From contig OZ360240.1 of the NCBI GenBank assembly GCA_977017645.1, positions 27,900,001 through 27,964,000 on the forward strand: DNA of 64,000 bases, given 5' to 3'. Below the pieces are notes generated by a model. It had not been told where the DNA came from, ran no database searches, and saw only the letters and a program-made list of their open reading frames with translations. Below are positions 1 through 64,000 of this stretch, one piece after another; position 1 is the first letter of the stretch; the number at the start of each line of letters is the position of its first letter. This DNA comes from Torpedo marmorata (lineage: Eukaryota). The translations under genes were made by a program, and so were the position numbers.

Positions 1-251
1 AAAACTCTGTGAAATCTCTTCGAGGGATGCCTACCCCAAAGAAGTTCTCCTTTGCCCTCCGAAGGGAGTTCTGTGGGATTCTCTCTCACTGCTCCCCATC
101 TGTAATCCCTGCTGCTCTCAAGTTCTACGACCAAGTACTCACCCAGACTCGCTTCCACAGCCACGTTTTCTTCTTCTCACGGTGTCTGCAGACTTTTGTG
201 TTTTACTCCATGGAATTAATAACAGCATTAGAAATCTTACTGCAGCCTTAC

Positions 252-1390
252 CTGAGTTGGCTTCCCAGACCACTTCCACAGCTGCCGGGCTGGGAGAAAG
301 GACGAGATTTTGGGACGATTCTCCACACTTGGCAACCTCTGTCTCTTTGATATCTCCTTGGCCTTTTGAAGTCGTAAATCTTCCTGCCTCTTTTGTTTGA
401 TCTTATTCGCTGACATCATAGACTTGACTGAGAAGGAGTGTGGGGAAATCTTCGTCTCTGACTGCCGTGGGTCTGAGGAGGCCAGCATTGCAGGTACAGG
501 TCGTGTCATACAGGTCTGAAGCAAGAGAGTCGAGTCGTCATCAGAGCTGTATGATGAGTCATCATTGTCTGATGAACACAGGCTGGATGTGGAGGTAGAA
601 CCAGACGTTGAAGAGGATGAAGATCCAGAGGACGAAGACAAGACAGAGAGCCTGGACATGAATCTCGACGTGACACTCTGCCGGAGGTTTCTATTTTCAT
701 CTTCATCATCCATGTATGAGAGTGAGCTATGACTGTCACTGTCACAATCCATACCAAACTCTGACTGGCCAGTGTACTCATTCATGGCTAAGCTGAGAGG
801 AAGGTTTTGCAGTTGAGTGTGTTTTCCTTTCAGAATTTCTATCCTTCCGTTTGGTTCTTTACTGATCAAAGCTGCCTGCGAGTAAGCAGCATCGGATTTC
901 ACTCCAAACTCCTTCTCACTCATCAGCAAGGCCTTTCCATTTTTTGTTTTGGGAGACATCACGCCTTCGTGATCTAATTTTACCAGATATTCTGTTTCTG
1001 CTTTCCTCTTCCCAGCTTTCGGGATTGATATGTCTAGTTTCTCCATCTTTCTGTACTTCAGCGGCTTAGGATTTGGCATCAGACTTGGGCTGCTGCCAAA
1101 GGCTCCAAATGTGCTGGCAATGCTACTGAAAGAGTCAACCTCAAAGCCACCACTGAACATGGGAGGAGGTAGGCCATGCATGGGGAGGAACCGCTCCTTA
1201 CCCCTCATCCTTCTTGTGCTTCCATTTAACTCAAACAAGTTTTCTAAAACTGCTGTATTTTTGTTGGAGATCTTTTTCTTTGTCTGAACAATCCCTGGCC
1301 AATTTATCAGTGCTTCGGATTTTTTACTCAGCATGTGTTCGCCTTTCAACAACGTCGTTACCTCAGATTTTGAAACTCCTTTTCCTTTAT
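252..1390 (-). CDS. BAHCC1: BAHCC1-like coding exon (1139 nt; Ser-rich region leading into the BAH domain)
   Basis: Encodes LVKLDHEGVMSPK...SSLCSSDNDDSSYSSDDD.LLLQTC..PVP...PSVENRPKISSFLPARQLWKWSGKPTQ, matching recalled BAHCC1 sequence just before the BAH domain. Acceptor ttcttttag|AT at 1391/1390; donor CAG|gtaagg at 252/251; phase 1 to 0. Confidence 0.9.
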
Positions 1391-2547
1391 CTAAAAGAAA
1401 GAATAATTTGTCTCATTTGAGCAGAGAGCAATGTAATGAATCATCTCGCTGTATAAATTATATCAACACAACTTTATAAATGTATTGGTTACTTGTTCTT
1501 TAAAAATTGTGACCACGCATTCACAATCAGAAAAATACTGTTAATCAGGTTACTAAATCCAGAACTGATGTTTCCTGATAAAAAAGACTTTGCTAATTTC
1601 TTACACCATTTTCTATGTGTGAATCATTTGGATACAATGTGAGAATTAACATTGTGAGAAATTTAATGTGCTCTATAAAGAGGGTATTAAATCATGTTCT
1701 AGTTCCTTTGCTATAGTTAAAGAAACTAAGCTCTAACACTTGGTATCAGTTGGTCTGAGAATGACCTGTTTCCCATATAGCAGTTACTCTGGCGAACCTA
1801 CAGTATGTGTCCTTATGGTTATTAGTAGCAAATTGTCTGTGGAGCCAAAAACATAATTATTCAAACCACGGAGAAGATATCATCCTTGATAGTCAATGTA
1901 TCTTAATCAGCATGCTACCTGTGGTTGTCTGTTGCCAAACCAGAGAACATGGACAATGACTTTAAAGGATGATTATTACATTCAAAGTGGTGATTTACCT
2001 GCATGTGATCGACTTTGACTCCATACATAACAACACTTAAAGATCTATGAATAGGATATTGTCCAAATATTAATATTCCTGTTCAAAATATTCTATCAAA
2101 ATAGAAGTGAGAACATTAGCAACTTGATGTTCTTTTTAATTAGGAGGAAAAATTACACATGACAAATTGGATAGGTCACCATAGACATTGGAGAATTTAT
2201 TTTTGCAAAATTGGGAGGGTGCTATTTAAAATTGCCAATGCCATTTTCCTGCCAGAGCTAGCAGGTTTGGTCGACTGCCCTCCTGAACAGGTGGCAAAAC
2301 CATCCATGAAAGATGGAAGCATCTTTTTAATATATGCACCGAATGTTTATATAATGTCATTGGGAACCAATTGCAATTTAGATGGAACCTAAGAGAAGAG
2401 GAAATGAGTTTTACACCAGGCCTTATAAGCAGAGAAGAGAATTGGAACAAGAGGCACAAAATATTGCTTGAACTAGTGTCATTATTTGGCAGAATGGCCC
2501 TACAGGGCCTTGACAGAAAACCTTAATCATCCCCTTACTGCCAATTA

Positions 2548-2900
2548 CCATATATACTCGTGTAATAGTCGAGTTTTTTGGACCAATTTTTTGGGTCAAA
2601 TTGGGGGGGGGGTGGTCGACCTTTACATCGTTCAAGGCATCGGGAGCTCCGATGGCCGGGACCAGGTGGTAAGTCCATGTTCGGGGTGTCAAGAGCTCTG
2701 ATGGGTGGGCAGCTGGGGCCTAGGAGAGAATCTGTGGCCGGGGCATCGGAAGCTCTGGGGGTCGGAAGCTCGGATGGGCGGGCGGGGCTAAAAATAGGGG
2801 GTCGACTTTTACACAGGTCATATAGGAAATACGCAATTTTTGGGCCAAAAAAGGGGGATCGACAATTACACGGGATCGACTATTACACGAGTATATACGG
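2548..2900. mobile_element. pogo-type MITE (CCGTATATACTCG terminal repeats) with internal GC-rich repeats
   Basis: Terminal inverted repeats ccatatatactcgtgtaatagtcga / tcgactattacacgagtatatacgg, flanked by TA. Same family as 32100 and 40607. Confidence 0.85.
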
Positions 2901-3531
2901 TAATCACTAAGCACGCCTATCCAATTAATTACTGTCAGTCGGCATTCCAGAATCTCCCATCACCTCCATCATATTCCCAACCTGAATGAGTGGCTGGCAA
3001 GTGATACAATATTCTGAGCCCTATTTCGTGACCGAAAGGTTTATTTGCAACTGGCACTGCTGCTCTTAAAATTGGAACCAGTACTGGAGGAGACAACAAT
3101 AAGACAAAATCAGAATTGTGACTGAGTAACTGACAATTCAACATGAAGTGCATAAGTTATTTTGATCGTATTCCAAAGAGTCCACATTTGTTTCCATCAA
3201 TTTTTAATCTGTGCTCTATTTAACGAAAGATTTTTTAAAAAAACATGTTTCAGGGAGAATTCTGAAGCAGGATGCACAAAGCGGATCACAATGGAAGGGA
3301 AACACTAGATAACTAGAATGCAATTTCAATATTGAATTACACAATGCACATGGAGTGCACAGCTGTACTTGTCTGTTTTTGTGATGTCATAGCAGAAGAG
3401 TTTCTCTTCTATTGCCTGACATTATTCATTGAAATCTATTACATTCTCACTGTAATTGACAGATAACAATTTAACTATTTTTCATTCAGAATAGCAATGG
3501 TCAATTAGATTCAATGTTTGGTGCTATAATT

Positions 3532-3748
3532 TTTTTTAAATTTAGACAGACAGCATGGTAACAGGCCCACGAGCCCATGCCGCCCAAATACCCTAATTAA
3601 CTTACAACCTCCGTACGTTTTGAAGGGTGGGAGGAAACCCACGCACACTCGGGGAGAATGTACAAACTCCTTACAGACAGCACCGGATTCGAACCCGGGT
3701 TGCAGGCGCTGTAATAGCATTGCGCGAACCGCTATGCTAACCGTGCCT
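3532..3748 (-). mobile_element. tRNA-derived V-SINE (HE1-like)
   Basis: Has a tRNA-like head with B box GGTTCGAATCC, the V-SINE core tctgtaaggagtttgtacattctcccc and a CR1-like tail. Confidence 0.85.
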
Positions 3749-4159
3749 CTATAAGATCTTTAATGTTTCAACTGAATTTATTCATCTGTTTGGACACTAC
3801 AAAATACATTTACTGTCCTTTCACGGGACTTTCACAGATACAACTGTTGCTTTTTCTCGTCAGCTTGGCGAGAAGAAGCAAGTAGAGAAGTGGCTACTTC
3901 CTTTCAAGCCAAACAGTTCCGACAACCTTAATATAAGTTAGTTATCTGACCGCTGAAAATAGTTTGCTGGCATGCATAGAGTCACTGTGAAGCTTTAACA
4001 GGTCTGTCTGTGTAAACCAAACATTATCTTTTTTTTTTGTATTTAAATCCTTTATTTATAACACACAAAACTTGTAACCTTCTTGTTTATTGTTCTATGA
4101 AAAGTCTTTAAGTAACGTTCTAAGTGGTTGATTCTTAATAACAAAAGTATTGGTATAAA

Positions 4160-4330
4160 GGTTAACGTAGCTTAACGATGCTTAACGATCTTTAAGGTCA
4201 TTCAACGATATTCAACGTCTTAACGATGTTCAACAATCTTTAATGTTCTTTTAGGATGTTTAACTTTCTTTAACGATGCTCAAAGGTTGCTTAAGGGTTA
4301 TTAAACGATGTTAACGTGGTGCTTAAACGG
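4160..4330. repeat. Degenerate ~9-bp tandem array (TTAACGATG-like)
   Basis: Repeated units such as cttaacgatg, cttaacgatc, ttcaacgata, ttaacgatgtt and ttaaacgatg. Confidence 0.8.
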
Positions 4331-4353
4331 TCAACAGAAATTGTCGACACCCA

Positions 4354-4634
4354 ACTCACCATCCTCAGATCTCCAACTGACCACTCGCGCGGGGGAACCT
4401 ATATTTAAACCCCCCCCACCCCGCGCGTGCTCCTTTGTGCACGCGCTGGCCCTGGCTCCAATGGCTCACTGCCGGGTCCGAGCCAACCGCGCATGCGCAA
4501 ACTTGCTCCGCTTGCACCGCAAACGGTGCCGGCCATCATGCATGCGCCTGCTGGCACCCGCGCGCGTGCGCAGTAATCAACATGGCCGCGCACGGCCTAC
4601 CAACCAACTGGACGCCACCCAACATCAGGTAAGT
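4354..4634. promoter_or_regulatory. CpG-rich putative bidirectional promoter inside the insert
   Basis: Minus strand: TTTAAATATA (4409-4400), Inr TCAGTT (4380-4375), then ATG|GTGAGT. Plus strand: NRF1-like CGCGCATGCGCA (4488-4499), AACATGGC (Kozak/YY1-like, ATG at 4582), then AG|GTAAGT at 4628/4629. Confidence 0.55.
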
Positions 4635-5954
4635 AGCGAGCCTTTGGCTCTTACACCGGCCCCTAATTATTATAATAAGGCACCATGGCTATAATTATAA
4701 TAATTACTATCATAAAGAAAAACAAATGCACAGAATATAAATATAATGAACAATTAACTATGTAATATTCGAAACGTTACGCAGGTCTTCTTTTATCGTC
4801 TTTACCCCCATTCTGCAGTCCGTGTAGTGGGCAAAGTACAAACATAAAAATTCAACAAAATAAGTCAGTTTGTACTTATTACAGATCCTCCATCTTCTGT
4901 AGAATCCTTAAGTTACAAACGTCTACCAGTAAACCTCAGTTCAAATTCTTACTATGAGAAGCGGAATGCTGGAAAAAGGAAGAAATCCAAAAGACATGCT
5001 GAAGACGTATCTCGTGTTAAGCTCAAAAGGGGAGCTGTGTCTATTCTGTCTGAGGAAGATCTGAGGTTTACTGGTAGACGTTTGTAACTTAAGGATTCTA
5101 CAAACACTATCTTCTGTCTTGGCCAATATAATGAAGTGAATCATGCACTGTGCCAGAAGAAAATTTGTTACTTCCTTCCCCACAATGATTTTGTCAAGTC
5201 TGTTGTCTGATTTAATTCCACTCCATTCTAGAAACTCCAGCATATTCCCAGCCCTTTGTTTACAAGAGACAAGTTCCTGTGTAATCTGTCTTGTGATGGC
5301 CAGTGGTAACTTTACAAAATTCAAGAAACGGCCAAATTCCAGGATTGCTCAATGAACCATTAACCAATTGTAGGCTTTTAAAAAAAAACTAAATCTATTT
5401 TTAATCTGTTAGAAATGAATAGAACCAAACAGTTCCGGATGGATTGTGTACATATAATAAAAGCATTTCCTTATCCAGCAGTAAGAATTCAATTGCTGAC
5501 AGGAGAGAATGATCGGATTTTCCAATGAATCTAACTTTTAGAGGGTCAGGCTACATCTTTGCAACCAGTAACCTCTCCCCTCTGGTGAACTTTCACGGCA
5601 GAATGGATGAAACCCAGGGGCCACCTTGGATTCGCCTGGACTAAAATTTCTTCTGATCCATGTGGAATTTCACATTGGGTTATTGAGGAGCACTTTTGGT
5701 TCTAAGGCAATACTCAAACAATGAAGGCATCACTGGGCTAGGTTTTGCTTTGACAGGTTGGGCTTTAACTTGAAGGAATCCCTTTGCTTTATGACAATAT
5801 TTCTCATCTGTTTCACCACAGAATCTAATGAAATGTTTATCTGTCTGTTTCCATTGGCACAGCGTTCGATAGGATAGGATTTCTGGTATAGAGGCTTCTT
5901 CCAATTAACTATATTTTCTGACATGAAAATTGCCATCGATAGATTTGAGTTTTA

Positions 5955-6378
5955 TGCATTGCTATTACATGGAAATCTGATGTAGATTTAGGGTTAGAAA
6001 GATGGCATGCAGAACTTCGTTCATGTATACCACTTGAAAAAAATTACTTATAATTTACGGAATAAATATCATTTCTTTTTGAAAATATGGAGCCCATATA
6101 TAAAAACTGTTGGGTTAAGGATTTGAAGATCTCTGGATATTGGATCTGACTGGCGAACCTATGTTCCACAATAAAATTAGTTTTTAGTTGTTCTTTTTTA
6201 GAGTGACATTCTCCTTACTTTATCTTTTTTCTTCTTCTTTCTTTCTTTTCGGGAGGGTTAGGGAGGGGAGGGAGGGAGGGGGGGGTGAAAATGTATCACA
6301 TGTAATCTGATAATTTTGCATTTTAAACTATGTATTGTGTGATTTAAAAATTTTAAATAAAATATTTAATAAAAAAAA
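5955..6378 (+). mobile_element. 5'-truncated L1/Tx1-like LINE 3' end
   Basis: Encodes the CIAITWKSD...CIPLEKITY ORF2 end, followed by a G-rich 3'UTR and A-tail. 17-bp TSD gatagatttgagtttta at 5938-5954 / 6379-6395. Confidence 0.9.
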
Positions 6379-6504
6379 GATAGATTTGAGTTTTAGAATT
6401 AGCCAACAAATTTCAACCAATCTTTCATAACTCACAAAACCCAGTTGAAGCTGCAAAGTTCTCCTCACAAACTTTCTAAAATGCCCCAAAGCAAAAAACA
6501 ATAA

Positions 6505-6632
6505 CCTGCTTGATGAAGAATTCAGACCTGAAACTTTGACCACTCTTTTTCTCCCACTGATGCTGCTCGACCTGCTGAGTTCCTCCAGTGGCTTGTTTTT
6601 TTTGCTCCAGATTCCGGGATCTACAGTCTCTC
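6505..6632 (+). mobile_element. Penelope-like element terminal fragment (old)
   Basis: Contains cttgatgaag...cctgaaac followed by tgctcgacctgctgagttcctccag, shared with the other Penelope-like copies. Confidence 0.6.
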
Positions 6633-7166
6633 GTGTGGCTTCCTAAACTGCCCCACTGATTTGTCAAACAACAGCTTGGATACATCCCTGGATACATCAG
6701 ATCCCACTGGAAAGACAGGCCTACCGGAAGCGGTAGGTGGTATACTCTAGAGGTCGGGGCAGGAGGAGACCCTCGCATTCACTTGCCTAGATGAGTGTAC
6801 CCCCAACACGACTTGACACCATTGAGGACATAGTAACTCATGAGAGTGATACCTCAGCCATCATCCCTAATATTTGTGCCCACTTCCACATCATGATTGA
6901 TATGCATGCCACCTTCAAAATTCAATGCAGCAATTCACCAAGACTTTCATGATCGTGCCTTCCCTAGTTGCAGTTCCTACCATGCAAAGGCCAAGGGCAA
7001 CATGTGGAAGGAAAAGCCTCTGACAGGTTTTCCTCCCATACACACCAGCATACCTTGGTCATATATTGTCAGTCCTTTATCGTTGCTGGGTTAGGTCAGC
7101 TGAACTCATTGTCCAACACGGTGGGAATACCTTCGCAGAACTGACCACAGAAGATCATGAAGGCAC

Positions 7167-7672
7167 TCCGAACTTTGTAAGGAGTTTGAGAAGATTCGGT
7201 ATGTCACTGAAGACTCGCGGAAACTTCTATAGGTGTAACGAGGAGAGCATTCTGGCTGGTTGCATCACTGTCTGGTATGGAGGTGCCAATGCTCAGGACA
7301 GGAAAAAACTCCAGAGGGTTGTTAACTCGGCCTGCGACATCACAGACACCAGACTTCACTCCGTCGAGGACATCTACAAGAGGCGGTGTCTTAAAAAAGC
7401 AGCCTCTATCCTCAAGGACCCCCACCACCCAGGCCATGCCCTCTTCACTCTGCTACCATCGGGAAAAAGGTACAGGAGCCTGAAGACGAGCACTCAACGG
7501 CACAAGGACAGCTTCTTCCCCGCTGCCATCAGATTCCTGAATGAAAGTTGTCTTTTTCTTTTTCTTGCTCTATTTTTATTTATTTCGTAAGATGGTTTAT
7601 ATAAACGTTTGCACTGCGATCCTCTGCAAAACAACCAATTTTGTGACATGTTCATGAAATAAATTTTGATTC
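7167..7672 (+). mobile_element. Rex1/Babar-like LINE 3' end
   Basis: Encodes the RT C-terminal tail ESILAGCITVWYG...ASILKDPHHPGHALFTLLPSGKRYRS...SFFPAAIRFLN, then a 3'UTR. Near-identical copy at 55600. Confidence 0.85.
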
Positions 7673-8007
7673 AAAATCACCTTCTCAGAGGCAGTTAGGG
7701 ATGGACATAAATGGCGATTTCTTGGCAATGTTTGTCACAGTCCGAGAATTTCAAAGAATAACTGAGTGGCCAGAAAGCTTTGATCAAGAACAGGCTGTTT
7801 GTTTGCTGTGGCTCAATGAATAATCAAGAAATCGGCTGCTGATCAAAGTTCCTAGCTGTCAATACTTAAGAAAAATTACACAGTCAAGGAGAAGGGGATG
7901 AAATTTCCAATCCACAAATACATAGCATTTAGGATTGTAACATTTCTGTACAGTGCTAAATTGTCACATGCTGAGAAAATAATTAATATATTTCAAAATA
8001 AACACAC

Positions 8008-8181
8008 CTGCTTTCCCTTTAAACAAAGTCTTCTTGCCAGATTTTTTGTTCAGTTCAGTTGAATTTGGTCCATCCACAGAGTGATTCTGACTGCTCACTA
8101 CACCTTCTCGCTTCTCCGTGGGGAATCTCCGAACACGAAGCCTCCCATTGGCTACTAGTAATGCAGGAGAAGGTTCTGTAC
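8008..8181 (-). CDS. BAHCC1: BAHCC1-like coding exon (174 nt)
   Basis: Encodes (C)TEPSPALLVANGRLRVRRFPTEKREG...KKTLFKGKA. Boundaries cttttacag|GT and GCAG|gtgtgt; phase 1 to 1. TEPSPALLV is a family motif. Confidence 0.88.
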
Positions 8182-8369
8182 CTGTAAAAGATCAATTAAC
8201 GCTCAAATGTGTTCATTTTTAAAGAGTAGAATGAGATGTTTTTGATTTTGGTTCTGCTACACTGCTGGAGTTGAAGGAAGTATGGAGCTTTTTCCACCGG
8301 AGAATGAATCAACTGTCCTACCAGATGGCCATTATAATTATTTACAAATTGGCAAATCATCACCAACAA

Positions 8370-8636
8370 AACAACTCAACTAAATCCACGTTAATTAGCC
8401 CAGCACCCAAACTAATCTCACACAAAAAATTAACCTGGTTCCTAAACGAATCCACTGTCCAAACTAATTCACCATCCAAATTAACCCAGCATTCAAATTG
8501 ACCCACCTTATAAAAAAATAACTCTCAACCCAAACTAACCAGAATCTAAATTAACTCTGCATCCAAACTAAACAAGCATGTAGATTATTCCAGCTGTAAA
8601 CCAACCAAACCCATTACCCAAAATAACCTGACACCC
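8370..8636. repeat. Old degenerate ~17-18 bp minisatellite (ttaacccagcatccaaa-like)
   Basis: Recurrent ccaaa(c/t)taac units. The array resumes weakly near 9000-9100 after a Penelope-like insertion. Confidence 0.6.
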
Positions 8637-8639
8637 TTG

Positions 8640-8962
8640 GAGCTTCTAAGCACCTTAGGAGCGACACCTAATTTTCCGTCTGGGCACTCTCCTCCCAGAT
8701 GCCATTAACATCGACCTCCAGTTTCTGCTAGACCACTCCCCGTTCTCCCTCTCTTCTCCATCCTTCTATCTTCTTTCCTCCAGCTCTCCACCTCCTTCCT
8801 TCTCCATTCACAGAGCCATCCCCCTCCCCCTGTTTGCTGGTGTGCCCTCCCTACCTCATCCACCTATTACCTCCTGCCTGTGAAACTGTGCTCCTCCCCC
8901 TGCCCCTTCCCACCACCATTTTGTTCAGGCGCCTGCCTACATTTTGCTCATACCTTGAAGCA
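8640..8962 (+). mobile_element. Penelope-like element 3' fragment
   Basis: Decayed HLIFRLGTL..DAINID (GIY-YIG C-terminus) followed by a pyrimidine-rich tail ending cataccttgaag. Confidence 0.75.
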
Positions 8963-9359
8963 AGGTGTTTTTACTTTTATTGGAATCCAGTTGCCAGGTT
9001 AAATCCAAAGTTCAATCACTCCAGTCCCCGATCCAGACCAATAACCCAAGTCAACCCAGCATGGGTAGAAATGTCCAAGTCTCAAACTCTTATCCCAGCA
9101 GGTCTCAGCTGATCAGAAACCCTTTAACAACTCCCTCAGGTATGTATTGGAAACCGGACATGTTTCCTGCTGAGATCACTTTCTGCTGTGGCATGCTGGG
9201 AAGGCTGAGCGCAAGGACATCATTGAGCTTTGTAATGATGCTCCTCACGGAAGGGAAGCCTCATGATATCGTGAGCTCTGATAAAGAGATTGACCAATTA
9301 TGAACATTCTGTGACTGAACCACCATTAAATGGAATGGTTATTTGGTCTTCCAGGATTA

Positions 9360-9545
<186 letters not shown>

Positions 9546-11163
9546 TCAACCTATGATTCCAATAAGCCTCCGTTGTTTTCTCACCAGCAGTTTTGAATTT
9601 GGTTGAAGTTACATGCACCACTAACAAGAATAGCAACATTCATCATCACTGAACTATGAACTCATATCTATTTTATATGCTCAACAGTTCAAATTAACCA
9701 TGACACAACCATCTTATTGTAGCACAAGAATTTTTTAATGAAACATACTAAAATTCAAACAAGATTGTGGAGCATGGTGGTGCAAGCAAATGATTTAAAG
9801 CTGAAGTTCGATACCAGTCTTTACTGAGTTGGGGAGAAATTAGTTTAAGATCAGTTCATACATCATCAGCGATTTTCCTGTACCTTAATATTTAATTACT
9901 ATGCATATAAATATTGAAAATTCCAGGTTGCAAGGTTATAGCGCAACAACGAAACCACATTGATCCTGGGAATACTCCAGGGAGAAGGAAATTTCCTCAG
10001 TGTACAGTAATGTTTAAAAGACCTGTTATTCTGTTTCTAAAAAAAACCTTTCAATTTCACTGCCAAAAGTGCACAGAAAAAAAAATCTCAGTCCTCCCAT
10101 TCACTGGAATGATGGAAGAGGTAATAGTTTATATAATATAGGTTACAACTCTACCTCCATCTATACACAGCTCTCTCAGAATTTTGCCACAATGGGTTTA
10201 AAATAAAAAAAATCTGTTTATCATGTCAATATTTTGCTGTTCTTGGGAGACTTGTTTGGTCAAAGCTTTCCTTCAACCAATATAACTTAAAATGATTATC
10301 TGGTCATTTGAAAACTTGGGTTATGCTAAATGGTTACTGCATTTCCTATAAGACAACATTCAAAAGCACTTAATTGACTATGAAGCACTCTGGGATATAT
10401 CGAGGGGAAGCAGAAGGATCTCTTTCTTTCATTGAATCACACATTATAAGATACAACATCACAAATTATACAGTTGATAAAATAGAAAAAAAAGTTAACT
10501 TATGACTGCTGAATTTGATTGCAGCTTAAGACTGTACCCATTTACAAGTGGCAGGCATATTGCCTCTGGCTCGGTGGGATTGAAAGCAATCTTGCACAGG
10601 AATTAAGTATTTAGCCTGTGCTGAGTGAAGTTGCACTTTTTGATTGTTGGATCCAGTTGCTATTGATTGGTGATAAATTTCACAAAATCCCTAAATCATA
10701 CTGGATTGATTCCTTCTTGGGCTGGCATTGTAACCACTGACGTACAGCTCAAATAATAAGTGCCATTTTCCAGGTTGCTGTGTGTGAAATAAATGCATGG
10801 TCTCTGGATTTAAGTTCCAGCCATGGTACAGACACAAAGTAGGAATGATGCACTTTGATGGTTTAATGGGAAGTGATCTATTACTATGTTGTTTTTACAG
10901 TGCATTAAGTTAATTCCTGTTGAAATCCTTTCCTGCATAAAATTTCCTTTGAACTATATTCATGGGCCTTCCTGTTGGGCAAAGCAAACCGACATGTTCA
11001 AAATATTAAGTATTCAAGCTCCTACTTGGACAAATAGTTGGTAAAAGATTAAACGTACAAAGCAACTGTACTAGAAGTTACAGGTGGCAATATATTTTGA
11101 ATTGAATTATTCAGTAACTTTTACTTACAAAGAAATCAAAATTGAACTAACCTCATGGATATA

Positions 11164-11400
11164 CATAAAATCCCCGTTATCCGGAATTCAAGCAACTGGC
11201 AGCCTCGAGCAACCAGCAAAAAAAAAAAAAAAAAAAAAAAATCGCAAAAAATAAATACGTAAAAAACACGAAAGTATAAAATTGGCACCCCCTAGCGGTC
11301 AGTTCACCAATCACGCAACACACAATCTCAAGCAACCGGAAAATTTACATATCCGGCATCTACCAATCCCCATCAGTACCGGATACCGGGGGGTTTACTG
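11164..11400. mobile_element. Tigger/pogo-like MITE
   Basis: Terminal inverted repeats ca(g)taaaatccccgttatccgg / ccggataccggggggtttactg. Reverse-complement relative of 20621-20857. Confidence 0.8.
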
Positions 11401-12339
11401 TGGACTGTATCAATGGATGAAAATTCATTAAAATAATTAATACAATTGAGATGATATTAAGTGCCGGGGCAGATTTCATTTCATTTACACAATATGGATG
11501 TCCATGTTTTAATTAATCTTTTTCACAAGATATTGGGATTGTTGCTGTTGATAATTGCTAGAGGATTGGTTTTCATCCAATCACACAAGCATTAGGCCAT
11601 CTGTCTTTCTACCAGATGGTTAAATAGATCAGGATCTCAACAACAACCTTTTACATGAAATATAAGAGCAAGAGTAGGCTACATAGCTCCTTGAGCCAGA
11701 TCCGCCATTTAATAAATCGTGACTGATTCTGACCTTTGACTCAGCCCTATTTTCCTGCTTAATCCCTGGAAACAACATACTGTAGTTCAAAGATCCAACT
11801 CTATCTTCAACATACCAAAAGACTCAATGAATGCATTTAATTTACCCATCTATACAGCACAAACAGAAGCTGAATATTTTATAGGGAGGTGGAGGGTGGG
11901 ATTGAGGATGTTGGTACTCTATCAGCGCTTGAAACTTCAATCCACGGACCCTGCACAGAAGTTTGAAATCAGCCTGAAGCTTGGCCTTCGTCCTTGAACG
12001 TGTTGTTATTTGACAGGCAGCTGTGCACTGAAACAAAATTGAGTTTCTTGCCTTTCCAACAGCAGATTGTAGACATGCCAAGTGTTGCTGCGGTCAATGC
12101 TTTGGGGTTATGGTAAAGTCTGTGGGGTTAGGGACGCATGGCTGCTCTTCTTCGCTGCACAGAAAATTTTGAAAAAAAACGTTATCTAAATTCTATGTGA
12201 ACACCTATTCCATTATTCAGGATGGGGCCCAAAACAGGTCATACGTTCTTTATTCTTTACTTACATATGTAGGAGACCCTATTTATAGGTGGTTGCAGGT
12301 ATGCTTGAAAAATGATCCAGCTCATTTTTTTTCCATACA

Positions 12340-12597
12340 GACGACATGGTTAGCGTAGCGGTTAGTGCAACACTGTTACAGCACCAGCGACCGGGGTTTG
12401 AATCCCGCGCTGTCTGTAAGGAGTTTATACGTTCTCCCCGTGTCTGCGTGGGTTTTGCCGGGGGCTCCGGTTTCCTCCCACCCTTCATAAACGTACGGGG
12501 ATATAGGTCAATTGGGTGTATTTGGGCGGCACAGGTTCGTGGGCCGAAAAGGCCTGTTACCGTGCTGTATGTCTAAATTTTTTTTAAAATTAAAAAA
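12340..12597 (+). mobile_element. V-SINE (HE1-like)
   Basis: Full head, core and tail, matching the other copies. Confidence 0.88.
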
Positions 12598-14656
12598 TTA
12601 AAGAGACTGGTGCATATAGATATGCTCTGAGACCATCAAACAAGGAGGAAATAGGGACAGTGAGGTCTGGTTTTCATCCCGTTACCCTTCCCAAATGAAT
12701 CTTCCCAATGGCCAATACATCTATGGACATGGTGCCATTGCATCATTTCAGAAAAGAAAGAAAATGTTGACAAAGCATGGTCTATTATTTTATAAAGTAA
12801 AGCAGATTCAAAAAGACCACAAAAACCAAGCTGTCTGAACGAGTGCTCTGATTTTAAGCAAAGGTCCTGAGTCAGAGGGAGTTAATAGCACAACTTCCCA
12901 CTAGGCTTTGATGAATGACATCTGGATCTTGTACTCCCCAGTCACATTCGACCTTGGAGCTCGTCAGTGACGGATATGACCAGTCTGTTCTCATCTCAAA
13001 CATTCATACCGCCGGCATTTCTCTCCACTTCACTCCAATATTATCAACATCCATCACCCCTCTCTCAATGTGAATAGCAGCATCATTTACACAGCTTGCA
13101 ATATTCAGCATGCACCACAAATCCATCACCTTAATGGAGTACTAATTCAAATTTAAATGTTTGCGCAGCAGCTGTGGAAGTGGCCTTCGGTAGGTAATTA
13201 TATGATATTGTTTTTCTCCGCTGACAATTGTACCAGAGTCATGTACCTGACCCGTGCCTCCCTTATCTCCTTGCAAAACGTTCGAGCCAGACATTTTTCC
13301 CCACTTTCTCTCCTTAAACCTTGCCTAATTGCATCTGCACTGATCCACTTTACACATTGGTTCATGGGCAAGGCCAATAGTCCAGTTTTCATTGAACACA
13401 TTCTGAAAAAACACCTGCACAAAAAAGGAATCAAATATATGGAGAGTAAGATCAAGAACAGGCCATTCAGCCCTTCTAGCCTGTTCAAGCATTCTCTGAA
13501 GATCATGGATAATCACCACCATTTCCTTTGCATTTTTCTAGACAAATTCCCAATTGTTTGATACTCCTTCTTTATCAAAAATCAATCCTGTTACAAACAT
13601 TTATTAAATGTAATTAAAGGTAAACTCATATTCATATGCAAACTCATCCCTCAGGCCTGCAGAACAAGGGAGATGAGGTAGGGGGAGAACAGGCCAGACT
13701 CAATTTCTGGAATAGAAAGAACTAAAATACATCAGTGTTTTTTTTTGAGGGGGGGGAGTGGGGGGTGGTGTTAAGAATTCCAGATTTCTATTAACCTTTG
13801 GATGAAAGAGTGCTTTCTGATTTTACACTAAATGGACTAGCTCAGACTTTAAGATAATGCTCCTTCGTTCTCCAGCGGGAGATAATATTCCTCTGAATCC
13901 CACTGTTGCTTCAATCATTATAAACAACTCAGCTGCGATATAAACCACAATGATTCAATTTTGCCCTCTTTAAGGTGTGATATCATTGTGACAATCCAGC
14001 ACTGCATTCTGAGGCCAATGTACTTTTTTGGATCCATGGAATAAAGTCCTCCGGAATGGGTCCGTGCAAAGTTCTGCCTAACTGAACTACCACATGAATC
14101 ACTCATTCCATCAGCCTATTGATTTTTTATGTAACAATGCTAGTTTTTAGTGATGTATGTGTTCATAAGTATTCACATACCTTTACTCCTCCACAGTACA
14201 ATTATTCCATTAAACACAAGCCCCAGTTTGCCTTCATCTGGTCCAAACTGAATGACTAGGCACTTCTTTACTTCACTATTCGAGTTTTGTTCTCTCAATC
14301 AGCCATTGAAACATGCTGCTCCCAGTCACATACTATCTCAGTCATACACTTTTGAATTCCTTCACTAAAATTATTACCTATCCAGTGAAAAATGTTGGCC
14401 TCAGTATAGTCCTTTGGAGAAGACCACTTCTCAATTTTTCTGTCTTCATGCCAAATCTCTGCAGAGGAATCTCATCCTTGGTCACACAAACTAAGTGTGA
14501 ATATGGCAGCATAAGCTCATTGAACTGGGTTTCAGAAATTCACTCCCGGTTGACATCAATTATGAAAGTCATGTACATTACACAAATGGCACTAACTGAG
14601 CACATGCAAATGAGAACAATTTTCTGCTCTTTTGTCTCCTACCCCTTTACTGATTA

Positions 14657-15244
14657 CACTTGACAACAAAGATTTTGCTTCCTGAACACTTTTGGGTGTA
14701 TTTAATGGATTTTGGGCTGCTGGTCACGAAAATCATCTGAAAAATTTCCTATCACGTACCGTTTTTTTAGATATAACCTATTTTTCCTGTCATATTTTAA
14801 GTCTATTTCAAGCATACAAAACCATGAAGTGCAACAGGTCATTGAAAATTCATTTTCTGCATTCGCACTCGGACTTCTTCCCTGCTGATCTTGGTGCAGT
14901 CAGTGACGAACGTGGTGAAAGGTTTCACCAGGACATTGCAACAATGGAAAAGCGGTATCAGGGCAATTGGAATCCATCAATGCTGGCTATTGTTGGACAC
15001 TGACATGAGAGGCATCTGATGTTGAGTACAAACGAAAAACAGCGGCAAAATATTTTTAGGTCAGTTGAACTAATGCATGTGATTAAACATGCTAAATTCA
15101 GTAAAATTTAATTTAATGTTTCTCCAACTTCCTACGTGATACAGCAAATCTGAAATTATCTTCGTGTTCAGCTGGAAGTTGTCTATCATAATCCCTAATT
15201 TTCTTTCTGGAAGCAAACCTTTTGAAAAAAACTGTTGTCCAGTG
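14657..15244 (+). mobile_element. Chapaev3-like (CMC) DNA transposon, internally deleted
   Basis: Termini cacttgacaaca / tgttgtccagtg with a 3-bp TTA duplication on both sides. Retains the transposase C-terminus SLKIHFLHSH.DFFPADLGAVSDE.GERFHQDIATMEKRYQG.W. Confidence 0.8.
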
Positions 15245-15292
15245 TTATCTTTCATATCACAGACTGCGTAAGCTTTGCAAATTCAGGTGGAA

Positions 15293-15550
15293 TTTAACTT
15301 AATTTAGACATACAGCACGGTAACAGCCTATTTCGGCCCACGAGTCCATGCCGCCCAATTTACACCCAATTAACCTACACCCCCGGTATATTTTGAATGG
15401 TGGGAGGAAACTGGAACCCCCGGGGGAAAACCCACGCAGACACGGGAGAACGTACAAACTCCTTACAGACAGCGCGGGATTCGAACCCTGGTCCCGACCG
15501 CTGGTGCTGTAAAGGCGTTGCGCTAACCGCTACGCCAACCGTGCCGCCCT
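15293..15550 (-). mobile_element. V-SINE (HE1-like)
   Basis: Full-length copy in reverse orientation, starting gggcggcacggttggcgtagcgg. Confidence 0.88.
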
Positions 15551-16404
15551 TGTGTCATTTGATCACTGTGAACTGATTGCTCATTAACAATGGACAAACT
15601 GTGGAATGTAATGTTTAAAACTCCACTATAAATCCTCGATGTCATGCAACAATATACCTGGGCATTGTCATACTCTTGTCAGCACTACTGAAACAGTTCT
15701 TTGAACAGACCAAAAGATAAACACAGACAGAATAAATCACAAATGACAGAAATGTTGATCAGTACAGTTTTAACATGGATGGTTTGTGTGTGTACTTTTT
15801 GCTTTAAGTGATTTTTTTTCTTCTCTTCATTAAAATAGCATGCACAGAATTAGTTTGAGGGTATTAAGACCTCATGCATGAACTTTGCCAATCAGAAGGT
15901 CTGCTCCACTGTAACTTTTGCTATGCCCTTATTATTCCAGAAATTTATCCTGAGCCCACCCTATATTACACAAGGAATGTTTCTTTCATTTACTCTGCCT
16001 TAACCTACCGTGTGTATGATCTTAATACTGTTTAATTTGACAATTGGCTTATTTTCAACAAAGGATGTCCTGTTGTTAACTCTGCCAAATCTGAGTGATA
16101 GTACTTGCAATAAAAGCAAAAGGAAAATGCAGGCACTACATTGGCAGCGAGGATGAGATGTTGCTTCCTGTGAGAGTAATAAGAGAGAGAAATCTATAAC
16201 AGTGAAACTAGAGTCTGTTTTCTCTGGATAGGAACGGACAACAGGTAGGATGTCAGGAAGTGGAAGAGGGAGACTTGTCAGGAAAATCAAGAAGTATAAG
16301 CATATTGAATCATTTGCATAAATTTATGGTCAGTGTGGAACTGTTCTTTCAGGTGAACAACATTGCAAGTCCTGAGGAAAGACACATTAAGGGGAGTATG
16401 AAGA

Positions 16405-16890
16405 TAAGAGTAAAACACAAAAGTCTGCAGACACCGTGATTGAAGTAAAAACACAATGCTGGTGAAACTCAGCAGGTCAAACAGTGTACTTTATGTAGCA
16501 AAGATAAAGATACATAACCAATGTTTCGGGCTTGAGCCCTTCATCAAGGTATGAGCAAAATGTAGGCAGGCGCCCGAACAAAATAGTGGGGGGGGGGAGG
16601 GGCAGGGGGAGGAGCACGGTTCCAAAGCCAGGAGGTAATAGGTGGATAAGGGAGGGAGGGCACACCTGCAAACAAGGGAAGGGGAGACGGCTCTGTGAAT
16701 GGAGAGGGAAGGGGTGGAGAGCTGGAGGAAAGAAGACAGAGGGATAGGGAAGAGAGGGAGAACGGGGAGTGGTCTAGCAGAAACCAGAGAAGTCAATGTT
16801 AATGGCATCTGGTTGGAGAGTGCCCAGACGGGAAATAAGGCCTTGTTCCTCCAATTTACAGGTGGTCTTGGTTTGATAGTACATGAGGCC
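16405..16890 (-). mobile_element. Penelope-like element 3' part with hammerhead-like motif
   Basis: Encodes KLEEQGLISRLGTLQPDAINIDFS (GIY-YIG C-terminus); contains cttgatgaagggctcaagcccgaaac. Confidence 0.82.
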
Positions 16891-17087
16891 ACTGATGGTA
16901 AACTGCAGCTCTGTGCAAGATGTAGGTGAAGCCATTGGCACCATGAACCACAAGCTCTCTTGCAAGATCATTATACAAACCTTGTTAAGACATTTCAATC
17001 TCACACCATTATGAGTTCTTGAGAGAATTCAAACACAGCTAGTTTATATGGTGGAACTAATATTTGAGGGAACATGCAGGAAAATTT

Positions 17088-17185
17088 TAAATTTAACAAT
17101 ACAGAATGGTAGAAGGCCCTTCAGGCACATGAAACCCATGCAGCCCAATTACACCCAATTAACCTCCGAACCCCGTACGTTTTGA
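17088..17185 (-). mobile_element. V-SINE tail fragment
   Basis: cagcccaattacacccaattaacctc matches the reverse complement of the SINE tail. Confidence 0.65.
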
Positions 17186-17576
17186 ATTGGACATTAAAAT
17201 GTGAGGAAGCTTCCCATGATGGAGCCACCGTCTCCTTCATTAAGGCCTAATCGTGTGACCACTGTAAGTGGGTTCAGAAGACACCAGCAGCCAAGGCCAG
17301 TGTGAAAGGTGAAAAGGCCATATGTCCCATGGATGGGGGTGGCAAACGTTGCCATGGTGAGACACACAGCCCCAGAACATAGATTCATGTTCACCACTGG
17401 ATATATGGCATTTCATAAAAGTGCAACAATTTCAAGGAATGGACTGCCAATTGACAATGTGAATTCTTGTGCCTCGGAATCAGAGAGATGAACTGATGGA
17501 ACAGACCTTCCTGGGAACTGCACTTGATGGAGTCAGAGTGTTTCCTTTTCATCTGAAGAGAGTGATAAAAATAATA

Positions 17577-18231
17577 TAGTACGTTTCTGATTATCCAAAA
17601 TGCTTGGGACCTGACCTATATCGGTTATACGGATTTTTCGGATAATTGAGAAATTTCTTTAAGCAGCCCAGTAGCATCAGCAGAATACTTGTATCGGCTG
17701 TCGCCGATCCCCGACACCTCCCCACCGCCGTCGCCAATCCTGCCCGGGAGCCCGAGGTCCACGCTCCTGCCCGGGAGCCCGAGGTCTCACCTCACCTGTA
17801 TGTGGAGATTGCACGCACAGTCCCAGGGATTGTCCTCCAGCAGAATTTCAGTGACCCCGCTGAAAGGGTATTTGACAGAGAGCGCGGCTCGGGAGAGCAG
17901 GGAGAGAGCGCGGCTTGGCTAGCCGGGAGAGAGCGCGGTATTCAATTCAAATTCTGAGAATGCCACAATGCAATTTATCACAAAGTTGCAGTAACTCATG
18001 GCAAACATGACAATTTATAAATAAATAATCAGTGCTATCCTTTCCTTCAACGTGTAACCTGTGGACAAATGTCTTCTTTGTAAAACTGATTCCCTGTAGC
18101 CCCACTTGAGCACGGTGGGTAAAAACGTTTTTAAACCTTTTTCAACTTGTGACGTCATGTCTCAGCCGAATTTTTTTTCGGATATTCGAGAATTTCGGTA
18201 GAAGGGTTTTCGGATAATCGGAAACGTACTT
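17577..18231. mobile_element. Tigger-like MITE
   Basis: Terminal inverted repeats agtacgtttctgattatccaaaa / ttttcggataatcggaaacgtact; GC-rich interior with a short tandem duplication. Confidence 0.78.
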
Positions 18232-18406
18232 ACATGTAAGGAAGTCATGCCAATGTGAGACACCCACCTGGTCATGGTTGGGAATAGGGTGTGTGGCAGG
18301 AATGAGTAGGTCCAGTTACCTCTGGTATTTTTGGGCTCAGTGTGTGTCATGAAGGGATACTTGTAAGGAGGGCTCAAGAGGCGTCTAAAAACTTTGTTAA
18401 TAGATA

Positions 18407-20055
18407 CAGGTATACCCCGCTTTACGAAAGTAGAGCGTTCCTATGAAACCTTTCGTAAGCCAAAATGGCGTAAAGCGAAGACCCATTCACTACTATTTTT
18501 TTTTGGAATATTTTATTTGTATTTTTTTAAAGCCAAACATATTATCAATAACAAAAGTAATACATCATCAAATATAATATTCATCTGTTGACTATTATAC
18601 TAAAAAAACAACAAAATTACAAACAAAGAAAAACCCACCCACCCAATTCCCCCCTAAAATAAAGAAAGGAGAGAATGGAATAAGAAAAGGTTGAAGTAGA
18701 AAAGGAAAGAAGACGTTGGAGGTTCGTCGCCCACCCCGCAGGCTTAAATTACTTGGCATACTCGGATTTTTAAAGAGGAAATGGACATAGGTCCTGGAGG
18801 CGAGGAGGGGCCTGGTTATAGATTTACAGCCATATATTGTAAATATGGAGTCCAAATCTTTAAAAATATATCATATCTATTTCTAAGATTATAGGTAATC
18901 TTCTCAAGGGGAACACAACTGTACATTTCCTCATTCCATCTTGTTATACCTAGATGGGAATCAGACTTCCATGTGACCGCTATACATTTTCTGGCCACCG
19001 CAATGCGATTTCTACAAATTTTATTTGAAATTTTGATAGTCTCATCTTTGGTCTTATGCCAGAGATATTGCCCAATAGAAACAATTCTGGGCGTTGTGGG
19101 AACTGAATTCCTGTAATTTGTTCTAAGAGTTTCCCTAAATCCGTCCAGAAAGGTTTTACCTTGGGACATGACCAGGTTAAATGTAAAAATGTTCCTATTT
19201 CTTTGCCGCATCTAAAATATTTATCTGATATTTCTGATTTAAATTTATTCAATTTTTGCGGTGTGAGATACAACTGGTGCAAAAAATTATATTGCATCAG
19301 TCTGTATCTCACATTTATTGTGTTTTTCATACTGTCCCGACATAAGTTGGACCAGTTTTGTTCATTAATTATTATATCCAAGTCTGACTCCCATCTCTGT
19401 CTAGATCTATGTAGCCCCCTTGTTTAGGGGTTCCTTTCTGTAGTAAAAGTTAGGCTGCTGAAATAAACTTCTTTGTGATCCCCTTTCGAATCAAAGTCTC
19501 CACTTCACTGCATTCCGGTAGGGTCATTGATGGGCCCAATTTATCCCTTAAGTAAGATCTCAGCTGGAAATAGCATACTTATTTTTTAATTGTTCAAATG
19601 ACATAAGTTGCCCCGTTCATAGCAATCCTCGACACATCTGATCCCTTTTCGGGACCAGGTGTCCAGGATCTTATTATCCATTGTAAAAGGTATACACCTA
19701 TTTTGAGCCAGGGGCATTTTTGGAGATAACCTCCCCTTATTCCCAATCTGATAATTTATTTTATACCAGGTATCAATTATGTGTTTCAACAGGGGGGTTT
19801 CTTTCACACCGGATATTAATTTTTTATCCCATTTGTATATAAAGTCTTCTGCTATCCTCTCTCCCACCTTATGCAGTTCCATCTTTACCCAGGAAGGCTT
19901 GTCTCCCCCTGCGAAGGGGGTGACAAATTTCATTTGGGCTAGGCTATTTTTGTAAAAGCGAAAACCCATTCAAATTTCTTTCGGATAGCGAACACAGGTT
20001 TCTTCGTAAAAGCGAATTTGCGTAAAGCGAGTACTCATAAAGCGGGGTATACCTG
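18407..20055. mobile_element. Tigger-like MITE split by an L1 insertion
   Basis: Terminal inverted repeats caggtataccccgctttacga / tcataaagcggggtatacctg with TA on each side. The L1 fragment lies between the two halves. Confidence 0.8.
18495..19943 (-). mobile_element. 5'-truncated L1/Tx1-like LINE (frameshifted ORF2 end)
   Basis: Encodes INVRYRLMQYNFLHQLYLTP...C...H..WSCPKV..FW (zinc-knuckle region) and CIAVTWKSD...CVPLEKITY. Poly(T) on the plus strand at ~18496-18504. Confidence 0.88.
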
Positions 20056-20074
20056 TACTGGGTGATAAAAGATA

Positions 20075-20620
20075 CAGAAAAAACAGAGTAAATCCTGGAG
20101 GAACTCAGCCAGTCTCGCAGCATCCATAGCAGGTAAAGATTTCAGATTCAGATTTATTGTCAGAGTACATACATGACATCACATACAACCCTGAGATTCT
20201 TTTTCCTAAGGGCGAGGCAGAATTACCACTTATTGGTAGTTCAAAAAAAAACTGTATACAACGTACACATGCAAACAAATAAAGAAATGTAAACAAACTG
20301 ACTGTGCAATACAGAGAGGACAAAAAATATCAATAAAGTGCAAAAGTTAAGAGTCCTTAATTGAGTCCCTGATTGAGTTTGTCGTTGAGGAGTCTGATGG
20401 TGGAGGGGTAGCAGCTGTTCCTGACCTGGTGGTGCGAGTTTTGTGGTAGCAGCGAGAACAGAGCATGAGCTGGGTGGTGTGGATCCTTGATGATTGGTGC
20501 TGCTCTCCGACGGCAGTGTTCCCTGTAGATGTTCTCAATGGAAGGGAGGTATTTATAAAGATATAAGATAATATAAAGATATATTACCGACGTTTCGGGC
20601 CTGAGCTCTTCTTCAAGCAA
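20075..20620 (-). mobile_element. Penelope-like terminal fragment interrupted by a Rex1/Babar-like LINE tail (~20140-20545)
   Basis: ctggaggaactcagccagtctcgcagcatcc...gtaaagat resumes at aaagatatattaccgacgtttcgggcctgag. The insert encodes PIIKDPHHPAHALFSLLP and ends in tctgaa repeats. Confidence 0.72.
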
Positions 20621-20857
20621 AAGTAAAACCCCTGGTATCCAGCATCTATGGGGATTGGACGATGCCGGGTAAGTGAATTTTCCAGAGGCTTGAGACAGCA
20701 TGTTGCGTGATTGGCGAACTAACGGTGAGGCGCGCCAATTTTAAACTTCCGTATTTTTTACCTATTTATTCTTCGCGATTTTTTTGCCGGTTGCTTGAGG
20801 CTGCCGGTTGCTTGAGGCTGCCAGTTGCTTGAATTCTGGATAATAGGGGTTTTACTG
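20621..20857. mobile_element. Tigger/pogo-like MITE
   Basis: Terminal inverted repeats agtaaaacccctggtatcc / ggataataggggttttactg plus TA; internal gccggttgcttgag repeated three times. Confidence 0.8.
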
Positions 20858-22450
20858 TACAAGCAAAAATCAGGCAGGCGTCTCTGAGCTTGAGAACAGC
20901 AGGGAGTGCAGATGGAGAGCAGCGAGAGAGGGACTCTCACAGAACTCCTTTCGAAGAGAGGAGGGGAACTTCTTCGGGGTAGGCATCCCTTGAAGTGATT
21001 TCGCAGTGGAGCAACTGAAGGAGTAAAAGGCACCGAGTGCAGCTCAAACAAGTTGGCTATAGGGACCAGTGAGTCAAAGGCCACAATGCAACTAACAAAG
21101 GAAAGAGACGGAGAATTTGCAAAACAGAATTTCAATGAGTAGAATATGTATTTTAGAAACTACAGGAAACTGGCCGTGAACTTACTGCCTTTGCCTCACT
21201 CACTAATGAGCTCCAGAAATTTCAATCAAGTCATCAGGTGAAGTTGAAAGGCTTAGGAAAGCAGAGAAATGTCAGAATAGTCGTCAAAGGTTCAGGTAGC
21301 ATTTTCAAACAACATGGGGTGATGCAAGAACAAAGCAATGCTTTACAGCAGGAAATTAAATTGATGTCCCTTCAGTTGATGGAGATAGTGAGGGAAGGTT
21401 TCAAGCTGCACTGAAGGTTCAGAGGATGTGCAGAGGAGACTCAGACAATTGTTTGTTTCCCTCAAGGAACTCTTTACAGGTGACATAGGTGTTAGAAATT
21501 CTGGCTCTTAAAATTGGCACAGAATCTCAAGGTGTTATGATTATTGATTTTGAGAGTGAAGTGACTGTAGTATGTGTTGGAACAGAGCCAAGATACAGAA
21601 GTAGAGAGTCATTCCATGTTTATCTGTGTGTGAATTATACCTAAAATGAATGACACTCAAACATGGCAAGATTTATAAGTACCTACCTTAGATGAGATAG
21701 CAAATTATGACACAGATATAACTCTCAAAATCAGTTATGATGGAGTGCCATTGACTAAGGCAGTGGTGAAGAGGCCAATGTGGAGAGCCCAAACAAAAAA
21801 TTCAACAGCACAGGCAGAAACTACAAAATAACATCTCTAATGCTGAGTGCAAGCAGTCAGACTGACATGGATTCCCTGTGTATCTAGATATGATGATAAA
21901 GATATAATTGAAAATGTGGAAGCCAAAGGAAGGCTCCAAGAAGCAGACCGGGAGCACCTGTTGGAATAAGTGCTTCAGAAAAGCTCCATGACCGACACAA
22001 GACTGGTCTCAAACCAACATGGAGAATGGGAATGGAGGCAATGCTGGAAAAAGTACTGGAACAAAGTTTACTCTCTGAAACCAGTGCAAACGAGAATGGC
22101 TGGTGTGAAGAGGAGAGAGACAACGAGAAAATTAATAAAATTAAGTGGAACATCAGGTTAACTGCCATGTACAGGTGATCCTCTGTTGCAGGTGTGCGGG
22201 GCAAGGGGTGGGGGTGGGTGGGGGAGGAGGGGTGTTCCTAGAAAACGGTCCGGGAATCACTAACACGAGGCTACATCATGCGCAAATGCCCAGGAACGTG
22301 CATTGAGAAAAAAAGAAATGTGTTTATTAGTTTACTTTTTCTTCCCACACAGATTTCGTGAGAGTGAGTTTTATTCTATTTCTCAAATTTTTGGGGGGTG
22401 ACTTGTGAATTCTGTGAGGGCAAATTTCTATAACCCAAATGGCCTGAATA

Positions 22451-22665
22451 CAGATAGACCCCTACTTATGAAGTCCCGACATACAAAATTTCGAAGTTAC
22501 GAAGGTTCTGTTCTGGCGGTTTTCGGCGAAATCTCGCGTTTTTTTGACAAATCTCGCGTTTTGTCGGCAAATCTCGCGTTATTTTGCCCGATTTCAACGT
22601 ACGAATATTTCAACTTACGAAGTGAGACCCGGAACGGTACCCCTTCGTAAGTAGGGGTCTACCTG
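22451..22665. mobile_element. Tigger-like MITE
   Basis: Terminal inverted repeats cagatagacccctacttatgaag / cttcgtaagtaggggtctacctg flanked by TA; internal aaatctcgcgtt repeated three times. Confidence 0.82.
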
Positions 22666-23512
22666 TACCTGACTAGTATTAATCAGGGAACCTCGGACTG
22701 TCCCTACTTTGCCAGGAAAAATAGCAATAAGTAAAATTCGGGCTGGCAGTTTCATTCATAAACCGGGCAATGGAAGTTGAAGCTATCTCAACCAGTGGAT
22801 CATGAGTCCTCATGGGTGTGTTGCAGCAGGGTTTTAGTGGGGCAGACCGTAAATAGGTGCCTCAAAAGAGAAGACAATGAATGGATTCAAAGCAAACGTG
22901 AGGTAGATAAAGAAGAAAAGGAGAGAGGCATGGTTTAGAATTTGGAAGAGGAGCGAGTCAGTATACAAATAAAGCAACCAAATAAAGACAGGAGAATACA
23001 GAAAAGACACCAAAGATAGTAGACTGAGGTTATGATATTTAGTAGTGTGTCAAATGCCTTGTGTAACTGTGTCTGCTGGAATCATTTCATTAGAGTTATG
23101 AAACATTTGTGTTGATGTGTATGTAAGCTGCATATTATAGAACGTGTTCAAAGTTTGGGAGAGCATTATAGAGATACTAGACATAACTTTTAATGGAAAC
23201 TAAGAAATCAAGGAGACACAAGAGATTGCAGTGGTAGGAGCAAAAAAATAAACTGTTGGAGGAACTGAGCAGGTTGAGCAGCATCTAGAGAGGAAAATAA
23301 TTAAGAATCAGTCCTGAGACAGGGTCTTGACGGGAAACGACAACAATTCCTTTTCCCCACTGCTTAATCTACTGAGTTCCTCCAGCAGTTTTGTTTTTTT
23401 GACTAAGAGATTTGAATTCAGTTAAACATATGACTTTATATATCTGTAAGCGATTCATTGTATAGTTTCACATATTAAATTATACTATTGGATTACTACC
23501 AGATAGCTGATA

Positions 23513-23930
23513 TAAAAACACAAAATGCTGGAGAAACTCAGCAGGTCAGTGTCCTTTATGTAGCAAAGGTAAAAATACATAACCGACCTTTCGGGCTTGA
23601 GCCCTTCATCAAGGTATGAGAGAATGTCGGCAGGCGTCCGAACAAAAAGATAGGGGGGGAAAGGGGGGGGGGGAGTGGCAAAGGCAGGAGATGATAAGTG
23701 GAGAAGGGAGGGAGGGGACAGCAGCAATCAGGGGGAGGAGGGATGGCTGGGTGGGTAGAGGGGGAAGGGAGGGGAGAACTGGAAAGACTGGAAAGGGGGA
23801 GGGGAAAGAAAAGGCAAGCAAGTTTAGCAGAAAGCAGAGGTCAATGTTAATGCCATCTGGCTGGAGAGTGCCCAGACGGAAAATAAGGAGTTGTTCCTCC
23901 AATCTGCGGGTGGTCAGGGTGGGATAGTAC
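23513..23930 (-). mobile_element. Penelope-like element 3' part with hammerhead-like motif
   Basis: Encodes RRLEEQLLIFRLGTLQPDGINID; contains cttgatgaagggctcaagcccgaaa. Confidence 0.82.
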
Positions 23931-26269
23931 ATAACAACCAGCTACCTACATAGTAGATAGCTGGTTGTTTTCATGTGTTTTGTGACTGTATTTTAAAGGG
24001 AAGCAATCCATGTGAGTGTGAATGTACCTTTAAGAAGCGAATGTACCGTGTGGTTTAACCTTGATACATTGTTATACCAGATTCTGCTGCTTTGTTTGAG
24101 AAAGATTGCCTTCAACAAAGGATATAATGTTGTTAGCTTCGCCTATTCTGAGCGATAGCCCTTGCAGCAACACTAAAGAAACCCACAGACACTACAGAAC
24201 GTTAATTCATATGAAAAAAAAACTTGGCCCAATTTGAAGCATTTAAGGTGCTGTTTCCACTTATCGTTAATTGAATCAGGACTGTTCTTAGTTCTTTCCA
24301 GCTGTTTAAAGGAATGATACTTCAGCCAAGTTCCACTCGTGGTTGATCACACAAGCGAGATGCGGAGATCCATGCTGGGTCAATTACGATTTCCTTGATT
24401 TAATGAGAATGTAGCCAATATGATTGTGCCTATCAATGTTTGTTAAACTAGCTTGCAAATCTCAATTCACTCTATTTTGACAGTTTGATTGAGCTGAGTT
24501 ATTGTTTCAGCTGAAGCCGGTAAAGGCAAAACTGCTGAGAATGGTTGCGCGAGTTCTGTGGCTGTTCAAATGACACTTCTGACATTCACCCTTTGTAGTC
24601 AAGAGAGCCCAATTCTCTTGCTATCGCTGGTGACGTAAATACGCTTCATTCAGGCTGAAAGTGAATAATGGTCAGTGTTTACCACTGCCTCCTTAGTTAG
24701 CTGCAGCATTGTTTGACTCAAGTTTGTGTACTTGTAACATTTTTTGATTGTTTTGTTCTGCTTTGGTGCATCGCATGATTCATGTTGGGAAGGAAGGAGT
24801 GGGGTGGAGAGAGTTGAGTTGAAAGTCTGCACAGTATTTAGTTAGGTTAGTGGACCGCAGCTCAGCAGATCAGTGCCAAAGCAATCATTTAAAAAAAGTC
24901 AAATCATTTTTTATTGCAAATGATCAAAATCATTGTTGCTTTTATTAGGATAAGCTGCACAGTTGTCATTTTGTTTGCTGCTATTATGGTCCATTCCCGT
25001 TAATTAAAGGTAATTTTCTTGCTGAACACAATTTGAGCCTCTTTCAGAAGTTGCCTGTGGTAGCAAGACAGGCACTTTGTTCAGTAATGAAGCCTGAAGC
25101 TCAGTATTTAAATATATCCGGGCCTTCTGAATGGGGTGCAGCTGTCAGACCAGCACCAATTCTAGGCCTGAAGAGGTCCCGGAATGAACTCCCATTCTAA
25201 CAATGCCATTTGGAGTACAGTGGTGGGATAGCTCCATGGGGAACAGACATTAGAAAGAGCTTTGGCATTGCTCTCACATTCAATTAAATGTTGCTTCCAC
25301 AAACTGCAGCAAAAGATCCTGTTGGGTCTGTCTTTACTTTACGACATTGCCTGAGGCTGCACTTTTATTCATCAGAGAGCATCTGCAGCAAACATGGGTT
25401 GCGGTAGAAACCATAGTGATGAAGGTATGACAATGTCCTCCTTGTGTTGTACAAATGATCTGAGTTAGAAGAATCGTTAGACTGAGAAACCTCAGTCTGA
25501 TTTCAGAAACCAGCTTGGAAGCAGAACATGATCATTGATGTTTATGACAATAGAAGGGTTGGGAGAGATGGTGCCATTTCCACAGGTTCCCTGATTCACG
25601 TGCTGCCAAAAAGTAAAGCAAATTTGCTTACAGCTAACCAAAGATCAACCTTCCTCTTCAGTAAATAATTCCAACAGTCATTGTGACACTCTCACATTCG
25701 AAACAGCATCTGACTCAGGTTTTGGTTGGCTTTCTTTATTCACTTCTCTGATATTGTTGATGGGTCTCCGTTATGACCAACAGGGAAATTGGCAACTTCA
25801 ACCTCAATGTGGCACAAATTTGATGGTCTCTCAGCTTTATCCTTCAGATACATTTGCAATTGGTGAGATTTTTTCGATGGACAAATTCATGACCGTTTGA
25901 GGTCCTAAGTTGAATGTCTTGTCCTGCATTTACACAGATGTTAAAACCTGTTTTGGGATATTTAAAATTATGATTAACACTGATGCAGGCCACAGGCATG
26001 TGTAAATTCATTTATCCATTTCTGCTAATTATAATCAGAAAGCTCTTTGGAACTGCTGCGAGAAAATATTAGTTCGAACAGGCCTGAGAAGTATCAAGAC
26101 CACACACGTAATACAACTGCAGGAAGTGCCAATGTGGATAATAACAATATCCCAGGAACTCTAAAGTGAAACATACCCTCTAAAACCACAACTAAATTAT
26201 AAATTTATTAATCTCTTGCTCATTCTAGTTGGTCCAACATTGCGCATGTAGTCAAGATTTTTCTTCAGC

Positions 26270-28127
26270 AAATATCTGGATATAAAATTAATTCTGATAA
26301 AAGTGAAATTATGGCATTATCTCAAGGGGATTATAGTAGATGTAAAGAAATTACACAATTTAAATGGGCAAAGGAGGGAATTAAATATTTGGGAGTAAGG
26401 GTTGATACAAAATTAGATAATTTATATAAATTAAATTATTTACCATTATTTGTGAAAATAAAGAAAGATTTAGAGAATTGGAAAGATTTACCTATAACTC
26501 TAATGGGTAGAGTAAATTGTATTAAAATGAATATTTTTCCAAGAATTCAGTATCTTTTTCAATCAATTCCTTATGGAATTTCTTGAAATTTTTTAAAAGA
26601 TTTAAATTTAATTATTAGGAAATTTTTATGGAAAGGAAAGTTAGCAAGAGTAAGTATGGAAAAATTAACTTGGAATTATGAAATGGGTGGCTTACAACTT
26701 CCTAATTTTCAAAATTATTATAAAGCAGCTCAATTGAAATTTGTTAATGAATTTTTTGATTTAACTAAATTTCCTGCTTGGATTAAAATAGAATTAAATA
26801 ATATAGGTGATGATTTCAAAGAAGAAATTATTTATAAATGGGATTCTAAATTAATATCAACAAAAAAGAAAAATTCGCCTATTTTTAAACATTTGTTAGA
26901 AATATGGAACAAGACAGACAAGGAAATAGGAGGAAAAGGATTGATTTCTTCAAAGATGCCTTTATATCAAAATGGACTTATTCCATTTACTATTAATAAT
27001 CAATTATTTAAAATTTGGTTTCAAAAAGGAATTAAGAAGATTAATGATTGTTTTGAAGCTGGGAAATTTATTACATTTCAAAGAATGAAACTAAATTTAA
27101 TATATTAGATAATACTATGTTTGCTTATTATCAAATTAGAGCTTTTTTGATTGAGAAATTAGGTTATGCTTTGATTTTACCAAGACAAAATGAATTAGAA
27201 TTATTAGTTACTAATGGAGATGTTAATAAATTTATTTCTCAAATGTATAAATTGTTTCAGAGGAAAATGCCTAAAGTAGGTTTGCATAAATCAAGATTAA
27301 AATGGGAACTAGATTTGAATGTAAGAATAGATGAAAATCATTGGAAAGAATTATGTAAATTAAGTATGACGAAGATTATTAATGTTAGATATAGACTAGT
27401 ACAATATAATTTTTTCATCAATTATATTTAACACCTAAAAAATTAAAGAAATTTAATCCGACATTATCAGGTTTATGTTTTAGATGTAATAAAGAAGAAG
27501 GTTCTTTTGTACATTCTACATGGTTTTGTCCAAAAGTTTATGATTTTTGGTTGAAAGTTAAAAAATTTTTAGATAAAGTATTTAAGATTACATTTCCAAT
27601 GGATCCTATGATATTTTTGTTTGGAGATATTAGAAAGTTTAGCATTAAGAAGAAATTAAATATGTATCAAGTAGAATTTTTACGAATTGCTTTAGCTGTT
27701 TCAAAAAAATGCATTGCTATTACTTGGAAATCTGATTTAGATTTAGGATTAGAAAGATGGCATGCAGAACTTCGTTCGTGTATACCACTTGAAAAAATTA
27801 CCTAGAATTTACGTAATAAATATCATTTTTTCTTAAAAGTTTGGAGCCCATATATGAGAGCTGTGGGTTTAAGGATTTGATGATCTCTGGATATCGGATG
27901 TACTGGCATGCTTGACCTCCACAATAGAATTAGTTTATAGATGGCATTCCCCCTTACTCTATCCTTTTCTTTCTTTCTTTTTTCTATTTTTACTTTTTTT
28001 TAATATTTTATTAGATTAGTGGGGTTGGGGAGGGGAGGGAGGGTGAAAATGTATCACATGTATTTTGATAATTTTATATTTTATCTTATGTATTTTGTGA
28101 TTAAAAATTGAAATAAAATATAAAAAA
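26270..28127 (+). mobile_element. 5'-truncated L1/Tx1-like LINE (ORF2 C-terminal half, decayed, very AT-rich)
   Basis: Encodes SGYKINSDKSE...IKYLGV...ITLMGRVNCIKMNIFPRIQYLFQ...GGLQLPNFQNYYKAAQ. A-tail and a 16-bp TSD aagatttttcttcagc at 26254-26269 / 28128-28143. Confidence 0.92.
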
Positions 28128-31100
28128 AAGATTTTTCTTCAGCTTTATGGGTTAATTAATTTAATAATTCTCTGGTCAATTTGTGAAAAGCTATTTGTTG
28201 GAGAGGCTGAGAGAGGCATCATTCATCTCACTGATCATGCATGGAGTAACACCACCATGCACAATTTATTGTGGACTGGTGACAATATGAGGTTACGCTC
28301 ACACCACATACCTGCAGCTGCTCTGTGGAAACCTGTTGTGGACTTGCACCTCTAAATGTGGCACAGTTAGACAGCAATCACACAACAGCCCATGATCCAA
28401 AGTTTCTACAGTGGTTGGTGATGAGCGGGCCTATTTGCTTAATTCGTCTTTGGGAGTGATTGCAACTGACAAGCAGGATGAACACGGTGAAGGTCATGCA
28501 GGAAGGTAACTATAATAACGTGTGTGGCTTTGCACATAAACTAAATCTTGCTGTCACTTCTGCACCTGACAAACACTGCTTTTTTATGCAGCATCCCTGC
28601 CAACGCACTTACCATTTGCAATTATTTCCACAGATCAAAGAAATATGTGGAGCTCTGTAGCAGGGTCAACTTGAATGAGTCTCTCCATAGCATCCTTGAC
28701 AAAATGTGCAGAGTGATCCTCATTTTACACTCCTGTATTAGGTAAAGCGACCTGATGTTGCCGTGTTTCCTGACACTAAAATATCTTGGAAATGATGCCT
28801 GCTTTAGAGAAAGGTCGCACCCTTTCTACCACTGTAACCTCCTCCAGGCCTAGATAACTGTGCCTGTCCAGTCCTGGTCCCTTGAACATTCCCAACTTTA
28901 ATCTCCCAACCAGTAGTGGCTGTGCCTTCACGTTCCAAGACTTCTGCTCTGGAATATCCTCCCTGAACTGCTTTTTCATTCTGTCTTTGTTTTCTTCTTT
29001 GTGATGTTCTTAAAATCTAACCCTTTAAATGAGCTTTTGGGATCTTGATTGGTGTCCAACGCTGATGGTGATATTTCTGTGAAGCGCCTCTGGATATTTT
29101 ACCCACTTCCAAATGCGATACAGTGCAAGCTTGTCATTCTTCATAATTTTCATTAAATATTACACGAGAATGTAAATGGATCTACTCTGAGATTTGCTGA
29201 TGACATGAAAATGTGCATGAGGTTCAGTAATTCAGACTTAAACAATGGGTTGCAATTTGATGTAAATAAATAGAGGAATGCGTTCACGTGTCCTTAAATA
29301 TAAATAAGTAAATAATATTATATGCTTGCTCAATGTTGCAGATCAAGTTAAAAGATAAATACGATTAATACCTGGTCACTTATTAAATGTGTACAAAGCA
29401 GCGAGAGTAGCTTGTCAAACAAAAGGGAAACTCTGGATTCTTTATGCTGGATCATTCAGCATAAAACTGGCCATTAAAGCTGCTGCTACATACTCACGTA
29501 AAGTCTTATTTTGGAGTAATGGTGTGCTTTTGCCTCACAGCCGAGCCAGCCAGAGGGCTCTCAATCGACACGAATGCAGCGGGCTGTGCTAAGTTCCATC
29601 ATCTGATTCACGGGCAAAGGAATGTAATCATGCAGTGTTGCCTCTTTCAGTGCCACAGGAATGAAATCAGTTTGTCCTACAGTAGTGCTTCTTCTGATCT
29701 TCACACCCACACTAATGAATGCAATTACAGTGGTTTCTGGATCACGTCATGCTGATAGTGAATTGACTTCCACTGATGATGAGTTTACTGGATCAGATGC
29801 CCACACAAAGGTGGTATTCTCAATGTTGTCGGGAGAAATTAGTTAATGTGATTGTGAAGCAAGCCTATTATCGGGTTTCCATAGAAAAGGTCCCGGGCCA
29901 GCACTAGAAACCCAGTTGGGTAACTTCTCTAATCTACCATCTTTCCATTGATTCTGACACCTCCCATCCTGTGATATTTCAGCACGACTCACCAATCACT
30001 CCTGACTGACTGGTTAGCTCACTGATCACAAGCCCAAGCTCAAATAGTTGGTGATCATGGTCCACTCTCCTTCACCCTGCATCCCATTTCCAATCCTTAA
30101 ACAACCCTCCCAACCTTTCTTATGACCTGCCAAGCTCAGACTCTCTTGATTTCCTTGCACACTCTGCACTGGTGCAGTGCACACAAAGGAAAGTGACTTC
30201 AAGCAGTGGGCCCACTGGTAGATCAGAGGACCACTTCTCTCCTGCCAGGGATGCGTAACTGGAAGAGATACTTCCTCGGGTCTTCACACCCACACAGTTG
30301 CCAGGATAACATAGTCCTGGGGAGGGTCTTATACAATGATGTCTAGCCTGAACACTCTTCATAAACAGGACAGGCTTCAAGAGTTAGTGGTCCTCACTTT
30401 TGAGAAGAACAGCCACAAGTAGGAAGCTGGTGAAGTAATGAATGGCTTTGACTCTGTATAGCTGGACTGATTACTTTAGGAGGTAAGAAATAATAGCACT
30501 GGAAGCCATGCATCATAAAATGCAGAGGAAAAGAAGCAGGTTTGATTTGGGAAAGTAATTATTTTCACGGACAACCATTGGTCAAAGGAATAGGTGATCA
30601 AAAGACGGTGAGCTAATGGAAGGGGACAAGTTCCCCAATGATATTCCTCGTTGGACAGATCCGGTGATTACGAAAAGTGAAGAGAAACCTATTGGAGTCT
30701 TTATGTGTCACCAAGGGAGTCAGAGAATTTCCCAGAATTTTTCCTGAATTGGGTGTATTTGACTTCAGGCATTTAGCTTCACAGGAAATGCTTAGGAATG
30801 AGTCAGGTGCTGCATTGTTGTCATTATCAAATGGAGGATGGTCCAAATTACTCCATCTGCATCCTTCTTGAATAACTTCAAGTGCAAAGCAGGGACCCAA
30901 CAGTGATTTGGACCAAACCAAATCCACCCCATCACTTTACTCCAAAAGGTAAAACTAATCTGACACACAATCATTAGTCCATATTTTAGGATGGCGAATG
31001 AGAGGATTCTGAGTGTCTCTAGCCCTGCACACATAGTAAGGCACCACTGATCCTGTTATTTTACTGCTTCTTGATTTAGCTCCTTCCTCAGCTGAGCAAA

Positions 31101-32099
31101 GACTTCTGCATATTCTGTATTTTGTGTGCGGTAAATACTGTGTGATCACTTCCATTCGAGTGTAAATGTTACTGTTGGCCTCAGAGAGGCCCAAAGGAAC
31201 TGAATAACAAAACTGCTAAATGTGTGTATGTGGAAATAATATTAAATATCTGAGCAAACTAAGCTTCCACTGTATTAAGCAAACAATACAACTCCCATCT
31301 CAGATACGTTTTTCACCGCATCAAGTTGCAACTCCACCTTCCAGCTTATTTAGCCGAGTCCTTTCAGCGCTTTAGAAAATTATAGTGATTTTACTAATGT
31401 GTCACAGCAGGGTGCAATGACTTCCCATTTTTTACAAAGTACTCTGGCATCTTTCCAAATGCCAAACACATTTCCTACAGTCCGTATAATTTTCTCAGTG
31501 ATGCAAACTCGTGTCTTTTTTTGCAAGTGCCAGGCCTCTTTATTTTCCCTCAGTGAACCAATCCCCTGCTTCCAAACATCTTCCTTTTTTTTTTTTAAAA
31601 CGCCTGGTCTGTTGCAATAAGCAGAGCTCAGTGATTGGATTGCAGCGGAAACCTCTTCCAGCTTGGATCATGGGTGCTTGTTTAGCTGGTTCCAGTACTA
31701 CTTAACCGTCAAAGGATGGCATCGCTGATTTGTGAATAATCAACTAGAAACAAAAGGGTAGTGCCCACAGTGAGTTTTGGACCCACCTAGAGCTAATATG
31801 CATAAAGAATCTTGGAAAAAACTATAGGGGGAGAGGGAAGCCAAGGGCTCCATGAGGGCCCTCCACCCTTCGGGAAGATCATGACCGATCTTGTAACTCA
31901 GGTCTGTTTTCCTGTCCAGTCCTCAAATCTTTTAATTCTCCCTAACAAGCCTTGTGTCGCAATCTTGAATGTTCGTAACCAATGAATATCCATAGCTCTC
32001 CAAAGATTTACAGCACCCTAGTAGGGTGACCATTGCAACAATATCAGGCCGATCAGTATGTCAGGATGCTAAGACTGATCAGTAACTCCAACCGGTTTA

Positions 32100-32603
32100 C
32101 CGTATATACATGCGTAAAAGTAGATCTCATTTAAAAGTCGACCCCCTATTTTTGGCCAAAAAATCTGGAATTTTCTACATATATCTCGTGTAAAAGTCAA
32201 CCCTAGTCTTTCATCTCAGCCCCAGCCGCCCACAGGCCGGGGCTCCCGATGCTTCAGTCACTAACTCATGCCTCGGCCCCAGCCGCCCGCCCATCGGAGC
32301 TCCCGACGCGTCTAACACGGACCCTCACCTCGGCACCAGCTGATCGGAACTCCCGATGCCTCTGCCGACCTCCCCCGTGGTAGGATGTGTTCGGCTGCGC
32401 AGACTCTGTATTATTACTTTAATTCATTGTGTTTTTGTTCTTTATTTGTTTATAGATCATTTGAACTTCTGCTACTAATATGGTATTATGGATTCTAGTG
32501 TGAATTTCAGCCACTCAAACGTAGTATCCATGTAGTAGTTGACCCCATAAATTTAACATTAAAAATGGTCCACAAAATTAGACTTTTATACGAGTATGTA
32601 CAG
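32100..32603. mobile_element. pogo-type MITE (CCGTATATA family)
   Basis: Termini ccgtatatacatgcgtaaaagt / gacttttatacgagtatgtacag with TA; contains the internal ggagctcccgacg units. Confidence 0.78.
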
Positions 32604-33039
32604 TAATTTCTTATCAGGATGTTTTCTGCCAATTTTTGACACTGACCTTCTAATCACCCTCTTCCTTGACTAAGGAATCTTGCTTGCAATTCAGCTCTAC
32701 ATGGCTGGCCACTTATCCTGAGACTATGACCCAGTAGAGGTGCTGCCTCACATCAGTCATCCAGGTTCAATCCTGACCTTGGCTGGCTGTGTGGAGTTCA
32801 CGGAGATGTATAGAATGGAGTTTGTGCATTCTCCCTGTGACAACATGGATTTCGTTGAGTCCTCTAGTTTCCTGTCACATCCCAACTATGTAAACTGGCT
32901 ACTTTAAAACGTCCCAGTGTAGAATCACAAGGGTGGGTGGGTGTTGATGGGAATGTAGGGAGAAAATTAATGACGGAATAGGATTGCTCAGTGAACTGGC
33001 ATGGATTTGATGAGCCAAATGATTTCCTTATATGCAAGC

Positions 33040-33435
33040 AGTCATACAACATGGAACAGGCCCTTCGGCCCAACTTATCCATTCCGACCAAGTTGGCATT
33101 CTGGGCTAGTCCCAGTTGTCTGTATTCAAAGCCATTCCTAGCCATATATCTGTCCAAATACCCTTTGAACATTATAATTGTCCCCTCTTCTATTACTTTC
33201 TCTGGCAGATCGTTCCAGATGTCTGAGTGAAAAAGTTGCCCCTCAGGTCCCTCTTAGATTGCAGCCCTCCCTCTTAAATCTGTGCACTCTGCTTCTAGAA
33301 TCATCTACCTTGTGAATCATCTACTGTGAGCAATCAGTTTATCTATGCCCCCTATGATTTTGTGAACTCTGTACTGTCATCTCCTATGCTCCAGGAGTAA
33401 AAGACCCAGCCTAACCAACCTCTCCCTGTAACTCA
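33040..33435 (-). mobile_element. CR1/HER1-like LINE 3' fragment
   Basis: Encodes FKGYLDRYM and ends in the tail gggccgaagggcctgttccatg. Confidence 0.65.
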
Positions 33436-33451
33436 AATATAAAAATAAAAA

Positions 33452-33721
33452 AGGGCGGCACGGTTGGCGTAGCGGTTAACGCAACGCCTTTACAGCGTCA
33501 GCGATCGGGACCGAGGTTCGAATCCCGCGCTGTCTGTAAGGAGTTTGTACGTTCTCCCCGTGTCTGCGTGGGTTTTCCCCATGGGCTCCGGTTTCCTCCC
33601 AACCTTCGAAATGTACCGGGGTTGTAGGTTAATTGGGTGTAAATTGGGCGGCACGGACTCGTGGGCGGAAATGGCCTGTTACCATGCTGTATGTCTGTAT
33701 AAATTTAAATTAAATTTAAAA
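33452..33721 (+). mobile_element. V-SINE (HE1-like)
   Basis: Full-length copy with A and B boxes and an aaattt-repeat tail. Confidence 0.88.
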
Positions 33722-34814
33722 CTATCCAGCAAGGGAACCACCCTCTCAGCATCAATTCCCATCAGAATATTATTTATTTCATTATGAATGAGATTTTACT
33801 GGGAGATACAACAATTGTTTTTGCATTTGGAAATTTATTAAATGAAAGTTCCAGCAAAAAGTCAGACTGTCGTCTTTACCCATTGTGAACCAAAAATGGC
33901 AAAATGTCAACACTTGGGAATCAATTGCTTCGTCTGTACACAGCACCAAGTGTTTACATGTGGTAGACTCGTTTGCAAGGTCCTAACTTAGGGCAAAAAG
34001 AGGCCCTCCGCACACCTTTGGGTCTGTAAAGAAATGGAGCATTGAGTTCCATAGCTCACATGGAATCAGTTACTGTTCAGCAGTAAGAAGCTCAGGAAAC
34101 GTGTTGCCTGCAAGTTATTTCGACAGGATCGCTCAATCTCCTTTTACTCAACTTCAATACCTGCTTTCTTACTGGTCCCCAGCTTTTAGTCTCAGTCTCC
34201 ACTTTTCCCCTCCAGATCTGGACCCTTTTCTATTCTTGCTTTGTTAGAATCCATTTTTATCAGATTAAAGTTCAAGTAACAGTTTTTGGTGCTTGAAAAG
34301 TTTAAGCATGTTCAAAACGACCCTATGTGCCAGGTGATGCGTAACTTTTAAAACATAAATGGGTCCAGCTGCAAACTGGAGATTGCATCAACCACAGATG
34401 TGGTTGTAAATCTTTGATTCCACATTGATTAAACACAGTAAAAGTTGTAGAAAGAAGTCAATCTGTCATGCAGTCAACATAACTTTGCAAATTCTGACCA
34501 ACTGCTTCAAAACTGCTGATCCAGCCCCCGTAAGGCTAAGAACTTAAGAAGGGCTCACTATGAAAGGCAAAAGTTAATGTGGGAACCCTCTCTCTTCCCT
34601 TCCTCCCAGGTCCTGCTCCGACTCCCAACTCCATGCATGCTATACGGCTTCTCCTCCACCCCAATTAGAAAGCAAAACTTTCAGTACCTTCTCCCTTCCA
34701 CCTGAGCAAGTTCTCCTTTTGGCCCCTTCTTCCATGTCATCTGCCCCTTTCCTAGTTATTGCCTATCTACGCTCGTAACTTCCATTCTCTCCTTCATCCT
34801 CACTTCCAGATTAT

Positions 34815-35525
34815 TATTTAAATGATGAAAGATTACAGAATGAAGGAGGACCTGGGAAGGCCTGTGCATGAATCACATCAGGTTGGTTTGCAGATGCAGC
34901 AGGTAATCAAGGCGGCAAATGGAATGCTGGCCTTCACTGGTAGAGGGATTGAATTTAAGAGGAGGGAGTTTCTGCTGTAACTGGAGAGGATACTGATGAG
35001 GTCGCACCGAGATTACTGCAGTTCTGGTTTTGGAGGCGGTACAGAGGAGGTTTACCAGGTTGATTTCAGAGATGAAGGCTTAAGCCTATGAGGAGTGGTG
35101 GGGAAGCCTGGGACTATATTCGCTGGAATTAAGAAGAATGAGAGGCGATCTGGTAGAAACATATAAAAGTATGAAAGGGATAAATAAGATAGAGGCAGGG
35201 AAGTTGTTTCCACTGTTAGGTGAGATAAGAACTTAGGGACATATCCTCAAGATTTGGGGGAGTAGATTTAGGACGGAGATAAAGAGAAGCCGGTTTTCCC
35301 AGAGAGTAGTGAATCTGTGGAATTCTCCACCCAAAGAAGCAGTAGAGTATCCCTCATTCAATATATTTAAGGCACAGTTAGATAGGCTTTTGCATAGTAG
35401 GGGAATTAAGGGTGCTATGGAAAAGGCAGCTAGGCGGAGCTGAGTCCATGGCCAGATCAGCCATATTATTAAATGGCGAAGGAGGCTCGATGGGCCAGAT
35501 GGACTACTCCTGGTCCTTTTTTTTA
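34815..35525 (+). mobile_element. CR1-like LINE 3' fragment
   Basis: Decayed CR1 RT C-terminus (aaggcggcaaatggaatgctggcc; agaagaatgagaggcgatct; aatctgtggaattctc) and 3'UTR. Confidence 0.78.
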
Positions 35526-35550
35526 ATGTTATACACTGTATGTTCTTATA

Positions 35551-36171
35551 CAGCCATACCTCGACTTACGCCCGATCGAGTAACGTCCGATCGCAGATAC
35601 ATCCGAGGTCACCATAAGGGTTTAATAAAAATGTTAAAATTTAAGACGGGACGTTAAGTCACGCATCACGCATTCGGCACGTGTGCTCAAAAGCCAAAAC
35701 AAAGTGATTGCGCTGCCAGCCGTATAATGGTACACAATATACACCTAACGTATAGTACAGAACATACCGTATATGTAATTGAAATCTATAATATATGTAT
35801 GTACTTTTTATTGTTATTGTGTTATTACGTTAATGTGTACTCTCTCTATTTACTACGAAAAAAGCACACTGTACTGTATAACATTTTTCTAGTCTCGATA
35901 GCATACGAGACACCAACATCCGGCATCAAATCACATTCCGTGCGGTCTCTTGTTTGCGTGTTATCTCGTTGGCTAAATTTTATCTGAAAATATACAATGC
36001 AGCATGGCCCCTAACCGCCCCTAAAGCAAGCCTCTGGCAGAATCATGGTATCATGTGTCATGGTATCTTATGTTGTACAGTATATTTCACCTATAATGAT
36101 CGACTTTCGCCCAAATCGATTTGCGTCCCCACTTCCAGAACGTAACCCGGACGCAAGTCAATGCATGGCTG
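35551..36171. mobile_element. Tigger-like MITE
   Basis: Terminal inverted repeats cagccatacctcgacttacg / cgcaagtcaatgcatggctg, flanked by TA. Confidence 0.75.
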
Positions 36172-37052
36172 TATTCCATTTCATTGCTATCCCATTGTTT
36201 CACAGTTGCCTGTTCCCACTTTCCTCTCTCTTCTATGCCCTGCTTTTCCCTTCAACCTCCTTCTCAGTGTTGTATACACCTCTTTTCTTTGCCCTTTCCC
36301 TGACATGTATTCCCGTTACCTTTCCCCCTCTCTTCTCCCATCCATTGTTGTCTCACTTTCCACATTCTACACTACTTCCTGAGCCATCATATTGATGGGA
36401 GATTGGCTGGATATCCGATGCAACAGGTGAACCATTCCCAGATCCAGTAGATGGGGATTAGAGAATCTTTTATCCTGTGACTGAAAAGGGAGGTACTGAG
36501 GGGATTGTACTGAGATGATACTGGACAGCTTAAGCTAAGCAGATGCGGATACCAGGCTGTACCACAAGATCAGTGCGCATTGTACCTGACGCATGTAAAA
36601 TCATTTTCAATCCTCTCTGGGCACATTTCCTGAGCAAAATGCTAGGGATGATACAAGTTAAAGGTGACTTGCCCTCTGATACTATTGAGATGCACTCTGA
36701 CCCTGGTAACCAATGTGGAGGCCACTCTGACTCCATTGATCATCTGAACTAGCTCTAAAGGAAGTGTATGGCACTTTATCAAAATGTGCTATATCTACTG
36801 GTTTCCCTTGTCCACTCTGCACATTATATCCTCAAAGAACTCTAATAAACTTGTCAAACATTACTTCCATTTAATAAAACTTTTTAATCGTGGTATGATT
36901 TTCCATGTCTCGCAACTATTTCCTCAATAATGGATTCCAGTATTCTCCCAATAACGAATGCCAGGCTAATTGGGTTGCAGTTTCATGCTTTCTATCTCTC
37001 TCCATTCTCAAAAACCCTCAATATAACCTTCTGTCAGTAATAATGGGGTGCT

Positions 37053-37462
37053 NNNNNNNNNNNNNNNNNNNNNNNNNNNNNNNNNNNNNNNNNNNNNNNN
37101 NNNNNNNNNNNNNNNNNNNNNNNNNNNNNNNNNNNNNNNNNNNNNNNNNNNNNNNNNNNNNNNNNNNNNNNNNNNNNNNNNNNNNNNNNNNNNNNNNNNN
37201 NNNNNNNNNNNNNNNNNNNNNNNNNNNNNNNNNNNNNNNNNNNNNNNNNNNNNNNNNNNNNNNNNNNNNNNNNNNNNNNTTGNNNNNNNNNNNNNNNNNN
37301 NNNNNNNNNNNNNNNNNNNNNNNNNNNNNNNNNNNNNNNNNNNNNNNNNNNNNNNNNNNNNNNNNNNNNNNNNNNNNNNNNNNNNNNNNNNNNNNNNNNN
37401 NNNNNNNNNNNNNNNNNNNNNNNNNNNNNNNNNNNNNNNNNNNNNNNNNNNNNNNNNNNNNN
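37053..37462. other. Assembly gap (N run with a 3-nt island)
   Basis: Ns from 37053 to 37462 with ttg at 37280-37282. Confidence 0.99.
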
Positions 37463-39284
37463 TTGCACAGGCCTGTCAAGGTATATACATGACTTCAGAC
37501 CAACCAGTTAGCCACAGACTTCAATTGGTATTTGTTGCTCTGTCGTCTGTGGCTGCACTTGCACGCATCGGAGCCTGTGGATTACAGGCAATAGGTATCT
37601 GGGTCTGCTCCTTAGAGTGAATTACTGACTGGGCCTACCTCAAGTGTGCAGGATGGTGGAGGGGGGAGAGATTGGGAAGTAAACTAAACTCAAGTGGTGA
37701 GCAAAGATTAGTACTAGCACTACTTCCACACTGGAAGTCAGAGTTGACCGCACTTTCAAAACTTTGACTCAGCATGTTTTTGAGACGTAGGAGGAAACTG
37801 GAGCATGCAAAAGAAATTTGCATGGACCAAGGTAGAACGTGCAAATTCCACACCAAGGTCAGGATTGAACCCAAGTCCACGCAGCTGTGAAGCAGCAGCA
37901 CTACCTGCTACACAACCGTCAGCATTTCTAAGAGATTACTCTTCTACGAGTGAACAGCATCAGTTGCCATTCAGATCAATGCAATTGGAATTCTCACCAG
38001 GATAAAAAAAATTGGGCGTTTCACTAGAATTGACATTTATGTGAGCAGGAAGCTAGGAAAACAGCAAAAGAGAATACACATTTCTTGCATCAAAAAATCC
38101 ACACCTCATTTACATTTGGCATGATCTCACTCAGAATTACGTATGCTATTGGATATTGCTGTGCAAACATGAGTTTTAGACATTGCTCAGCTGAATTTCA
38201 AGGCCTTTGTTTAACCCGCAGTAGTATGACTGGGAATATGTAGAATAATTTTAGCTACTAAATGCTCAGTAAAGCCCAGCCAAAGCAAAAATGTTATGAG
38301 AACGCATTTTTACAATGTACAATGAGAAGTTGCAATATCACTCAACTCCAAATGCAATCAAAAGCTTCACAAATGGTCCAGGAAAACAGTGAGCTAATCG
38401 GTGAGTCCAGGAAAGCAATTGTGCCAGCATTCAAACTGCAGAATAAATTAACAATGTTGAGAAGTAATAAGGTATTATTGTGCGGGAATCAGTGGCAGTC
38501 ACAACTGCCCCAGGAAGCAATAACCTCATAACTGGAGATGAGTTCAATGTTTGGATTCAAGAAAGCTGAAGAGGAAACTCCACAAAAAGATCCAATTTTA
38601 GGAAAGGTCTTTTTGTTTCTGGAGAATTGAAATCAAAATTTGAAACCACAAATTGGACTAATATTTATTAACACGGGTACAGAAAAACTGAAGTGGTTTG
38701 CTCAAGTTACAGGAAACCCACAAAATAAGGTGCACAGCATAGGTGCAAGATTATATTGTGTGTCAGGGAGGAACCAAACAAGAAGGAATTTCCAAAAACA
38801 CCTCTTTGTTTCAATGTCAAAATTTTGAAAGCTTCATTCTCACATTACCACTTCGTTCACCAACAGCATGCATTGCATTAAACCGTCCCACTGGCTCCCA
38901 GTTGACTGGGGAGAAATCTGTTAAATGGTGCATGTAATATTCAATAGTAAAATAGGTATTCATTTAACCATCTCCAGGACTGTTGTCAGCTGAGACCTTT
39001 TAATGGTGCTTTCACCATGGTGACAAAATGGATTAAATTTAAATTGTTCAATAAAAGGTGCACCATAACACAACTGGACTCCGGCAAATACAAGAAACTG
39101 GCCAGTTATACTGGTGGCAATGCAAAATCCTATTTTGGTTGGTTGGTTTTGAGTGAAAGGAGTATAGTCCAGTAAATTTGTTGGTTTACTTCTTTTAATA
39201 ATCTTTCTTTCAATTCCAAGGCTTCATCAAATTGATTAATTTGTACTTTGTCCAATCACTTACTGATAGTTATAATATGCATTA

Positions 39285-39985
39285 CATTAAAATCCCTGCT
39301 ATCCGGCACCTGTAGGCTGATGCCGGATAAGTGTATTTTCCGGTTGCTTGAGACTTACTCTTATAATGCCTAACTAATACACCTGCATTAAGAATAAACA
39401 GTTTGAAAAACAAAAGTACTATACTGTACTTCCACTGAACAAACTTCACTTGCATGAATATATAAATCTTAAAAGCATTCTATTTTATTTTCAGTCACAT
39501 TCTTTGAAAACATTTAACCATCGCTGCATCTGCAGGTTCCTTCCTCTCCACGGAGCCGCCCGAAAGACGAACAATAACATTATAGATAATTAAACCCCCC
39601 TCCCCCATGTTTACAGATAAAGCCTCTGTCCGGGGCGACTCTTACTGAGCAGGGATAAGGAGACACTTTAAGAGAGTCACCCCAACGGTGAGCGGTATCA
39701 TCCAGTTCTTCATCCTGGGCGACGCCAGTGCTGTTTCACACAACTTTATTCAAACAGCTGCTACGAGCAAAGCACGACCAAGGCACTCTGCTGGCTAAAT
39801 ATTTGCTCCCATCTTCACCAAAGGTTTATGAGTTATTTCAGAGAACATTTACTTTTACAATTTTAAACTTATGTATTTTTACCTATTTATTTTATTCTTA
39901 TTTATTTTATTTATTTGCCTTGATTTTTTTACTGGTCGCTTGAGACTGCCAGTTGCTTGAATTCCGGATACCAGGGATTTTACTG
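39285..39985. mobile_element. Tigger-like non-autonomous element
   Basis: Terminal inverted repeats cattaaaatccctgctatccgg / ccggataccagggattttactg with TA. Partial sister copy at 48305-48716. Confidence 0.8.
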
Positions 39986-40066
39986 TACTTTATTCTCTGA
40001 ATACACAATGTACTTCAACTGCTGATTTCACATTACATACACCGAGCTTTGAGTAAAAATATATCA

Positions 40067-40234
<168 letters not shown>

Positions 40235-40606
40235 TTAATGGCAGAGGTATCCTCACAACTAAATCAGCAAAAGAAAACTGTATTTAATTGTGCAGTAAAA
40301 AGCTTCCTTTTGCACGCTGTCAAGGTAAGTCAACTTACACACATAGGGAGTTGTGTCACAGTAAGTCAAATAGTGCAGGGAATAGCAATAAGTACAAAAG
40401 CAGAGTGAAGGTTATGGAGAAAAGTATCATCAAAAACAGTGCAAGGGCATCATCTTTTGCTAGTGTGTGATCCATTTAAGAGACAGGTGACAGCAGGAAA
40501 GAAACTATTCTTGAATCTGGAGGTTTGTGTTTTCGAGCACATGTATCTCTGCCCAACAGAAAAGTGGAGATGAGAGTAGGACCAGGGTGGGATGGGTTCT
40601 TTAATA

Positions 40607-41300
40607 CCGTATATACTCGTGTAATAGTTGATCCCGTGTAATAGTCGACCCCCCACTTTTTTGGCCTAAAATCACGTGTTTTCCATGTGACCCGTGTAAA
40701 AGTCAACCCCCCTATTTTTGGCCCCGACCGCCGCCCACCCAAGCTCCTGACGCCCCGACCGCCCGCCCATCCGAGCTGCTGAAGCCCTGACCGCAAACCC
40801 TTGCCTCGACCGCCCGCCCATCTGAGCTCCCGATGCTCCAACCGCCCGCCCATCCGAGCTCCTGACGCCCTGACCGCGGATCCTCGCCCCAGCTGCCCGC
40901 CCATCGGAGCTCCCGACTCCCCGATCGCGAACCCTCGCCCCGACCTTCCACCAATCCGAGCTCCTGACGCCCCGACCACGGATCCTCGCCCCGGCCGCCC
41001 ATCTTCCCACCGGAGCTCCCAACACCCCGACCGCAAACCCTCGCCCCGGCCGCCTGCCCACCAGAGCTCCCGACACCCCAGCCACAGGCTCACTCCGAGG
41101 CCCCGGCCTCCCGCCCACCAGAACTCCCGACGCCCCGAACGCGGACTTATTACCCGGTCCCGGCCATCTAAGTTCCCGACGCCTTGAACGACGCAGGAAC
41201 TCACCACATTCAAAAGTATGACCCGTATAGAAGTTGACCCCCCCCCCAAATTGACCTGAAAAATTGGTCCAAAAAATTTGACTATTACAAGAGTATACGG
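40607..41300. mobile_element. pogo-type MITE with an expanded internal GC-rich minisatellite
   Basis: Terminal inverted repeats ccgtatatactcgtgtaatagt / actattacaagagtatacgg with TA; about 8 units of ccgcccgcccatcggagctcccgacgccccgacc. Confidence 0.85.
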
Positions 41301-41442
41301 TATGTTAACAGTGATAAGAAAATGCTTTTAATACAAAATCAAGGCAATTATCAGATCCAGTTGGTCAAATGATCCAAGTATAAAGAATGTTTGGGGTTGG
41401 TAATGGGCAGCTCCACAACACCCCTCCTCCCACCTACATTAT

Positions 41443-41690
41443 TGACGTACCTATCAATAACCAACACGAGTCTAGAAGTGCAGGAATTAACAGGCTTTTA
41501 TTAGCAGAATCAAGCCAGGGCTGACTATGACCTGACCTGATGATCCCTGCTGGATTGTCCCGGAACTGGGGGAGGAGTTGCGGGCTCAAGGCCTTTATTC
41601 CAGGTAAAAGGGGAGGGGTCACCGGGACAGACAGACAGGTCATGGTCATACCTGCCTCAGGCCACAATACATATAAAGTGGTTTACCACA
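41443..41690 (-). mobile_element. Solo LTR (probably Gypsy-type)
   Basis: TG...CA termini (tgtggtaaacc...gtacgtca), an internal AATAAA, and 5-bp flanks attat / attac. Confidence 0.65.
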
Positions 41691-42145
41691 ATTACTTTCT
41701 CTGCCTCACCTCATCTAAACGGCATTAGAGGAACAAAATCTTTAGAACCACAGAGTTGCAGAACGACGAAGGATTTATATAGAACACCTTCCATAACCTC
41801 ACATATCCCAAAATGCATTATAGCCATTAAAGTGCTTTTATTCTGCTCTCAGTGTTGCAATTCAGGAACTTGGCAGTCAATATATACACAGCAAACTATC
41901 CTGAGAGGAAGTAAACTGTTGGACAGTGGGTAAATAACAGGAAACGGGGCTGAGAGGATTGATTCTTTGAGTCACATAGCAAGGAAACAAGCCCTTTGGC
42001 CCAACTCGTCCACGCAGAGCAAGATGCCTATTTAAGCTCATCCCATTTGCCTGCATTTGCCCCATGACCCTTTAAACTATCCATATCCATGCTCTGGTAG
42101 GAGCTGGTATAGACTTGAAGGGACCTCTCTGCTGTAGCAATTTAA

Positions 42146-42523
42146 CCCTTTGAACTCCGTGTCCCGGTTTTCCGGGATGACAAACAAGCGCATGTACTCC
42201 GTGTCCCAGTTTTCCGGGACTGGTTTTATACCCAACCACCAGCTGGTTCGTACTGGTGTTCATACTATAAAGTGTATCTTTACAAAGGTTGGGGTAAAAA
42301 CAGCTGCTTCACCAAGTTCCACAAGAAGAAAAAGCACTGGAAGGGAAGAACATTCCAAATTGTTGTTTGAGTATCTAGGACTATGTAGGGTATGAACAGG
42401 ACAGTGACTGGCCAGATATAATGTGGTATCAGTGACTGGACAGATCGACTAACTCCAGTTTACCCATGGACCCAGTCCGGAGTGTATATTATGAAAGGTT
42501 AAAAATGACCGGAGTCCAAAGGG
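42146..42523. mobile_element. piggyBac-type MITE
   Basis: TTAA on both sides; terminal inverted repeats ccctttgaactccg / cggagtccaaaggg; subterminal repeats actccgtgtccc twice and cagtgactgg twice. Confidence 0.82.
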
Positions 42524-42569
42524 TTAATATACTTTTTATTATTTTGATTAAAAATTAACATTTAAAAAT

Positions 42570-42792
42570 TTTTTAGTGATACAGTACAATCGAAGTCACT
42601 TCCGGCCCACGAAACCATTACACCTCATTAACCTGTTCATTTTTGGAGGGTGGGAGGACACCGGAGCACCCGTAGGAAACCCACATTGTCATGGGGAGAA
42701 TGTACAAACTCCTTACAGACAGCGCCGATTCGAACACAGGTCACTGGCGCGACAGTAGCATTGTGCTAACTGCTACGCTAAGCGAGCCACCC
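42570..42792 (-). mobile_element. V-SINE (degenerate)
   Basis: Contains the reverse-complement core ggggagaatgtacaaactccttacagacagcgcc. Confidence 0.8.
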
Positions 42793-43460
42793 AAAGTGTT
42801 GGTCAAGACTCTCAGTAAACATGCCATGGAAAACGTTTTACATATCCACCTGGGAGAGATGAGATGGGACGTCAATTAATGTCACTATCGATAGTTCAAC
42901 ACTCCCCAGGTTCTACACTGGGGTGCCAGTCATTATTTTGTTCTATGAACTGGGACTTAAACCCGCCTGACCTTCTAATTTTGAGGTGATTCTGTTTCTA
43001 TCTAAGGCAGGGCAGAAACTGGACAGGGAAGACGTGCACATTCAAGACTGCTAATCTTTCCCCTTCAAGTATTTATCCTATTCCATTCTGAAAGTTAACA
43101 CTGCACCTGTTTCCAGCAGCCTTCCTGCCAGTGCATTCCAGATCATAACAATTTGCTCCATGGAAAAGTTGCTTCATCTCCTCTTTGGTTCTTTTGCCAA
43201 GTAACTTCCGCAAGCGAATTAAGATGGCAGTGTAGAAACTGTGAGAGATTCCTACTTTAATCTAGATAAATGATTCTTGATGACATTCTGTTTCATCTCC
43301 AGCCTCCATGTTAATCTGTCTGTGCTTACTGCTTATTTCAATTTAACTTTTTTATGATTTTTTTTCTTCAGTTATCATATACAGTACGCAAAGTATAGGA
43401 TTCAGCACCATTCTTATGGTGTAATCCAATATCCATGACCTCATCTTGAATTCTAATTCA

Positions 43461-43592
<132 letters not shown>

Positions 43593-44092
43593 CTAGTTAC
43601 TGAGACGCAGTGTTGATACATCTGTCCACGCATGGAAATATTTATGAATTGTGTAATCGGAGAGAATATTTGTGTCGACATGAGGCAGCCCTTTAAATTG
43701 CTTCCTTAGCTGCAGCAACATGAGCCAGTAAGACTGTGTACTATTACACAGTGCAGCTTGCCAAACACACAATTCTCCCACTGTCATCTGCACTTGGGAA
43801 TGTAAGTCAGCCTGACTTGCCTCATACCAGGGAGAAATGGAAAACCACTTTATCTGTGAGTCTTTGAGCTGCTTCTAGATTCAATGGTCTTGCTTCTGGA
43901 TGAAGAGTGGTAGAAAGGGGAAGGGGACAGGAAAGCAGTGCAGTTCAGTTCGTCGGCTGAAGAAATCACTGGAAGCATTGTGTCTGTTTCTATTGATTAG
44001 CTGGATTTAATAAAGAAACGAATGCAGTTTCCCGGTGTTGTCAACAAGGGCACTAAACAGTCATGGAGCACAGTTAATTTCATTCTGGTATA

Positions 44093-44453
44093 CAGTAAAG
44101 GTCTGAAAATCCAGATGCCAGAAATCCAGACCTCGAAAACTCTCGCCTGAAATCCGGACCACCCGAGAATCCGGACTTCTCAAAAATTCTCGGCTTTTGC
44201 GTGCGTGCATGAGTAAGTGCCACAGATGCACAGTGGCAACAAGCGACCATGCAGAAGTCGCGGATATGTAAGAAAAAATATTTATTTGTTTTTTTGTACT
44301 TTGTATTTTATGTGAAAAAATATTTCGTTAATAAATTATCAAAATTTACCTGTTTATTCTCCTTAAATTTGAATTTTAAATGTACGGCCCGAGAATCCAG
44401 AAAATCTGGACCGACCCAATCCCCGAGCAGTCTGGATTTTAGGACTTTTACTG
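44093..44453. mobile_element. Tigger-like MITE
   Basis: Terminal inverted repeats cagtaaaggtctgaaaatccaga / tctggattttaggacttttactg with TA. Confidence 0.78.
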
Positions 44454-45658
44454 TATGTTGACATCAGGACTACTGGCTAGTGGCTAAGGCAGTGGATACA
44501 CATATATGACATGTGGTGTCACTGGTATTGACGTTAGCAGTAGTACTTTAATGGTTTGGTTATTATTGGTTGGATGCAGCAAGGTACAAATTAAAAACAA
44601 AAGACTTAAAAGTGAGCAGTACCATATCTGGTTGTCAGGTGGCAATGAGCATCCAAACATTTAATATGGAGGATACAGCATTCATATTCATACAGCAGAA
44701 TAGCAGGACCTGCCATAGTATTAAAGGGATAGGAAGGAGGTGTGTCACTCCACTCCTTTGCACATCTATCTATTGACCCACAGCTTGCTTAAGGCCCCCA
44801 TGACAAAACTGAGCTGCAGCACAGCAGGGTGTTTAAGTGGAGGACTGTACACCCCTGCATATTGCCATTAGTTCCCTTGATTATCCTTTGCCTCTGTGCC
44901 CAATTTATGAATTAGAAAAACGAGCAGGCAGACTGATGAGGACCATTTCGCTGTCTGGAATCCATACCAATCATACCAACGCAGCCTTGAGTCCAGAACC
45001 CACAAAAATACACTAAGTTCATTATATTTGTATCCACCTGTTTTAAACATGGTATTAGTTTTCATTCTTGAATTAACATGTTCTTGGCCCTGCTTTCACT
45101 GCAGCTGCCCTGTTTAGTTACTGTATTACAGGGAGCCAGGGAACTAATTCCAGTTATTTTTGTAGCAATCTTAAATATGAACCAACATTCCTCATCAGCA
45201 GGTTGTACTTTTCAAATGATCTTGAAGAATTTAAAATCTTCAGGAATTCTGTGATCTGCAGATAAAATCAAGATGATTGATGAGCATTTAACGGCAAGCT
45301 CAACTCTGTTGCAAGCAGTGAATATGCTTTCAGTAGCAAATGTTGTGAAGCAAGGAACTAAAGATTGAGCTATAAAGTTTTGGCTCTGACTTATTCCTGA
45401 CATTGCGATGGTGTGTGGCAGAATTCTATCACTGCAATATCAGGATGCATTCAAACAATGCTTTGGACTAAACTTCTTGATTCAGTTTATGTCTCAGGTG
45501 ATCAAAAGGGTTCTTCCATCAAATGAAGGAGCTGGTTGGATGCTTACAAATTACCAGGTGGCAAGTGAAAACCTGATGTTTGATTTTAAAACAATTCAAG
45601 GGACATCAAGATTTCACTCAATTACTGTGAAAGGGAATGAAGGAAAAACTACATCTTA

Positions 45659-46480
<822 letters not shown>

Positions 46481-46829
46481 AGCTACTGGGGACTGGGTTA
46501 ATTTGCTTTGCCCCTGTTTGCTAAAGTAAGCTGCTAGGAATTGCTTTATTCCATCTTAAAATACTGGTTTCAAAACAAGTTCATGCCAATAGAAAACAAG
46601 AGAAAAAAAAATCAAGATAATAGCAGTTTGCTTTTGACTTCCTCCTGAGAGAAAAAAAAAAATCTACTGAATTTCAAGGAAAGGTTAGCTATTTGTATTA
46701 TGTTGATAATGTTCTTTCAGTGATGCTTCTTTTAAGTAAAGTAAATCTTCATTTCCTGCTGGGGTAATAGTTGTCATTTAGATATGGGTTCCCGTTCTTA
46801 TGATCAGTTACAGAAATAGGCAGAGAAAT

Positions 46830-47602
46830 GGAAATATGAGGTGTGGTTACTTTGGCGGGCCAAAAGTAAGGGGTAACAGTATATAGTAATGGCAGGACTC
46901 TTAAAAGCATTGATGTGGAGAGGGATCTGGGGGTCTGTGTCTATTGCTCTTTAAAAGTTGCCATGCACGTAGATAGAGTGCTAATGAAGGCATTATAGCA
47001 TGCTTGTCTTCATTGGTTGGGGCATTGAGAAGAAGAGTAACGAAGTAATGTGGCAGCTATATAAAACTTTGATTAGGCTGCACTTAGGAGCATTATGTAT
47101 AATTCTGGTCACCCCATTAGAGGAAGTGTGTGGAGGCTATGAAAAGGGTTCAGAAGAGATTTAAAAGGATGCTGCCCTGATTAGAGGGTCTGAGCGATGG
47201 TCAGAGTTTGGACACATTTGGGTTGTTTTCTCTGAAGCGTAAAAGGCGAAGGGAAGGGATGATAGAAGTTTATAAAATTAGAAAGGCATAGATAGGGTAG
47301 ACAGTCAGAATCTTTTTCTCAGAGTAAAAATATCAAATACTAGAGGACATACATTTAAGATTGGGGGAGGGGCGGATAAAGGACACGTGTGGAGCAAGTT
47401 CTTTTTACAAAGCGTGATAGGTGCCTGGAATGGCTGCTGGGGTAGTGCTGGAAGCAGACACGACAGTAGCATTTGAGAGGCTTCTAGACTGGCACAAAAG
47501 AATGTGGGTACATGCAGCAGAATTTTAGTTTAATTTGGGTATTATGCTCAGCACAGACATATAAACAAAAGGGCCTGTGTGTGCTGTACTATTCTATGTT
47601 CT
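46830..47602 (+). mobile_element. CR1/HER1-like LINE 3' fragment
   Basis: Decayed CR1 RT end (agggatctgggggtc; tggtcaccccatt; gtgcctggaatg) and a tgttcta tail. Confidence 0.78.
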
Positions 47603-47956
47603 ATAAAAGTCTGACATGGTCTTGAAAAAGTGAGCCTAACTTGAGAGAGCAATTTGCACAAAGTTGAGAAGAAGCAAACCAAATATGCATGGTGAAGAAT
47701 ATTATCAGAATCTGCATATGTGGAACCTGCCCCTCTAAGGATTTAACTAAAATAATAAAAATTGTATTATTTGCAAGAGTATCGTTGTTCTTCTGCAAAT
47801 GGGTTACTTTGTTTTTACTGTTGTACTGTACCTGGTCTGTAAAATGTTTGGTTTGTTCCATCTCTGCATGTTCTGAGAACTGCAGCCTGACTAACATCTC
47901 TGTTAATCGTTTGATGTATATTGAAACATCCTTGATTTATATGTTGGTCAATCCTA

Positions 47957-48193
<237 letters not shown>

Positions 48194-48304
48194 TCACAGC
48201 ATTGTGGGTGTAAAATAAGTGAAAGTCACTCCTCTCGCAACTAGTCAAGCAGTTATTAGAGTTATTATAGGTTGCACTAACCGCTGCGCTAATCATGCCA
48301 CCGT

Positions 48305-48716
48305 CATAATTGACACCCCCCCTCCTCCAAGTTTACAGATAAAGCCTTACTAATGTACTTAATACTAATAAAGATATTTCTCTTACTAGGCAGGGATAGG
48401 GAGACACTTTTAGAGAGTCACCCCAGCGGTGAGCGGCATAGGCCGGCTCTTCATTCTGGGCGCCGCCATGTTATTCAAACACAACTTTATTTAAACTTTG
48501 CTCAAACAGCTGCTGCGGGCGGGGCACGACCGGGGCGCTCCACTGGCTGAATGTTTGCTCCCATCTTCACCAAGGGGTTGTGTGTTGCTTCAGAGAACAT
48601 TTACTTTTACAATTTTATACTTTTCTTTAAATTTTTATTTATTCTTATTTACTTTCAATTTATTTCCTTTTTTTTTTTGCTGGTTGCTTGAATTCCGGAT
48701 ACCAGGGATTTTACTA
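48305..48716. mobile_element. Partial Tigger-like element (same family as 39285)
   Basis: Shares gagagtcacccca...ccggataccagggattttact with the 39285 element. Confidence 0.75.
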
Positions 48717-49604
48717 TATTAAGTATGAGAATTGATTGCTTTGAAATGGTTTGTCAGAGCCTCAGTACTCAGATACATGTGGAAATAAAGACCTTAGATC
48801 AACGTTAAAACCTGATATAATGGCTCCAATGATAATCATGGACCAATGACTCATTTCCCCATCATACTGCTAAAACAAATATATTTATTGCACCATTATG
48901 TCACCAATCAATACGTACAATCCTTAGTTCTTTAGATTAAGTCATGCAAGAAATGAAAAATAATACCCTACCACCAGAGGCCAACCTGAGCATTAAGGAT
49001 TTCACATTGACTTTTAAACAACACGTGAGGGATAATGTTCTTTATTAAACTACCTAAGGAAAGTGGATGCTGTTAACTTGATTGTAAATGAATTAAGAAA
49101 CATGAAACATTGTTTCAATTTACAAAAGGAGTTGCCTATTTTGGTTCTGGTATTCAAATAAATTCTGGAAATAACTATTGAGGGGCGAGGGGGAGCTACA
49201 GAACATCCAAAGATTAACCCGAACTCTTCAAACCTAAGCACAAAGGGTCCTCTGCTGGGAAAGATGTTGTTTGCTAACATTAATCCCAGGATCTGTATTT
49301 ACAGTATTTCAATGATGAGTCTTGTTCCTTAAGACTTACAAAAAGAATGAGCACATTTTTTAAGGTATAAGAATGTAATAACAATATTGTCTTTCAAACT
49401 TATTTTTGTGAACATAATTTACTTATAAATTCACATCCAGAACAGGCTATGTTGCAGCAACAGTACTCTGCCTTTGAAATGTTCTGAATTTTTGAGGCAG
49501 AGTGCTACTCCATGGCATGTTCAGCTTAACTGACGAGGGATGAATTTCTAGGCGTAATCGCTAAAGGCATGGTTTTAAAACCAGACAAGCGAACAAGTGA
49601 TTTT

Positions 49605-49850
49605 TTTGTTTAGAGATAGAGCACAGTAATAGGCCCTTCCGGCCCGCGAGCCCATGCCACCCAAATACACCAATTAACGTACAAAGCCCCTACATCTTTA
49701 GAGGGTGGGAGGAAACTGGAGCACCCAGAGGAAACCCACGCATGTCAGGAGGAGAACATACAAACTCCTTACAGACAGTGCCGGATTTTAACCCGGGTCG
49801 CTGGCACTGTAATTGTGTTGCGCTAACAGCTACGCTAACCATGACACCCT
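49605..49850 (-). mobile_element. V-SINE (HE1-like)
   Basis: Reverse copy with head, core and tail. Confidence 0.85.
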
Positions 49851-50125
49851 TTCATTAAAATAAGTTATTTTAATAAATTTACAAACATTTGCTGTCTTTC
49901 TCAGAATCAGTTTTGTGTGTTTCAGAATGGCAGTTCAGAGAAATCAAACACTTTGTTCACGATTTGATTGGGAACCACAATTCTCAGTTCTTATTTAGGG
50001 ATCATCAATTAAGTCCTCCATAGTTTTCAAATCAACGTTTTATACAATAGCAGCTACTCCTGTTTCTTCAGGCACAGTGAACCATTTAATGAAGCAGCTT
50101 GCCATAGTACCACTGTGCTCCTCAC

Positions 50126-50224
50126 CTCTTTCACAGGGAGTTTGCTCTTGAGTTTGTTCAGCCTACTTTGTTGATAGTCAGCGGAGGTAGCTCCTTTTTG
50201 TGAGCGGCAGAGTCCGCTGGATTT
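50126..50224 (-). CDS. BAHCC1: BAHCC1-like coding exon (99 nt)
   Basis: Encodes KSSGLCRSQKGATSADYQQSRLNKLKSKLPVKE. Strong acceptor tttttttctgcattag| and donor GAG|gtgagg; phase 0 to 0 fits both neighbours. The peptide itself is poorly conserved. Confidence 0.72.
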
Positions 50225-52127
50225 CTAATGCAGAAAAAAAGAAGTGTTGGAGTCAGTATAAATTGATTGTCATCAATTACAAAGGCATTCTACATGGATG
50301 ACTCAAGCACGGAAACGTTTTGTTTCAGGGTACAGCCAACTTACTGCCATTCCTATCAGTCTCCAGCCATTAGTTGCAGGTAAATGTAGATTGAATCTGC
50401 TCTGTGCCCTTTGAGGTGACAAGTTGGGAATCATAAGACCAGTTCATCTTAAATTGGTGCATGTGAAGATTGGAGACAAGCTGGGCCATGGGCCCACCCC
50501 AGTAACCATTCATCCCAAATTAAATGTAGAAAGCAAAACTATGGAAATGCATGCATACTTTCACCCATAAAATTCATGCGCTCCTCCAGCCCCAAGCAGG
50601 TATAAATTCCTGTGCAAGCATGAAATCCAAATGGCTTGGTGATTCTTGTAAATGCTTCATTCCTCAGATTTGGGAACTGGGCGAAATGACCATTGCAGCA
50701 AAGTAAAAGAACTAAAGTTTGGAATTCAGTTCCAAAACTATTTCACTTGGAAACCCATTCAGTCATGCTATTATGGTTTACTGTTCCACAGCTGGGTCTT
50801 TTATCAGCACTGAATCTTTGCCATTTCTAACTGTATTTCCATGCTCTCTTCTATTATGTCCATAGAACCCATTGTGCACAACTTCTAATAAAGAATTGAA
50901 TAGAAAAAAAGAAAAGCCTTGATAGTGAATTCAGGGGGAAGTGCAGCAACAACTGAGCTATAGTTTCCAAAGCTCTCCAATGCTGAGTTGTCCTTGTATC
51001 ATTTCTGGATCAGATCTACCATTGCTAAACTGTCGATAAAGATCGATTGCCATGGTTACTCAACCATTCTATTGTTGTTAGAACAAGCAACTAGTGGGGA
51101 TGGTAGTCAAACAAAATGGACCTTGGACTTGTATTAAGAAATTACACTAGCATCATAAGCAGAACAATAAACACCGATGCAGTTCTATTGATCAATCGCC
51201 ATTCAAATATTCTTTCAGTACTGGATGTATTACATCCTGGAGCCATTTGACTGTTGACAGTTTATTATTCTTCAAACCTACTGTTAACACTGGAAGTAAG
51301 ACTCAAGGTGAAGGAATTAGGAAGTTTGCCGCATTAGAAATTTTATGTCTCTGAATCACATGCTGGAGTCATTTCCTCTGATACTTGGTGTGATCCGCTA
51401 TGCAAACGTAGCTGACATGTCCATACACAACGTATATTTCTGATGGACTACTGCGGTTTAATTTCCTGACCACAGAGATGTGAGGAGAGGGGCTGAGTCC
51501 AGTGTGGAATTCATTAACAAAATTTCCAAAAAAAAAAATCAACATGAAGAGCAAATGTTTCAGAGCCCATGACAGGTATGTGGAGAAACTTTTGCCCATG
51601 GTTGTCACCTTGGTGCATTCTGAACAGGCTGATTTTCTATCATATAACACCTGCACTAATTGTTTTAATGTCCAGTGATTTTAAAATAAAATATTGCAGA
51701 TGTTGGAAATGTGAAATAAATAAAAAATGCTGAACATATAATAATGAATAATGAAAGGGTATAGACCTAAATTGTTAATTCTGGTTCTCTCCCCACAGGT
51801 GCTGCCTGATCTCATTTTCTGCATTCATTTCAATGATTTAAAACTGCGGAGTGATTTTAAATATTCCATTTTAAAATGAGCAGAACTTTTAAATATTTCT
51901 ACTGTGGCAGCACCTTTTCCATTGGAAATATTCAACTGTGGCCAAATTCTGAGGTTTCTGTTTTAATTTATACAGATGAAGCAATTGAGGCGCTTCACAT
52001 CTACATTTCATGCAGTTGTACATATTCTCACTGGCAGTTACAATTTTTGTTTGTCTAACAGTAAATTGATCTGATTTCCACACCTTCACACTGTTGTTTA
52101 GATGGTCAGCTCAATATTGGCGCAGGA

Positions 52128-52620
52128 CACCAGAAACGGGGAGAACACCCCCTGGTGAGAAGGAGAAGCAGAGGAGACGACCCTACAGGACGGTGACCAT
52201 GGCAGCGGACCAGTGAGAGGCTCCACGGCTGAGGGACCCACACAGGCTGCAGGCAACTTGTGGTTGGGGGACTCGCATCGGAATATCAGCTATCGGAATC
52301 AGATTTTGAGAGGGTGCTGAGGTCAAGGAGGATTCCCAAAGGGCCTCGGACGATGAACACTTCCTGATCGTGTGGGAGGTTTACATCTGGAGATCGGGTT
52401 GCCAATGAATCAAACATAAGTCTGTGTGGCTGTAGAGGCTGCAGGAGCACTGGAGGCGAATCCACGGAACCTTGGTGACTTCTTTTGCTTCTCTTTCCCT
52501 CTTACTGTAAGGAGCTCTGGGTGACACTAATGGTGACTCTTTGTCTGCCTTACGGCAGGCACAAGGACATTTTGTGTAATATTACATGTTCTATACTATT
52601 ACATGACAAAGGAATCTTGA
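52128..52620 (+). repeat. Probable non-autonomous retroelement with a LINE-like tail
   Basis: GC-richer block ending atgacaaaggaatcttga, similar to the Rex1-type tails here. Family not recognised. Confidence 0.4.
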
Positions 52621-54905
52621 ATATTAAAATGAGTTTATTTAAGAGGAGTAGGTTGCTGGTGAGTATGGAGTGAAAAATACCTAAATATGTTCGCACATGA
52701 CTTAGTTCACTGTGACATCTCAGCTTTCTATGAATGGATTAAGCAAGCGTTTTAACCAAATAAATATCTTAATTGCTCTGAAATAAACTACATTCAAAGA
52801 TGAATATATCCACAGTCATGGAAAGGACAGAGAGAGAGATGCTTCAGCCAACCTCCTCCTTGCTGCAGACTAGGTAAAAGGAAAATTCAATACTAATAAT
52901 AACAAATGTTCATAACAAAGAGGAACACCTCAAAGCACTTCATATACATGTGAGGACCAAAAATATAGAGGTAGTAGAAGGAGGGACAAACATTTGGTTG
53001 ATATATTGGGTTTAAAGGAGACCTCAAAAGGTGAAGAGACAGAGTGATTTAAAGAGTGTAGGACCCAGATCACGGAAAAGAAAGGAATGAATGTTAATAA
53101 GTCAGAGCAACCTGGAATTCAAGAGCTAAAGTTGTGGCATTCATCTCGTGTAGAAATGGCAAGTAGCCATTTAAAAGCAAGGACAAACAATTTAAAATTT
53201 GAAGATATTTTCAGGAATAAGGTCAGTAATTATAACCCCTGTTCCCCCACTCTCCAACCTACCATTCACAATATTAATCTTAATGGAGTTGCAACACGTT
53301 TCCCATGACTTTTCCTTGCTGCATTGTGGACAAGGGAAGGCCCACCTACCCAGAGGAGTGGCTGACAAATTTCAATGGGAGTGCAATGTCCAATGTACTT
53401 GGGAAGCGCACGCCCTTTTAACTGTAAGTCTGATTGAGACCTTTGGTCTTCCACTAGCTGGTGAAAGATGGAGGCAGAGAAGACAATGGCTCTAGTGGCC
53501 AGGTTGAGCAATAGCACATTCATTTGGAAGCTTCTTGGAAGGGCAAGGATCCCTCCCCCCCCCCCCCTCCCTCCCCCCTCCACCCCGCCTCAGCTCCCAT
53601 TGAATGATTTCACATTTCCTGTCTTTTCCTCCCTTTAATCTCTCCTTTGCTGGAAAGGAACACAGAGATTCTGGGATCCAACACCTCTGCACACTCTTCC
53701 ATCTAGCAATGGCGATTATCATTCCCATTGGCTTTTGCCAGACATCAAGAATAGTTAATTACATCTGGGAGTTTTAAATCCAGGGGAGGTACTGCAGGAC
53801 AGATGCAATAATGGGATTTAACATACAAAGTAGGGTGTGTCTGTTGGGGTGGGAGTCAGAGCCTTTGGTTTCTAGTCCCACACTGATCTTAGCTCTCAAT
53901 TACCTATCACATGCAGCATGCAGTCACACATCTGTTCCCAAAGAGGGATTGATGGAAGTTTTAAAATGGGCTCTTGTCGATTTTCAATGAATTGCAGGAA
54001 GTTTTACTTTAAAATTCTGGCACGTGTTTTTGCACAACTTCAGTGAATATCACACAGTAGCAAAAGCTGGGTTAATGCCAAAGTCCATGCACTGTGAGCC
54101 TCCAGTTGTGGTTCAAAACACAGAACTGAGGACTGCTATTGGACGAGTGGAAGTCAGGAAAAGTTTGAGGAAAATCCAAGTGGTTTTTATGTAACAAGTT
54201 ACACAGGGAGACTTAAAACTGGAGAGAGAGAAAGTAGGGCTAAGGTTAAAAATTAATTGTGGGTTAAAATGTCTGCATTTTAACGTACTTTCATCTCAAG
54301 GAACTCAGACAGGATGACTGCTTCTGGTCAATGGTTGTGATGACATATTCCTGAATTCGAGGAAGAGTCACTCCTCACAAAGAACCTTCAAGCCTTGAGG
54401 AGAGGTTTCTTGTCACCTTATGTGATAAAGCAAAGATAGCAGCTGGAAGCTTGCCTGGGGTTGATATTCCTCCAGTCTACTGACTGAACAAGGGGAATAT
54501 AGCGGTGAAGGAACCGGCCTGCAAGTTGTTCGGTGTGCTAATAGGTCATTGATTAGCTTGCCGTTGACCATGTTGGACGTGTGCCAGGAGGTGCCAGAGT
54601 CATGGGGAACCAGGCTGTTGCTGAATAACCCTCTCACACATCCCTTCCTCTCTTGCTGCTGTGGAGTGTGCAAGCAAATCCCATGTCCCATGTTTTGCAT
54701 GAGAGAAGAATGCAACCTGGGGGTGATGCTGGAGCTTTTTGTACAGCTAGGGAAAAAAAAAACCTGAAAACTACTGAAACATTGAGGATTAGAACAACTA
54801 ATCAGTAAAATACCTAGAGCCACAGTGCGCTTGCTAATGCACAGCAGATCTGTGCAAAACACTCATTTTGGATTTGAAGGGTCCCAGTGTTACTTATTCA
54901 AAGTG

Positions 54906-55165
54906 AAACACGAAAGTCTGCAGACGCTGTGATTGTTGTAAAATCTCACAGAAATGCTGGGGGATCTCAGCCAGTCTCACAGCGTCCATTGGAGGTGAAG
55001 ATATATTACCGACGTTTTGGGCCTGAGCCCTTCTTCAAGGTATAAGCTACACATATCTTATATCTTGAAGAAGGGCTCAGGCCTGAAACGTTGGTAATAT
55101 ATCTTTACCTCTAAAAGATGCTGCGAGATCGGCTGAGTTCCTCCAGCATTTCTGTGTGTTTTTAT
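54906..55165. mobile_element. Palindromic Penelope-derived element (two inverted terminal units)
   Basis: 100-bp arms at 54947-55046 and 55057-55156 are near reverse complements around a 10-nt loop. Each arm carries the hammerhead-like core. Confidence 0.82.
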
Positions 55166-55183
55166 TACTTATTCCAAACCTAC

Positions 55184-55542
55184 CTTGAAAGTTGCCTGCA
55201 GTAATTTGCTTTTCCTGGTGACATTTTTACACCTGTTGGCTGTGGCTTTTTTGGCCTGAGTTCTGGACGCTATTTTTGCAGGTACAGAGGCATCACTGGG
55301 AAATAACCTCTCTCTGTGCAGCAGAGGCCGCAGGTCAGATTCACGTCGGCGCCAGATTGTCACCTCTGGACCCCCATTCGTGTTCTTCAACTTTTTATTC
55401 TTTTCTCCTGCCTTCAGTGCTTTTTTCTTCATTGCCGGGAGCTTCTCACACTTCTTCACTGCCAGGCCAGGTTCCAGGCTGTGCTTGACGGGGCGCTTTT
55501 TAATCTTCACGTCCCCATCCACGCTGCTTAATCCAAGGGTTC
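55184..55542 (-). CDS. BAHCC1: BAHCC1-like coding exon (359 nt, Lys-rich)
   Basis: Encodes TLGLSSVDGDVKIKKRPVK...KSKLLQATFK. Boundaries ctttccag|GA and AAG|gtaggt; phase 1 to 0. Confidence 0.85.
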
Positions 55543-55599
55543 CTGGAAAGCCAAGAAGAATGAACAATTCACACACTGGCCACTGCAAGAAGTGCAACT

Positions 55600-56076
55600 C
55601 AATGGCTCTCGAAAACTTCTACAGGTGTACCGTGGAGAGCACTTTGGCGGGTTGCATCACTGCCTGGTATGGAGGTGCCAATGCTCAGGAGAGGAAAAAA
55701 CTCCAGAGGGTTGTTAACTCGGCCTGCGACATCACGGGCACTAGTCTTCACTCCATCGAGGACATCTACAGGAGGCGGTGTCTTAAGAAAGCAGCCTCTA
55801 TCCTCAAGGACCCCCACCACCCAGGCCAGGCCCTCTTCACTCTGCTACCATCGGAAAGGAGGTACAGGAGCCTAAAGACGAACATCCAGCGGCACAAGGA
55901 CAGCTTTTTCCCCGCTGCCATCAGATTCCTGAATGATCAATGAACCAAAGACACTACCTTACTTTGTCTCTTTCTTTCTCTTGCACTATTTTATTTATTT
56001 TGAAATGTGGTTTATAGAAATATTTGCACTGTGATGCTGCCACAAAACAACATGACAATGAATTCTGATTCTGATT
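55600..56076 (+). mobile_element. Rex1/Babar-like LINE 3' end
   Basis: Encodes LENFYRCTVESTLAGCITAWYG...SFFPAAIRFLN; ends in attctg repeats. Confidence 0.85.
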
Positions 56077-57589
56077 CAATGGCATCATCTGATCTCAATC
56101 CTCCACTTTCCTTAAACTCAGGGAATGTCTTCCATGTTTTCTTTAATCCATGGAGCCATCATACTGAACCAACAGAACAAAATCATTAAATCAAGGGCTG
56201 AAACAGTTTTGCCAACTGAACATACTTATCATCGTTTTCTGAGAATCAATGGTGTGGTGATGGTCTTATATATTGACAAATGTCAAGAGGACTTTTCAAG
56301 GCAAATACAGAATTACCGTAGCTGTTATTTGCAAGTTATCCCTCTGCACAGTAGGGGAGTGAAATGAAACTTCAACATATGAAATCCCTTTCTCATTGTT
56401 TGTCTGCAGCAGCAGATCTTAGAGTGGTTTATAATGGCCATTTGGAAACAGTCCCTGGTCAAAGGCGATGCCATCAAATTTCCCATTGACAGTTCTTTCC
56501 CCAAAAAATAAATTCATAACTCAGATTTGATTGGAAAGATGTTGTTGCAGTTACATGAGGCAGGTGGTCCCTATTAACAGGTTTTATTGCAAAGTACATT
56601 TACAAGGCTTTTGTTTGGAACTTTAATGGGTGTTTTTGATGGTTGGCTCATTCTTAGATGAACGTAATGCTTGAATAGACTACAAAAGGTAAATTTAAAG
56701 AGGGTAGACACACTCTCAGCCAAGTGTTTCAAAGTCAAGGTGCACATCCACTGAACGAGTTTGTGAATGCGCTGATTTGAGTTGGAAGACAAAAATCACA
56801 TATCTGAATACTTTCTGATACCAGTGGGTTTTGAACTAATGCACAAGGCAGGATTGGGCTGGCAGGATCAGCATTTATTATTCATCCCTTGCTCCAATGG
56901 AACTGCTCGCTGGGCCATGTTAGGCGGAAGATCAGAGTCAGCCATGATGCTCTGGGCGTGGAGTCACATGTAGGTCAGAAGAGTAAGGACAATGAGTTTC
57001 CTTTCGTAAAAGATATTGATAAATAAGTTAGGTGTTTACTCCAATCGGGACGTTTTATCCCAGCATTCCTGATACTAACTTTGTATTCTGGATATATTGA
57101 TTTAATTTAAATATCCTAAAATCCATGGTCTCTGGCCTTCTAGGCCAGTAACCATAATCACTACATTGTAATTCTCAGCATTACAAAGAGCACTTGCAGG
57201 GAGGGACCAGGGAAGATCTCCACGTCTACACTCTCAGGCCAGGGAGACAAATGAAACGGGATCAAAATAAACAGATAGTCCACATTCTCTTCATCAAATG
57301 TTCAAAATCCAGGGCTGAATAATCACTTCGTTGCCAGAGTCATTACCCAAGATAATTTGTAAATTTATTGCCTTTATCAGTGCAGGGAATCTCTCAGTTA
57401 TCATTATCAGTAGGAATACAGATCAATACTACATCCAAATTGAATGCTAATGTGGGACACAGTTTGGCAGTAATCAAGGGGAGAAATACTAGATAGGTAT
57501 ACATGTAAGTATATATATAAGGGGAGAACATGATGTCCAAATCACACTCAAACTCTGCTGCTTGCACCACATTGGAGGTGACTTCTTAA

Positions 57590-57943
57590 CAGAAATTATG
57601 AGGGGCATTAGATAGGGCAGACAGGCAGCACCTTTTCCCTGGGGTGACTCTGGCAAATACCAGAGGACATCTGTACAAGGTGAGTGGAATAAAGTTTAGT
57701 GGAGACGTGAGGAGTACTTTTTTATTTTTACGCAGAGAGCAGTGTGCCTGGAATGCATTGCTGGGGGTGGTGGTGGATGCTGGTACAACAGGGACATTCA
57801 AGACACTCTTAGACAACAACATGGTTGCAAGAAAAATAGAGGGTTATGGGTGTGAGGTAGGGAAGGGTTGTGGAATTGGCTTCCATATAGGCATAACATT
57901 ATGGGCCGAAGGGCCTGCACTGTGCTGTAATGTTCTATGTTCT
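57590..57943 (+). mobile_element. CR1/HER1-like LINE 3' fragment
   Basis: Encodes TRGHLYKV...AWNALLG.VVDAGT..TFK..LD, followed by the tail gggccgaagggcctg...tgttctatgttcta. Confidence 0.82.
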
Positions 57944-58411
57944 AAAACAAGGAATGCAGACCAATAATATTAATTCCGAGAGAGGGGTAAAAGGAGAGAG
58001 GAAACTGGTTTCTTGAAATTATATTGCACCTATCTTTGGTGTGCTCAAGCATTCTTGATTGTTGGGCTAGTGCCAAACTGAGACCTCTCAAAACATTGTT
58101 CAATTGATTAAAAACAAGTGCACAACAGTATTAGGAAGTTTTCCACCCAGAAAAAAAAGTGCTTAAGACAGGATCTGCCTGATTCCCAACAGGACCAAGC
58201 TAAATTCAGCACAGCTGCTGACATATTGCTGAGCTGCAGTCAAAGGCATCAGTCCTTAAAGGAACACTCTCCACAGTGGCAGCAAAGCACACAATCCCTT
58301 TCTATTCTCCTCACATCCCCTCAACTCTCCCCAGATTCTACTCACCTACACCAGGGGCAACTGACAGTGGCCAATTAATGGACCAACCTGCATATCTTTG
58401 AAATGATAGAA

Positions 58412-58648
58412 GGGCGGCATGGTTAGCGTAACGGTTAGCGCAACGCTATTACAGAGACAGCAAGCGGGGTTCGAATCCCGCGCTTTCTGTAAGGAGTTTG
58501 TACGTTTTCCCCGTGTCTGCGTGGGTTTCCTCCAGGCACTCCGGTTTTCTCCCACCCTTCTAAACATACCGGGGATTGTAGGTTAATTGGGCGGCACAGG
58601 CTTGTGGGCCGAAAGGGCTTGTTACCCTGATGTATGTCTAAAAAAAAA
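58412..58648 (+). mobile_element. V-SINE (HE1-like) inserted into an older inverted SINE
   Basis: Full head and core. The flanks 58340-58410 and 58650-58770 read as one older minus-strand SINE. Confidence 0.82.
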
Positions 58649-59007
58649 GTCAGGGCACCCTGTGAGAACCCACATGGTCAGTGGGAGAACATGCAAACTC
58701 CACACAGAAGCACCAGAGGTCAGGATCAACCGGAGGTGTGAAGCAGCTGCTCTACTGAATGCACCACTGGTCTTCTTGCTAGATGTTCTGGTCCTCATGC
58801 TCTGTATCTCTCAACTGCTCTTACTCTAGCACTGGCTGTTGTAGCCTGCTGGTCACATTATGCTCCAAACAGGAGACTAACATAAAGCTGGTGGGCATTT
58901 ACTGCAGGCACTGATGGACAAATGAAGGCAGAACAAGCTCATATTCAGGAGACAAATGCATTCTCCTCTCATCTCGTCGTTCTGTAGCCACCATTATACC
59001 GATAGAA

Positions 59008-59791
59008 GTAAAACATGAAAGTCTGCAGACACCGTGCTTGAAGTAAAAACACAAAGCTGGAGAAACTCAGCTGGTCAAACAGTACAATATATAGCAAAGA
59101 TAAAGATACATAACCAACCCTTCATCAAGGTATGAAAAAATGTCAGCAGGAGCCTGAACAAAATGGTAGGGAAGGAGGGGCAGGGGGAGGAGCACGGTCC
59201 CAAAGACAGGAGGTAATAGGTGGATAAGGGAGGGAGGGCATGCCAGCAAGCAGGGGAGGAGGGATGGCTCTGTGAATGGAGAGGGAAGGAGATGGGGAGC
59301 TGGAGGAAAGAAGACAAAGGGAAAGGGAAGGGAGGGAGAACTGGGAGCAGGCTAGCAGAAACCGGAGAAGTCGATGTGTTGTTCTTCCAATTTACAGGTG
59401 GAACACTTGATTTTCCATCTGGGCACTCTCCAACCAGATAGCATTCACATCGACTTCTCCAGTTTCTGCTAGCCTATTCTCCGTTCTCCCTCCCTTCCCT
59501 TTGTCTTCTTTCGTCCAGCTCTCCACCCCTTCCCTCTTCATTCACAGAGCCATCACTGCTTCCCCTACTTGCTGGTGTGCCCTCCCTCCCTTATCCACCT
59601 CTTACCACCTGCCTTTGGGACTGTGCTCCTCCCCCTGCCCCTCCCTACCACCATTTTGTTCAGGCGCCTGCCGACATTTTTTCATACCTTGATGAAGGGC
59701 TCAAGCCTGAAATGTTGGCTATGTATCTTTATCTTTGCTGTATAAGGTACACTGTTTGACCAACTGAGCTTCTCCAGCATTGTGTTTTTAC
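59008..59791. mobile_element. Inverted pair of Penelope-like termini
   Basis: 59043-59378 and 59446-59791 are reverse-complement copies of the same Penelope-like 3' region. Confidence 0.82.
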
Positions 59792-60238
59792 CAGTATACC
59801 GACACTCTGCTACAATGATAGGTGTACAAGAAAGCAGAAGGTAGCTCTTGTCCCCCAAGGTCAATCCCTCAGACCAGAGCTTGCCACTAAACTTGTCACA
59901 CGGTATGAACTCTCTAAGCATGAATAGGTCATGGAATGTCCTTGAAAGCACGGCACTAGCCATAAGAATATTCTTCTGACAGACCAACATAATCATGAAT
60001 AGATCTGGGCATTTAGGAACATGATCGTAATCAATGGCAGTCTGCAGTTTGAGGAAGCCTGCAATCTGGTAAACCCCAACACTTGAAATGTTGTGGGATT
60101 TCCACTGAGATCAAACCCTACACAGATGTTCTCCCATGTGCAAAAGACCTGGGTGACCTCTCTCGTGCTACAGTGACCAGCAAACTGTAATATATGGCAA
60201 AGATCAGAGGACACTGATTGGTATGATCCCAAGGGCAA

Positions 60239-60495
60239 GGGCATCATGGTTAGTGTAGCGGTTAGCGTGACACTATTACAGCGCCAGTGACCCAGTTCAA
60301 ATCCGGCGCTGTCTGTAAGGAGTTTGTACATTCTCCCCGTGACCTGCGTCGGTTTTCCTCAGTGCTCTGGTTTCCTCCCACCCTCCAAAACGTAGAGGGT
60401 TTGTAGGTTAATTAAATTTGTATGTAATTGGGCGACACGGGTTTAAATGGCCGGACTCGGCTTTACCATGTTTTAAATAATTTTTTTAATTTAAA
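60239..60495 (+). mobile_element. V-SINE (HE1-like)
   Basis: Head, core and tail as in the other copies. Confidence 0.85.
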
Positions 60496-61491
60496 GATGT
60501 TGAGAGTTACCATGATCTCCAGGCTCAGGAGCATGCTGAAGGTCATCTCACAATATGTTACAGATCTCAATTATGACTGCTTTTGTAAAGCTGAAGCTGA
60601 ACTAGTGTAGATATTGTCCTTCAGAGAGTTCAAGTTTAACCCTGTGTCTCTAATACCTCTCAGGGTATAGGATCTTCACATCTGTGTATTCTGCAACGTG
60701 AAGGCCCTGACCTTTCCTGGGTCATCTGTGAAGCCTAGTCCAAGGCTTCCATTCAAAAGTGCTGCTAATGTTATGACCACTGACACACTCACTGAATGAT
60801 TTGGTTTGCAGTTAAATGCTACAGCAAGTGCTCCTTGCTAGTTTGAGCACACTCTTAAGGTCTCCAGGTGATGTGAGTAGTCTGCAGTGAGATCTCTAGC
60901 TGCCCTGAGAGTCATCTCAATGTCAGCTGAATGTTCCTTTTGGTGGTACTCAGACGAACAACGCAGTGCATTTTGTTTCGTGTTTTCTTGTGGTTGTTCA
61001 AAGACAGTTATTTTCTGGACTTTTCAGCTCCAATTTATTCCCCAATGGGTTGAAACGTGTGTTGTACAATGAATGATGTCACTGGTATGCACCTGATATT
61101 ACCAAAACATAGGGCATGTGAATGTTAATTGCGATCAGGGGTGTCCAGTCCAATTTTGCAATTGGCACAATTTCATCCAGTAATGATTACTAATGCAATT
61201 TTCCCTGGTTAACATTGATTTAGAATTCTATTATGTAGGCAGAAACAGAACCAGCAACCAAATCTTTCAGCATTAGTAACTTTGGTATTTTTCAGCTGCA
61301 TTGTCCCAGCCCAGTAAGTGATGTAGGTCGCAAATAATGATGGTGAAAGCAGTATTATAATTTACTTCCAATGTCACGTCTGATAATATGAGGATCACCC
61401 CCAAATACTGGCTTCTAAGGTCCTTACCATCCTGTTTTGAATCTTCGCTAGCTGTGTAATAAAACCTATAATGGTCACACATCTGTGATTA

Positions 61492-61990
<499 letters not shown>

Positions 61991-62406
61991 TCTCCTTGTG
62001 TTTGTGGCTTATTCCTTTATACTTTGTTCATTTAGACAACATACAGTTGTTCAGGTCCAGCCTTGTTTGTTGTGGTTAAGTATGTTATCATGCAAAATAT
62101 AGATATCAGTTCCTCCTATCTCCAATAGGAATAGTGTTATTTTGCAGTGCTTCGTGTACTGACTAATACAGACCTTGTTGTATTACATGTTCAAATCAAT
62201 AACTCAGTAACCATTGTCTACTGCCTCCTGCCTTACTGGATTATCATAGATGTCCTATGATGATGGCAAGGAAACAGATCATGGTGCAGGGCTATCCACC
62301 AAAGATTGTCCAACAATACAAGCTGAGGGTGGGAGTAGCTAAGACACTACTTGGAGTGGTAATTTCTACATGATTCCGTGAACCATTGCAGTTAAAAGCA
62401 GCATAC

Positions 62407-62652
62407 CAGCATCTGAAGAGAAGCCATCACTCTCTGTGGACATCCATTCCCTTTCATTCAACATTGTCTGAACTTCCTGCTTCCGCTTCTTTTTGCTGCA
62501 TTTCTGTACTTTAACTCCAACTGCCTTTCTTTTTTGTTGAATTACAGGTTTCTTTTTAATGACGGAGTTAGCCTTCTGAACCACTTTGTTCTTTGCAAAA
62601 GTCGCTTTAGAGCTTGATACACCGTCCTCTTCTTCTGAATCCATTTTCATGC
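62407..62652 (-). CDS. BAHCC1: BAHCC1-like coding exon (246 nt, Lys-rich)
   Basis: Encodes MKMDSEEEDG...KKKRKQEV...ESDGFSSDA. Boundaries ttacag|GC and G|gtatgc; phase 1 to 1, compatible with the next exon. Supported mainly by the open frame and splice signals. Confidence 0.75.
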
Positions 62653-62996
62653 CTGTAATTTGAACACATGTTGGCATTTTCAAATATCATTTAATTAATA
62701 AATTAAGACGTTTCAATGATACCTGTGCACACTTTCTACCCTAAAATGTCTACTTCCTGTTGTCATGGCTTTGTCAGTTTTCTTTGACAATATTTCCATT
62801 ATAAAATCCTCCTTCCATATTCACAATCGAAGCTGCCTATGTAATCCTGTTAGACCCTCCCATTGTTTGACCCTTATGTGTGCCTCTCCCTATATCCCCT
62901 GCCTATACTGCAGAAATGGTCCTCTATTCCAACCAAGTCAACTTCTCTCCATGTGTATGTTGCATTTATCAAAAGAACAGAGGATTCAAGCTATTA

Positions 62997-64000
62997 CCGT
63001 ATATTTCGGCGTATAAGTTGTCTCGCAGATAAGTCGACCCCCCTTTTTCAGCCTCATTTTAATGGTTTTATTGTATATCCGGCGTATAAGTCAACCCCCA
63101 AAAATCACGATGATTGAGCTGCTGGGCGTTGACCGGCGTATAGGTCGACCCACAACGATCGCGCTGATTGAGCTGCTGGGCGTTGGCTGGAGGTGATTGT
63201 TATCATGGAGGCTCAATTGAAACGACGAAAGTATGAGGCGAGTTTTAAATGAAAAGTGATAGAAATGGGCAAGAAAACCAACAACTGTGCTGCTGCAATA
63301 AAATTTGATATATATGAGAAGTTGGTAAGAGATTGGAGGAAGAAAGAAGAGACTTTAAGAAAAATACCAAAAAGGCAATGTTCGATGAGAAGAGGAATCA
63401 CTCGTTGGCCAGAGTTGGAAAATCATGTCACAGCATGGGTACGTGAACAGAGGCAAGATTGCTACATTGTCATCCGAAATAAAATAAGAACATTTGCACT
63501 GAAGTAGGCAAAGTCGCACCCAGAACTCAGTAATGATTTTGAAGCTACAGTAGGCTGGTGCAACCATTTCATGAACAGGAAAAATATGGTATTACGACAA
63601 AAAACAAAAATTGCTCAGTAACTACCAAAAGATCTTGATCATAAAGTTATAAGTTTTCACCAGTTTATTTTACGTAACCGGCAGAAACACAAGTTTGCAT
63701 TGGCAAATATTGGAAACATGGACGAAATCCCCATGAATTTTGACATGATAGGCAATAGAACAGTGGAATGGAAAGGTGTGAAAACTGTGCAAACCAGGAG
63801 TACAGGCCATGAAAGGACCAGGTTTACTGTGGTGTTATCGTGAATGGCTGACGGGACAAAGTTAAGACCCATGGAAATCTTCAAACGTAAATTTAAACCT
63901 AAAATAAAATTCCCTGCGGGCATTTTTGTACATTTTCATGAAAAAGGATGGATGGATGAAAATGGTGTAAAACTATGGATAGACAATGTGTGCAACAGGC
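62997..64000 (+). pseudogene. Decayed pogo-family (POGK-like) DNA transposon with inactivated transposase (ATG 63205), running off the window
   Basis: TA followed by terminal repeat ccgtatatttcggcgtataag. One frame reads MEAQLKRRKYEASFK*KVIE...RWPELE...GWCNHFMNR...IGNMDEIPMNFD...TGHERTRFTVVL...GWMDE (Brinker-like HTH, CENP-B HTH, DDE_1) with four in-frame stops. Confidence 0.9.

Follow-up and report, generated by a model that had tools for sequence, protein, structure and literature searches.

The window analyzed here, a stretch of 64,000 nucleotides of Torpedo marmorata, carries at 4018–5111 an insert of about 1.07 kb for which no second copy was found within the 64 kb. Its features are the following:

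4018–4028, no strand: target-site duplication, tail-side copy, read from the letters themselves; in runs X2 and X3 the empty site has it only once.
4029–4038, minus strand: poly(A) tail, placed where intact LTRs run on into a U5 of about 98 nt; at most two of the ten A may be templated.
4051–4056, minus strand: AATAAA polyadenylation signal of the LTR, read directly.
4039–4377, minus strand: R region of the 3′ LTR, 93.5–98.3% identical to nine of nine parents over 4040–4330; its probable 5′ border is set by the initiator-like motif.
4158–4277, minus strand: tandem array of units of about 10 nt within R, also found in family copies.
4330–4346, minus strand: R arm b, a candidate self-primer, 17 nt complementary to the sequence behind the 5′ LTR of full elements.
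4347–4366, minus strand: R arm a, complementary to the U5 of full LTRs (U5 is absent here); it contains a splice-donor-like GTGAGT.
4375–4409, minus strand: initiator-like TCAGTT (4380–4375) with a TATA-like box (4409–4400) about 30 nt upstream, both recognized by sequence only.
4378–4655, minus strand: U3 of the 3′ LTR, rich in GC and CpG; the LTR start TGT is at 4655.
4656–4667, minus strand: polypurine-tract (PPT) position, immediately before the 3′ LTR, with a motif common to families A to E.
4668–4942, minus strand: uninverted 3′ internal sequence of the subfamily that carries MIPOL1, 91.8–94.4% identical to nine of nine parents.
4938–5100, plus strand: inverted 5′ piece, corresponding to the last ~52 codons of a frame downstream of the MIPOL1 cargo.
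5101–5111, no strand: target-site duplication, distal copy, read from the letters and from the empty-site contigs.

The insert is bracketed by CAAACATTATC (4018–4028) and CAAACACTATC (5101–5111), an 11-bp duplication with one mismatch whose probability of arising by chance at one given place is about 2e-5. The tail appears on the forward strand as T10 (4029–4038), the minus-strand AATAAA (4056–4051) lies 12 nt before it, and at the far end a 45-nt inverted pair (4898–4942 and 5058–5102) is complementary at 98%. The target duplication, the poly(A) with its signal and the fold-back had been recognized in the initial annotation, and all match its description. Relative to the parent element L031, positions 9–914 of the insert are colinear and positions 910–1072 inverted, with 45 nt present twice. 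The inner joint of the inversion has a 5-nt overlap, matching at four of five positions, and the outer joint a 2-nt overlap with the target duplication.

Downstream of the insert, at a distance of 2.6 kb, is a 391-codon frame with two BAH-domain exons after it (window 237–1412 and L176:7087–8544, both minus strand). This gene, which we take to be TNRC18/BAHCC1-like, has the same sense as the insert, and the AATAAA could therefore end host transcripts early. L1-type copies had been reported nearby, and fragments at 18816–19969 and 26212–27805 bear this out; they are presumably L1-type ORF2, judging by similarity to nested L1 pieces. Toward the far end of the window, common repeat copies form long self-inverted repeats of 80–83% identity (59043–59791 and 54939–55164).

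The insert had been described as foreign-looking, and it is indeed unique within the window, but a self-search of the genome, in which 40 of 5331 candidates were scored (83–100% identity), found 39 other places that match it at 83–91%. Several of these matches are direct pairs lying 5.5–8.3 kb apart, and 12 long loci each hold a two-LTR element in the sense of the window's minus strand. The paired LTRs are 86.5–92.9% alike and end in TGT...CA, a PPT is present, and target duplications of 5 bp were sought around seven parents, with three exact, two with one mismatch and two absent; they also occur in family-D pairs. Frames of the parents match the Pfam families SAP, DUF1759, Peptidase_A17 and DUF5641, and one copy, L035 (SAP, DUF1759, Peptidase_A17, a weak rve and DUF5641), is colinear with the full BEL/Pao polyprotein P0016. 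Similarity to P0016 extends to residue 1997 in L035 and ends at about residue 896 in the non-autonomous copies, while an RVT_1 match in L037, at first sight a BEL RT, belongs to a nested L1 and was discounted. The closest named protein is that of a killifish locus (P0031). Like the Belpaoviridae (Semotivirus), for which LTRs of 0.4–0.8 kb, a gag-pol in PR-RT-RH-IN order and a PPT are described (PMC8742986), the parents combine two LTRs, a PPT and a gag-pol in BEL/Pao domain order; unlike that profile, they show no tRNA-Arg or tRNA-Gly primer site, and RT, RH and most of IN are missing from the donor subfamily. The parents are thus BEL/Pao by proteins and structure and atypical in the primer-site trait.

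Capture from a compact DNA virus or a Polinton-like element had been suggested as the origin of the insert, and CpG richness, the repeat array and uniqueness within the window speak for it. Observed/expected CpG is 1.10 in the insert against 0.23–0.74 in 2-kb bins of the window, but dense CpG fails as a sign of foreignness, the value of 1.0 for the insert equaling the family median of 1.0 among 29 top-scoring copies chosen by similarity to the insert; the array, likewise genuine (4158–4277), is an LTR feature of the family. Alignment to BEL/Pao-type parents covers all bases from 4037 to 5100, at 88–98%. The viral reading is refuted by these parents, full-length BEL/Pao LTR retrotransposons of the same genome with DUF1759, Peptidase_A17 and DUF5641; genome copies, alignment and domains together rule out a DNA-virus source, whose likelihood we regard as vanishingly small. 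A match to an already classified repeat, which the initial annotation had itself named as grounds for giving up its proposal, is what was found, and its other suggestion, an undescribed non-autonomous element, was partly right, the donor subfamily being non-autonomous. A search of a phage collection returned no match, which says little on animal viruses, and IMG/VR held no relative. What underlies the supposed two-way promoter is, on the minus strand, the TATA and initiator-like motif of an LTR. The two supposed divergent spliced reading frames are unsupported: none of three frames of the insert matched Pfam, and they fall within U3, R and the untranslated 3′ portion of the element.

One further observation concerns the U3 (window 4331–4654), where observed/expected CpG across 29 family copies is about 1.0 despite an LTR-pair divergence of about 10%, with a window background of about 0.4; the U3 may escape germline methylation.

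The manner in which the insert arrived can be read from its ends. Where the insert carries its tail, intact LTRs run on into about 98 nt of U5, and U5 was looked for beyond that tail and was absent. Counted by exact 25-mers in the insert's own genome, there are 62 tailed ends as opposed to 442 U5-bearing intact LTR ends. Among four runs examined, one contig in each of X2 and X3 joins 4017 to 5101 with zero letters between, the empty site that had been expected in orthologues; a filled site was looked for in these two organisms and was not seen. A contig of run X1, which may be the assembly's own sample, crosses the filled distal junction (5065–5676), and run X6 did not cover the flanks. Since the site is empty in the X2 and X3 organisms and their flanks diverge by about 7–8% from the window, the insertion is younger than the split from them.

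The insert is almost certainly the tailed 3′ end of a BEL/Pao LTR retrotransposon transcript, comprising the internal tail, the PPT, U3-R and poly(A) without U5. It was very probably inserted by LINE twin priming, a structure seen directly, from which the enzyme is deduced; the earlier suggestion of target-primed insertion of a polyadenylated RNA with 5′ inversion is thereby upheld, the empty site having been found. A single transcript, cleaved and polyadenylated at the poly(A) site of the LTR, would have been taken up by the LINE, with first-strand synthesis over 914 nt. The second DNA end would have been primed 45 nt inside the first strand and copied about 160 nt further, which would account for the inversion, for the 45 nt present twice and for the target duplication of 11 bp. 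On the minus strand the target site reads cag/AAGA, a loose fit to TT/AAAA. An element that integrated in the ordinary way and was afterwards truncated and rearranged at the DNA level is highly improbable; although nested insertions and deletions break many family copies, this one ends exactly at the poly(A) site, as do 61 others, and without U5, its duplication measures 11 bp and not 5 bp, and the empty site is otherwise clean.

In the 15 of 62 tailed copies examined, the 5′ ends are scattered, seven have a duplication-like upstream match of at least 10 bases (chance not computed), and at least three are inverted. No transcription start or cut site could be mapped from these 15; the end of L192 at the R arm, considered as such a mark, proved to be an alignment artefact of the repeat array. 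Splicing from R at the GTGAGT motif was also sought, and no such joint occurs among 15 listed of 100. Two tailed copies on different contigs, L180 and L190, have 45 nt of 5′ context in common, which suggests a secondary source copy.

This anatomy has known counterparts. HERV-W processed pseudogenes, as described in the portion of PMC5016936 consulted, have a 3′ LTR of U3-R, a poly(A) tail and a 5–15-bp target duplication, and the insert resembles them as an LTR-element RNA copied by LINE machinery with these same marks; it differs in its BEL/Pao donor in a fish genome, in being a 5′-truncated and inverted copy and in its loose TT/AAAA. In the twin-priming retrocopies covered by excerpts of PMC2912911, the 5′ piece is inverted, with microhomology at both joints and a normal tail and target duplication. 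The insert likewise has an inverted 5′ piece, short overlaps at both joints, a tail and a target duplication, and compared with the anatomy in those excerpts it has, in addition, 45 nt duplicated at the breakpoint.

The donor proved to be the more unusual partner. Of 38 elements compared, 12 match the inverted piece, and every one of these carries exons of the host gene MIPOL1, whereas five autonomous relatives that match the PPT side only carry none; autonomous copies share only about 22% of the stretch 4700–4942. In the donor subfamily a foreign stretch replaces RT, RNase H and most of integrase. Because the insert ends about 206 nt short of this cargo, with no MIPOL1 match found in it, the cargo is a property of the parents and not of the 1.07-kb insert itself. 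In a protein search with the cargo, 20 of 20 matches bore two MIPOL1 Pfam families, the best being a sawfish protein at 71%, and the order of residues was scrambled, with about 350–469 first and 210–300 after. Protein Atlas gave no usable match for the host exon, and for the cargo frame only weak coiled-coil matches, with MIPOL1 at rank 12.

From this order it had been predicted that host exons should end at residue 469 and begin at residue 210, and both borders exist in the host gene, of which 340 kb were read on contig C40. Exon B begins and exon H ends exactly at the predicted borders, with B upstream and the two 206 kb apart; host exons B to H have AG/GT ends and total 780 nt, a multiple of three. 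The cargo itself is 587 nt of intron-free sequence in the order F (nt 48–171), G, H, B, C and D (nt 1–18), and the joints F|G, G|H, H|B, B|C and C|D are all exact, H passing to B without a base added or lost. Exon identity to the elements is 93–98% in younger and 77–93% in older copies, and exons A and I were matched in none of the 38 elements. A 26-nt sequence across the H–B joint has 219 exact copies in the genome (control 0). The outer borders of the cargo lie inside exons, at nt 48 of F and nt 18 of D, and are common to the younger copies displayed (four on the 5′ side, three on the 3′ side). The cargo has multiplied under at least three different LTRs, and it stands in one open frame with the protease end in two of 11 copies with a readable joint (four more gave no joint text). 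Its pN/pS is 0.61–0.81 in nine family-A copies and 0.29–1.39 in six younger ones; purifying selection is unsupported by these values, and the cargo evolves near neutrally. Around the cargo, L031 has about 150 codons before it and about 110 after it (L031:2870–3360 and 1900–2250) that match neither P0016 nor MIPOL1 and are perhaps further captures; the inverted piece of the window derives from the stretch after the cargo. Two older cargo-bearing elements also lie within introns of MIPOL1 itself (L208:6670–7800 and L209:4300–5450).

The exactness of the H–B joint means that the template was most likely a 780-nt circle of exons B to H, and it is likely, judging from joint and exon order, that the MIPOL1 cargo was captured from a circular RNA. 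On this account RT, RNase H and most of integrase would have dropped out of a BEL/Pao element, which took up 587 nt of spliced MIPOL1 as a circle of B to H, co-packaged in the particle, was copied between two template switches, and the cargo-bearing derivative would then have multiplied with presumed helper enzymes acting in trans. The scrambled order could conceivably have come about instead, in the same element and by the same insertion route, through template switches on the ordinary linear mRNA, or by way of a transcript that was itself duplicated or trans-spliced. Exon H ends in ACAG and exon A in TAAG, exons I and B both start with C, and this 3-nt microhomology (AG|C) in linear MIPOL1 mRNA makes such a switch possible at the joint; it is established that LTR elements can take up linear mRNA by template switching (as summarized in the part of PMC5408686 consulted), and non-colinear joints can arise by other means, according to PMC4897178. 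Such a switch would, however, have had to hit two exon borders at once, whereas the outer cargo borders lie inside exons, as random switches do; the cargo is, moreover, confined to B–H, with A and I absent, and no second copy of exons B–H was found in the 340 kb of the host gene. We consider origin from linear mRNA unlikely and retain the circular template.

The nearest precedent is that of the mouse circRFWD2 pseudogenes, for which PMC4897178 reports 33 high-confidence copies with LTR-enriched flanks, calls the mechanism unknown and uses a non-colinear joint at true splice sites as the criterion for circRNA-derived sequence. The cargo is similar to what is described there in its intron-free, non-colinear exons, its exact back-splice joint, its many copies and the LTR sequence around it. 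It differs from the mouse case in at least 219 exact joints, in lying inside full two-LTR BEL/Pao elements where it replaces pol, and in being found with three or more types of LTR, some copies continuing the gag-protease frame. Maize Bs1 and the work of Tan and coworkers, as outlined in the same part of PMC5408686, show host mRNA captured by an LTR element; the donor resembles these cases in that host exons lie in an LTR element that is non-autonomous, with co-packaging and template switching as the explanation, and differs in that the captured exons are circularly permuted.

A second peculiarity of the donor lies at its primer site. The ICTV profile of the BEL/Pao family gives an 18-nt site for tRNA-Arg or tRNA-Gly (PMC8742986), and no TGG was found within 12 nt after the LTR in any of 20 true 5′ LTRs from four families (a 21st, L071, was excluded as a miscalled 3′ LTR), so that, judged by the missing TGG, these families appear to have no tRNA primer site. 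The position of that site, 4–6 nt behind the 5′ LTR, pairs instead with R arm b (window 4330–4346). In family A the duplex is 11–18 bp, and none of 100 shuffles was as good in 12 of 12 LTRs; the pairing is weaker in families B and C, where 0–11 of 100 shuffles attain the energy observed, and in L061 and L055 the duplex scan chose another stem. From family to family the letters of both partners in the duplex vary (A, B, C, E and the family of L231, which has a 15-bp match with other letters), the changes in family C not being counted because their register is ambiguous. Over six LTR families in all, D included, arm and site co-vary, and they do so between copies too (L070 and L078). A prediction for family D held in eight of 12 leaders (30 loci), with 11–13 bp at an offset of 5–6 nt and not the predicted 4, and two copies of that family show a paired change. 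The swap control was clean for families A and C only, the arms of B and D pairing equally well or better with the family-A site. In the minimum-energy fold of the leader, the R/U5 helix forms and not the R/primer-site helix (z −1.67); the arm a/U5 helix, which varies among families, and the R/primer-site helix cross each other, and copy-level co-variation of arm a with U5 in family A was unconvincing, with an A–C mismatch in six of 15.

Joints that look like fossils of such priming also occur. Two loci, one of them a 3′ LTR, fuse arm b to reversed spacer and U5, and in one locus the primer site is a 25-nt perfect complement of the arm; loci of the fossil type (L064 at G000:C2:287394713, L065 and L063) gave three matches (control 0). 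A DNA-level switch between inverted repeats could fit the 5′ LTR fossil, and less easily the 3′ LTR fossil. The family-A primer site stands head-to-tail two to five times in several loci (L031:7150–7210, L035, L039 and L040), possibly through slipped second-strand transfers.

Loci from outside this genome were also examined. Among 80 metagenome loci, 32 had terminal repeats and 18 had both LTR ends, with TGG in none of the 18. A splice-junction primer test on 14 of these 18, leaving out three near-duplicates and one partial LTR, was clear in eight, weak in three and negative in three. In the eight clear loci (L100, L102, L104, L105, L115, L116, L129 and L137) the pairing spans 11–15 bases with no G–U, is completed only across a GTAAG...AG intron inside the LTR, and was equaled in none of 15 shuffles each. 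The arm is contiguous in L098 and in the Torpedo marmorata families (three of three tested), where a splice-junction primer, also considered, is unneeded. An integrase tree of 43 rows (midpoint-rooted, with L147 left out and no clade test applied) places the contiguous types in a single clade with support of 0.98, which includes five rows without readable LTRs, and spliced types lie on both sides of the root. With such a root, no clade test and those five rows, the loss of the intron in this lineage is a lead and not a result.

It is somewhat probable, on grounds of complementarity and co-variation, that the donor subfamily primes reverse transcription with its own RNA. A 5′ piece of that RNA would serve as primer, arm b pairing with the site behind the 5′ LTR and being cut at its 3′ end as in Tf1, from which both cleavage and priming are argued by analogy; arm b would lie 30–49 nt behind the transcript start, itself placed from motifs. 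The complementarity could instead be a folding or packaging element, with a tRNA fragment or another cellular RNA as primer, and the ICTV profile with its tRNA-Arg/tRNA-Gly site (PMC8742986) and the predicted preference for the R/U5 fold are in keeping with this. Such a primer is nonetheless doubtful, as the site varies in step with the R arm of the element itself between families and between copies, begins 4–6 nt from the LTR end and, in the eight of 14 distant relatives, is completed only across the LTR intron, and Rfam gave no match in L033:6300–7500 at E≤1.

Self-priming is familiar from Tf1/Tf2/Tj1, sushi and Tcn1, for which the parts of PMC4600332 and PMC6317226 consulted describe the lack of a tRNA site and a site complementary to the element's own 5′ RNA. 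The families here agree with those descriptions, no tRNA site being seen and the site being complementary to a 5′ segment of the RNA. They depart from them in being BEL/Pao and not Ty3/gypsy or a copia TAR, in an arm that would lie 30–49 nt inside the transcript and not at its 5′ end, in a second helix with U5 that crosses the first, and in distant relatives whose arm is split by an intron. A literature search at the level of listings found no paper on BEL/Pao self-priming; subscription papers on Suzu and entries of Repbase, outside its scope, may already mention the site; the words "primer", "priming" and "tRNA" are absent from PMC3118150, and the excerpts of PMC3601003 give hairpin priming for chromoviruses only.

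Taken as a whole, the account of a tailed BEL/Pao end inserted via LINE twin priming, from a self-priming donor with circular-RNA cargo, is reasonably likely. The broader proposition is that a self-priming BEL/Pao element packaged a host circular RNA, copied part of it across the back-splice joint in place of pol and spread to hundreds of loci under several LTRs, and that the contiguous self-primer of this vertebrate lineage goes back to the loss of an LTR intron through which invertebrate relatives build theirs; we place its chances at about even.

The insert alone is of a known kind, a textbook processed copy. What is new is the donor, a BEL/Pao element that is non-autonomous, likely primes itself and has spread a back-spliced piece of a host gene to hundreds of loci. 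Given its near-neutral evolution, the cargo implies no function for the host. The ICTV profile lists tRNA priming for BEL/Pao, and the families here show a co-varying self-complementarity that is vertebrate and intron-less. The mouse study (PMC4897178) left the route of circular RNAs into genomes unexplained, and since the back-splice joint lies within complete elements, with two LTRs, in which each switch point can be read, co-packaging in particles becomes a testable route. The circular-RNA cargo, if truly such, would date a germline MIPOL1 circular RNA in a cartilaginous-fish lineage, and, if the reading of the joint is true, these elements would preserve intact the way in which circular RNAs get into genomes.
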